NCBI RefSeq assembly: GCF_000143415.4
Contig: NW_003314262.1
Location: forward strand, 5,862,304-5,926,303
Source of the DNA: Selaginella moellendorffii
Lineage: Eukaryota > Plantae > Lycopodiophyta
DNA: 64,000 nucleotides
Direction: 5' to 3'
Notes under the pieces: generated by a model
The model's database searches: none
The model's input: only the letters and a program-made list of their open reading frames with translations
What the model was told of the DNA's origin: nothing
Part shown: positions 1-64,000 of the stretch, in pieces
How positions within the stretch are numbered: position 1 is the first letter of the stretch
Layout: every line of letters begins with the position of its first letter
Position numbers and translations under genes: made by a program

Positions 1-1326
1 TTGCATCGCTGCCGGATTTACAGCCCGCCCAGGAGCACGACGAGTTCCTGGGAGCGATGGAGATGGCCAGATTGTAGCCCTCGAGCAGAGAGACGGAGTA
101 CCGGGCCGGGAGATTGAGCTGGGCGATGGTGGCTGGCGGAGTTCCACGCTTGGAGCAGGATATATCGCCCGAGCCACAGTCGCCTGTGTCGCAGATGAAT
201 TTGCTGGTACTGGATCCGGGTGCCTGGCGCCAGGAGCACCCCGTTCTTCCCCAAAACCGGCCCGACCAGTCACGAGGGACGAAGAGCGAGAAGGTCTCGT
301 CCGCGCTGAGCTCGGTTCCACTCGAAAATGGATTCGACACGCCCGGGTCAGTGGTCCATGCTGCCCACACGGAGAAGGAGCACGAGTTTCTCAGTCGGAT
401 CAACACGCTGCTGTCTTGGGCTCTCGATCCATGCCCTGTGTCAGAGAAGGTTCGATTTTTGGATCTACGGAAGAAGAAGAAGAAGAGACTTGCCTGCGGC
501 GAGTGCGAGGAGGAAGACAAGAGCAAAAACTCCACGACACATCTCCAACGTTGTTGATGATGACTTTGGGAATTGCTCATGCGGTTCTTATAGCAAGCGA
601 GCCTTTTGACTTGAGACAGTGATGCTGGCGGGCGCTGTTTCGAAAAGTCTTGGTCTCATTGCTGCTGATAAGATTGACAGCTGCTTCATTGAGTGTGACC
701 GATCACCAGCTTTCGACCGACAACCAGTGAAGGATTAGAATGGTCAATCCTTCATTTCTACGCAGAACCTATCTTCATAGGAGAATTATAGTAAGTTCTT
801 TCTCATTTTTCATTGTTCTCCAGGACCTCAGTTTGATCGTGTACGAGCGCAAAAGTGCTGAGGCAAGTTCAAGAGCTGATCGAACCACCATATTTAGCCC
901 ATCTCGCAGTCGGATGTAGAGTCCGAGGTCTGGGACTGGGCTTGGTGGCGTGGGCTAGTGGGATGTCGGGAATGGCATCTGTAATTCATTGCTGTCATGT
1001 CTCTGTCCATATGCTTGTCGTCAGCGCTCCAGGCGGGATGTGAACGATCTAGTAGCACACAAATGCAACCTCTACTTCATCTGTGAGAGTCAAATAGTAA
1101 ATCTACGCTCGGGCAACTTTCTCAAAAATCAAAAATCAAATATGAAGTTTATGAAATTTCTATGAAGTTTGGCCTAAACTTGAGACGTCTCATGTACTGG
1201 ACAGAACGTGGCAGTTATCTCTATATAGTTTGCTTCGCAAGGATAACCTTTCCTTGAAAGCTCTCAAGGGGCTGGACAAGCGTAGATCTGCCCGGGCAAC
1301 AGTAGTGATCCTCGTTGAGTTAAATT

Positions 1327-2150
1327 TCACTTCTGATTTAGAGTCACCTTAATCTCTAATGTCATGAAGTCGTCTGTTTTATCCTCAAGCTTTTCATGCA
1401 GGCAGTTAGTTGAGAGTCTGATATGGTCTTTGAAGAGAAGTGACCAAGAGACGTTTCTCTTGAGCTTTCTATTGAGAAATTCTTTTACAGTGCAAGAGTC
1501 GCGCTCTTGGGACAAATCATATATGTCTTTGTCAGTTGCTAGCTTGAATTCTACCATCACCGTGTATCACATGCAATAAGTATGCAAGAAAACACAGAAG
1601 CATAGATATGACAGACGACCAAAACAATGCATAGTATAATTGTTCAGCGACACAATCTCAGAATCGTCAACACGGAAAATCCTGTAACCATCTGCAAGAA
1701 AACTTATTTTTCCCTGAGATTTCAATTGGTTGCTAGCGAGTAGACAAGAAGTGCGCACGTCACTCTTACATAGCAGTGCCAGGGGCAGCGGCTCACGGAG
1801 CGCTCTCTTCAAGCCCTCGGGCTCCAGGATGGAGAAAGGGAATGGCTTCTAGCCCAAGCTTTGCTATTGTCCATCGCAGCTGCTAAAGCAAACATTCAAG
1901 AAAAGTTACAAGAGCTGAGGGCAAGGAAGATCTTGTCATCGGCCTTGCAGCGCTAGCTCAAGAGGCCCTCGTCCAAGCTCACCCATTGTAGGAATCGAGC
2001 GCTGTCGCTGACCTTGGGCGCCCTGATTCTTTATATGCAGTCGAGAAGCGTGGTGCCTGGAGCTACAGGCACGAGCTTGCAAGAAGGGTGCTGCTTCACG
2101 GCAGCTTGATCCGGCGCTAGAACTTCACCATCGCCAACCACACAGTACCG
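1327..2150 (-). pseudogene. Degenerate BTB/BACK-associated gene fragment (BACK-like segment plus POB1/LRB-like C-terminal beta domain)
   Basis: Minus-strand translation gives BACK-like 'RFLQWVSLDEGLL..KADDKIFLAL' and 'PFSILEPEGLKRAL'. These are followed by 'FLADGYRIF..MHCFG..YTVMVEFKL..DDFMTLEIKVTL', resembling the C-terminus of plant POB1/LRB proteins. ORFs 1567-1812 and 1327-1560 share a frame and are separated by one TGA, with more stops and frameshifts upstream. Similarity judged by eye. Confidence 0.4.
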
Positions 2151-2348
2151 CCACCTATTTCCTTTTTTCAACTTTATAAGGCTCTAAAGTATTCGAATAT
2201 TCTTATTCAACCTTTTCATACTAGTCAATCCTGCTGACAGTCAAATGCCATGCCACAAGGGTTTTGTGTTGCGCGATCACGGGTATGGCGCACTCGGTGA
2301 CGGCTATGGCGCATTCTCTGCGGCGCTGACGGCACTCTCGCATCGAGA

Positions 2349-5300
2349 ATGCTGCCGGGGCGATTTGGCGGCGTTGTTCTAGCGCCGGTGTCGGAGCTCC
2401 TGGCCAGGGTTCTCGTCCAGATCGCAGAGACAGTCGTGGCGGCGAAGGATGTGCTCATCGAGAAGGAGAGCTTCAGCCAATTGGCCAGGTATTTGGAGAA
2501 GATCCGGCCGCTGCTGGTGGAGCTCCAGGACAAGAATCTCGCGGACGATGTTCCTCCGCTCAGGAAATCGCTCGAGACCCTGGGCAAGGAGATGAGGAAG
2601 TCGCAGGAGCTCATCGCGCACTGCAGCTCCAAGAGCAAGATCTACTTGCTCATCAATTGCCGCTCCATCGTCAGCCAGGTCCAGGGAATCACCCAAGAGA
2701 TTGGGCGGTGCTTGAGCCTGGTGCCAATGGCGAGCATGAATCTCTCGGCCGACACGAGGCAAAATGCCATGGGTCTTCTCCAGGACATGCAAAGCGCTCA
2801 GTTCAAGGCAACTCTCGCGGGGGAGGAGATCGTGGGAATGATAGAGAATGGAGTGAGGACGCGTCGTCTTGACAGTAACTTCTCCAATGATCTGCTGCTA
2901 CAAATCGCTCACGCGGTTGGGGTTCCAGAGAATCCAGTGGCTCTTCGCCAGGAGCTCTTGCAGTTTAAGAAGGAGAAGGAGGAGATAGAACTCCACAAGG
3001 ACCAGGCAGAGGCTTATCAACTCGAGCAGATAATTGGGATCTTAAACGCGGCCGATGCCGCGACCACGGCAGCCGAGAAGGAGTCGACGTACAGGAGGAA
3101 GAAGAGTTTCGGGGGGATTCACGCTCTACCTCCACTCCAAACTTTTTGCTGTCCGATCACGCAGGAAGTCATGGAGGATCCCGTGGAGATAGCTTCTGGA
3201 CAGATCTTCGAGAGGAGTGCCATATCGAAGTGGTTCTCGGCTGGAAAGAGGACGTGTCCGACAACCAAAGTGGAGCTGGACTCGCTGGAAGTGAAGCCGA
3301 ACTTTGCTCTTCGCCAGTCCATCGAGGAGTGGAAGGAGAGGAACGTTATCATCGGTATCGGAGTTGCGCGGTCGAAAATTCTTTCGGATAACCAGGACGA
3401 CATTCACAGTGGTCTTCGTGACTTGCAGAAGCTAAGCGAAGAGAAGTCCCTGCATCGATACTGGATTGCCTCGGAGCGCCTCATTCCTGAAATTGTAAGG
3501 CTTCTCAAAGGTGGCGGACGAGATACAAGGAGAAGGGCTCTAGAAACGCTGTGCAGTCTTGCAAAGAGTGACGAGATCAAGGTACTCTACTTTTTCTTTT
3601 CTCTCTCCCTCTCCATCACTTCTGAGGACTCTCGTGTTAGTGGATCAGGAAGAAATCACGGCAGAAAGCGCCATCCCGATCATCGCTCGCTCTCTAGCTC
3701 GTGACGTCGGGGAGAGCAGGCAGGCTGTAGCACTGCTGCTAGAACTGTCGAAAATTCCTACGAGCTTGGAGCAAATAGGAAAGGCTCAAGGCTGCATTCT
3801 GCTTCTGGTGGCCATGCTGAGAAGTGAAAATTCGAGCGCGGTGGAAGATGCTCGACAGCTGCTGGCAAACTTGTCCGGCACTGACGCCAACGTTATCCAG
3901 ATGGCCGAGGCGAACCATTTCGGGCCCTTGATCTCACGTCTAGATGAAGGTGAAATGCTATGCGTTTTTTCTTGTTCTCACAGAAGTTTTGCAGGGAGTG
4001 ACGCGACAAAAATTCTCATGGCAACTGCGTTGTCGGACATGAGCTTGACGGACGAAAGTAAAGCTACGCTTGGCAAGACAGGAGCAATCCAGCCTCTGGC
4101 GAGCATGCTCTCTTCTGGTAAGCCTGAATTCCAACAGCCAGCTCTTGGAGCTCTTGCGAGCTTGTCAACGTATCCTAGCAACAGGGAGGCCATGATCGCG
4201 GCAAATGTGCTACCTCCGTTGCTCCAGCTATTGTTCTCCATTGCCTCGGTGGTGATGGCTCTCAAAGTACAGGCCGCTGCTACGATAGCCAACATTTCTT
4301 CGTGGGACGGTAGTGTAGCTGGGGACCAAGGGGACGTGGTAGACAAGTTTAGGATTCTCCAGAGTGAGGATACAGTGGCTCGACTTCTCGCGATGCTCAA
4401 GCTCACAGATCCTTCGGTGCAAGCTCACATACTATACGGACTGGTGGCAATGTGTTCGAGAAGCAGCGCCAAGACTCTCCGACTAAGTCTGAGACACGCA
4501 GGGGCCATGGAGCTGCTTATCAGCTTGTTTCTGGAAGCCGAGGATCAAGAGGTTAGAACAGGTTCCTTGAAGTTGGTGTTTTGGATCTCCAGGGATACCA
4601 CAGGCAAGGATCTGGCCTCGCACGTAGACTCTCCACGCATGGAAGCTCTAGTGAAGTTCATCACCTCTTCGCAAGACGCTGGAGCCAGCAGCGCGGCCTT
4701 GGGAATCATTGGCATTCTCCCACAGGCGGATGCTCAAGTCATGCGGCTCCTCCAACAAGCCGGGGTTTTGCCTGCCGCCATCGACGCTCTCTCCGAAGCT
4801 CTGTCCAGGATCTCGACCAAGGAACCATACAACACTCTCCTCGAGAACGCAGCGGGAGCGCTGTTACTCTTCACGAACCCCTCCAACGTCGAGGTGCAAA
4901 CGCAAGCCGCTGGAGTGATACCATCGCTGGTGAGGCTGCTAGAGATCGGGACGCCGCTAGCAAAGTCCCGGGCAGCCACAGCGCTGGGACAGTTCTCGGA
5001 GAACTCGGGCAAGCTGAGCTCCAGAGCTCCAGCTTCCAGAGGCTGCTGTAGCCTCTTCGGGCCACGCCGCGACTTGGGCTGTCCAGTTCACGGTGGCAAG
5101 TGCTCGGTGCGATCGTCATTTTGCTTGGTGGAGGCGTGGGCGATCGCGCCGCTGGTCCAGACGCTGGGTAACGAGGACGGTCTCGTTCACGAGGCTGCGC
5201 TTGGGGCCTTGACAACTTTGCTCTACGATGATACGTGGGAGAATGGAGTTCACGTCATCGCGCAAGCGCATGGCGTGAGGCCAGTGGTGCGGCTGTTGAC

Positions 5301-5505
5301 GAGCGGGAGCCCGGGGGCCAAAGAGAAGGCGGTGTGGATGCTCGAGAAGTTCTTCCGGTTTAGAGAGTACCAGGAGGAGTATGGCAGGGCGGCCCAGATG
5401 CCACTGATTGATCTCACGCAGAGAGGTAGCGCGTCGACAAGGCAGCTTGCTGCGAAAATCTTGGCTCATCTGAATGTTCTTCACGACCAGTCGTCATACT
5501 TTTGA
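2349..5505 (+). CDS. Plant U-box/ARM-repeat E3 ubiquitin ligase, PUB43/PUB44(SAUL1)-like; exons 2349-3581, 3649-3949, 3995-5505
   Basis: U-box 'FCCPITQEVMEDPVEIASGQIFERSAISKW..CPTT..PNFALRQSIEEW', long ARM region, 'CPVHGGKC..SFCLVEA' motif and 'L..LNVL.DQSSYF' end. GT-AG introns 3582-3648 and 3950-3994 join the frames. Confidence 0.93.
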
Positions 5506-7000
5506 AAAATCATCCTAGATTTCAACCTGGAATATAGGCCTTTTCAAGCCAAACAGGATCACTTACATGAACAATCCTGTTGCTCCTTGCAACGACACAC
5601 TAAAAATCACTGCTGCCTAGCCTTGTCACTAGCTTTGTTGGCGACCTTTGCTAGAACTTCTGCTAATATCTTAACCTAGGGCTGGCCACAGGTTGGACAA
5701 TTCACACAGATTAGTTGATCCTGAGCAATTCTTGCTGTGATGCACTCCTCAGACACTTGTAATCACCATTGCACCACTAAGGGCTGTTAGATGAAGAATC
5801 CTTCCAAAAACCTTTTCTTTTATTCCACTCCTTTCACTTTTACACACATGCTAGAAAATGCCTTTTCATCAACCTCCCTATATTCCACTATAACCAAAAA
5901 AAGAAGGATTATTCTTGAGTTGGCTTTGCAACAAATTCTCTCATCTTGCAGCCATGGAGGATGGCTTCAACTACTTCGCTACCAGGATCACAGTCCTGGC
6001 CACCACCCACCACTTTGGCTCCTGTGGCCGGTAACTGTGCCAGCAGATTTAGTCTTGTGCTGTCTCTGATCTGGGCTTGCAAGATGCACAATAATTCCAA
6101 GTGAGTAATGGCACACCAGGCTATTGAAGTTGTTAATAAGCATGATGGCTGGAAACAGGCAAGCTTGAATGGCTATGATGGATGGGGGTATGCCCCATCA
6201 TATAGACCACCTATATTTTTAAGATATAGAATCTATTTGGAGGATGCCACATGGCACATGGATGTCAATGGTCCTGATTTACAAATAACATGCCATACAA
6301 TGGACGGCTTGGAGACATGAACCAAGTACTTAAAGCTGGTCTAAACACGCTCAGAGACAGGCTTGCAGCATATAACATGTACAGAAATGTGTTGTGACAT
6401 GACAGACATCTTCTTGTACTACATTTTGTGTAAGGAACCAAGTCTATTAATGAATTTACTTAGCAAATGATGCTAAACACAGTTTGTATTAGTGATAATT
6501 ATAAAATTATAATTAAACATGTATTTATGCCTAATACAAATATCTATTCATATAAAATATATTTTAAAAATTTTTTAATTGGTTTTTATAATAGTGGCTA
6601 ATTAACAGCTAGCCAAATCATTCTTCACATGAGTCAATTTATTGTCCTGCCAACTCAAAAACCTAGAGCTGTTACTATATAGTCCTATATTTCCAACTCA
6701 AAGAACAGGATGAAGTGGTGTGGATGGCGCTCATCACTGGGTTGCACGGCAGATAAAATGTGTTAGATTCAGCTTTAGTGTACTTTTCTTCTTTATTTCC
6801 TTGGCTTGAGATGGTTTGGACAAAATTTTAAAGTTGGCAAAGTTAATATTATGATTCAATGCAAAGAAAACAAAGATCTAATCTCCCTAGACTATGTTAC
6901 ACCACCCAACCATCCCTGACTTTTCCTGTGGACCTTTACGAGTCTGGAAACTTCTAACACTTTTGGTCAATGCAGCATGTCTAGGGAATTCAAGTCATCA

Positions 7001-8864
7001 CTACTTGTATTCGTTGAGGACCTCATTACCTGGTGGGAGCTTAGTGGGAAGAGTGCCAATCTCGAGATATCCCAGCAACATGGCCACAACTTCACTCATT
7101 GTTGGTCGAGCTTCCTCATGTTTTTGCGTACACAGCATGGCAACACGGAGCAGTTTAGAAACCTCCTCCACCACATAGGCACTGCCCAGCCTCTTGTCAA
7201 TGCATTCGCTCATCCTGTTTGCCATGACGAGTTTCCAAGACTGCAGCCATGAAAGCATTGGTTATCGGTTCTAATTTGATCGACTTACTAGTTGAAGTAA
7301 GAGCTCCTCTTCGGCTGGCAATGCCGGATCCACGCACTTTCTGCCGCTGGCGAGCTCGAGGACGAGGATTCCGTAGCTAAAGACATTGGCTTTGGCCGTC
7401 AATCGCCCTCGAGTTGCGTACTTTGGTGCCATGTATCCACTAGAAGAATGGCGTGAGTTTTGTCCAGACTGCGGAAGGATGAGGAGATCAAACTTACAAT
7501 GTGCCGGCCACCTTTGTTCTAATGAAGCTTTTGTCCAAGTCGAAGAGCTTTGATATCCCAAAGTCGGAGATCTTTGGCTGCAGCTTGTCGTGGACATGGG
7601 ACTCCTCGTGCAAGTAAGCAAGACCACGACTATCCCAATGGCAATTTGAAAGCGTGACTGCCAGTCAACGAACGCGTTTGATCCAGAACCTGCGGATAAA
7701 GCTTATCGTTAGAAAGAATGGAGAGAAACAAGGATTATTACTGAAGAGCGCTCGGTCAAGGCTGCCTTTGTTGAGAAACTCGTAGACGAGCAGCCTTTCA
7801 TCTGCCTCAACACAATAGCCTTTGAGCCTTACAAGATTTCGGTGCTGAATTCCCGTGATAATGATGATCTTGTTCACGAACTCTCTTTTGCCTTGGTTAG
7901 ACTGCAAGGAGAGCTTCTTCACTGCTACTTGCGAGCCATTGTTTAAGGTGGCCTACAAGAAACAAGATAGTTCTAGGCGTGCAACTTCACAGAATAAAGA
8001 ACTAACCTTGTAAACAGTGCCAAATCCACCTTGTCCAAGCTTGTTCTTCTCGCTGAAGCTATCAGTGGCTAGAGACAACTCCTGGTACTTGAACACAACA
8101 GGACCTTCAATGCTTCCTGTTGTCAACGAAGCAAACCATGTCAAAAACGGGAAGAACACTCGAGAGAAAATAACACTTACTTTCGATGTCGGTATCGTCT
8201 CCACGCCTCTGGCGCCCAACCAACTTGGTATGTATCCTCCATCTCCATATGGCAAAGCCAGCAACACCCAAGAGCAAACAAAGTCCCACTGCTCCTCCCA
8301 CGAGTCCCCATGGCCAAGAAGAGGAACTGGATGCTCGAGCCGGAGGAGAAGAACTTAATGGAGGTATTGGAGCTAGCGCAGGAGCTGAAACATTCGGACC
8401 CATCACCCCCAACACACCTACAAGCACAAGCTTCTCATACGAGATGCATCTAATGATATTAGAGAAACTTACTCATTTTGACCACAGTAAAGTTGTAGTT
8501 CTCGAATCTCAAGCGGCAGCGATTGGAGGTGTCGTTGATCCAAAGCACGCCACCCACGGCAACACGAGGCGCAGCTTGTCTGATCCGACATGTTGTAGAA
8601 GCCAGTGTGGCCGTAAGCGGTGTCGGGGAAATCGCCATAGCCAAGGCATGACGCGAATCCATTGGGAGGATTCTGCTCGTAGAGGAACTGGATGACCGTC
8701 TCCACATTCTTCTGGAACTGGCTCCCTTGGGTGGTCTTGCGGGTGGCGTTATACACGACACCAGGTTTGGTGTCGCTGCTTGGCTCGTCGGGTGGAATGC
8801 CTTGCGCTGCCGAGCCATCGAGCAAGAACAGGGGGATCATCCATAGCAAGATCAAGAGTGCCAT
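7001..8864 (-). pseudogene. Cysteine-rich (DUF26) receptor-like kinase pseudogene
   Basis: Signal peptide, then a DUF26 remnant split across frames ('SCASC' then 'CRLRFENYNF'), a TM helix and kinase motifs GQGGFGTVY, AVKKL, HRNLVRL and DFG. There is a 1-nt frameshift near 7630 and the HRD catalytic loop is deleted (..EESHVH-DKLQPKISDFG). APE has become APK. Confidence 0.88.
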
Positions 8865-9145
8865 TGCCGTGCTTCACGCGGCTGAGCCAAAGAGAGTATG
8901 TCAGGTACAAAGCTGGTCAAGTCACACTCTAGCAATGTTAATATTAAAGTTTTTTAGTTAATTTAAAATAAAAAATTATATTCTAAGCAGTAAATTCTTT
9001 GATCCTTTTTCTAATTATAACGAAAGAAAATACGACTGGATAAGCATACGTGTCATATCTGCGGCTTGCTATTGGCCCAATCCGAATCTTTAGAATATGC
9101 TTCATCAATGGAGGGTTTTCTCGCGGAGCCGGTTTGTTGTTGGCT

Positions 9146-9736
9146 ATGGCAGCAGCGGCAATGGCATTCTCCTCCTCCTTCCTGCGACTTCCCAAGATTT
9201 CCGCTCCACAGCAGGTACCGCAATCGCCTCCTTCAGCTAGAAACCTCTCAGGGGTAGCAAGATCAAGCGTGGAGCATGCCAATCCCATTAGAATGATCCA
9301 GGAAGAAAAGTTGGAGAGCCCACCGTCGCTCTCGCGGAGGCAAGCGGTGTTGGCTTCCACCACCGGCATTGTGTTGGCGGGGATGATGGAGCTCCATCCC
9401 TGCGCGGCATTGGCAGACTTCATCGAGGATTACAAATCGGACACCGAGGCCGTGATTGCCAAGGTGAAGGAGACGCTGGCGCTGGAGAAGACAGATCCGG
9501 CAAAGCCCAACGCGGTGGCGAGCCTCCGGCAGAGCTCAAACTCTTGGGTCGCCAAGTACCGGAGAGAGAAGAGCGTCGCCGGGAAGCCCTCCTTCAGCAA
9601 CATGTACTCGGTGCTCAACGCCATCTCCGGGCACTACATTAGCTTCGGGCCCTCGAGCACCATCCCGGCCAAGCGCCAGCAAAGAATCCTCGAGGAAGTG
9701 AAAGACGCCGAGAAGGCGTTGAGTAGGGGACGATAG
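9146..9736 (+). CDS. PSB27: Photosystem II repair/assembly protein Psb27-H1, intronless
   Basis: Bipartite transit peptide with twin-Arg (SRRQAVL..ALA). Mature domain 'SNSWVAKYRREK..GKPSFSNMYSVLNAISGHYISFGP..IPAKR..RILEE..AEKALSRGR'. Confidence 0.95.
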   Translation: MAAAAMAFSSSFLRLPKISAPQQVPQSPPSARNLSGVARSSVEHANPIRMIQEEKLESPPSLSRRQAVLASTTGIVLAGMMELHPCAALADFIEDYKSDTEAVIAKVKETLALEKTDPAKPNAVASLRQSSNSWVAKYRREKSVAGKPSFSNMYSVLNAISGHYISFGPSSTIPAKRQQRILEEVKDAEKALSRGR

Positions 9737-9919
9737 AACAAGGCTTTGACCAATAATCAAAATCTGGCATATTCACTGAAAGATGCCATTTTGGGTGTCA
9801 TTGCAAATAGTCTGAGGTGGCAGACACCTGTACCATAAGCCGACACGTAGGCATATCACATGGGTAAAGGAGACCATGACACGTCAGTAAGTGTTAGTGT
9901 CCCAACGCTATAACCTAAT

Positions 9920-11590
9920 TTTTTGTGGCAACGGTAGCTTGCTACCTGGCTTCTCCACGTGTCGCTTTGGCCCCAAGAAGCATTTGTAGAAATTATAGAC
10001 TAATTCTGTTAATTTGACTTGCTTGTTACAATCTCTCTTTGCTATACCTTCCTGTAGATGGAATTGTTTAAAACCCTTCAAACCTTTGCAAAACACGAGC
10101 CGGGTCGGCGGCAGTCCACAGCACCGAGTCAGGCTTTGCAAGCGAATCGAATACCTAGTCTGTGCTCTGCACCGAGCGTATGAATCCAGCAGCAAGCACG
10201 CGATGATCGCGTTCTCGTCTGTGATTCCACGCCGGCATATCTCCGAGCGGGTGGTGACCATGGTGCCGCTGGCCTTGAGAACAGCCACGAAGCTCTGAGT
10301 GTCCGGCTCGTTTGATCGTCCATGACCATGAAAGCTAGCTCTTCTTCTCTACAATCTGCGAATCCTGTATGAGCGCGTTCCATGTAACCAAGTCGCGGTT
10401 CCAGCACCGGCAAAGTGTCGGCCATGCTCCCACACTTTGCATACGCGTCTACCAAAGTGTTCTTTATGAAAACATCCGCCGGTAAAGCGTGCACGGCCAT
10501 GGATTTCTCCACTGAGACTGGCTTCACCATCGGACTCCTCCAATCCCAAACTCGTACAAGCCATCGAAAGTGTGACCATCAAAGTGGAAGCTTGTGCTAC
10601 ACTCCATACTTGCACGAGCCGTTGGCCATTCTCGGAGTTCCAGGAGACGACGCTATGGAAATCCATTCTGGCGAAGACTCCCACCATGGATGCTAACCAG
10701 CGTGTTTGCAATGTAAATGCCAGAGTCGTGTCCATTGTGGCGCCTGCGTGGACGAGCCTTCCCTTTTGTAGCTCCTGCACGCTTTCTGGGAGATCACCTC
10801 AAAGCTGAGCGATTTTAGCAATGAAACGTAGAGAAGGTGAAAGAAGAGCTTTCAAAGAGGAAGGAGAAGAATAACTTACAGAAAAATTGCATTCTAGCCT
10901 TGCTTGAACAACTTGAGAACGCATTTTCGCATCGCCGGTCAAGTTTGTATTGAGTTCGATGATATCAGAGCGAACTTAACACTATTGTGAAAAACAATTC
11001 TTATCGACCCTACTAACTTGTTTTCTCTTGCGCGGCTAGGCTCAGGATCTAGCACGAAAATAAAAAGCCTGCAAAGATTAAACAGCCACGAAGTTTCCAA
11101 TTCGAGTATGGCTCTCTATTCCAAGCGAGACATCGAGACGAAGCTAAGAGCCATCTCCCATGCGACTCTGGAAATCCAGTTTAGAAGAATAAACCACTTC
11201 TAGAGTTGGACTCTTACTGCCGATAACTGAAGGGAAAGATCAGAGGACGTCAATCTTTTATAGAACGACGTCACATCGTTTTGTTCATCAGGCTCAAGAA
11301 CTGACACAAAGTTCTTCCAAGAAAACGGGAAGATTGAGCTTGTGTTAAAGAAAAGTTCACACTTTCACCTGTTTATAGATCCAATCGGGCGAAACAAGCT
11401 GTGATATAAGCGCAGTGACACCTCCCGGATAAACTTGTGTGTAAGCAAGTCCTACCGTCTCTCCCAAAGAACCACCATCTTTCGAAAAGAAAAAACAAAG
11501 AACGAACACGTTGAAATTGTTTTAGGAGGTCCAGGAGCTGGATGCACGCGAACACACGCACAGTTCTTCGATCTCAAGCACTATCGTGTG
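9920..11590. pseudogene. Rearranged, deletion-riddled duplicate of the adjacent PPR + proline iminopeptidase locus
   Basis: ~9920-9990 matches 11785-11860 (direct). ~10030-10092 matches 14200-14290 (direct). ~10093-10812 matches PPR 11940-13260 inverted (e.g. VKPVSVEKSMAVHAL, KNTLVDAYAKCGSMAD). ~10814-11515 matches PIP 14530-15445 (direct). ~11520-11590 matches PIP 15545-15620 inverted (VLGGPGAGCTRTHAQFFD now on +). Confidence 0.9.
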
Positions 11591-11928
11591 ACCCTACTAA
11601 AAAATTTAAATTCTAAACTCTCAACACATGCTATTCCCTTGATTTACGGGAAGAGATCCAAACGGAATTGATTCCAATCTCTTAGATGGTAATATTGGCA
11701 AATTTATAGACTTGTTTGATTGTTTTGATTGATATAAAAAAGTGGTATTTCGATTGATGATATGTGGACTACGTTACTGTCTAATTTTTTGGCTACCCGG
11801 CCTTCCACGTGTCATTTTGGCCTACCCCGTTTAAAGTTTAATTCTAAGAAGCATAGTTGTTGATTTAGGGTTTATGGGCAATTTTCTTAGGGTAGTGGTG
11901 GTTCATGGGCGATCCTGGCTCAACATGA

Positions 11929-14124
11929 ATGGAGCTTTTTCAATCGCTCCAATGTCCTCGAAACGATCAATGCTTTGAGGTAATCTCCCAGCTCGTCACT
12001 GCCTTGAAATCATGCAGGAGCTCCAGAGACCTCCAAAAGGGAAGGCTCGTCCACGCAAACGCCGCTCACAATGGACACGACTCCAACATTTACATTGCAA
12101 ACACGCTGCTCAGCATGTACGCTAAGTGTGGAGCCATGGTGGACGCTGCTCGAGTCTTCGCCAAAATGGATCGCCACAGCATCGTCTCCTGGAACTCGCT
12201 CATCCTGGGATACGCCGAGAACGGCCAAGGCGAGCTCGCGCTGGTTCTCTTTGCGAGCATGGAACGCAGGACAAGCTTCCACTTTGATGGTCGGACTTTC
12301 GTGGCTGCGCTGAAGGCTTGCACGAGTTTGGCCGTGGAGGAGTCCAAAGCTTCCGGCAGCAAAACGATGGTGAAGCCTGTTTCACTGGAGAAATCCATGG
12401 CTGTGCACGCTCTCGCGGCAGCCCGAGGCTTTCAAGAGGATGTTTTCGTGAAGAACACTTTGGTGGACGCGTATGCGAAGTGTGGGAGCATGGCCGACGC
12501 TTGGAGAGTTTTTGCCGGTGCTGGGAACCGCGACTTGATTACCTGGAACGCGCTCGTACAGGGATTTGCAGACTGTGGAGAAGAACAGCTAGCTTTCGAG
12601 TTTCTCTCGATGATGGAGGTGGAAGCTCTTCGAGCGGATGGTTTGAGCTTTACTGCCAGTTTCAAGGCCTGTGCCGGGCTGGCCGAGAAGGAACAAGGCC
12701 GGGAGATCGACGGGACGATGGTAAAGACCAAGGCTCTCGAGAAAACCATGGCTTTGCACGTCCAAGCTTCTCGGAAGAACTTAGACTCTCGCGAGATCAT
12801 GGTGGTGAACGCTCTGGTTGACGCCTATGCCAAGAGTGGGAGCCTCACGGACGCGAGCAGGGCCTTTGCGAGAATCCAGAAGCGAGACTTGGTGCTGTGG
12901 AACACGCTCCTCGCGGGACACGCATCAAACGAGCACGGAGAGGAAACTTTGGATCTCTTCTTCCAGATGATCATGGATGATCACACCGAGCCGGATGCTC
13001 GGAGCTTCGTGGCTGTGCTCAAGGCCAGCGGCACCATGGTCGCCTTGAGCGCCACCCGGTTGATCCACTCGGAGATATGCCGGCGTGGAGTCGCGGACGA
13101 GAACGAGATCATCGCGTGCTCGCTGCTGGATTCATACGCTCGGTGTGGAAGCATGCAAAGCGCACTCCAGGTATTCGATTCGCTTGCAAAGCCTGACTCG
13201 GTGCTGTGGACTGCGTTGCTTTCAGGATATAGCCGCGAGGGAAACACCCGGCTCGTGTTTGAGACGTTCCGCGCGTTTCTCGACCAAGGCTTTCTTCCAA
13301 ACAGTGTGACTTTCGTGTGCCTTCTCACGGCGAGCAGCCACGCCGGCCTGGTCGCCAAAGGCCAGGCGATCTTCCAAGCGATGGAGCTAAAGTTTGGGAT
13401 CCAGCCAGGGCCGGAGCACTACCTCTGCGTGGTGGATCTCTTGGGACGCGGTAACAGGCTAGACGAAGCCGTGAAGATGGTGGAAGCCATGAAAGGTGCT
13501 ACAGTCGGGCACTGGATGACCGTCTTGGGGGCTTGCAAGAAGTGGAAGAACGCAGAGATGGCAAAGCTCGCTTTCGAAAAGGTGGTGGAGCTGGACGAGA
13601 GAGATCCTGCTGCTTACTCGCTCATGCTTGCGACTTATGCGAGCTTGGGGATGTGGCAGGAGATGCCGCGAGTTTACGAGATGAGGAGGAAAGGTGGCGG
13701 GCTTGCGAGGCCGGGATTGAGCTGGTGGACGGACGAGACGGGGGCAGTGCACAAGTTCGTGGCCGGGGACGTGCGGCATCCACAGATGGAAGAGATCCAG
13801 CGAAAGTTGGGAGAGCTCGCGGTGAAGATGGACGAACAAGGCTACGTTGCGGACTTGGCGAGCTCTGCGAGGAAGAGAGCTTCCGACGCCGAGAAGGAGA
13901 GGTCACTGTGTTGTCACAGTGAGAGGCTGGCGATCGCGTGTGCGCTCGTGAATTCCTCCCCCGGGACTACGATCAGGATTGCGAAGAACTTGAGAGTTTG
14001 CGACGATTGTCACTCGGCGACGGCGTTTTTTTCCAGGATTGAGCGGCGGGAGATCATCTGTAGGGACTCGAGCAGGTTCCACGCGTTTCGCGATGGTGCT
14101 TGTTCGTGTGGAGACTTCTGGTAA
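11929..14124 (+). CDS. PLS-class pentatricopeptide repeat protein with E/E+/DYW deaminase domain (ends DFW); organellar C-to-U RNA editing factor, intronless
   Basis: Repeated 'NTL..MYAKCG..A..VF..M...VSWN.LI.GY' motifs, PG box (PGLSW), HSERLA and CDDCH zinc ligands, C-terminal CSCGDFW. Confidence 0.96.
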   Translation: MELFQSLQCPRNDQCFEVISQLVTALKSCRSSRDLQKGRLVHANAAHNGHDSNIYIANTLLSMYAKCGAMVDAARVFAKMDRHSIVSWNSLILGYAENGQGELALVLFASMERRTSFHFDGRTFVAALKACTSLAVEESKASGSKTMVKPVSLEKSMAVHALAAARGFQEDVFVKNTLVDAYAKCGSMADAWRVFAGAGNRDLITWNALVQGFADCGEEQLAFEFLSMMEVEALRADGLSFTASFKACAGLAEKEQGREIDGTMVKTKALEKTMALHVQASRKNLDSREIMVVNALVDAYAKSGSLTDASRAFARIQKRDLVLWNTLLAGHASNEHGEETLDLFFQMIMDDHTEPDARSFVAVLKASGTMVALSATRLIHSEICRRGVADENEIIACSLLDSYARCGSMQSALQVFDSLAKPDSVLWTALLSGYSREGNTRLVFETFRAFLDQGFLPNSVTFVCLLTASSHAGLVAKGQAIFQAMELKFGIQPGPEHYLCVVDLLGRGNRLDEAVKMVEAMKGATVGHWMTVLGACKKWKNAEMAKLAFEKVVELDERDPAAYSLMLATYASLGMWQEMPRVYEMRRKGGGLARPGLSWWTDETGAVHKFVAGDVRHPQMEEIQRKLGELAVKMDEQGYVADLASSARKRASDAEKERSLCCHSERLAIACALVNSSPGTTIRIAKNLRVCDDCHSATAFFSRIERREIICRDSSRFHAFRDGACSCGDFW

Positions 14125-14170
14125 GATTAAAGAGGTACTTTCATTCGCAAAAACGTTTTCCATTGCAACT

Positions 14171-15952
14171 CTAGCGAGCTAAGAACTTGTTTGTAGCTAG
14201 AACAAGCTCTCTTGCTATACCTTTCTCATACATGGAATGGCCAGAATCTCCCACTGCGAGTATCACCAGTTTAAAACCTTTGCGAAAAGCTTCTCAAGCA
14301 TACCGATTTTCAGCTCAGCCTCTGGCCACGCGCAGTGAAGGTCGACCGCATTCTGGAAAGACGAAACATCTAGCAAAATGGGAAGGAAAGAATCGCGAAT
14401 GACTCACAACAACGGGACAGACAAAATCGTAGCGACCATGGATGATCACACAAGGAATGTGTCTGATCCTCCTTACTCCTTCCAAGAGCTGCTGGTCTTT
14501 CAGGAATCCGTTTCTCATCTGTGGATGTGTTAGCAATGAAACAAAGAAGAAGAGAAAGAGAAAGAAGGAGAAGAAGAACTTACAGAGTAATGGCATTCTA
14601 GCCTTGCTTGAACAACTTGAGAAGGCATTTTCGCATCGCCGGTAGGAAGCCACTCAAGAGTTTGATGATCTACGAAAAAGAACATGCAATGGTCGTGAGA
14701 AACAATTCTTATCACTGTTAGACTACCAACTTGTTTTTTCTTCCGCGGCTAGGCTCAGGATCTAGCACGAAACATGAAAAGCCTGCAAGTATTAGAAGCA
14801 ACAAAAAGATCAAACAGCCACGAAGGATTACAGCAATACTCTTACTTTTCCGGAAGGATTCGAGTATTGCTCTCCATTCCAAGCGAGCGATTGTTCTATT
14901 GAGAAGAAGCTAAGAGCCATCTCCCATGAAAACCAGGCCCGACTCTGGAAATACCAGTTATTTTAGAGGACGAAACTAGAGCTGGATTCTTACTGCTGAT
15001 AGCTGGCGGGAGGGATCAGAGGAAGTCAATCTTTTGTAGAACGACGTCAAAACATCGTTTTGTTCGTCCGGCTCAAGAACTGACACGAAGTTCTTCCAAG
15101 AAAACGGGAAGATCGAGCTTGCACCGCCCTGGTGAAGAAAAGTATGGTGAAAAAAGAAAAGAAAAACTCTAAGTTCAAGTCCAAACTTTCACCTGTTTGT
15201 AGATCCAATCGATCTCCCTCTGGCGAAACAAGCACACTCCTCGCAGTATAAGCGCATGGACAACTTGTGGATAAGCTTGTGCGTAGGCAAGTCCCAGCGT
15301 TGCTCCCCAAGAACCACCAAGAACAAGCCATCTTTCGATAAGAAAAAACAAAGAAAGAACGATTGAGTGACGAGATCCTTCTTGGAGAGTTGAAAGTAAA
15401 GAGAGAAAAGTTCCAAGATGACGAACCTCTCGACGTTCAAATGCTTCCGTAGCTTCTCCAGATCATCCACAAGGTCCCAAGTCGTGTTCTCTTGGAGGCA
15501 TCCTTTCGGCGTGGATTTGCCACAGCCTCTCTGATCAAACAGCACAATGTGATAGTGCTGGGAATCGAAGAACTGTGCATGCCTTCGTGTGCATCCAGCT
15601 CCTGGACCTCCATGAAGAACTGCAAAAAAAAAATTAAAAAAATCCACTTGAGAACTCACAGATTTCTACGCAAGTAAGACGCTCGACCGATCGCCACTTA
15701 CACACGGCTGATTGTCCGCAACGATTTCCAAAAGTCTCATAGTAAATGGTGTGGAGCTCCGAGACTTTGAGGTAGCCATTAGAGATGCTGGAGCTGGGAG
15801 CAAACAAACTGGAAGAAACCGCGGCTCTACAAACAAAAAGGAAGATAAAAGACTTTGGGTCGATGGGTAGCAAACCTGGAGGATTGGAGCGACACATTTC
15901 TATGGTGGTGATGGACATAGCCGCCAGTGGAACCAAAGAACACCATCGCCAT
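14171..15952 (-). CDS. PIP: Proline iminopeptidase (peptidase S33), multi-exon, probable N-terminal transit peptide
   Basis: HGGPG oxyanion motif, FDQRGCGKSTP, ENTTWDLVDDLEKLRKHL, GGSWG nucleophile elbow, HGRYDFVCP and SGHSMYE. ATG at 15952 (MAMVFFGSTGG..) splices in frame through the first intron. Stop TAG at 14173-14171. Confidence 0.92.
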
Positions 15953-15982
15953 TCTTGGCGGAACTTAGGTCCTTCCTTTTGG

Positions 15983-16007
15983 AGCGGTGAGCGTGGATCG
16001 AACACGC

Positions 16008-16050
<43 letters not shown>

Positions 16051-16055
16051 CCCGC
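15983..16055 (-). tRNA. tRNA-Phe(GAA): tRNA-Phe (GAA), cytosolic plant type, 73 nt, intronless
   Basis: Reverse complement is GCGGGGATAGCTCAGTTGGGAGAGCGTCAGACTGAAGATCTGAAGGTCGCGTGTTCGATCCACGCTCACCGC-T. This matches the canonical plant tRNA-Phe as I recall it, except at position 73. A and B boxes are intact. Confidence 0.97.
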
Positions 16056-16182
16056 TTATCCGTCTAATTAATCCCATTATCAGATTAAGCACGATTTGTT
16101 CTTGAGCTAAACGAAAGACTAAAACAGAAAAAAATATTCCCTTGATTCGTATCAACAAGCTCTTGTCTATGGCCGAAGAAGA

Positions 16183-19100
16183 TCAAACTGGGGACAGGAG
16201 CTGCGACTGCGAGGATGACAAATCCCCAAAATCCGTGCTGCTCTCCTCCTTGTTCTTCCCGGGCCTGGCATCGCCCAGCATTTGCACAACATCCCGCATC
16301 GTCGGCCTGTCCACCGGGAGATCGCTCGTGCACAGCAGCGCCACTCTCAGCACCAGCATGATCTCCTGGAGCGGCAAATTCTCCTCCCGGATCCGCGAGT
16401 CGAGCACCTCCAGCACCCCGTCCTTGGTCTGGATCTTCTTCCTCACCCATTGCACAATGTCCACTCCATCGCCAAACTCCGGCTCGATCGGCCGCCGCCC
16501 CGACACGAGCTCCAGCAGCACCACTCCAAAGCTGTAGATGTCGCTCTTCTCGTTCACCTTGAGCGTGTAAGCATACTCTGCGAAAGTTCCCAAAAGTTCG
16601 TTAGAACCGGACACTCAAGAACCCTAAAAAACCACCTCAAGAACCCCAAAAAACCGAGCTCTCTCTCTCACCTGGGGCGATGTAGCCATAGGATCCGGCG
16701 ATGGAGGACATGGATTCCGATTTCCCCGAGTCCTGGAAGAGCTTGGCGAGGCCGAAATCCGCGACGCGCGCCTGGAACTCGGCGTCGAGGAGGATGTTGT
16801 TGGATTTGACGTCGCGGTGGACGATGAGCGGCGAGCAGTCGTGGTGGAGGTAGCACAGCCCATTGGCGGCCTGGAGCGCGATCTTGTAGCGCGTCGCCCA
16901 GTCGAGCATCACGGCGCCCTTGCTGGATCCATGGAGCGCCTCCCCGAGGCTGCCATTGGGCATGTATTCGTAGACGAGGACGTTGGTCTCCTTGTTGGAG
17001 CAAAACCCTAGGAGCTTGACGATGTTGCGGTGCCGGATCTTTCCCAGGGTCTGGACCTCCGCCGAGAATCCGTGATCGCTGTGGCTCATGGAGCCGCCGA
17101 TCTTGCCGCGCGCTACCCCTGCCGCGGCCGCGGGATTGAATCCCGAGAGCTTCTTCACCGCCACGATCTCGCCCGACGGCATCACGCCCTTGTAGACGAT
17201 GCCCGATCCACCGCGGCCGATGATGTTGTCCTCGTTGCTCAGGCATTCCAGGATGTGGGCGACGCTGAATCCCCCCAGCTTCTGGAACGCGGTGAGCTTC
17301 CAGGCCCCGGCGCCGCGCGATCGCGGGCGCAAGAACCCTAGCCGGCAGAGGTAGCGTCGGTACTTCCGGAAGAAGCAGCACACGCCCACCACCAGCACCA
17401 GCAGCGCCGCGGAGAAGAGCGCGCCGACGAGCCACGCCAGGAGCTCCGGATCGCTGCGCCCGCGCCCATGGCCGCCATAGCCGCGAGAATTAGGGTTCTT
17501 GGGGCACGGCCCCAGCGGCGCGCCACACAGCCCGAGATTCCCCACGTAGCTGCTGCGATTGAAGGCCTGATCCGTGGCCGGGATGGCGCCGCTGAGGCGA
17601 TTGTAGGAGAAATCCACCGAGTTGAGGCTCTGGAGCAGCGCGATCCCCCGCGGGATCCCGCCCGAGAATGCGTTCCTGGAGAGGTTGAGCACGCCCAGCA
17701 CCTCGAGCGCTTCCAGCGATCGCGGGATCTCGCCGGAGAGCTGGTTGACGCTGAGATCCAGCATTGTGAGCGAGCGGCAGCTGCCGACCTCTGGAGGAAT
17801 CCCTCCCGAGAAGAAATTGTGAGTGAGATTGAGCTGGAGGAGCCATTGCATCCGCCCCAGCCCCGCCGGCACCGCGCCCGCGAGGCGATTGTAGGAGATC
17901 TGGAGCTCCTTGAGCATGGAGAGCGCTCCAATCCCCTCGGAGATCTCCCCCCGGAGAAGATTCTCGCTCAGATCGATCTTCTCGAGCTTGGGCGCGGCGA
18001 ATTCCTCGTCGCCCATGACCCCGTCCAGCTTGTTCCTCATGAGCTCCACCATGTCGAGATTGGGCAGCGCGAACAGCCCCCGCGGGATCGCGCCCGAGAG
18101 GAGATTGTCGCCCAGCCGGACCTTCTCGAGACTAGCGCACGATCCCAGCTCCTCGGGGATGGATCCCGAGAGGCGATTTTGCTGGAGGATGAGCGTCGCG
18201 AGCTTCCCTCCGCGGCAGAGGCTGGATGGGACGCTCCCATTGAGCGCGTTCTTGGAGAGGTCGAGCATCCATAGCTGCCCATTCCCGCCCAGGAACTCCG
18301 GGATGGCGCCCACGAATCCATTCCCCCATAGGAAGAGGACTTCCAGATTGGGCATGTCGCCCACGAAGGAGGGGATCTCCCCGGAGAGATTGTTGCGGAA
18401 GAGATTCAAGAGCTTGAGCTCCTGGAGCTTCTCCAGGCTCGCGGGGATCCCTCCGGTGAGCTGGTTGCACGAGAGATCCAGCGATTGCAAGGCCCGGAGG
18501 CCGCCGATCGCGTCGGGGATGGATCCGGCGAGGGAATTGAGCTGGAGGAAGAGCGTGTCGAGGCGGCGGAGCCCTCCCAGCTCGATCGGGATGGAGCCAT
18601 TGATGCCGGCGCTGGCGAGATCGAGGCGGCGGAGACTCTTGAGCCGTCCGAAAGATCGAGGGATTCCTCCGGAAAAGTGGTTGTAGTAGCCCAGATAGAG
18701 CTGCTCGAGCGACTCGAGATCGCCCATCTCGGCCGGGATCTCGCCGCTAAGATCGTTGCCCGAGAGCGCGAGGTATTGGAGGCTCTTGATGGATCCATAC
18801 TCGCGTGGGATGGAGCCCGAGAAGAGGCTGCCGCCCAGGTGGACGTGGGCGAGCAATGGCAGCGCCGAGAGGCCGATTGGCAGCGCGCCCGTGAAGTTGT
18901 TGTTGTAGGCGTCGAGGATCGCGAGCGATGGCGAGGCGGAGGAGAGATTGGCGGGGAAATCGCCGCTGAAGTTGCAGTGGGAGATGTTGAGGTAGCGGAG
19001 GAGCGGCAGCGCTCCCAAGAGCTCCGCCGGGAGGGCGCCGCCGAGATCGTTGACGTCGAGGGAGAGATTGGCGAGGGCGGAGAGGCGCGAGAGCGTGCCC

Positions 19101-19348
19101 GGCGCGATCGATCCCGAGAGGCTCATGTTGGAGAGCGTGAGAGAGGAGACGCGGTTCTGGGAGTCGCAAGTGATTCCTGTCCAGCGGCACGGCGTTGCGT
19201 CGGATTCGTTCCAATCACGCAGGTGGGTCGCTGGATCCTCGATCGAGGCCTTGAATGCCAGGAGTGATTGGCCATCCGGTGTCAATCCCTCTGCCGCGGC
19301 CGTGAAGAACACGAGGATCGCCAAGAACAGGGGAGTGATGGGCGTCAT
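16183..19348 (-). CDS. LRR receptor-like kinase subfamily XI, BAM/CLV1-like; exons 19348-16672, 16577-16183
   Basis: Signal peptide, about 20 plant LRRs ('YLGYYNHFSGGIP'), TM, 'WKLTAFQKL', 'DHGFSAEVQTLGKIRHRNIV', HRDVKSNNILL, DFG and GSYGYIAPEY across a 94-nt GT-AG intron (16671-16578). Confidence 0.95.
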
Positions 19349-21411
19349 CCCTGATTTGGCGATCGCGATGGGAATGGAATGTCGTTGATCTTGGGACGAG
19401 AAGAGCTAAGCTAGAGCTGGACACTTCACCTGATTCGCGATGACGCGTCGCGCTCGCCCGCCATAGCCAGGCAGAATCAATCAAGCTATGGTGGCGATGA
19501 TGAGCGCTGTGATGGAGGGGCAAATTCGGGGAATGGCAATGCTGCTCCCGGGCGAGTGTGGGTGATGGGGGGATCGATCTTTTGCGCCATTGGGTCCCTC
19601 ACATTCGCTCCAAATCATCACTTTGACGCCGCGCTGTGGCTCGCACACTGGGGACAAAAGATTTGGGGAAGAACAGAGTGTCGAGAGGAGGAGGGAGAAG
19701 AAGATGGAAAAAAAAAGTTCTTTTGTTTGTTGCTCGTCGTCTTTGTGTCAGATCACTGCTGAAAAGAGGGAGGGGCGAGCTGTGCGCGAATCATCCACGG
19801 ATGCGCAGAATGACACAGGGGAAAAAATCGCTAAGAAAAAAAGAAAAGGAGCTTGGAAGGACCGAGAACTCCTCGCTACACAGCACTAATCCGTGAAAGC
19901 TATGGCGTGTCTGTTGGTCGGTCCCCAGCTCCAGCGGAAAAAAACTAAATAAAAGCCCTCTCTCTCTCTCGATCGATCGATCGATCTATCGATTGTTCGC
20001 TTCGTCGTCGTCCCCCTCTTTCTTTTGATTTCTAATCACCACCCGCACTAGCACACACACACACACTCTCGAGAAGAACAGTGAAAGGGCGCGAATCAAT
20101 GCGGGGCCTGGCGGCTGCAAAGACGAGATTCTAAGACCGCCCAATTCGACCCATCATCCCGATGCATCGACCAAAGCCTCCAGAGATCCAGCAATCCAGA
20201 GAAAAAAGATATGAAATCTCTCTCTCGCGCAATCGCAATCAGCTGGCGGCCGAGCTCTCAAGCTCCAGTGCTATGCCTAGGACTGAGACGAAAAGATGAG
20301 AAATTCGAGATTCGAGATTCCTCTTTTGGCCGCGACTCGCGAGGAAGAAGAGGAGAAGAAGAAGAAGAACCCTAGAAAGCTATAGCGCGCGCGAGATGCG
20401 TACTCCTGACTGACACAAACAAATTCTGGCAGTCAAAGAGGAGAAATTACTCGCTGCGATCTCTCTGCGATCGCGAGCAACAATGTCGACTGCTAGACGA
20501 CGCAGAGCTCACGGACAGTGAGAGCGATGTAGGCGATCGATCAAGTCACTGTGTTTCTTCGTTTTTCTTTTTCTCTTCTTTGGAGGTTTCGATCAATCGA
20601 CAGCGCTGGGGATGAAAACAACCCCTCCCGAGCCGACGCGACGCGAGCGTTTTTGAGCGTTTTTAATTCTCCTGGGTCGAGCCAGCTCTTATCTTCTTCT
20701 TTTAGGGTTCTTGCCCGCCTTTTAGGGTTTTACAACAATTTCACCTGGCACATTTACTGCGCACTTTCAATGTAGTAAAAACTGGCAGTGCTGTCCTTGT
20801 TGTTTGATTTACATGAAATTACTTTTGACTGCGCCCGTGCGACTTCTAAAATCCCGCTTAAAACTTAACTCTATCTAAATCCAAGGACGTAGCGTAGGTA
20901 GTAGGTACGGCGCGGGTGCATGCATGGCTACGTACGGGATACCCCACCTTCTACGTCGCCGTCAACTTGAATGAAAAATATTTTGATCCTTGGCTGTGTT
21001 CGTATGATTTTAGGGGTTTGTGTCACTCTCCGAGAGTTCTTTGTCACCAGGGGGATTATTAAATCGCTCGCTCGCTGCTTAAATAATCGAGACAAGGACG
21101 CTGTAGCATATGACAAAGAGACAAACTTCTCCAAAAGATTATGCGATACGAGGCATGTGATGAACACTCTCTACTAAAATGGATCAAAACGCGAGGGCGA
21201 TTGACAAAGATGAGCGAGCGTCTAGGCCTAGCAGACAATAAACAAGACAAGCGCTTGTTCGCAAATCGCGATCTCCAAACCTCGTGCTTTGGTCTAAGTT
21301 ATCAACTTCGTCTAAACAAGACGTCCAGTCCAGGGACTTTTTACGGAAGAGGTAAGCGCGATAAAACAAAGGAAAACTTTACAGGATTGCGTAAGCCGGC
21401 GATGAGAGCAA

Positions 21412-21436
21412 TGAGATGAGATGAGATGAGATGAGA
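21412..21436 (+). repeat. (ATGAG)n microsatellite, about 5 units
   Basis: atgagatgagatgagatgagatgag read directly. Confidence 0.85.
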
Positions 21437-21870
21437 TTCACGTTGCCACGGCTCCCGTGACGCAAGCTCTTTGACCGCGCCGAGTCCATTCAATCCCATT
21501 AAAAACACTTTAGGGCTTTCGTCCAGCGCGGCGTGTACGGTGATTCCGAGCAAAGTGTTGGAAACATGTCTTCGGAGGAATCTGCGTGCTGTCTTCCACT
21601 CAAAAAGCCAAGACGCGAAATTATTCCAAATAGTATAGCATATTCTAGTTCAGAGCATCTTTCTGTAATATGCTCATTTTAAAATTTTTTCTCCAGGGCG
21701 GGAATTGAACCGAGAACTTGGGATGCCAGGTGTTGAATCTGCCGCGCTCGGTTTCATGCACGAATTGCCGCCACCTTCGCTGGTTTTTAGGTATTTCACT
21801 TCTTCTTCTTCGTCGATCTTTGGGTGGCGAAGCGAGAAGAAGGCGCGCGATTGGAGTGGATTGAGAGGAA

Positions 21871-23579
21871 ATGCTGGATTCTTCCTCCTCCTCCGGGGGA
21901 GAGATCACCAAGGAATGGCTTCGCAAGCACTGCCGGAGATTAGGGCTCTATGTCACGCCCTCTCTCAATGACAAGCTCTATCTCCACTACCAGGGCTTTG
22001 GAGAGATCAAGAACCTGGAAGAATACACTGTGAGCGATCTTCGTTCTCTTCGATTGCTACGTTTTCACGGTTTTGCTTGTGTGCAAGCCAGGGACTGAAG
22101 ATGCTGTTCCTTGAAGGGAATTTCTTTGAGTCTTTGGATGGTCTACAGCCACTCGCGGAATTACGCTGCTTGTAGGTAGTCTCTCTAAAACTTCTAGTTT
22201 TCTCAGCTCAGCTTCGATTTGAACGCGGAGAAAAAAAAAAAAAACAACTCTTTTCCAGGTACGTCCAGAAGAATCAAATTGCTTGTATCAACCATCTCGA
22301 GGATCTTAAAATGCTGGACACCTTGGATCTCAGGTTGGTCGCTTCTTCTCTTCCACGAACTTCTCTTGTTTGAAGCTCTCGTTTTGCTCGATGATGCCGA
22401 CAGTAACAACTGCTTGAAAACGCTCGAGAATCTCTCGGCTTGCCCGAGCCTCAAGGTCCTGCAAGTCTCAAACAACTATCTCAAGTCTGTGGAATCCATC
22501 GAGCACCTCAAAGACTGTACCTCGATATGGTAAGCATTGTCATCTCTTTCTTCCAGCTTGTGGTCGTGACCCTCGAGCTTGGGAAACTCCATGAAGCGTT
22601 CTCGACGTATCGTCCAACAAACTTGACGATGGAGAGGGAGTTTTGAGAGTTCTTAAAGCCATGCCCGAGCTTACCGTGCTTTACTTATCCGGTAATCCAT
22701 GCGTAACGAACCTGCAGCACTATCGCAAGGTAAGTCCATGTTTTAAACTTGAGAGAAGCTTACCACTTTGCTGTAGACTGTGATCTCGAGTCTTCCCAAG
22801 CTCAACCATCTGGATGATCGGCCAGTGTTTTGGGACGAGCGTCTTTGTGCCGAGGCTTGGTAAATGAACTCGCTTGATCTTTATCTGCCCTGCCCTGTTG
22901 AGTTGTAAGACCACTGCAGGGCCAGAGGTGGATATCAAGCTGAGCAAGAGGAACGAGAGCGTGTTAAAGCTATAAGGAGCGAAATGGAGATAAAGCAACT
23001 GGAAAGTAAGTTTGTTTACCTGATGAAGAAGTTCTTTTGAGAGAGACTTGTCACACAGGCATGAGAAAGATAAGAAACGATGCTCTCGAAGAAAGAGCCC
23101 GGTTGGAAGCTGTGGAAGCGATGGAGGAGGAGGAGAGAAGTACCAAGGACGCGCAAGTTGAGGCATGCTTTCAAAGTCGGGATTCTACCACCGTAGCCGA
23201 GGAGGTCGAAGAGGAGCTGGAGACTTCTGGCTCCGAGTGTTTCACTCTGGAGAGTGATACTGAGAACTACAACGACATCGAGCTTACAGAGCGCTCGGAG
23301 CGATCAGACGAGCAGAGGCTTGGCTCGGATACTCCTGTGACAAACGAGGACATGACAGAGACCAAGGAGGACGAACGAAAGGACAGTTCTGGGACGAAAG
23401 AGAACCTTAGTCCAGAGACAAAAGAGGACGAACAGAACATTTTCTCGAAGAAATCTCAGGACGAACGAGTGCTTAACTTGAAGACAAGGGAAGACGAACA
23501 CACGGTTAGTGAGACCAAAGAAGAGGACGAACAGAAGCTTAGCTCGGCAGCCGATGCAAAGGACAATAGTGTCTGTTAA
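21871..23579 (+). CDS. DNAAF1: Axonemal dynein assembly factor 1 (LRRC50/ODA7 ortholog), multi-exon, acidic C-terminal tail
   Basis: '[50 protein letters not shown]', SDS22-type LRRs and LRRcap '[45 protein letters not shown]'. Matches the ODA7/DNAAF1 signature from memory. Confidence 0.88.
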
Positions 23580-23720
23580 AATTGAACGGACAAATGTAGA
23601 ATCAGCAAAATTTCAGCCTCCCTAGAAACCACTCACAGAAAACACATGGCCATGTGATGCGAAAGCTATGGTACAGGCGAGAGAGTTACTCACACGCTTA
23701 TTGCTCTTGTGAATCTTCTT

Positions 23721-25005
23721 TCACTTTGGAAGGTCATGGAGGAACTCGACGAACTCGTCAATCAGGTATGGCCATGCTCCCTCGGAGTCGTAGTTGGAAA
23801 GCGATGAATCAATCGACTGCCAGGGAAGATATCACGCAAATTAGTTTCACAGACTACAAAACGCTTACTTTGGAGAACTCGAACAGCTGCGACCACGTAT
23901 CTTTCGATATGGCCTTGTTGTGCTTAGCCTGCGATTCACATGTATAACTTAGTTTCTCAACCAAGGTTCGTATTGCATACGTACTTGTAAAAACTGGCAC
24001 CAAGGCTCTACCAGCGGCCAAGGATGCTCGTTAAACAGTAGGCGCCACATACCCAACGCCGTATCTAATGCAAGCGATTTTTGACCCTGAAAGATCCAGC
24101 ATAAGCCCACTTGGACAAAAAGAAACACAAACCTTTTCCTTGGCCCAGTTGAATGCAAAGTTATAAATCTCTCGAAACTTGTCTGCAACCATGTAGAAAG
24201 CGTTTGCAATGAGAAAGCTAAACGCATGGTGAGGGTTAGAAAATCATACTAAGTGAGAAGGCCTACGTTCTTCTTTAAGCTCTGCCCGAAGGGACGGAAG
24301 AAGTGACTTTAGCTTATCGATGGAGTCCACCCTGACCGAGACACCGACTTAGAGCGATCATGATCATCAAAGGATAGAAACCAAAAACTCACCCAAGAGA
24401 TTGAAAGCCAGTGATGAACTCTTGCCTCGAAAACTCACACATTGTGGCCGCTCCCATATGCCACGAGATGACGAGCATCACAACATCTCCGGGGTCGACT
24501 TTGAGATCGTCACAGAAAGCCGAGATGCCATCGACCAAGATCATATCCGAGAAACGATCTGAAAGTTGGAAAACAATGGATCGTCAAAGAAAAGAAAAGT
24601 TTTCCATCACCCCATACCTTTGTAACGCATGTAAAGCTCCTCTAAGTGCCGAGGATCCGCCATTGGCTTGGACACTGGCTGGTTCGTATAAAAGTACTCG
24701 AAAGCCCCTTCCAAGTTCCAATCGCTCGCCTTCAGTGCTGTCAAGGAGGCCTTCTCACTGCCATGGAAGAACAACATCAAGAAGAAGATTCAAGCAAAAC
24801 AAAAAAGAAAAGACAATCTCTACATACGTTGCTCCCGCGATTGACATGAACTGATGGACTTTGTCCCGCTGTGATCTCCCCAGCTTATGCTGAAAGAGCG
24901 CATCGATCAAGGAAAACGAAATTTGCGAAAGAAACCTAAATGGCGCTAGCATCGAATCGATGCGCCGCGCAAAGATTATGCTCGCAGTCGATAGAAACGT
25001 ACCAT
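23721..25005 (-). CDS. DCN1: Defective in cullin neddylation 1 (DCN1/DCUN1D-like) NEDD8 E3, multi-exon; first coding exon is ATG only
   Basis: UBA-like '[29 protein letters not shown]'. PONY domain '[18 protein letters not shown]', '[16 protein letters not shown]' and '[16 protein letters not shown]'. Confidence 0.93.
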
Positions 25006-25283
25006 CTTCGTGGTCCCGCTGCCCAGCGCTAGGTCCCCCTCTCTCTCCTATCTCTCTCGCATTCCCTCGTCGAAGGAGCTATATACGCGAGTGTTATTTT
25101 CCCCTTCCTTGTATAATCAGGTTTGAACCCTAGACCTAAAGATCTTTATAAAACGAATATGCTTTAAAAATTCTTTAAGAATATTCTTTGGATATAGGAA
25201 ATCTTTCTCCGGTATCGAACCCCCGGCGCCTGGGGAATAAAGACTTTGGCTATGGTAGACTACCACAACGAACTGTCAAGGCG

Positions 25284-26556
25284 ATGGCGATGGCGGCGTC
25301 TCCCGGAGCGTCGCATTTGCATGCCAGATCGGGATCCTCGAGGTCGCCAGCGAATCAGGCGCTCTCCGCCTCGTCGATCGCATTGCCGCAGCGGTGCATC
25401 GAGTGCCGGATTTCGTCGGCGTCGTCCCCCAGCCAGCGCCAGATCGTCCACGCCGTCGCCAGGGAGCCGCTCAAGGTGATGATCTCCGGCGCGCCGGCGT
25501 CGGGCAAGGGGACGCAGTGCGAGCTCATCACGGACAAGGTATGCCGATCGTCTTTGCCCCGATAGGATTTTGCGCATTGGGGCCTGGACGATCGATCTAG
25601 GGGTCTCCACGGCACGATATTTCGACCGGAAGTCGATCGATTGATCGCTTGATTTTCATTTGTGACTAACTCACAAGTTCTTTTGTGTGATCACAGTATG
25701 GTCTTGTACACATAGCAGCTGGAGATTTACTGCGAGCCGAGGTAGCCGCGGGCACTGAGAATGGAATCAAAGCTCAAGAGTATATGAACAAAGGCCAGCT
25801 CGTTCCAAACGAGATCGTAGTGTCAGTAAGAACACTTATTCTAGCCTCTTATAGTTCTAATCTAACACGAGTTATTCATCGTTTTGTGTTTGTTTTGTTC
25901 TAGATGGTGAAGCGAAGACTGGAAGAGCAGGACGCGCAGGAGAAAGGCTGGCTGCTGGATGGCTACCCGCGAAGCGTGTCGCAAGCCGAAGCGCTGGAAG
26001 CTCTAAACATCCGGCCTCACGTCTTCATCCTCTTGCAAGTAAGTGGTCGTTTAGTTTTTCTTTGTCTAGCCTGAAACGATCGAACTTCTCTTACCGATTT
26101 TTATCCAGGTTCCCGAGGACATTCTCGTGGAAAGAGTGGTCGGCAGGAGATTGGATCCCGTCACGGGAAAAATCTACCATCTTACGTATGCTCCTCCCGA
26201 GACTCCAGAGATCGAAGCTCGGCTAACTCAGCGAAGCGACGACACGGAAGAGAGGGTAACGTAGCATTAGAAACTTTCCCTGGCTTAGTTTTCTCTTCGA
26301 TTTCCTTCCTCCAGGTGAAGCTCAGGCTTAAAACTCACCGGCAAAACGTCGAGGATGTGCTATCGATCTACTCAGACGTGATTGTTCCGGTAAGTTTTGG
26401 ATCGATCACGAGCTCTTTATTTGCTGAGAATTCTCGATTTGTTTGACACAGGTGGATGGAAATCGGCCCAAAACCGAGGTTTTCTCGAGCATCGATTCGA
26501 TTCTAAACGAGATGGTACAAAGCGAGCAATTAGGAGAGGCCATGAGCTCGAGCTAA
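25284..26556 (+). CDS. ADK: Adenylate kinase, plastid type, multi-exon
   Basis: Ser/Ala/Arg-rich transit peptide, P-loop [31 protein letters not shown] and [23 protein letters not shown]. Confidence 0.94.
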
Positions 26557-26683
26557 AGAGCAAAATAAAATTTTTTGGCGAATATGCCCGTAGATTCTTT
26601 ACAAAGAATATGCTTAAAATCCTGGGAGATGCTTATAGTGGATTCTTTAATGGCCAAATTCTAGGGTTTTTGCGCTTGTGGCG

Positions 26684-28940
26684 ATGGCGATCCTCGAGTC
26701 CCCGCGCGTTGGCGCTGGAATGCTGGATCACATCCGATCCCTCACGGATGTCGGCACCATGAATCGAATGCTCCACGAGAGCATTGCGTACGAGCGCAGC
26801 ATCGACGGTGAGCTGGAGAGCCTTCTCGCGCAGCGCCAGGAGGTGGAGAAGAAGCTGCTAGGGCTCCACCGGACGGGCGAGGTGCTGGAGATCGTCCGCG
26901 CCGACGCGGAGCAGATGCTCCGCAGCGTGGAATCGACGTGCGCGCTGGCCAATCTGGTGAGTGGTAAGGTGAGGGAGCTGGATCTGGCGCAATCGCGAGT
27001 CCAGGAGACCCTAGCCCGGATCGAGGCGATCGTGGATCGCGGCAGCTGCATTGACGGCGCCCAGAAGGCGCTGGCGAGCGAGGATTACGAGTCGGCGGCC
27101 AGGAACGTGGAGAGATTTCTCCAGCTCGAGGAGAGGATGGGGGGCCTGGTGGATCCCGCGAGTGACCAGCACGTCCAGCTGCTGGAATCCAAGAGGAAGC
27201 TGGAGGAGGTGATCAAGAAGAGATTCTACGCGGCAGTGGACGCGAGAGATCACGCCGGGGTGGTGAGATTTGCGTCGCTGTTTGCTCCTCTTGGGCTCCA
27301 CGAGGAAGGGATCAAGGCCTACGTGAGCTACCTGAGGAGATCGGTGGATCATCGCGCTCGCGATGGCTTCGCGGCCGTGAAGGAGACTCCAGACCAGGCG
27401 GACTTTGTGGCGGCGCTCAACAACATCTTCAAGGACATCGCCGAGGCGATCGAGGAGAACGAGGAGCTCCTCAAGAGCTTGAATGGAGAGGATGGGCTCG
27501 TCTACGCGATCCGGGAGCTGCAAGAGGAGTGTGACTCGCGCGGCTCGGCCATCGTGAAGAAGTATATGGAGTTTCGCGGGCTGGCCAAGCTGGAGAAGGA
27601 GATCATCGCGCAGACAAACGCGGAGAAGGACATCGTCGCGCAGTCCAAGCTCTTGATGTCCGCCGGTGGCGCTGCCGAGGGGCCGGATCTCCGCAGCATC
27701 GAGATGTTCTTGGAGGAGATCCTGCTCTTGATCCAGACCAGCGAAGACTACACGCAGTATATGATCGGGAGAGTGAGGGAGGCTGGATCTTCCGGAGCTC
27801 AGCTCAGCCCGCGCTCCACCACATCTTTCAAAGTCGGGAGCTTCTACCGCGCGGTGCAAGAGCTGACGAGCCACTATCGCTTGCTGGAGGAGTACTTCAT
27901 GGCAGAGAACGTCCGCAAGGCGATCAAGCTGGACGAGTTCCCGGCCAATTCCCTGACGACTTCGGTTGTGGACGACGTCTTCTACGTGCTCCAGAGCTGC
28001 ACCAGACGCGCGGTCTCCACGTCCAACGTCCATCTCACGCTCTCGATCGTCACTTGCGCGGCCAACCTACTGGGAAACGAGTACAAGGACGCGCTCCAGA
28101 GGAAGATGCGCGAGCCAAACCTGGCGATGAAGCTCTTCGCCGGAGGAACAGGGGTGGTGAAAGTGGGAATGGAGGTGGCGGCGGCGCTAAACAACATGGA
28201 CGTGAGTGCCGAGTACGTCCTCAAGCTAAAGGCCGAGATCGAGGAGCAGTGCAACGAGGTAAGCGGTGCTTCTCGTTTGCTTTCGTCTTTTCTCACGGCT
28301 TTAGCAACAGATCTTCCCCGGCCCCGCCGAGAGGGAGAAGCTCAAGTCCTCGCTACTGGAGCTGGGCGAGGCGAGTGTCTCGTTGCGGCAGATCACAAAC
28401 TCGGGCCTCGAGCAGCTCGCCAACTGCATCGCCCCTCGGCTGCGCTCCACGCTAGACGCGGTGGGGACTGTTTCTTACGAGCTCACCGAAGCACAGTACG
28501 CGGAGAACGAGGTGAACGATCCGTGGGTCCAGAAGCTGCTGCACGGAGTGGAGGCCAACGTGAGCTGGTTGCAGCCGCTGCTCACGGCCGGGAACTACGA
28601 CACGCTCGTCCACCTCGTCATCGACTTCATCGTGAAGCGGCTGGAGGTTGTCATGGGCCAGAAGCACTTCAACCAGCTGGGGGGACTGCAGCTGGACAGG
28701 GACGCGCGAGCGCTGGTGGGGCACTTCTCGGGGATGACGCAGAGGACGGTGCGGGACAAGTTCGCGCGGCTCTCGCAGATGGCCACCATCCTCAACTTGG
28801 AGAAGGTGTCGGAGATCCTCGACTACTGGGGGGAGAACTCGGGGCCCATGACGTGGAGGCTCACACCCAACGAGGTCCGTCGCGTTCTGGGGCTCCGGCT
28901 GGATTTCAAGCCCGACGCCATCGCCGCGCTCAAGCTGTGA
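26684..28940 (+). CDS. COG4: Conserved oligomeric Golgi complex subunit 4; exons 26684-28258, 28311-28940
   Basis: 'VSGKVRELDLAQSRV', 'TSVVDDVFYVL', 'FNQLGGLQLDRD.R.LV..F' and 'WRLTP.EVRRVLGLR.DF..AI..LKL'. A 52-nt GT-AG intron restores the frame. Confidence 0.94.
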
Positions 28941-29282
28941 GCCATAGCGACGTCCGAGTCTCGATCGATCGATGGGAACTTTTGTCCGTCGGGTTTAGAG
29001 GAGAGAGAAGCTCAGCTCCCCCCGGAAAGCTCCAAGACTCTTTCCAGGAGGACGACGTTCCAGCGCTCGCCATCGCCATTGCTCCAGCGGTTTCTCTTGC
29101 GGCTTTAATTTTCTCGTTGGAAAGGTATGTTTGCGAGCTGAGCGTTTGGATCCATCGCCACTTTTTCTTCTCTCTTTTCTTTATCTTTCTTTGCAGGAAG
29201 ATGGCTTGAATGAATTCGTAGCTGGCAAGCACATGTAACTGGCGGCTGGTGGCCAAGGATGGAGCTTTCATTCACACTGGAG

Positions 29283-29364
29283 ATTCCACTGTGTTGGTAG
29301 AATATTCTCCCTTTATAAAAAAAATTCTACTCTGTTGGTAGAATATTCCTCCATTTTTAAAAAA
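29283..29364 (+). repeat. Imperfect 41-nt tandem duplication
   Basis: attccactgtgttggtagaatattctccctttataaaaaaa followed by attctactctgttggtagaatattcctccatttttaaaaaa. Confidence 0.8.
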
Positions 29365-30138
29365 GAGAACTATACACGCTTGGAAACCAACGAACTCCCT
29401 GGCGCGAGAAACAATCCATCCATCCGTCCATGCGTTTTTTTGTTTGGATCTCTCTCACGCTTTGTACTTACAAAACAATATCATTCACCTATCATTCATC
29501 TCGTTCCATTGTCTCGAGATTGATCGATTCGCTTCCACTCAATTCTTTCTCTCTTTTTTTTTTTGGTTTCTTCGCACTCGTTCTATCTGGTGCTGGCTGC
29601 CTGGCTTGATTTTTTCCCTGATCCAGTCCTGTCCAATCCAGGGGAAACCATTCTTTTTCTCGCAATCACGATTCCAGAATCGAGTTGTTCCTGGATTTTT
29701 TTTCTTGCCTTTCCCCTGTTCCTTGCTTTGCGCCCCGCCGCCTGTGAAGGATCATAGCAGCAATGCTTTCCTCTCCAGTGGAGCGAAAGCACCACCTCCC
29801 TTTTCACGCAAAATTCTTCGCCTTTGCTGCTGCTGCTGCTGCTGCGATGGATGATAACTTTGTGCCGGTGTGTCCCTGCTGTTGAGCACTGGCGAGCATT
29901 AACAAAGCCCCCGGAAAAAAGAAGACCCCGCTGTAGCACGATCCTGATCCCTGACGATGTAGAGATATATATCCCCATCCACTGCCGCTTACCACCACCA
30001 CCACCACACCTTTCTCGCTAGCTACAGCCGATCGTGTCCAAAAAATTTATGTACCGAAGGCCTGATTGCCAGACGCCAGCGCAATCTCACCACCACCTGG
30101 AGATAGATCCCCACTGTTCTTCCCATCTTTTCCTCCTT

Positions 30139-31554
30139 TCACGACAGCTCCTTCCTCAGCTTTCGCGAGAAAGGCTGGCAGGCGTCGATGCTCAAGTCCA
30201 CCGCGGCTGCCAGAGCCATGAACACCGCTGCGTCCTCGGCGCAGGTGATGTGCCGCATCGCCAGCTGAACCAGCGGCCTGCCGGAGGAGCTCTGCCGCTC
30301 ACCCCGCGTCGTGCAGCTCATCACGAATCCCCCCGACGCCGGCAGCCCGACGTTGATGAAGTTGCAGTCTCCACTGCTGCGGGGGCTCTGCACGGGAGTT
30401 CTCGCCGGCGACGGCGTTGCCGGACGAAACCTCGCCGTGTCGATCGAGAACTCACCCCCGGAGTGTGAGCTGATGACCGTCTCCGAGACCAAAGCGCCCC
30501 CAACGTTTGCCGTGCCGCCGCCACCATTCTCCGCAACTAGCTGGAAACGAAGCCCGAGGCCACCTTTGCTGCCTCTTTCTTTCCACGCCTCGAGCCTCCC
30601 CCACGGCTCCCAGCTGTCTCCACTTGTGGAATCCGGGCGGAGGATGAGCCAGGCCCCGGGATTGGAGCGGCTGACGCGGTCACTCCCCGCCGACGGCACG
30701 AAAGGTGTCACCATTGACGCAGCAGCCACGGGGGAGCCGGATAGATCATGGATCATGATCAGCCACCCTTTGCGTTCCTTCCTCTCCTTGTGATCATGGC
30801 CTCCCAATGGACCCGACCACTTCCCCGCACCGCTACGAGGAGTCTCACACAGTCCCAGCCTGAGAGAAAAAAAAAAACAAACCATCCAAAGAGTTAGACC
30901 ACCAAACTCTCTCCAGGAAAAACTCTGACAAGCTCACCTTGATCGGCTCAGTCTATCCCTGCTGAATTTGCAGCTGAAGAGCGGTTGCGTGATCTTGCCT
31001 TGAATCTGCACGATCTGGGGGCTGGCCACCGTCTCCCCATCAAACTGGAAAATGTAGCGAGGATCCGCCTCCACTTTGATGACGAGATGGAGCTCGGCTC
31101 CTGGCTTGCCATCGGTGGAATTCCCCTTGCCAATGCCCGTCCAGCCGCTGTGGAGCTGGATGGGCTTTCCTTCCATCCACTGCGAGCTCACCGGCAGCGA
31201 GAATGTCCCCATGAGCTTCCCTTCTTTCACTCCACACCGAGTTCCCTGCCGTCCAGTGTAGACCAGAACTTCCAGGCATGGAAACGAGCTCTTGAAGCAC
31301 GAAGTTGGCGAGAGGAGCTTGTCGAGGGCCGACTCGTCGAGGTAGAAGTTGGCGGCGATGCCACGATCCGGGGGTGGCGATGTGGGCGAGACGAGCGGCA
31401 CTGGCGTGGTCTGGACTGGGTAGCCTGGAAGACGGACCTCGCAGAAGAATGGCGATGTCGAGGAGTGGACTCCTGTTCTAGCGGGCTTGGAGGCGAGCGG
31501 CACCCGGACGCCCAGAGCACTCACTGAGAGCTTGACGAATGCGCGAGGATCCAT
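30139..31554 (-). CDS. DUF1005 family plant protein; exons 31554-30938, 30859-30139
   Basis: 'MDP..FV.L.V..L', 'DPRYIFQFDGE', 'ERKGWLIMIHDLSGSPVAAASMVTPFVPS.GSDRVSRSNPGAWLILRP' and 'ALAAAVDLS.DAC..FS.KLRKEL'. Confidence 0.92.
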
Positions 31555-32400
31555 GTCGATTGCTGGCGAGTGATCCTTTTGCCCATGCTCAGAAGATCGC
31601 TGCTATGTAGTCATTGAGTGCCATGATCTTTGCCCCTGTGGCTGGATGGATAGTGTGATCGCGGCCCGCCTCTCTTCCAGCCTTGGAAGGCACTGTAAAG
31701 GAATGCTTGCTTGCCTGGATAAATGCTGTGCTTTGCTCGTAACGTAAGCGAGGGAGAGAGAGAGGAAGAGGGGGAGATAGAAAAATCGGCAAGAGAATCG
31801 AAAGGGGAGAACCTTCCAAAAGCAAAATCCCTCGCAAAGATCCCCGAATTCTTTTCTTTTCACTCTGCTATCCAGCAAGAACCCCAGGAATCGCGAATCG
31901 ACGAAACGCACGAGAAAAGAGGAGAGGAGGGGGGGGGAGGAAACCTGGAGCGCCGCTGCGCGATCTTCACTCGAAATGCGCGTCGACGACCACCGATCCA
32001 GCCGCGAACAAAAGAAATCCCCTGAGAATCCACTGGAGCGCGGTAGAATATCGAGGATGGAGAGCAAGATTTCCGGCAGGGATTCGTGCGCGCCGGCCTA
32101 GGGCTCCTCGCTCGCTCTGGATGGATCGATCTCTCTAATAGGAGAGAGAGGGATTGAAAGAAGAGAGAAGAGAGAGAGGATCTTCCAGCCCAGTACACTA
32201 CACACACAGCCAAGCCTGGCCTGTATTCCAGTAGGGTTTTTCGCGTTTTCTTGCCAATGCCATGCCAACTCACACACCCTCTTTCACAGCCAGGCAATTA
32301 ACAGCCTGGCGGGCAAATGGAGGGACCGGCAGTCCGCGACGGCAATATCCAGCAGCTAACAGCGACAAAAAAGCCCAGCTGACGTGGACTAGCCAGTTGT

Positions 32401-32460
32401 CTAAACCCTAACTCTTAGGGTTTTAGCCCTGTTTTAGGGTTTTGCCCACTTTTAGGGCTC
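32401..32460. promoter_or_regulatory. Telo-box cluster (AAACCCTA/TAGGGTTT) with site II-like GCCCA in the divergent DUF1005/F-box promoter
   Basis: aaaccctaa-ctc-ttagggttt inverted pair, then ttttagggttttgcccacttttaggg. Confidence 0.55.
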
Positions 32461-32697
32461 TTGGAACTTTTCCCACAACGTGGACATTGCTTCTAACCGA
32501 CACTAGGTAGGGGATCCCCGCAAGCAAGCATTGCGTGAACACCTGGCCGGTCCAATAGTGTTCTCGCTTGTATTGTCCGAGCGGGGCATCGATCGATCCA
32601 TCCTTGTTCGCGTTGTTTGCTTTGGCCGCTCCAACAGTGATCGATCGGCCGTTTCCACGCGCTGCGAATTGGAGCCCTCCTCTGGATCGCGCGATCT

Positions 32698-33915
32698 TTG
32701 GCTTCCTTCATGGCGATTGGAGCTACTCTGGAACAATTAAAACCACGCGTGAGCGTCCGAGGAGAAGAACAAGAGGAGGAAGACAGATTTATGGAGAGTA
32801 CCATGGTGATCTGGGAGGAGCTCCCGCGGGATCTCGTGAGTAGCGTCGTTTCGTGGCTGCCAATCACCGACATTCTTCGATCGCGCACCATCTCCAAGCA
32901 GTTCCATGCGTGGATCAGCAGCATCAGCTTCCTGGACGAGATCGCAAGAGTCCCAACGCGAAGTTCCTGGCTGGTTCTCTTCCCCAGCTCCACACCATCC
33001 ATCGCCAGTGCCTACGATCCATCGCTGGACTCCTGGCTCTCGCTTCCGGTCCCGCTGCAAATCCAGCCACTGGCTTCTTCCAGAGGATTGATCTGTGGAG
33101 CTCCAAAACCCCATCTTGGGAGCGGCAGTAGCAGGAGCAGCAAAGAACTCCATGTTTGCAATCTCGTGACGAGATCATGGGTGAGAGTTCCTCAGCCTCG
33201 GGAGATGTCGCGATTCTTCTTCCTCGTCGTCGGGATGGTTTCCACCGGCAGGAGCGGATTCACGATCGTCGTCGCCGGATCCGACCTCGTCTCCCACCAT
33301 GCCTCCGCCAACTTCAAGCTCTCCGCCTGGGTGTTTGAGTCGCGCAGCTGGAAGTGGACGAAAGGTGGCACTGTTTTGATCGACGCGGCCATCTCGACGA
33401 GCAAGGCGATGAGCGGCAGCACGCTGTTCGTCGTGTCTGGAAACCGCGAGCTCGCAGCATACGATCTTGGTCGAGGAAGCTGGCGGCGTGTGGATCTTCC
33501 AGCAAAGGAGCTCACGTCAGTGAAGCTGGTTGATCGTCTGGGAAGGCTGGTGCTCGTTGCTCGCACTAACCAGGACGAGATCTCCATCTGGGAACTCCAC
33601 CAAGAACAGCACAGAAGCCGAGAGAAATCTCTTCCAAGCGATGATCCAAGCTTCTGGATAGAACTGGACAGAATGCCTCGGTGCTTGAGCGACGAGCTTC
33701 TCCTCAAATCACCGTCGCGAAGATTTGCGTGCGTTGGAAGCGGCGATGTGGCTTACTTCTCCGGCACCAAGTGCGCATCGATCCTCGCCTACACATTCTC
33801 GACCAGGAGCTGGCGATGGACGAGCTGCTGCTCCAGCAATCCCCATTACGACATGCTCCGGGGCATCTGCCTCGAGCCCCGGCTGGAAATCAGCCCCGGA
33901 TCATCCAAGAAGTAG
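32698..33915 (+). CDS. F-box protein with kelch-like/FBA beta-propeller, intronless (true start uncertain)
   Basis: F-box 'WEELPRDLVSSVVSWLPITDILRSRTISKQF', followed by 'AYDPSLDSW', 'ASSRGLIC' and 'VCNLVTRSW'. Confidence 0.88.
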   Translation: MASFMAIGATLEQLKPRVSVRGEEQEEEDRFMESTMVIWEELPRDLVSSVVSWLPITDILRSRTISKQFHAWISSISFLDEIARVPTRSSWLVLFPSSTPSIASAYDPSLDSWLSLPVPLQIQPLASSRGLICGAPKPHLGSGSSRSSKELHVCNLVTRSWVRVPQPREMSRFFFLVVGMVSTGRSGFTIVVAGSDLVSHHASANFKLSAWVFESRSWKWTKGGTVLIDAAISTSKAMSGSTLFVVSGNRELAAYDLGRGSWRRVDLPAKELTSVKLVDRLGRLVLVARTNQDEISIWELHQEQHRSREKSLPSDDPSFWIELDRMPRCLSDELLLKSPSRRFACVGSGDVAYFSGTKCASILAYTFSTRSWRWTSCCSSNPHYDMLRGICLEPRLEISPGSSKK

Positions 33916-34083
33916 TGAGAAAACCCTGTAAGATTGTTCTTCCACTCCAAGAACATACCATTGGATTGCAGATCGCTCTCGCCTCGTTCGCTTGTATGCT
34001 TGCGCTAGACCTAGAAATATTGCTAGAAATGTGAGCTTGGAGTTAAACCTAGAAGGGGGCTTCTCTTTCTCTTCGATGGAGTG

Positions 34084-37000
34084 ATGGGAAAGAACAAGCG
34101 CGGCGCCCCCGCCAAGAGCAAGGGCAAGGGCAAGGGCAAGGGCAAGAGCAAGGCGCGGCAATCCATTACCAGCAATGCCAGCGACGACGGCGATGCGCTG
34201 CTCGACGAGGAGATCACCGCTTTGTAAGTTTCACGCGAATTGTAGCTCAGCCGACTGAATTCTCCTCGATCAGATCGGCGATATTTCAGAACGATTTCAG
34301 CGTTGTCGCGGATCATCTGATCAAGGAGCTCACAATAAATCTTCGGTAAGCTTTTTCTTCGTGAGAATTTCTTTTTCTCGAGCAATTATCTTCCAGGCCA
34401 CATTCTGAGAATGAAAACGATTTTTCTGCTCATCTCTTCGTAAGGTGGGGTTGAAAATTTGTCTAGCAGAAAATTCTTCGCTCACTTGGTGCTTGATTGC
34501 TAGGTGTTTTCCTGGCTATCCCTGGAAGCCCCCGAAGTTACAAATCGCAGCGAGTGATAAATCGTTGGAAACTGAGTGCCATATTCTACACGGAATGCTG
34601 GTGGAACAGGTTCGCAAACTGTAGTCTAACTCATTGTCGATCTAGCATTTTCCTTCTTAGGCTGCTTTGTGTGCTCGAGAAGGAAGAGTTATGATCTTCA
34701 ATCTTGTTGAAGCTGCCCAGGAGTATTTCTCGGAATGTCTCGCCAACTTAGCTCAAGAGCAAAAAAAGGTAAATTCTCTGAGAATCTTGGTTCTGACATG
34801 GCCATATCGTTTCATTTTCTGTGTCTAGGAGTTGGACGAAAGCATCGCACAAATGTCCGAGCCTCCCATTGTCAAGGAATCAGAGCCAGTGAACTCTGAT
34901 TTCGTCTACTGTGACTTATGGGAAAATAGTGGCACCTGGGAAGGCCCGGACAGTCTTCCCACTGGACAGACTCCATTAGAAAAGGAGATTCCTTCGTCAA
35001 GTATTCCAAGCAGACCTGGTTTTCGGAGACCACCAGCTTTAGTTTTACCAGAGCTAAAGCCGCGGGATTCAAAGCAACATATTAAAGGTTTAGATGCTGA
35101 TAATGAACCCCGCGAAGCATCGGCAGAAGACGAGCAGTTATCTAAAGACGCGGCTGTGAGCGAATTTCTGCTTAAAGCATTCTCTGGCTACAAGGTGGCG
35201 CGAACTACGAGGGTATGATTTCTAGTTTTAGTCTTTGCTAATTAGTGGCGCTTTTTGTAGCAACCGGCTATGACTTCTGAGGCACTGGGAACCGGAGGCG
35301 ACGACGACGCCATATTTGCCATTCAAAAGGACTTGATTCTGGTTTGTACATTTTATAATTTTCTTGGCTGATATCGTTGCAGGTATATCTACTTCGTTTG
35401 GCCTGTGGCAAGAAAGGTCCTCTACCGAATTCATTGTCCGAATTGACTTCTCAATTGTCACAACTCGGTGTACGTGATGTTTTTCGAGAGAATTTGCTGT
35501 ATAAGTTTCTTTTTATGCAGATCATGCCATCGTGGGCCGAGGACTTGGTTTCTCGTCAACCTCAAATGTTTCAGGCAACATTCAAACGTATTTTTAAGCA
35601 GACCGTCGACAAGGATAATGTTTCGGAGTTTAAAGTAAGCATTGACATGATCATTGTTTGTGTTTTCTATTTCTAACGATGAACTTAGAGAAATTTGGAA
35701 AGGTTTTGGAATGCAAGTCCCGATTTGTTAGGAGAAAATGATGGCAATCTTGCAGCAATGAATTCGAGATACTTGTCTGACTTTGAAGAGCTTTGTTTGC
35801 TGGGTAAGGAAGAGCGTGATGGAATTTTCTTTACAAAAAAATCTCACGTGTTTTACACAGGGAAAGGTGGATTTGGCCATGTAGTTTTGTGCAAAAATAA
35901 ACTCGACGGGCGACGATATGCCATGAAGAAGGTCAAGCTTAAAGATGAAAACCCTTCCGACAAGATCTTGAGGTAAGTTATTGCCAGACTACAACGATCC
36001 TGAGACAAAATGTGACAGGGAGGTTGCTACTCTTTCACGTTTGCAACATCAACATGTTGTTCGCTATTATCAGGTTTGAGTTTCCTGTTCGTTTCTATGC
36101 CTGTGCTCAATTAATATTCATATAGGCGTGGTTCGAGACAGCAGCAGGGGGTTCTTCTGGCACTCCCTATGGAGAAGAATCTGAAATTTCGTCAAGCTGG
36201 GTCGATACGCCGGGCTCCTCAAGCAACGATGTCAACACGGTTTCAACATTTTTGTACATTCAAATGGAATACTGCCCAAGGTTGGTGTTAGTGCATTCTT
36301 TTTAGACCGTGTGACCATGTGGTTTCGATTTCAGGACGTTGAGAGAAGTGTTTGACACACGATCAGTTCTAGACAAGGAGTTGACTTGGGGAATTTTTCG
36401 TCAAATTGTCGAAGGCCTTTCACATATACATGGGCAAGGAATCATACATCGAGATCTTACGCCAAGTAATATATTTTTTGATACTCGAAATGATGTCAAG
36501 ATTGGTGACTTCGGCCTTGGTAAGTTTCGCATATTACGTATCAAATCGTTTATGACAGGTGTGTGTGCAGCTAAATTTGCGGATCTGCAAAATCCTGATC
36601 AAGATCACCGTGTTCCTGTAAAATTTGAAGCAAACGTAAAGTCACTCGAAGGGACTGGCCAAGTCGGTACCTACTTTTATAGAGCTCCAGAAATTGAACA
36701 AGCTTGGCCACACATTGATGAAAAGGTTGGTTTTCTAAGTTAAGAAACTTTACTGATCTTTCCTTTCAGGTTGATATGTACAGTCTGGGTGTCATTCTGT
36801 TTGAGCTGTGGCATCCATTCAGCACAGGCATGGAGCGTTATGTCACTTTGAACGAGCTGAAACAGCAAAATATTTTACCTTCAAACTGGGCGGCTAAGTT
36901 TCCGCACCAAGCAGCGTTGGTACATTTGCTAGTATCGCCTCATCCTCAAGACCGTCCTTCTGCACGGGAAGTTCTGCAATCCGAGCTCTTGCCTCCTAGG

Positions 37001-39137
37001 ATGGAAGATGAAGCATTGAAAGGTATTGCGACTTTTGGTTTCTACCTTACTTTTCTGGCTTTTCTCGTACAGATATTCTGCGAACCATCCACAGTACCGA
37101 TAATACTTTTGTTTTTGATCAAGTTATTGCTGCTTTGTTCGACGAGGAAAAACTAGCTTCGAAGACTGATAACGAAGCAAACCTTTCGATTGGTGACTTG
37201 GATCACCTTACGCCTAAATGGCTGACAGCACAAGAGCTGGTTATTGGCCTTACTAAAGACGTTCTTACGAGGCACGGGGCCCGCAAATTTCGAAGCCCAA
37301 GCATGACCGTAGCTTCTGATGTCAAGACATCAAACAGGTTGGCTTTTTTTTGTTGATCGGTTTAGAGGCTTACTTGTGCGCTTCTAGATCTGCCGTCAAA
37401 GTTATTAACTCTTCAGGAACGATGTTTGAATTACGTTATGACACCCGTCTTTTATTTGCGCGTTGGGTTGTCCTAAATCAGGTGATGTGTGTGTGTCTGT
37501 TTCTTTCTTCTCAGACGTGCATAATGTTTTCCAGAGCACGTCATGGAAGCGCTACGAGATTTCTCATACTTACAGGAAAGGCGTGGGATATCGTGCGCCA
37601 AAGGAGTATCTTCAAGTAAGGAATGTTTTGGTTTACAAAAACACAAAAAGGATTGCTTGCAGGGAGACTTTGACATAATCGGCGGTTATCGTGCATTAGC
37701 CGAAGCCGAGGTCATCAAGGTAATTGACGGAGTCCTGCATGGCTGTTCTTTCTTACAATCCAAGCTACAGGCAGCTGCCGATATCATTTCCAGGGTGTCC
37801 TCTACTGAAACATGCGAGCTACGTCTTAATCACCTTGAAATTCTAGATACCATATGGAGCTGGAGTGGCGTAACCAGACAGCAAAGGAAGAATGTGGCTC
37901 AGGTATGCTCTTGGATTTTACTTTTGAGATATTTTCTGTGCTTTATTTCAGATACTTGGAACTATGACCTTCCTCCGTCCTCAATCAGCAGACCGGAAGG
38001 CCAGATGGGTTTTTGTTCGTCGGCAGCTTATCCAGGCATGCTAATACGTGCTTAAGCTTTGTGAGGCTCAGTTTTTGCTGCAGGGTTTACATTTATCCGA
38101 AGCCGTGGTAGACAGGCTTCAAACAGCTGAACGTCGCTTCACAGGAAACGCGGATGAAGTTCTTGCTCGACTAAGAGGAGCTTTATCTAATAGTAAGATA
38201 CTACTCGTGTTTAACAAGCATAACCTTTGATCAGGTCCATCGAGCATCGAAGCGATTGAAGAGCTCTCAAGACTACTAAGCTATTTGAGAAATTGGCGTG
38301 TAGAAATGTTACTTACGGTCGACGTTTTCATCGTTCCGAGTGATTACTACTTTAATGCCGCGTATTTTCAGGTGATGAATATGATTTTTGACTCAGCTAA
38401 CAGTGCATGATATGTCAGATATATTTTCCTAGAACAAGCTACCCCGGGGCTCAGGGTATGCTTCTTGCCGTGGGAGGCCGCTATGATGTACTTCTTGAAC
38501 ACCTCGCTAAGGATTATGGAGTAAGAACTACAACTGTCCTTGCTTTCAATAACTTCACTTGATCAGGTACACACTCCACCGGGGGCAGTGGGACTGACTA
38601 TTGCTTTGCAAAAGCTGATCCATATTGCTATGAAAGATAGGTACTACGGAAGCTTGTTTATCAATGCAGAATTGAGCTTGTCATGCAGTAAAAATGAAAC
38701 GGAACCTGCTGAAGTTCTCGTATGTTGCCGAGGAGGGGGTGGTCTCCTGAAAGAGAGAATGGAATTAGCAGACGAATTATGGTCCGCAAATGTCAAGGTG
38801 AGCAGATTTATTGTGGTCATTCTCAACAAGCATCTACGTAGCAGGCGGACTTTGTATGTGCGATTGCTCCGAGCCTGACTGAGCAGTACGAATATGCGCA
38901 TGACAATGGAATCAAGGTGCTTGTAATCATCACGGAGTCCGGCTTATCCCAGGGGGTGGTCAAGGTAGTTTGCCTCCTCCTGTTTCCAAAGCTAAATCTT
39001 TTCGGTGTTGCATGCAGGTTCGCCATTTAGACTTCAAGTTTGAGGTAGACGTTCGCAGGGATGACTTGGCTAAAAGCTTGGCGGATTTGATTTCTGGTCC
39101 CCTAGCCGTGAAAATGCTACGACAGTCTCTGATCTAA
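34084..39137 (+). CDS. GCN2: eIF2-alpha kinase GCN2 (RWD, kinase, HisRS-like and anticodon-binding domains), more than 20 short introns
   Basis: Lys/Gly-rich N-terminus, RWD 'FPGYP', 'SRYLSDFEEL..LGKGGFGHVVLCKNKLDGRRYAMKK', 'LYIQMEYCP', 'HRDLTPSNIF', 'GQVGTYFY.APE', 'ELRYD', 'LAVGGRYD' and 'EQYEYA..NGI'. Confidence 0.95.
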
Positions 39138-39257
39138 TCTGGTAACTTGATCTCATGAATTTTTTTTAAATATGATCTAATAGTTATGCTTAGATTCTTG
39201 TGAGCTTCTCAAAGTACACCCTTATGTGTAAGTTATTCCTTTTATGCGTTACTCCTC

Positions 39258-40544
39258 TCACAGCTCCGAGCATGATGCAGGTGCGAAAGTGACGGTGGAT
39301 TTCTCATTGTCGAACATGATATGGTAGCCTTGCTGCATCACATTGCCGATGATATTAATCCCGATGCTTGCGCTGGACATGATAGCGAGACAAGCGACTG
39401 ATTCGTTCCACGCTTCGGCATCGGCTCGACTTGGGACGACGATGTAGTTATCTTGGTGAAGGTTCATCCAAGCGTCCGGGAAATGTAGAGCAAGGGAGGG
39501 AAAGGTGTAGTCTCTCTGGAGGGAAATGTTATAGCACAGGTCTAGGCCTACCGAGGTGCCGTTAACCAGGGGAAGATTAATCCGGCGGCTGAAAACACTT
39601 ATCACTTGGATGTACACGCCAAGAGGAAGAAACGTTAGTGTAGTGCCAGAGTCGAAGATGGTGCCAACCGAGCTATCGAGGTCGCTGTGAGGCATGGAAA
39701 TGGTATAGCCGTCAGCCGAGACACTAGTGAGGTTCACGAAGTAGAACGTTTCGTCGCCATCGTGGGTGAGAAGAGGTGTGGACTGGGCATTTGAAGCATG
39801 GACCGGAGCAGCACTGCCGTAGAAGAAGGGGCTGGGATGGTCAAGTGGCGAAAGACAGTAGGAGAACTTGTTCCCGATGGAGTCACTCAGCTGTGTGATC
39901 AACGAGACTTGGCCTCGACCGAAGCCAGCAACGCCGTCTAGGTTCGGGAAGCCGCTTGAAGATAAGCTACAGCCGACGAGGATATCGGAAAACTTCGAAC
40001 TAGTCGTGTTGGACGTCCTGAGGGAGACGGTCTCCGTGACAACCAGGCCAGATGTTGCTCCTCCTCCTCCGTATTGGTACTGGTACTCGCAAGAGTAGAG
40101 GCAGTAGTCGTTGAAGTGTGAGCAGGCATCGGAGCAGCTCACAGTATGGAAAGTTGACGACTGTGTATAGTTGAAGCGGTTGGCGGCGCTTGGTAAGCAT
40201 TGCACCCAGACGAGGTCACTCCCGGTATCAAACAGGACGTCCATGCGTTGAGGAGGAGTTCCGAGCAGAAGAGGCATTGTGTAAGCACTGCCCACGTCGG
40301 TCATGGGGATCCCGGGAATAGCTTCCCCTTTGCCTTCTCCGGCCTTGGACGCTAGATATCTGGCTCGTAGGAAGCTGTTCTGGAACCTCTTGGAGATCGG
40401 TAAGTTGGAATCGCGTCTTCTGAGCTCTGTTCTGAATCCATCCTGTTGTGTGGCTCGCAGGAGCGGATGGACGTGAGCAGGAGCAAGTGGAAGCGTGAAA
40501 AGAGCCAGCGCGAAGAGCAGCAGGAGAAAGGAGGAGATCGCCAT
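39258..40544 (-). CDS. Secreted A1 aspartic protease, nepenthesin-like, intronless
   Basis: Signal peptide, catalytic DTGSDLVW and DSGTT motifs, FSYCL, and IIGNVMQQ..FD..FAPASC. Confidence 0.93.
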   Translation of the reverse strand: MAISSFLLLLFALALFTLPLAPAHVHPLLRATQQDGFRTELRRRDSNLPISKRFQNSFLRARYLASKAGEGKGEAIPGIPMTDVGSAYTMPLLLGTPPQRMDVLFDTGSDLVWVQCLPSAANRFNYTQSSTFHTVSCSDACSHFNDYCLYSCEYQYQYGGGGATSGLVVTETVSLRTSNTTSSKFSDILVGCSLSSSGFPNLDGVAGFGRGQVSLITQLSDSIGNKFSYCLSPLDHPSPFFYGSAAPVHASNAQSTPLLTHDGDETFYFVNLTSVSADGYTISMPHSDLDSSVGTIFDSGTTLTFLPLGVYIQVISVFSRRINLPLVNGTSVGLDLCYNISLQRDYTFPSLALHFPDAWMNLHQDNYIVVPSRADAEAWNESVACLAIMSSASIGINIIGNVMQQGYHIMFDNEKSTVTFAPASCSEL

Positions 40545-41185
40545 TGCCAAGGCTGTTTTTCGATCGAGCACCCGAGCCGCCGAAGACAGAACTTATGTGA
40601 GGCGATGTAAGTATATTTTGCGTGAGCTTGGATTTGTCGTGCGAGCACACCAAGCATGCGGAGCTTATAAAGATTGTGTGTTTCGATTTCCAGGCCAGCA
40701 CCAAAGGCAGATGGTAGACGGTCTCATCAAAACCGAAGCTTACATTTTGCGTAAGAATCACTTAAGCATTTTGACTTTGCTATACAGCGCTTGTTTTCCC
40801 GACTAAAAAGAATTTTCTCCCCTCATCTCTTTTGTGCAGCCGCCAAATGGTTGACTGATCAGATCGAGCTTATTCTTATTTGCAGGTATGTTAAAGGAAA
40901 AAAGTGACTCTTTCTAATAAATGTTAATGTCTTCTACAGCTCCAGGTGAAAGACTACCAATCTAACAATTGTTGAAACATTGGATGTTCTTTATTTCCTT
41001 CTCGTTTATGAAATCTAATGGTTCTGAATATTCTATGCGCTATGTTGGTGGGAAGTTCACGAGTTTGCCACCACTTTTCAGAGCTCTTGTCCAGAAAGTC
41101 GGCGAGCCCCAGCACCAATCTCTCGGTCTGTATATATATTATTCGTTCGGTATAATGTTCTGAAAGCTATGTTGAGGAGAACGCC

Positions 41186-42317
41186 ATGACACGGCAAACG
41201 CTAGTTCTTCTCGTCTGCTCGGTGTTTTTACTCGGCCTGTCCAACTCGGAGTACTACTCAGTCGACACTTTCGGTGGTAACGGGTTTTCAAAAGGACTGA
41301 GGTTTGGATTCTATGCAGCTACTTGTCCAAAAGTGGAAACCATTGTCCGGGAGTCTTTCACTAGCAATATCTTTCGAGACCCGACTGCTGCCGGTGCTCT
41401 CATTCGTTTGGCGTTCCACGATTGCCAAGTCGGGGTACGTAGATGTTTTCCTCCAATCTTAACAGTTTTGGCCAACTTTCTGTGCTTCTCCAGGGCTGTG
41501 ACGCGTCCATCCTGCTCAGCTCCTCCGACTCGATCACCAGCGAGCTCGTCTCCGATAGAAACTTTGGAATCCGTCGACTGGATTTCATTGACAGCATCAA
41601 GAGCTCGCTCGAAGCGTCGTGCCCGGGTGTGGTTTCCTGTGCGGACATCATAGCCTTGGCTGCAAGAGACTCCATCAGGATCTCGGGGGGACCAAACATT
41701 CCCATACTCCTGGGACGAAGGGACTCCACAAGCGCCAGTAACTTAGCGGCCGATCGATCCATTCCACTCCCAACTATCAGCGTCGACGACACCATCAGCC
41801 TGTTCCAGTCCAAAGGCATGACGCTCCAAGAAACAGTGGCCATTCTAGGTACTCCTACTTCCAAATTCCCACTGCTGCTCCAGCTCTTTTCTTCGCTCTT
41901 TTCTTGTTTGTAGGTGCTCACACTGTTGGTGTTGGCCACTGCGTAAGCGTCCTGGATCGACTGTATCCAACGCAAGACCCCAACTTGCTCCCTCCTCGCT
42001 CAGCGCAGCTCCGAGCTCAGTGTCCTCCCACGCCGCCACAGCTCCTCAACAACAACACCTTCTTCGCCAATGACTTCACCAACGTGTTCTTCGACAACCA
42101 GTACTTCCGAGACATTCTCAATGGGCAGGGGCTGTTTGGAATCGACTCAAAGATCGCGCTTGACAAGAGAACCTCCCGGATTGTCTCCATGTTTGCGACG
42201 AACCAGGCGTACTTCTTTGCGGTCTTCTCCTCGGCGTTTAATAAGATGCTGGCGTCCAACGTTCTCACGGGTAGCAGTGGAGAGATTAGAAGAGATTGCA
42301 AGGTTGTCAACTCGTAA
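41186..42317 (+). CDS. Class III secretory peroxidase (PER29-like); exons 41186-41434, 41494-41848, 41914-42317
   Basis: Distal RLAFHDC..GCDASILL, VSCADIIALAARD, GRRDS, proximal GAHTVG and FDNQYF. Confidence 0.95.
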
Positions 42318-42570
42318 GTAGATCATCGAAGTTTAAAGTTCTTTGCTATGGTTGCTATGATATAAAGAAAACCAATTGATTTGAGAAAGGAAGTTTTGAC
42401 ATTGTGATATGAGCTTTGACTTTTTTTTTCAGAGAATGATGGAATGAAAGTGAAGTCGTGGATTGAGAGTTCGATTTTCTCTCTATAAAGAACACGCTAA
42501 TCTTCGTCACCACCGAAATAAAACCATCAAGAGAACTATATGGGAGCTTTTGGCTTTGTGTTCGTTGAGT

Positions 42571-42670
42571 NNNNNNNNNNNNNNNNNNNNNNNNNNNNNN
42601 NNNNNNNNNNNNNNNNNNNNNNNNNNNNNNNNNNNNNNNNNNNNNNNNNNNNNNNNNNNNNNNNNNNNNN
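42571..42670. other. Assembly gap (100 N, true size unknown)
   Basis: Run of 100 N. Confidence 0.99.
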
Positions 42671-43750
42671 GGAAGAGAGGTCGCCGTGCTTGAGCCCGGT
42701 GAAAAACGAGCGGAGGTCTCCTCCAAGCATCCATCCAGCTCCTCGAGAACGTTGCTACAAGTAACTCCCGCCCAAGAGACGCACAGCTGCTGCGAGTTCC
42801 CCGAAGTCCAGTTTGCTGGGAAGGCTGGAAGAGCTCTCTCTTGCCAACTGCTCATTGCTGATGACAAGAAGCTCGAGTACCTCTCCGTGTTCGACAAAGA
42901 CAAGCGTCACTGGGCAAATACCTCCTGGGCTTGGCAACTGCACAAAGATCGAGTGGTTTGACATTGACATCTACAAGGTCCAGTTCCACAACGCTGGGAC
43001 TCAATCGTCTACTCGCAGCAAAGAGCTGTGGAACATGACCCAGCTTGAGTTCCTCAGCGTGATTGGAACCATGTGTAGAGGGACAATCTCTTCATTGATA
43101 ACATGACCAAGCTCGCACACTTGAACGTCGGCTCAAACTCCATAATCGGAGGGGTCATATGACCAGGGGAAATTGGCAGGTGCAAGAGCTTGGTTTACCT
43201 CAACACCATCCCAGAGTCGATCCACTGGCAAACCTCCACATCTTTGGCTGGGAAGCAACATGCTGACTGGAGCAATCCCTTCCTCCCTTGCCCAGCTTTC
43301 CAGCCTCATAGGCTTACATTTGGATCACAACGCATAGGAGAGATCCCTTCATCACTGGCCCGCCTTCAAAAGCTGGAGACTTTGATACTACTTGTAAACA
43401 CGTTGGAGTTATGGGTTACATAACTTCAGCCAACTTTCTGCATGTTGAGATCCCCCTTGAACTGGCAAACTGTACCTCCTTGCAAGTGCTCGAGGTGTCT
43501 AAGAACAAGAGGCATTCCATCAGTCTTAAGACTCTGGGGAAAGGAACAGGCTGGTGGGAAGCATCCCAGTTTCACTACTTACAAAGCTGGAGTGATTCAA
43601 GGTAGGGAGTAACCCTATCCATGGCTTGGATATTGACTTGAGGAGACTTCAAGTTCTCTCCCTGGCAAGAAACACCTTTCAAGGTAGTCTTCCTCACAAC
43701 TCGAGGTTGCAACCACAACAACATTTATGGGGAAATTTCAAACACGATCA
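42671..43750 (+). pseudogene. Decayed plant LRR (RLK/RLP ectodomain) gene
   Basis: Fragments 'LEELSLANCS', 'TGQIPPGLGNCTKIEW', 'GEIPSSLARLQKLETLIL' and 'EIPLELANCTSLQVLEVSKN' lie in shifting frames with stops. Confidence 0.8.
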
Positions 43751-43849
43751 GTGAGCAATTAGACATATCATGGGAATTCATTCATTAGCTGTTTAGAGGG
43801 TTTCATGGTGAAGCATGATTATAGTATGCTGTTTTACTCAATTCTTGTA

Positions 43850-44770
43850 CTATGGCCATTGCTTAACTAACTGCTTTGTTAATGTATTATATAAAGATAG
43901 TTTACCAATATTTTCAATTATAAGTGCACTTTGTGTAGAACTTTTAGTATTAGTATTTGAGGCCCATATTGGAATTTCTAAACTATTATATATAATCAGA
44001 TTTTGATTAGTATTGAGAACTACATAGCATTTAAATCCTTTATTTGATGTTTTTGATTCCCAAATTATTTTTGTCAAATAAACAAATATTAAATTACAAT
44101 TTTTAGTTATTGTTAATTTATAATTTCCATTTGAAGAAACAATGGAGTTTGCTGAGAGAAGATAAGATCCTAAATAGTTTTTATTTCCACTTACTAAAGA
44201 TGATCTATAAATCCAACAATCATGTTCATCCATATTTATCTAACAATGTCACAAAATATTTCAAATGACATTAGAAATATACTTAATTACCTTTATATTT
44301 TTTATTGTGAGATTTTGTTTATCATTTATTCTGTTCCCATGTACTATATATTCTAATTCTATAAATTCGTGAACAGCTCGAATATGACCATATAGTCCAG
44401 CTAAAGCTTGATCTACAACTGCTTGAGCAAGAGTTGTAAGTAATATTTTAAGGTATTCGCCTCTAACTTGCATATTAGATCCCATAGGTATGCAAAATTT
44501 AGCATTAGAAATATCATAAGAATATCCATGTATTGATATTTTCATAGAGATTTGAGAAACTTTAACTCCTTCAAAGTTTTGTATGGGAAAAGTTCCTACC
44601 CTATAATTTGTATTATTATGAAGACTATGGAGAAAGAAAACAAGATTTTTAAATATTACATATGCATCTTGATCAGAAAGTGTATCAGTAAATGATCTAA
44701 GTGTGAAAGTTAATGTTTTTACAACAATTATAATTAAAAATAAAGAGGTAAGAAAAATATATAAATTCAT
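43850..44770 (-). CDS. Putative secreted 289-aa protein: unrecognised N-terminal domain + C-terminal bulb-type (GNA/B-lectin) domain; exons 44770-44291, 44239-43850
   Basis: Hydrophobic leader MNLYIFLTSLFLIIIVVK. The two ORFs share a frame and are joined by a 51-nt AAG|GTAATT..TTGTTAG intron that removes three stops. B-lectin pattern 'SSNGNYKLTITKNCNL..IIWESKT..CYVVLNTNQNLIIY..PIWASNT..LIIENIGKLSLY'. Confidence 0.65.
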
Positions 44771-45779
44771 CCTTCTGTATATATAAAATGAGTTAAGTAA
44801 TATTCAGATTCAACTATTTATTTTAAAATAATTTTTAAAAAGTTGAGAAAAAAACAAAGTTTTTAAAGATAATACTTTTCTCTTTTACATTTTTCTATAT
44901 TTCTTTTTCTCTTTTCCTAGCTGACGCCTATATATAAAATCTATAAAGTTGAATAGATGATAAATTTGAGGAGCTTTAAATAATGATCTTTGAGTATTGG
45001 CTGGTTATGAACATTATGAAGAAGTTCAATAAATTATAAAATAAAAACAATTCACCATTTTTACAAATCTAAATCAAGTAATAAATAAAACTTCCATGAA
45101 TTGATTTATAAAACAAGTAAGTTTTTATATTTATCCTTAAAAAAATTATAGAGGTGCCAATTTCAACATGCTCAAATACCAACACAGAGAAATTCAAAGA
45201 GAGGGGAACAAGAATTAGAGTCCAACTCCGTGCTATGTCAATCCATAGTCCACAGATGTATACCTCTAAATCTTCATTGGTTATTAATTCCATGTTTTAT
45301 CTATCATCTCCAATGTGAGTGCACTATAATTGTACTGATATAAGGAACTTGTATGGCATGCTATTCATAAAATAGGTGTCCATATGTCCATATCACACCC
45401 CGCTGCCTCACACACACACATATGCAGTTCATGTGGTAAAACCCCATAGGCCTAGATGGTTTTTTACCCATGGCAAGTACAAGATGCCCCAATATATTCC
45501 ACTGGCATGGGAATATGACTGAGAATTCAATGGCCATTCTATGAGTTATCAATTGCCATCCAATGAGATGGGATAGTACATGCCATTGCCTTTGATTTTG
45601 GTCACTTAGTGAAGTCTATTGGCTATAGCAATGGTAGTGATGGTGATTATAGTGGAGTTGGATGTTAAGGTAACTCATTTTCCTCAAGATGATAATGATT
45701 ATCACATTTACCAATGAAGAGTACTTAACTTAACTTAACTTCTAAGTATTTCCGTTAGAGTGGGATGTGGAGCTTGATT

Positions 45780-45975
45780 ACCAAATCCAGTGTTGCAGCA
45801 CTAGATCCAGTGACCGCTGCCGCCAGATCCAGTGCTGCCGAGTGCCGCTATGCTATATCCAGTGCCACAACAACTGCTGTGCCAGATCCAACAACAGCTA
45901 CCATGCCAGAACCAGTGCTGCTGTGAGTGCCCTAAATCCAGTGCCACAATTGCCACCACACTAGATCCAATGCCA
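45780..45975 (+). repeat. Degenerate minisatellite with a (G/A/T)ATCCAGTG core, about 8 units of 21-30 nt
   Basis: Recurrent aatccagtg, gatccagtg and tatccagtg separated by GC-rich variable segments. Confidence 0.6.
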
Positions 45976-47471
45976 GAAAACTCTCTACTCATGTGATTTA
46001 TCAATTCTCACACTCATATTTTTTTTTTTTTTGCAGTTCAGGATTCAATAAGGGGAGGAGGAGCATCAAGCTGAGGCCTTCTTCAACTTTGAAATGAAAA
46101 GGTGAGCACAAACAACTTCATTGAAGCCCTGTGATGCTTTGCTACTCTCATAAACCCTGCCAATGGATCTAGAGCTTAAACTCTAAGCCTTCACTAAAGG
46201 ACATGAGGATGTTTTCTAGGAGCATCAGGCCATGGCAGTGGACAAAGACGAATACCAGATTTAAGCAGGTCTTAGCCTCCACCCTAGATCATTCTCCAAG
46301 GGGATTCATTAATACGATTAGGTTTCTACCTTGTTTATGTCAGGCTATTACAAATTGATTGAACTAATTCAAAGATCACATCAAATCCCATTATATCCAA
46401 AATAGTGAAATTCATATCCACTTTTTATGTCTTTATTTCAACTCTTGTTTATCAAACCTCATTAGTGTTTTGAATACCTTGAACAAACTTTATAATCCTC
46501 AATTCTTCCAGTTGTTGCATTGTTAGTTTGACTTGCTAAATTATATCTTGTTACAATTATAACAATACACTTCTAAAAGAATATCCCTACCTAAAGAAGT
46601 CTTAATAACCCGATATAAATTCTCTAATTCCCCACTTGTGTCCCAAAGTCAAGCCCCTTAGGAAGGGGTGAAAACTAATGAATCTTATGGTACTCAAATG
46701 AATGGGGCACCATTTTACTTTATTCAGGAGCATTATATTTACTTTCTCTTCCAAAAATAGGAGTTATATTTGAGCATGTTCTTTAGGGGCTTATTCTCAC
46801 CAAAAGCTATTAACCCTCAATTTGAACATTAATACGATTTAGAAACATTATTGGAGAATTCCTTTAAGACTTGGTCCTTAACTTCACTTTCTTTATTATA
46901 CTTTTAAAACCTTCTGCACCTAAGAGATGAGTGTTTTATATGTTCACCCTATGACCTATATTAATATTTAGACTCGTTTTCGAACTCAATCTTGTCTAAC
47001 CCAAACTTTTTATTGTTTCAATTGTGATTTTGGAATCATTTAGCTTATGATATTTGAAGGAGTTTGTTCCTTACAGCCATCAATCTTGTAGTTCATTATA
47101 AAAATTGGCTTCAATAAGATCAATTGGCTTCAATAAGAATGATCATATCATGGATGGTAGTTCAATAAATAGCATAATATGTTTCCTTTGCACCACTTTA
47201 TTCAGATGGCAATGATGTGACACCCATGCAAATTAATGTTTTTAGTCATCCACCACCTCACATCTATGAAATAATAATATTGCATCAACAACCATCTATA
47301 TATTTATTATGGTGATCTAGACCATAGTGTTGCTAATTGCCTAAAGGTGTCCATGATAAATGCAGCCCCTAACCTATTCTATAGGGAAACAAAGACTAGC
47401 ACATTTAGGGTTGTTTCATCCCTTTATTGTTCTTTAAGCTTGTATTGCATATTTCCATTTTATTGCCTTAG

Positions 47472-49037
47472 TGTGAGACACAAATCCTTAAGCCCCAAAG
47501 TGGAGCCGAAAAGGTGCCATGTGGTAGTGGCCAAAGCGAAAGCCAAACAAGTGTAACACATTTGGACTAAAAGCTCCAACTTGAAGAGTCAAGAGCGAAA
47601 ATGGAACTCTTGACGGAGTGCTCAAGGAACGAGCATGAAGCGAGCAATTAGAGAGTCTCTAAAAAAGGGACACAAAAGGACCAACACATGACACATGGTG
47701 GAGTCCGAGATGGACCCGAGATGGAATCTGAGATGGAGTCCAAGAGGGAGTCCGAGATGGACCCGAAATGGACCCGAGATGGAGTCCGAGATGGAGTCCG
47801 AAATGGACCCGAAATGAACTGAGATGGTCTGAGATGGACCCAGATGGAGTCCGAGATGGACCTGAGATGGAGTCCAAGATGGAGTTCGAGGTCAAGACCG
47901 AGACCAAGACTGAGATTGAGACTGAGACCGAAAATGAGATTGGGACTGGGACTAAGACTGAGACCAAGGCCGAGGCTGAGACCGAGGCCGAGTCCGAGTC
48001 CAAGTCCGAGTCCGAGTCTGAGTTCGAGTCTGAGTTCGAGTTCGAGGGTGAAAGCCCAAAGCGTTTGTCTCCCAGACCCTAGGGGGTTTGGTGAGCTCCA
48101 AAAGTATAGTGGAGAACTCCAGTAGAGCTAGTTTGGCCAGAAAATGCCAGTTTGGCCCAGGAAGGTTGTACCCAAGTGTTGGGTGATGGGATAACCACTG
48201 GGAAGTCCAAGGTTAGAGTGAATACGGATTGACAAGCGGGGTAGCTTAATGAAGTGTTAAAGAGTCGGCTTTAGTTGCCCCGAGAGATCGAATGGTCGAT
48301 ACTCCCAATCCAAGCATGGGTGGCACTACCTACTTGGATACCTGGCGTGGATTAACGAAATCTTGCTCTAAGCCCATGGCTAGAGCACCTAAAGGTAGAA
48401 GGTGGGGAGAGTACCCATGAAGCTCACTTAAGGCTATGATGTTCCGAAATGTTGTTCTAAAATCCCAGATTGTGGAAAGAAATAGGAGTAATCTTCTAAA
48501 ATAGTGATTAAGGATGTGGTCACATGGTGAGGAAGTCCTAGAGAACAAGGAGACTTAGTGGTTAGGCCTGTGGGCCTTGATCCAGTGGCAGTGTTGGCGA
48601 ATACGGCCATGGATAGAAAAGGATTTGGTGGGGACTGAAAAAGGGATGTTGGGGAAGGTTATTCCTCATGTCTACAGGCATCCTAAAGATGGTAAAGAGT
48701 GGATTTGAGATGACCACTCATGGATGGATGGCCTAGTCTATGAAAGACGATACTATGATGCAAGTCGTGTTGGACCACTAGTGTGGCAAAGGTAAATGGA
48801 CATGGCTTTAATATAATAGGCTAATATGTTGGTGGTACCTTTGGGTGTCAGTCATGAGATTGGACATGTGGAGCACTTGGACCAAATGTAAAGGTTGAGT
48901 GGCATGGATGCCACTCTTGGGGGTTAGCAAGCCCTAAATCCTGAATTGGACTTATGGAGGTTGTGAATGAGACTTTTTCAAATGGTTGGAGGTGTGGTTG
49001 AGTGATTAAAGTAGAATAGAAAAATTAATCACTTACA
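47472..49037 (+). repeat. 5' LTR (1566 nt) containing GAGATGGAGTCC/GAGATGGACCC and hexamer minisatellites
   Basis: Starts TGTGAGACACAAATCC and ends CACTTACA. Colinear with 51250-52967. Confidence 0.92.
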
Positions 49038-49040
49038 ATT

Positions 49041-49052
49041 TGGTATTAGAGC
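49041..49052 (+). promoter_or_regulatory. Primer-binding site (tRNA-iMet)
   Basis: TGGTATTAGAGC versus consensus TGGTATCAGAGC, 3 nt after the LTR's terminal CA. Confidence 0.85.
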
Positions 49053-51236
49053 TATTCCTTAGTTTGACTTTTATTGGTGCTCAAGTATATCACCACTTGT
49101 GTTGGCATCAGAAGGTTTTAGGAATGGGCCTATTCTTAAGGAGTAGCAAGTCAGGAGGACATGGCTCTCCACTACAGTTCATGTATGAACTTATAAGTAA
49201 GGTGGTGGATAGAAAAGGGTCAATAAAGGAACGACTTTGGGACCTTGGGAACAATATAAGGTTTTCATTAGGATGTGATCCAGATGAGCATTTGACTTAG
49301 CAAACTAGCTAATGTAGTTGTGGTAAATAATTATAGTTGGGATCACAGGGAAGGTAGAGACTCCAAAACAATAAAAGAATTACAAGATTACCCTCATATA
49401 GTTAAGGCTGGTGCTCATGAATTTGAGACCAAAATTAATGATTGTGAGAGGTCAAATACAAATGAGGACACAAGTCCTTGAAATGGTAGCTGGGGCTACC
49501 TTTTATAAATGTTGGAACAAACACAAGGAGTTGGGGGTATACTTAGAGGATGAGTTGGTATTATTATCATATGGACAGATAGTCCTAAGGGGCAAATGCA
49601 GCCCACAAGGAATGGGGAATAATCAAGTGTTAGAGCAACACTTGCAAAGATGGCCATTGTGAGTAGAATATGAATACACAAAGTTGTATTCTAGTGAGCT
49701 AGCACCTCAACACTAGGATCTCATAGGTCATCGGATTAATAAAGTCCAAAAAGCTGGATGACTCAAGTAGAGTCTAGGAATGCTCTTAAAGGATTGGTAG
49801 AAGCATTTGGACTAAGGTGTGTTATGCCCCATAAAGGATGGGGAGGATTATATAATATAAATATGAGAACAATGGGTATCTTATTGATGGTAGAATATGC
49901 CATACTAAAGTCATGGGAAAGGCATTTCCCAAAAAAGAAAACAACTTTGACACAAAGTTATGCATAAACTCTATAGTGCAGTATTAACGGATAGTTGGTA
50001 TAAGAAACAAGTATATTGGTCTTGGAAAGGACATAAGAAGTGTCATAAAAGTAGGCTCGTGGAGCTGATGGTGTGGAGACACCGAATATGCCAAGGCATG
50101 ATGCCTTGAGGTTAAGTTGGCAAGTTCATGAGAACCCCTTCCCAAAGGAACGCTAATGGAAATGGGAATGGCATAGCCTTGAAAGGCATGTGGTTAGAGT
50201 GTGGTGACCCAAATAATGATGGAGTTGTGGAAGCACTAACAATGAGTTGTAAGACTTGACCACTATAATGCAACTAAGCAAAAAGTGCAAAATAATTGGT
50301 TAAAGTGGTGGAAAGTAACTACCTAAGACTTTTTATTGGGATAAGGAAGTTGGATATACCCTTATAGAGGATAAATTATTTATGTTGCGATATAGTAAGT
50401 CAATATCATAAAAGGAATACTCATTGAAAGAGGCCATCATTGGAACACCCAAACACTCTAAAACACCAAAAAGTGGTATTTGGTGTCATGAGGGCATTAG
50501 ATAATGCCCGAGGGACTAAGTCTTTAACAAATGATGGGTCAACAAGTTAAAGATCTGGAAGACTTAGTACCTATTGGCAAACCTGTTAAGGTGACAAAGG
50601 TTAAATCACTAGGTGATCTCACGGCTAAACAAGAATGAAATCCTTGTGAGGCTAAGGAATAAAGTTCCTAATTCAAAGTGTTGGTTTTAACTATTGGTAA
50701 TGGTGTGGCTTGGTCAAAGCAACCAAGTGGGAAGGTCACGTAAAGGGAAATCAGTTGTGCCGATATGATGATATAGTGAGTCCAAGAAAGTAGTCTCTAG
50801 GAAAGACCCATGGGAAGGTTGTAAAGTGGGGCTATGGATGGAGCCCGTAGCAGAAAATGCTAAAAAGACCTATTAAGAATGAGCACTCTTTAGATTTGGT
50901 AAAATAGAGCATTTGCCATAGAACCAAAAGAATACCTCAAGAATGGAGATAGTGATCCTATGTTGTTTGGTGCAATAATCAATGGATAGGAACAAAAAGC
51001 TAGTGGCTAAGTGTGGGCTATGGAATTCATTAAAAGAAATTCAAATAACAAAGTTAGGCAAGGAACACTAATGTTCTAGAGACTATGCTCCTTAGAGGAT
51101 GGACAAAGCATGGTGAGCCTTCGGTGTCAAACCATTCACGAATATTAGCTGGGTGCTAAGGATGGAAATGGTAATACATGTTGGTGTTACTTTATAAAAG
51201 GGTTTACTATTCGATGAGGACATCACATTTCATTTA

Positions 51237-51249
51237 TGGGTGGTGGAGT
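51237..51249 (+). promoter_or_regulatory. Polypurine tract (degenerate)
   Basis: tgggtggtggagt immediately before the TG of the 3' LTR. Confidence 0.6.
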
Positions 51250-52967
51250 TGTGAGGCACAAATCCCTAAGCCCCAAAGTGGAGTTGAAAGGGTGCCATGT
51301 GGTAGTGGCTGAAGCGAAAGCCAAATGAGCGTAACACATTTGGACTAAAAGCTCCAACTTGAAGAGTCAAGAGCGAGAATGGAACTTCTGACGGAGTGCT
51401 CAAGGAACGAGCATGAAGTGAGCAATAAGAGAGTCTCTAAAAAAGGGACACAAGAGGACCAACATATGACATGTGGTGGAGTCCGAGATAGACCCAAGGG
51501 ACCCAAGATAGAGTCCGAGATGAAGTCTGAGATGGAGTCCAAGATGAACCAAAGATGGACCCGAGATGGAGTTTGAGATGGAGTCCAAAATGGACCTGAG
51601 ATGGACCTAAAATGGAGTTTGAGATGGAGTCCAAAATGGACCTGAGATGGACCTAAGATGGAGTCCGAGATGGAGTCTGAAATGGAGTCCGAGATAGACC
51701 GAGATGGAATCCGAGATGGAGTCTGAGATGGACCCGAGATGGAGTCCAAGATGGACCAAGATGGAGTTCAAGATGGACCTGAGATAGAGTCCGAGATGGA
51801 CCGAGATGGAGTCCAAGATGGACCCGAGATGGAGTCCGAGATGGACTGAGATGGAGTTCGAGATGGAGTCCAAGATGGACCTGAGATGGAGTCCGAGGTC
51901 AAGACTGAGATTGAGACTGAGACCGAAACCGGGACTGAAACTGAGACCGAGACTGAGGCCGAGGCCGAGACCGAGCCCGATTCTAAGTCTGAGTCCGAGT
52001 CCGAGTCCGAGTTCAAGTCTGAGTTCGAGTCCGAGGGTGAAAGCCCAAAGCGTTCATCTCCCAAACCCTAGGGAGTTTGGTGAACTTCAAAAGTATAGTA
52101 GAGGGAGGACTTCAATAGAGCCAGTTTGGCCAGAAAAGGCCAATTTGGCCAAAAAAAGGCTAATTTGGCTCGGAAAGGTTGTATCCGGGTGTTGGGTGAT
52201 GGGATAACCATTGGGAAGTCCAAGGTTAAAGTGAATATAGACTAACAAGCAAGTGAAGTATTCAAGAGTCGGCTCTAGCTCCCCCGGGAGATTAAATGGT
52301 TAATACTCCCAATCCAAACATGGGTGGCATTATCTACTTGGATACCTGGCGTGGGTCAACAGAACCTCTCTCTAAGCTTATGGCTCCCAAAGTCCCAGAC
52401 TATGAAAAAGAAAAGGAGTAGTCCTCTAGAGTAGTGACTAAGGATGTGGTCACATGGTGAGGAAGTCCTAGAGAACAAGGGGACTTAGTGGTCGGGCCTG
52501 TAAACCTTGATCTAGTGGCAGTGTTGGCAAACACAGCCATAGATAGAAAGGGATTTGGTGGGGACTGAAAAAGGGATATTAGGGAAGGTTGTTCCCCATG
52601 TCTATAGGCATTCTAAGGATGCTAAGGAGTGGATTTGGGATGACCACTCATTGACGGATGACTCAGTCTGTGAAAGATGGGATTGTGATGCAAGTCATGT
52701 TGGACCACCAATATGGCAAAGGTAAATAAACATGGCCTTAATGTAATGAGCCAATAAGTCGGTGGTACCTTTGGGTGTCAGTCATGAAATTGGACATGTG
52801 GAGCATTTGGACCAAATGCAAAGGTTGAGTGGCATAGATGTCACTTTCGGGGGCTAACAAACCCCAAGTCTTGAATTGGACTTATAGAGGTTGTGAATGG
52901 GACTCCTTCAAGTGGTCGAAGGTATGGTTGAGTGACTAAAGTAAAATGGAAAAATTAGTCACTTACA
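51250..52967 (+). repeat. 3' LTR (1718 nt) with a longer minisatellite array
   Basis: Starts TGTGAGGCACAAATCC and ends CACTTACA, followed by TSD TTTAG. Confidence 0.92.
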
Positions 52968-54419
52968 TTTAGAGGACAGTGGAACTCATGTAAATTTCAT
53001 AAATTGGGAATTTGCTTTAGATCTTGGCATAAAATTATGACCTCTTCCACATTATTATCATGCCAATATCTATTAATGGTCATCAACTTGCATTAGGGGC
53101 AATCATACATGATATAAAACTCATTGATGTCAATATTCTTCAAATTATCACCATTTGAAAGGTATATATCATATTGGTTTAATATCCATATGTCATAAGG
53201 GTACAAAGTTTCATTGGTGCTTCATCATATAAACTCACAGGATTATCAAATGCTAATTCATTTTCCCAATTTTAGTTTGTTTAAAGGGCTCTTTGCTTAA
53301 TAGAAAGGACCATATCATATATTTTGGTAAGTTAAACTGCAAATTTATAAAGTTTGGCACAATATTCAATATATATTATTCCTTCAAAAATTATACATGT
53401 GCAATAGATGAATTGCACTCAATTGCACTGCCTATCATTCCACCAATGCCTCTTCTTAATGTTCTTTTAGATCTTAACCCATTAACAAAAACACTTTAAT
53501 TGCCTTCCATCCTTCTAAGAGGAGGTTTAAATGTATAGATATAATATTGTATACTATTATTAGTGTAGTGGGATTTTGATTGCATCAAATTTGTTTTAAT
53601 TTAGACCACTCACTCTTGTATATAAGTTAAGGCTATATATATTTTATATTTTATACACTCATATAATCAATTATTATTAAATATTACCAAAATAATATTA
53701 TTCTAATATTTAAAATTCATTTAAGGTAATTTATAATTTTTATTTTATTTTTTAATTTCATAATTTTTAAAATATCTTATGTGACAGCTAAATTGGAGTT
53801 TTAACAATTAAATAATCACATTTTAGTATCCAGAAAATACAAGCTTATTAAATACATGAGTCTGATACTTAACCATCTTTTAAATAACTACCATTTAATA
53901 TTTTAAATACTATTTTTAATAACTTAACTTATCTGCATTTAGTGGATAAATATAAATAATATCAATATTAGTAAGTATTTATTAGTGTTTGTGTTTACTA
54001 TTTTACTAAAATTATTTCAAAAGAATCTTGAGTCTTAACAAAAATAAAAAGCTTTAGAAAAGTTTAATACGACCAACTAAATAATCAAATGTTTTGAAAT
54101 ATAGTTTTTCTTGTAAAAAAATAGCTTTAGTAACAAACTATATCACTAATCAGACCTAACAACCTTTATAGACTGTCTTGAGCGCTTAGAATATTTTTCT
54201 CATACTTATTCTTGTTTGGTTGTAAATATTCTGCATCATAGGTATTTTAAAAATAACAAGAAAATAGTTGATATTTCTGGCTAGAAATAAGTATAACTTC
54301 ACTCCTCTTAAACTAAACCCAAATGTTGCGTAATAATATACTAAATATTAATGTTTTAAATTTATTTATACCTCCAAACTTATATATTGAGCATTCACCC
54401 AACATTTCCTAATACTAGA

Positions 54420-55000
54420 AAGCGGATTCCCAACGAACTTCTTCTTATGCTTCCAGATGGGTGCTAACAGTATTATTCATCCTCAAACTAGCCTTAGTAG
54501 CCGTGGAGCGATCCTGCCCGTCCGCCAGCATATTCAGGATGCAGGGATTGAAGAGGTACGCCTTGGCAAAGCATTTGTCTTCCTTATGGTTAAAAGAGCA
54601 AGGTGCCATTCGATTTAAAATATAGCATTGACTGTCTCTTAACAGAGCCTTTCTGGTAATCTCTTCCACAGCTGCTATTGCATTTCCAGCAGCTCAAATG
54701 ATGCTCTTAGTGATAGCTATGCCAGACCTGGAATGAAAGTTCGTGACAGGAATTCACTTCATTTCTAATTCGCTCCAGCTTAATCAATGTTTGATTGACC
54801 CATGCATCTTCAGCTTTAAAAAGAGACTTTTTTCCTCTTCCAGGTGTGGGTTTTAAGCCAGGGTTCCCTGATGGGTGGAGCTTAGGAATGCTTGGTGTTG
54901 AGAGGAAAAGAGTAGGCTTTGTCAACCATGAACTCTTTCACATAATGGAATATTTCTTGATGAAATGTGGAACTTTCAGGTTTGACTTTAAGCACAACTT
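54420..55000 (-). mobile_element. Possible DNA-transposase remnant (CENP-B/Tc5-type HTH-like segment)
   Basis: 'GRGKKSLFKAEDAWVNQTLIKLERIR..GIAITKSII*AAGNAI' resembles pogo-type HTH domains. It is interrupted by stops and no TIRs were found. Confidence 0.25.
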
Positions 55001-57214
55001 CTAGCATGAAACTACAATTTCTTTGTATAAATCTGATTGATCACCCACCGACGTTCTGGAATGGAATCCTCTCTCTTTTAGAGCAAAAATAAAAGGCAAA
55101 GAGCATTCAGTATACACATTATTAGGTAGTGCACTCCAAAAAGGTTGGACTTGTACACATTGTTAACATGGATATTCGTTGTCAATCGCCTCAAGCCACA
55201 GTTGTGGCTGTGACACAAATAATGCGAGAAAAGAGATGGATAAATGGGCCACTCCAAAATCTCGCTTTCGAGATCCGAAGTTTCCTGCTGGAGGTTAAAG
55301 CTGCATATGTGTCAATCCAGGAGAGCTACACACACGCACAATCCATAGGCCCCCCCTCGTGATCTTTCTTCGTTCCCCACCTCCCTCATAATGCAAAAAC
55401 TAATCTTAAAAATGGGTAGACTACCGCTCTCCCATGTAATTTCCTCGCATTAGCAGCATTTGCCGGATCACGGCATTTGCACTTAAAAGTCGAGATCGCC
55501 AACTTTTGACATCATTTGATTCGTTTCACGTGTTGTGATTTGAATTGGCCACGCTCTTGCAGTTTGCACTCGATCGATCTTAGCCAGCAGCAGCAGCAAC
55601 AGTGCCTGAGCGGATCGAAGCCAAGATTCCTTGAAACTGGAGGTTGGGCGAGGATAACTCTTGGAGCTTTGCTTCTTTGTGGCCTCATCAACAACCACAT
55701 GTGTACATTGCATGGGGGAAAGGGAATCATCCCTAATCATCTCGCTTCTGCCACCCTTTTGCAATCATGCAACAAGGGAGCAGTGAGTGGAAAAGGATTT
55801 GTGGAGAAAAGCTATGGTGGCCAATGGATAGGCCAAAGTTGCGACGAGTAGTGTTCCTCGTGGTGGGGTGTTTCTGTTATTGAGTGGAATGTTAGCAAAG
55901 GGAAAATGTGGCAAGCTTGAGAGCACTGGACACGCTGCCAAAAGGGGTGAGAAAAATAAAAAGGAAGAACCAATATCAGGAATGTCAACACATTATAAGG
56001 TGAGGGGCCGAAATGCGAAATTGGCGTTGGAATCTTATACGATCATCCATGATTGACTTCGATCACAGCCATAACTAAAGAGAAAAAGAGTGAGCAATCC
56101 ATCTCTCAAAGTATAGCAAATTGGTAGACATGGGATTGGGCAATTGGATCTCATCTTTGTCGATCTGCCAAACTTCTGGGGCTCGAAAACGGAAGCTTCA
56201 TGAAGAGTTTCATGGAATGGATCTTATTTTTTCTTTCTTTTTCTCCTTAGCTGGTGTGCACTTTGATTCATGGCAAAGAAACACATAAACACGCAAATTG
56301 CCAACTGCGATGATAACCTGCTGGGCGCCACCTCTCTTTAGCTTTTCGGGAGGAGTTTTCTGGACCTTGGAAGAGAGAGAGTTTCGTTCTGGGCTTTGAT
56401 ATAACTAAGAGCTTTTCTTCAAGCGAGATCGAGTGAGAGTGCTCCCCAGGTTAATGGACGAGCACTTTTTCCAAAGTCAAAAGTTAAGCAGTCCTCGTTG
56501 TTAAGTAGGGAAGCCAGAGATGGTCTCTTCTTTCTTTGCCCCAACAAAGCAAGAATCAAAGATCAAATTTCGCTTCATTAAAGTATAAAAACTTGGAGCT
56601 GCAATACAGCCCAAAATTGACCCCCATTCTTTGAATCAATCAATCAGTCGATTGATCCATGGATCCATGACTTATTCCTGGTTCCGTTGCTTGAAAGACT
56701 TCATGCTAGATACCCCAGAGTTTACAAAGATAAAATTCCAACCCGTCCCCAATCATACCTTGTACTTAACCTAGATTATTCCCAGTCAATTCCTCAAAGA
56801 GATTTGAAGCATTGATCTCGCTAAGAAGCAGATTATATTCCCCGATTATTAAGAGCCGCGGTACGCGTTGATTATGACTGGCACGGTGAATCCAGCGTGG
56901 TGGCGGCGGCGCCCAATCTCCACCGCAGGCACCAACTATCCAACGGCCCGCCGCCACACACGTGTCAGGCTGGGCGTGATCAGTCATGCGCCGCCGTGGA
57001 ATATTTTCACGGCCGTCAACCGTCAAATGGCGGGTGAAAGTTTTACTATAAAAGCGACCGGTCAGTCAGTAACAAGGTAAAAAAGTAAAGAGTCTAGAAG
57101 AGGTACCCAGTTTGGGCATATGCTTTTAAACTCTGTGGTGTGAGTGAGCTTTAGTGCTTTGGTAGCGCTCTTCTTCTCCTTTGCCCCTACCAGTGTGTTC
57201 TTAGCGAGCGAGCC

Positions 57215-59097
57215 ATGGATTCCAAGGCCGATCGCCAGGATTTGCTCTTCTACCTCTTGCCGCTGATCCATTCCAATGCGCCGAGTTTCCTGCCGCTGCT
57301 GCTCGCGCTGGGCGCGGTCCTTGCCGCGGCGGTGGCGATCTTCCGCTGGACTAGCCGTGGGGGATGCGCGTGGGCGGATCGATCCAGCACCATCCCGGGG
57401 CCGCGCGGTCTGCCAGTCCTTGGATCGCTGCTGGAGATGGGCGATCTCGCGCACCACCGCCTGAGGAGCCTCTCGATCGCGCACGGCGCGCGCAAGCTCA
57501 TGGCGCTCAGCCTCGGCTCCACGCGCGTGGTCATCACTAGCGCTCCCGAAGTGGCGCGGGAGATCCTCACCAGCGCTGCCTTCGCGGATCGTCCTCTCAA
57601 GCAATCGGCCGCGGAGCTCCTGTTTGGCCGCGCTATCGGCTTCGCCCCCTACGGCGATTACTGGCGTGGCCTCCGCCGGATCGCCGCCAATCACCTCTTC
57701 TCTCCGCGGAGGATCGCCGCCCACGAGCCGCAGCGCCAGCGCCACACCGAGGTGATGATCGATGCCATCGCCAGCGCCGCCGGCAAGGATCATGGCAAGA
57801 GCGTCGGGATTCGTGGATTCCTCCAGCGTGCCTCCTTGGCCAATGTGATGCAGGGAGTGTTTGGGCGGTGCTACAGCGGCGCCGAGGAGGCGGAGCTCCA
57901 GGCGATGGTGCGAGAGGGATTCGAGCTCCTGGGAGCTTTCAACTGGTCGGATCATCTTCCCCTGCTCCGGGCGATCAATGTGGACCCCCACTCGATCCAG
58001 GAGCGCTGTTCCAAGCTCGTCCCTCGCGTCCAGAAGTTCGTCCAGGCGATCATCGACGAGCACCGCCAGGCGCGCAGCGGCGGAGATGATCGGGAGAGCT
58101 CCGATTTCGTGGACGTGCTGCTGAATTTGAGCGGCGAGGAGAAGCTACAGGACCAGGATATGATCGCTGTGCTCTGGGTAAGCAAAGCTTACACGATTCT
58201 TTCCACCATAGCTTTTTTCTTCCTGATCGATCGATTGCTCTCTGTTCTTGGCTAGAAAAGAGGAAAAGCTCTTCCTTTCATCAGAGTCATATCTTTTACA
58301 AGCTTTCTTCTTTCCTCTTCTACTTTCTTTCGTGATCCAAGTTCCTTGCTAGTCTCAATCGATCACTCGCTCATTCTTTCTCCTAAAGTTTCGATCGAAT
58401 GCTTTTTCAGAGTTCTTCTCTATGATCGATCCAATTCTTACAAATATCTTCCTTTTCCTTCTTTCAGGAGATGATCTTCCGCGGCACTGACACCACTGCA
58501 ATCCTCACGGAATGGATGCTCGCGGAGCTGGTCCTCCATCCAGAAATCCAGCGCCGCCTCTACCACGAGATCGAGGAGCTCCAGTCCAAGAAATCGCCAC
58601 CATCGCCACTCTCCGATCAGGACGTCGCAAGAATGCCGCTACTCCAGGCCGTGGTCAAGGAAACTCTCCGCCTCCATCCACCCGGTCCCCTCCTCTCGTG
58701 GGCTCGCCTCTCCACCCAGGACGTTACCATCGCCGGCCACCACGTACCGCGCGGTACCACCGCCATGGTTAACATGTGGGCGATCACGCACGACCCGGCA
58801 GTGTGGAGCGAGCCCGAGCTGTTCGTCCCGGACAGGTTCCTCGGTGTGGAGTTTGATGTCAAGGGGACCGACCTGAGGCTGGCACCGTTTGGAGCTGGAC
58901 GAAGGGTGTGCCCCGGCCGAGCTCTCGGGCTCGCTACTGTGGGTCTTTGGCTCGCCAAGCTCGTCGAAAGGTTTGAGTTTGTGGAGGACAAGGAGCGTCC
59001 CGTGGATCTCAGCGAAGTCCTCAAGCTTTCGTGCGAGATGGTGAATCCGCTGAGTGTTGGTGCTGTGGAGAGGTGCCCGATCGCTGCCAGCTCGTGA
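57215..59097 (+). CDS. CYP78A: Cytochrome P450 CYP78A (KLUH-like); exons 57215-58177, 58468-59097
   Basis: '[27 protein letters not shown]', '[12 protein letters not shown]', '[17 protein letters not shown]' and heme motif '[12 protein letters not shown]'. Confidence 0.96.
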
Positions 59098-60508
59098 CAA
59101 GTTCTCTCAAGTATCATCGTCGTCTTGGTGGTTCCAGCAGGGAAGATCAAACAAGGATGAGAAAAGTGAAGAGATCAGCAGCACCACCAACCTGAGCATT
59201 TGTAAAAATGCATCGTCATCCTCTCTTCAGTCTTGCGAGAGCTTTGGTTCGTTCGTTTTCTTACACTTAGTTCCTTTCGTTCTTAGAGAGTTTGCTGACT
59301 TTTGGGCTCGAGATCTCTGGCTTGGAAGTGTCTCCAGAGATCGAAAAGTCCCCTTTTTTTTGTACTTGGGGTCTTTCTTCTGTATAAAACTTGCATCTTC
59401 TAGAGAACTGTTTGTTTGGTTGCTGCTGCTGATTCGTGCGTTTTGTCGTCAACCTGTCCGAAAGTGGCTTTTGGATGCTACTGTTAAGCTTGAGGAAATT
59501 TTCCGCGAGCTCGCTCTCGATCGAAACAACAAAAAAAAAAACACTTTTTGTTTTTTTTTCTGTTTGTTGCTCGTACAATGCAAATAGTCGATCTGATCGA
59601 TCGAGAGCGAGAGCTTCCCTTTCTTTTTTCTCGCTCTGGAATCAAGCAAGCCCAAAAGAATGATTGATTGAACAAGCAAAACCGACTAACTGCCGGATCC
59701 ACAATCGAGACAAATCGAGGAAAGATTGCTGTGTCTTTGATTTTCATTGCTCGCCACTCACCGGGAAAGAGATTTTGGCGGAAAGGCAGTGTTCTCTCGC
59801 GAAAATATCTACATGTGCTGTGTAATGGAAGTGCAAGAGCTTTCATTCATGCGTGATCGATAATTGCGATGCGTGGTCTCTCCATTTTGAAAAACCATAC
59901 ATAAGGATCATGATCTTTGATGTATAGACCTTCATGTGCTTGATATATCTCGCGATCGTGCTAAAACTTTGGCACCTGTGTTGTAGTCAACCGTTTACTT
60001 TGAGTCCACTCTGCGCTGACTTTTCAGAATTTGTGTCGACCAACATGTGCCAGAAGATGCTTTGGAAAATTTGATCAAGAAACGGTGAGATCTGGTAACA
60101 TGCCATGATAAGAGCTAGCGATCCAGACATTTTGCCATTAAGGTTTTGTTCATGAGATTCATACGCTATCGTCCGAGTGAATTGTTGGCGTGATTCGAAT
60201 CTTTGATTTGTGAGTTTCGTGTTCCTGTCCAAGTCGAAGGTATGTTGCGACAAGCCGTCCACATTCACCTTGAAACATGCGAACCAAATGGAATATGGAA
60301 TGAGCGTTAGAAAAATCGAGTCTTTGTGAACCATATAAGCGAACCAAACATCATGTGATTCGAGAGAACGAGCAAGTTCAATTCTTCGCAAACTCCACAA
60401 GCGGAGGGTGATATTGTTTTCTAAGTTCTTGGCACACGACGGGAGGAAGATCCTCATGTGGAGTGTTCCTGGATTGACTGACTGACTCCCAAGTTCATAG
60501 GAAAAATC

Positions 60509-61429
60509 TTAGTTTTGGCGGCATAATCTTCGAAGCGTGACCGAGATCCTGCTTTCTTGCGGCACTGGAACTCCATCCCAGATTTGCTGCGCGGGGTTTG
60601 TGTTGATTTCGTGCGTCCAGCCGTATCTGGCCTCTCCAGACATGACGAGCAAATCACCCGGACGAAGCATCACTCCCACTTTTCTGGAGCCATCCTCGCA
60701 GCTTTTAAAAGTCATAACTCTGGAGGATACCAGCGACAAGATCACGATTCCATCCTCGAAACGCAAGAGATCAACGTGAGCACCTATTCCCTTTCGAAAG
60801 CAAACCACCATCAAAAGTTGGTTCATTTTTTCTCACGAACAGAGATTTTAGAAATGTATATATATACACTGACCTCCAAAGGCTTGTAAGAATTCACGAT
60901 CATTTGATCGAACAATGGCTCTCTGGATATAACTTCTCGAGCCAAGATCTTGGATCTTTTGGAGAGCTGCTCTTCGAGCACACAGCTATGTACGAGTGCT
61001 GATAGATTCAACGCCCACAAAGGCAAGCCTCCAAATCTCATTGCCTGGAAGTTTAGAAAGGTTAGCAAATCAACACACAAAAAACAAAGCGAAGAAAAAC
61101 CACCTGATTTTCGTTTGGGTTTGTAAACCATGACTCTACTACAACACCAAAATCTAAACAAAAAACCCCAATCGGTGACAGTAGATTTACCAGCCTCAAT
61201 GTCGTCTATAAGCTCCTGTTGCTCGTGATTGGAAAGAAAATCTCGACATATCCAAAGACCCTCGACCTCCTCTACATGCTCCCATTGTCTACAAACATCG
61301 ATCAAAAAAACATAGAAAAATCAAATCGCAAACTTGCCTCTCGGAGAAGATCCCATCCTCGCCACTATCATCTTCGGAATCCCCAAACACGGCACACAAG
61401 AGATTCCTCACCGCCGACTCGTCCTCCAT
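60509..61429 (-). CDS. AlkB-family 2OG-Fe(II) dioxygenase (plant ALKBH7/ALKBH8-like), multi-exon
   Basis: 'AVFGDSEDD', 'GLWICRDFLS', 'QAMRFG', 'PLFDQMIVNSY..EGIGAHVD', 'GEARYGWTHEI' and 'RISVTLR' give the HxD..H..R ligands. Confidence 0.9.
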
Positions 61430-61448
61430 AGGAGGAGAAAAACCCAAA

Positions 61449-61510
61449 GTGACGTGTCAGCACACGTAGCGTCCACGTCAAGCGAGCTCGAGACGAGCAT
61501 GACACGTCAC
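61449..61510. promoter_or_regulatory. Cluster of four ACGT cores (ABRE/G-box-like) bracketed by an 11-bp inverted repeat, upstream of the AlkB gene
   Basis: gtgacgtgtca (61449-61459) and tgacacgtcac (61500-61510), with internal cacgtag and ccacgtca. Confidence 0.5.
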
Positions 61511-61959
61511 AGGCCAGGCTAGACTGAAAATCCGAGACTACTTCTCAAAAAAGACCCCTTTTGGCTTTAAATGCCGCGCTCTCTCTCGATCGAGCCAAGG
61601 ATAGATAGACTTTCAAGGATTTTTCAAGGCGGTGGGAGCTCATAGCCTGGAACGAAGCACGGTTGTGCTTGGTTTCTCGAGCCATCCATAAAATCGCGCT
61701 TCGTTTCATGCTATGCGCGTCCATAATGCCTTGGTTGGAGTCGCGTTGTCTCAGCTGGCGCCTGGATTGATCCATAAAGAACTCCTGGTCTTGTTTAATG
61801 GAATGTAGCGTTTCCTTGGTGAATAGTGGTTCTCTCGTTTGATATACGTCTATAACTCCGATGCTGCTGAGAGAATAAACGGAGCTCTTGTAACGAGAAG
61901 AAAAGAAAAGAAAAGAAAGAGATGGTAGCTCACCTCTGATTCTGATATGATCTTTCAGC

Positions 61960-64000
61960 TCAGCTGGATGGTCTCCAGGAAGTTTTCTGGGCGGCGATCA
62001 GCTGCTCCTGCTCCTGTGTGTATGACACGCGGATTTCCCAATGGAGTGACTTCAGGAGCGGCTCGATCTCCCCCAGAATTGTCGTGGTGTCTCGGAAAAT
62101 CCCCCAGCCGCCGGGCCTTAAAATCCTGTCCATCTCCACCACCGTGTTGACAACACCGCAGCTGCAAGACCGAGTAAAGATTCCAGGTTTTAGAACTCCA
62201 GCTAAGTGAGCGAACTCCAACTTTCACTGTTACCTCTGTTTCAAGCGTGAAAACAGATGGTCCGCGTGCAGCAGGTCATACGTGCGAGGGTATGTGCTGA
62301 AAGACTCACACCAGTCGTGATACTGTCCTATCAAACCACGGTCGGTGATAATCGGCAGTGTATCAGGCTCGGTGACTGGAACCACGTTGAGGACCCAGAC
62401 TGGGTATCCCACGAGAGCAGCAGCAAATCTGGAAAGTTTACAAGGTTAGCTAGCTGCTAAAGTTGTCTCGAGCTCAAACTTACCCTCCATATCCCGCTTT
62501 CATATCCATGACGTTCCGAATTACAGTCCAGTCGATCTCAAGGCCGCGTGCGTAGGATTTCTGGACGACATGCTGCCAGTGTATCGTGTCGGATTCAAAC
62601 TCTTCCACCGCTGGCTTTCCAAACAATCCTTTTGGAATGGTTCCAAGCCAGTCCGGTGTTGCATTCACCCTCTGGGGCCACTCCTGTGGCCATCTAGTGC
62701 CACGGATACCATCTCCTTCGGGGATCTTGTGAAGACAACTTTGCATGGGAACGTACCTGGTAAAGGAGAGCTCATGAATAAGATAGAGAGAGAGAGGGAG
62801 AACGATCTTGCAAACCATGCAGCATCTCGATTGTCTGATTCGTCACACATTGGTGGCTCGTTCTTCTGTCGTTTCTGGTAGCAAGTGTTGTCTTTGGGCT
62901 TTTGAAAGATGGCAATCCCGACCCCTGTTTTAGGATCCCGCTGTTTCACAATCATCTTCCAGCACATATTGTCAGCTAAGGCCTTCGTGTCTGCACAAAA
63001 CCACCTCGTCAGAGCTTGGATGGTAAAGCCGAGGTCGTACCTTTCCATATCTGTACATCTTCTGGTTCGTTTTTGTACACTGGAGTGGCCGACCAGACGA
63101 AGTATCCTCCCGGACGAATGAGGCGATTGAGCTCCAAAAGAAGTCTACCACCTGTTTCAAGAAGGAAAATGTTAAGAAAGTCCTTTGAACTATACAAAAA
63201 TGTGCGTACCATCTACATGCCATGGAACTCTGCAGCGAGCACAGTGTGCGATATCGTAAGCATAGCTAGGATAAACCAGCCTCTGCGTTCCCATGACCGC
63301 GAGAATTGCTGGAATTCCACGCTCCAAAGCTAGCTGAACCTGAGCTTCGTGTTCGTCTTTTGGAGCGAATGACATGGTAATAACGTTCTTGTCAAACAAA
63401 AAGCCTCCAAAACTTGCGACGCCACAGCCAACATCAAGCACGGTGCGAACGTGCTTCCCCCATGCAATATCTGGAAGACTCTGCAAAACATTTACTCCAT
63501 TAGTCTAAGCTAGCAACAGACAACAGAAACTTACAATCTGGATGAAGTCAATGTAGCGCTGAGCTCCTTGTTTAAATTGAGTTCCACCGCCAGGAAAAAG
63601 AAGAAGGTCGTCTTTCTTTTTCACCCAGTTTTGGTCCTTCTTATACGAAACTAATCCAGGATGAGGGACGTTGCTGTACCAGACCTGTAGCAAATTTTGC
63701 TAAATCATATGCTCGAAAAAACGAATTCGCATACCTGCTTTCGGCTTTGTGGCCAGTTGACATGAGCCTGGTATCCTGATGGAAGAGGTACGAGGCATTT
63801 TTTAATATCGTCTCCAGTTGGGCAATGCCGCTCCCGGTGCTCGTAGTGACTTCTTGACCTCAGCTTCTTAATAGCTTTCTGGTTGTCCAGGCACGGAATA
63901 TAATCAGCGGCATTGGAGAAACTGCAAAGTTTCAACTCCATATCAATTGGCGATTGTTCGGGTTGCTTCTCCTCGGGTTTTTTTTCTGTTTGCTGATCAG
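61960..64000 (-). CDS. Putative SAM-dependent (pectin) methyltransferase, PMT/DUF248 family; 5' end lies beyond the window
   Basis: '[18 protein letters not shown]', 'FPGGGTQF', '[11 protein letters not shown]', '[12 protein letters not shown]' and '[19 protein letters not shown]'. Confidence 0.95.

Follow-up and report, generated by a model that had tools for sequence, protein, structure and literature searches.

A terminator-less tRNA-Phe gene in Selaginella moellendorffii most likely reflects a haplotype-specific 16-bp deletion

Gene layout around the tRNA-Phe gene

The window, a 64-kb stretch of Selaginella moellendorffii DNA, belongs to scaffold GL377566.1, and the locus copy from this scaffold (L001) is identical to it. 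A tRNA-Phe gene is located on the minus strand between a receptor-like kinase gene (RLK) and a proline iminopeptidase gene (PIP), both in the same orientation. The features of the locus are as follows.

12115..14124, plus strand: PPR-DYW gene, convergent with PIP, its stop 46 nt from the PIP stop
14171..15952, minus strand: proline iminopeptidase (PIP) gene (LOC9629128, XP_024542994.1, 375 aa)
15827..15875, minus strand: PIP intron 1, 49 nt, GT..AG, containing T4 (15850-15847) and T5 (15839-15835)
15876..15952, minus strand: PIP exon 1, 77 nt, beginning MAMVFFGSTGGYVHHHHRNVSLQSS; RefSeq proteins P0359 and P0246 start here
15953..15982, minus strand: spacer between tRNA and PIP ATG, 30 nt (46 nt in haplotype 2)
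15983..15986, minus strand: 16-nt deletion junction, from the MAFFT alignment of L001 with L002
15983..16055, minus strand: tRNA-Phe(GAA), cytosolic type (ARAGORN; Rfam RF00005)
16056..16182, minus strand: spacer between RLK stop and tRNA, 127 nt, read from the sequence
16183..19348, minus strand: BAM1/CLV1-like LRR receptor kinase (RLK) gene (SELMODRAFT_77558, XP_002962293.1, 1023 aa)

The RLK coding sequence has one short intron near 16637-16614 and ends in a TGA stop codon at 16185-16183; its 903-aa open reading frame is 100% identical to database protein P0001, and the gene call at 6001-9166 of L001 corresponds to window positions 19348-16183. PIP matches TIGR01249 at 363.6 bits, above the cutoff of 259.75, and its exons 2-5, aligned as separate rows beside a homolog, led to full-length database entries. 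Its ATG at 15952-15950 and its first intron agree with the RefSeq model XP_024542994.1, and an in-frame TAA is found in the 30-nt spacer 15 nt upstream of this ATG. As the PPR-DYW and PIP stop codons are only 46 nt apart, the neighborhood is very compact. The RLK-to-PIP intergenic spacer is 231 bp long in the window allele, compared to 244 bp in haplotype 2, and the 127 nt between the RLK stop codon and the tRNA must house the RLK 3' UTR, its poly(A) signals and the AT-rich, TATA-like region upstream of the tRNA. A literature search with the gene identifiers of the locus returned no match.

The tRNA gene matches RF00005 at 64.2 bits (E 1.2e-11, gathering score 29) and is the only tRNA and the sole Rfam hit in the 64 kb, as determined with ARAGORN and an Rfam gathering-threshold scan. 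Its minimum free energy structure as a 73-mer is the cloverleaf, its A and B boxes are intact, and an AT-rich region lies upstream, so that sequence, structure and anticodon are those of a Pol III type 2 tRNA gene. ARAGORN, Rfam and the sequence itself confirm the position given in the original prediction, with 127 nt to the RLK stop codon upstream and 30 nt to the PIP ATG downstream. A tRNA-snoRNA Pol III dicistron was ruled out, as the window contains no other Rfam hit and the tRNA is followed by PIP exon 1.

The discriminator expected for cytosolic tRNA-Phe is A73, an identity element, whereas the window allele carries a T at this position (15983) and continues directly into CCA, as a result of which ARAGORN extends the end of the tRNA to 15980. 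This T73 and the adjoining CCA went unremarked in the original prediction.

A stretch of four or more T in a row is accepted as the minimal Pol III terminator (PMC13437025), and in flowering species a poly-T tract immediately follows at least 90% of tRNA genes (Michaud et al., cited in PMC8166872). The observation that no T4 run follows the tRNA before 15850-15847 in PIP intron 1 was borne out for the window allele; this run lies at +134, leaving 133 nt without T4, and the T5 run at 15839-15835 is found in the same intron. About 50-55% of 133-nt stretches of the window also lack TTTT, and the TTTT-free interval is unusual only because a tRNA gene precedes it.

Comparison of the two haplotypes at the tRNA 3' end

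Two haplotypes are represented in the S. moellendorffii assembly, where near-identical genes that occur in pairs and share their neighbors are alleles (PMC3095285). The allelic copy of the locus resides on scaffold GL377570.1 (L002, haplotype 2), which is collinear with L001 (haplotype 1) and 98.4% identical, with the gene order ADK, DCN1-like, LRR, RLK, tRNA, PIP, PPR-DYW common to both. MAFFT alignment of the two copies yielded about 47 indels over 15 kb, of which about 14 are at least 9 nt long. PIP is intact in both haplotypes (370 of 374 residues identical) with an identical exon 1, and the 72-nt body of the tRNA is the same at 72 of 72 positions, L002 positions 9290-9325 reading letter for letter as window positions 16015-16050 within the tRNA. 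The most diverged piece is the spacer between the RLK stop codon and the tRNA, with nine substitutions and three small indels, and two SNPs in the spacer between tRNA and PIP distinguish the alleles at 15960 and 15959 (CG in the window, TT in haplotype 2).

In L002, the tRNA body is followed by A73 and TTTTCTCGTTTTG, a normal discriminator with two T4 terminators at +2 and +10, compared to +134 for the first T-run of haplotype 1. Only about 6% of simulated sequences have a T4 in their first ~15 nt, and the T-runs of haplotype 2 are thus a real terminator signature. The sequence absent from the window allele is GCATTTTCTCGTTTTG, its exact placement being ambiguous owing to GC microhomology. The haplotype 2 form reads acceptor stem, A, then TTTTCTCG, and at the haplotype 1 junction the acceptor stem CACCGC is joined directly to TCCAAAAGG. 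The deletion takes out A73 and both T4 runs and places TCCA beside the acceptor stem; as the same TCCA is present 16 nt further downstream in L002, the "encoded CCA" of the window is a by-product of the deletion junction. ARAGORN reports the tRNA with 73 nt in L002 and with 76 nt, including CCA, in L001.

With A73 and T4 present on the allelic scaffold, the missing terminator is explained as a haplotype-specific 16-nt deletion; the locus has its downstream T4 through L002, and the window allele lacks it. In our assessment, this is probably a standard Pol III tRNA-Phe(GAA) gene between two co-oriented Pol II genes whose terminator was lost by a 16-bp haplotype deletion. We take the lack of a terminator as most likely a recent lesion of this allele and not as a device that evolved for co-transcription or punctuation. 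An evolved arrangement of the kind originally proposed, whether a tRNA-mRNA co-transcript or tRNA punctuation, is left unsupported, given an allele with A73 and T4 directly after the same tRNA.

The deletion is known from a single Sanger assembly (GCA_000143415.2), and a sequencing or assembly artifact of GL377566, with a normal terminator on both chromosomes, would be in keeping with this dependence on one assembly, with the T-rich composition of the missing piece and with the 2-nt repeat at its flanks. However, indels between the haplotypes number about 47 in 15 kb, of which about 14 measure at least 9 nt, so that one of 16 nt is typical of real haplotype variation, and haplotype-specific reads went into the assembly of this stretch, as the SNPs at 15960 and 15959 show. 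We consider an artifact very improbable.

The polarity of the event, a deletion as opposed to an insertion, is suggested by the universality of A73 and poly-T and by the microhomology, as judged from the two haplotypes. If the polarity were reversed, the short form with its encoded CCA, for example the retro-copy of a mature tRNA, would be ancestral, and the 16 nt would be a gain of haplotype 2. The window does read acceptor stem, T, CCA and AAA, a superficial likeness to the reverse-transcribed copy of a mature tRNA; however, a copy of mature tRNA-Phe should carry A as its discriminator, not T, and the TCCA that also exists 16 nt further downstream in haplotype 2 identifies the CCA as a product of the junction. 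In addition, a random insertion would have had to create A73 and two T4 runs in place, where even one T4 has a chance of ~6%, and the extra 16 nt are not a duplication of the flanks. Reversed polarity is accordingly given almost no credence. A tRNA retro-copy or SINE was also rejected, as CCA adjoins the tRNA in the deletion allele only and no flanking direct repeat was seen on reading the sequence.

Co-transcription and separate transcription units

The deletion could be incidental if the tRNA were part of a Pol II tRNA-mRNA co-transcript in both haplotypes, either in the PIP leader or in the RLK 3' UTR. PIP transcription would then start within the tRNA gene or further upstream, or transcription from RLK would read through it, and RNase P and RNase Z may excise the tRNA. 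The tight packing of the locus is consistent with such an arrangement, as the PIP ATG follows the tRNA after only 30 nt in haplotype 1 and 46 nt in haplotype 2, and the RLK stop codon precedes the tRNA by 127 nt, well inside the distance of typically <1 kb for dicistronic tRNA-mRNA adjacency. The original prediction had pointed out that PIP has almost no promoter space of its own, which is real and common to both haplotypes; even with the terminator in place, the private upstream DNA of PIP amounts to only 46 nt, and Pol II may start inside the tRNA or further upstream.

Precedent in this species also favors co-transcription. Among nine species, S. moellendorffii has the most dicistronic tRNA-mRNA candidates, with 23 tRNA genes in 49 candidates (PMC8166872). 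These include tRNA-Phe(GAA) loci, the intervals between tRNA and gene span 1-2965 bp with some as short as 1-10 bp, and the published dicistronic tRNAs all had poly-T (PMC8166872). In Arabidopsis and tobacco, phloem transport of dicistronic tRNA-mRNAs is described in an earlier report cited in PMC8166872. The statement that this arrangement was undescribed in a seed-free plant is consequently incorrect for the class; the locus itself is unlisted there. Expression of the neighborhood is indicated by 17 probable RNA runs that contain 0.27-0.50 of the sampled words of 14150-16900; with about half of these words in RNA-like runs, RLK and/or PIP are expressed. The protein clusters of RLK and PIP consist of NCBI members only, with no Logan RNA contig among them.

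Several observations argue against a co-transcript. The locus is missing from the complete DiRT table under both GL377566 and GL377570, in a screen that covered nine S. moellendorffii RNA-seq libraries (PMC8166872); this absence is weak evidence, as the screen was based on old JGI gene models, at least 10 PCG reads and an intron-based t-test. In Arabidopsis, tandem tRNA genes less than 200 nt downstream sharpen Pol II termination and halt the polymerase about 60 nt upstream of the tRNA, without read-through (PMC8613925). A tRNA in the 5' leader would expose the mRNA to decapitation by RNase P and RNase Z. Finally, as to the synteny proposed as a check on the tRNA-PIP spacing in lycophytes, ARAGORN found no tRNA in the Diphasiastrum PIP locus (53 kb) or in a Logan contig of a related PIP, and the tRNA-PIP adjacency is not conserved in Diphasiastrum. 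On balance, a co-transcript in either form is unlikely.

RLK, tRNA and PIP are most likely separate transcription units in both alleles, with control regions that abut or overlap. By analogy with Arabidopsis, the tRNA gene bound by TFIIIC and TFIIIB may help to halt Pol II arriving from RLK. The RLK gene has a tandem tRNA 127 nt downstream, within the 200 nt of the Arabidopsis cases (PMC8613925); termination of this kind is demonstrated in Arabidopsis, and in Selaginella only the gene arrangement is seen.

Predicted consequences of the deletion allele

Under the deletion model, GL377570 would retain the ancestral state, in which the tRNA is followed by A73, TTTT at +2 and +10, and the PIP ATG 46 nt on, and a 16-bp deletion at GC microhomology would have stripped A73 and both T4 runs from the window haplotype. 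If the internal promoter fires, Pol III on the window allele would cross the PIP start codon and exon 1 in the sense direction. The earlier expectation that a Pol III transcript should run through PIP exon 1 therefore holds for this allele, with its 133 nt free of T4. Such read-through would be expected to stop at the T4 or T5 run of intron 1, for a transcript length of about 210-220 nt. In silico folding of a predicted 209-nt read-through RNA produced pairing between trailer and tRNA body, to which we give little weight.

The product of the window allele would carry U73 in place of the Phe identity element A73, and CCA at positions 74-76, which is generally inhibitory to tRNase Z. With both changes, the window allele is probably a poor or dead source of tRNA, and other tRNA-Phe genes together with the intact allele would buffer the loss. 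The plant TM-type tRNase ZS may disregard the CCA anti-determinant, in which case 3' processing of the window-allele transcript may still work.

The main effect of these results is to remove a false lead, the "terminator-less tRNA" being a haplotype-specific 16-bp deletion, and the lesson is that any unusual local feature in this assembly of two haplotypes calls first for comparison with its allele. With a tRNA within 46 nt of one start codon and 127 nt of the upstream stop codon, the locus is well suited to studying the sharing of DNA between Pol II and Pol III units where a plant genome is compact. The two haplotypes might further constitute a natural heterozygous experiment, a normal Pol III stop 46 nt before the PIP ATG set against predicted sense read-through, a prospect we regard as doubtful. 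As part of this same doubtful reading, provided that the tRNA gene is active, the deletion allele could yield a stable RNA chimera of tRNA and PIP leader, and the deletion could alter PIP expression allele-specifically through interference between Pol III and Pol II or a shifted transcription start. If true, this would offer a rare view, in vivo, of the effects from which a Pol III terminator shields a Pol II gene downstream. The Pol III terminator and discriminator are all that sets the allele pair apart, two nearby SNPs serve as markers, and existing RNA-seq data could show whether read-through affects PIP.

Compared to known systems, the locus resembles a canonical plant nuclear tRNA gene in its high-scoring tRNA-Phe(GAA), A and B boxes, AT-rich upstream region and an allelic copy with A73 and T4 at +2 and +10, and differs in that the window allele has no discriminator A and no T4 for 133 nt. 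It shares with the DiRT dicistrons a distance of only tens of bp between a tRNA gene and a protein-coding gene; unlike the published examples, which keep poly-T, it is at most a putative dicistron, is unlisted and has its poly-T deleted on one allele. The plant tRNA-snoRNA dicistrons that lack poly-T (Michaud et al., as described in PMC8166872) are likewise terminator-less, so that Pol III would continue downstream, but here what follows the tRNA is a Pol II gene's first coding exon, with no match to a snoRNA or other Rfam family. A parallel to the lesion itself may be the allelic variation and mutation load of tRNA genes, for example in nematodes (PMC13010820), where a segregating lesion affects one allele in a multi-copy tRNA family; in Selaginella, two haplotypes are known, and the deletion of flank and discriminator would steer Pol III into the neighboring gene.

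tRNA-Phe gene between the kinase and iminopeptidase genes

The interval between a BAM1/CLV1-like LRR kinase gene (RLK) and a proline iminopeptidase gene (PIP) contains a tRNA-Phe(GAA) gene, which was the sole tRNA detected by ARAGORN in the whole 64-kb window. It matched the Rfam tRNA model at 64.2 bits, and the window scan yielded no second Rfam family at the gathering threshold. Every coordinate in the original prediction proved correct by sequence reading, ARAGORN and Rfam, and the PIP ATG and intron 1 proposed there are exactly those of the RefSeq model.

Features of the window allele, with source
16185-16183, minus strand, RLK stop TGA (sequence reading)
16182-16056, minus strand, RLK-tRNA spacer of 127 nt (sequence reading)
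16055-15983, minus strand, tRNA-Phe(GAA) gene (ARAGORN, Rfam)
between 15983 and 15952, minus strand, tRNA-PIP spacer of 30 nt (sequence reading)
15952-15950, minus strand, PIP ATG (sequence, RefSeq model)
3' end at 15876, minus strand, PIP exon 1 (sequence, RefSeq model)
15875-15827, minus strand, PIP intron 1 (sequence, RefSeq model)

As predicted, the first run of four T (T4) met 3' of the tRNA in this allele is at 15850-15847, within PIP intron 1. The intron also contains a run of five T (T5) at 15839-15835, and 133 nt follow the tRNA without a Pol III stop signal. Two features had been overlooked: the discriminator position, 15983, is a T, and it is directly followed by CCA at 15982-15980. 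Because this CCA adjoins position 15983, ARAGORN gives the tRNA a length of 76 nt. The tRNA-Phe core at positions 16015-16050 is highly conserved.

SELMODRAFT_77558 (XP_002962293.1) of S. moellendorffii, a BAM1/CLV1-type LRR-RLK encoded on scaffold GL377566.1 and 1023 aa long, shares 100% identity with the 903-aa kinase ORF. PIP corresponds to LOC9629128 (XP_024542994.1, 375 aa). Its protein scores 363.6 bits with the prolyl aminopeptidase equivalog TIGR01249, above the cutoff of 259.75, and a TAA lies in frame 15 nt 5' of the PIP ATG. In the protein clusters searched, the RLK and PIP proteins occurred in NCBI entries alone, and no RNA contig was among them. Older JGI models of PIP keep intron 1 and start at other ATGs. 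With intron 1 retained, no stop interrupts the exon-2 frame as far upstream as ATGs near 15919 and 15897, and the old model EFJ37552.1 begins at 15897; haplotype 2 has an additional in-frame ATG within the intron, where its own old model starts (L002 9480-9530; L002 is the allelic GL377570.1 locus). Unspliced and spliced forms could both encode PIP, with differing N-termini. The neighborhood is extremely compact, with the stop of a convergent PPR-DYW gene 46 nt from that of PIP (PIP stop TAG at 14173-14171, minus strand; PPR-DYW plus-strand ORF end at 14124), so the two 3' UTRs must overlap.

Comparison of the two haplotypes

The locus fetched from GL377566.1 (L001) is the exact reverse complement, base for base, of window positions 25348-10183. 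The second member of the RLK cluster, SELMODRAFT_83051, is on scaffold GL377570.1, in a locus (L002) that shares with L001 the gene order ADK, DCN1-like, LRR, RLK, tRNA, PIP, PPR-DYW and aligns to it at 98.4% identity with ~47 indels across 15 kb. The two haplotypes of the sequenced plant are both represented in the S. moellendorffii assembly, where gene pairs that are nearly identical and have the same neighbors are alleles (PMC3095285).

The 72-nt tRNA body is identical in both loci (72/72). In L002 it is followed by A, then TTTTCTCGTTTTG, then the shared GCTCCAAAAGGAAGG, giving haplotype 2 the expected discriminator A73, T4 runs beginning 2 and 10 nt past the acceptor stem, and 46 nt from tRNA to PIP ATG. 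The window allele is missing exactly 16 nt, GCATTTTCTCGTTTTG, with edges of GC microhomology, and these include A73 and both terminators. A T4 would occur by chance in the first ~15 nt of only ~6% of composition-matched sequences, T>=4 is accepted as the minimal Pol III terminator (PMC13437025), and poly-T lies immediately downstream in at least 90% of flowering-species tRNA genes (Michaud et al., as cited in PMC8166872). For these reasons, we infer that the long form of haplotype 2 is the functional ancestral state and that the window allele carries a 16-nt deletion. A retro-copied tRNA was ruled out, as the TCCA next to the tRNA in the window allele is also present in haplotype 2, 16 nt further downstream; judged from the alignment, the "encoded CCA" is a by-product of the deletion.

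Both PIP alleles are intact (370/374 identical), and PIP exon 1 is identical between haplotypes (77/77). SNPs occur at 15960/15959, and the RLK-tRNA spacer (window 16056-16182, L002 9160-9284) contains nine substitutions and three small indels in ~127 nt, the most diverged stretch here. A 92-nt indel separates the haplotypes at window ~10834 (L001 14515). The gene calls for PPR-DYW give 669 aa in haplotype 1 and 740 aa in haplotype 2 (L002 11239-14726); therefore, either the gene models or the alleles differ.

Predicted consequences for the window allele

The internal promoter region is intact, the tRNA body being identical to that of the allele with all canonical features. If TFIIIC and TFIIIB still load, Pol III would run through the spacer, all of PIP exon 1 with its start codon, and half of intron 1, stopping at the intronic T4/T5 and perhaps in part earlier, at weaker T-rich sites; one report describes non-canonical terminators for human Pol III (PMC3141230). 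The resulting pre-tRNA would have U73 in place of A73, and CCA at 74-76, which generally inhibits tRNase Z and which the plant TM-type tRNase ZS may tolerate (PMC3161902). Given the predicted read-through, U73 and CCA, the window allele is read as a tRNA gene copy that is hypomorphic or dying and whose loss would be buffered by the intact allele and other tRNA-Phe genes. In the in silico MFE fold of the 209-nt predicted read-through RNA (15847-16055), 28 tRNA-body positions pair with the trailer, and a trailer of this length might interfere with formation of the cloverleaf.

Co-transcription and transcription units

For the window allele, it still stands as a prediction that a Pol III transcript would continue into PIP exon 1, as originally proposed. 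The further proposal, a tRNA-mRNA co-transcript or tRNA punctuation, is unsupported as an evolved mechanism, because the terminator loss is a haplotype-specific 16-nt deletion in an otherwise ordinary tRNA gene. Nor does the class lack a description in seed-free plants, contrary to the original statement: the DiRT survey of dicistronic tRNA-mRNA transcripts reported 49 candidates from 23 tRNA genes in nine S. moellendorffii RNA-seq libraries. Among them are tRNA-Phe(GAA) loci on both GL377576 and GL377565, and the intervals range over 1-2965 bp (PMC8166872). The complete DiRT Table S7 has no GL377566 or GL377570 entries, and all DiRT dicistronic tRNAs keep poly-T, whereas the window allele lacks it (PMC8166872). 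The suggested synteny check in another lycophyte gave no tRNA-PIP adjacency at the Diphasiastrum complanatum PIP locus, nor was it seen in one Logan contig of a related PIP, and these two loci show no sign of deep conservation. Overall, the indirect evidence on co-transcription is mildly negative.

The arrangement conserved between the haplotypes is most simply modeled as three separate transcription units whose control regions abut. Tandem tRNA genes <200 nt downstream cause Pol II in Arabidopsis to terminate sharply, at a point ~60 nt before the tRNA (PMC8613925), and by analogy the tRNA gene here could insulate PIP from RLK read-through.
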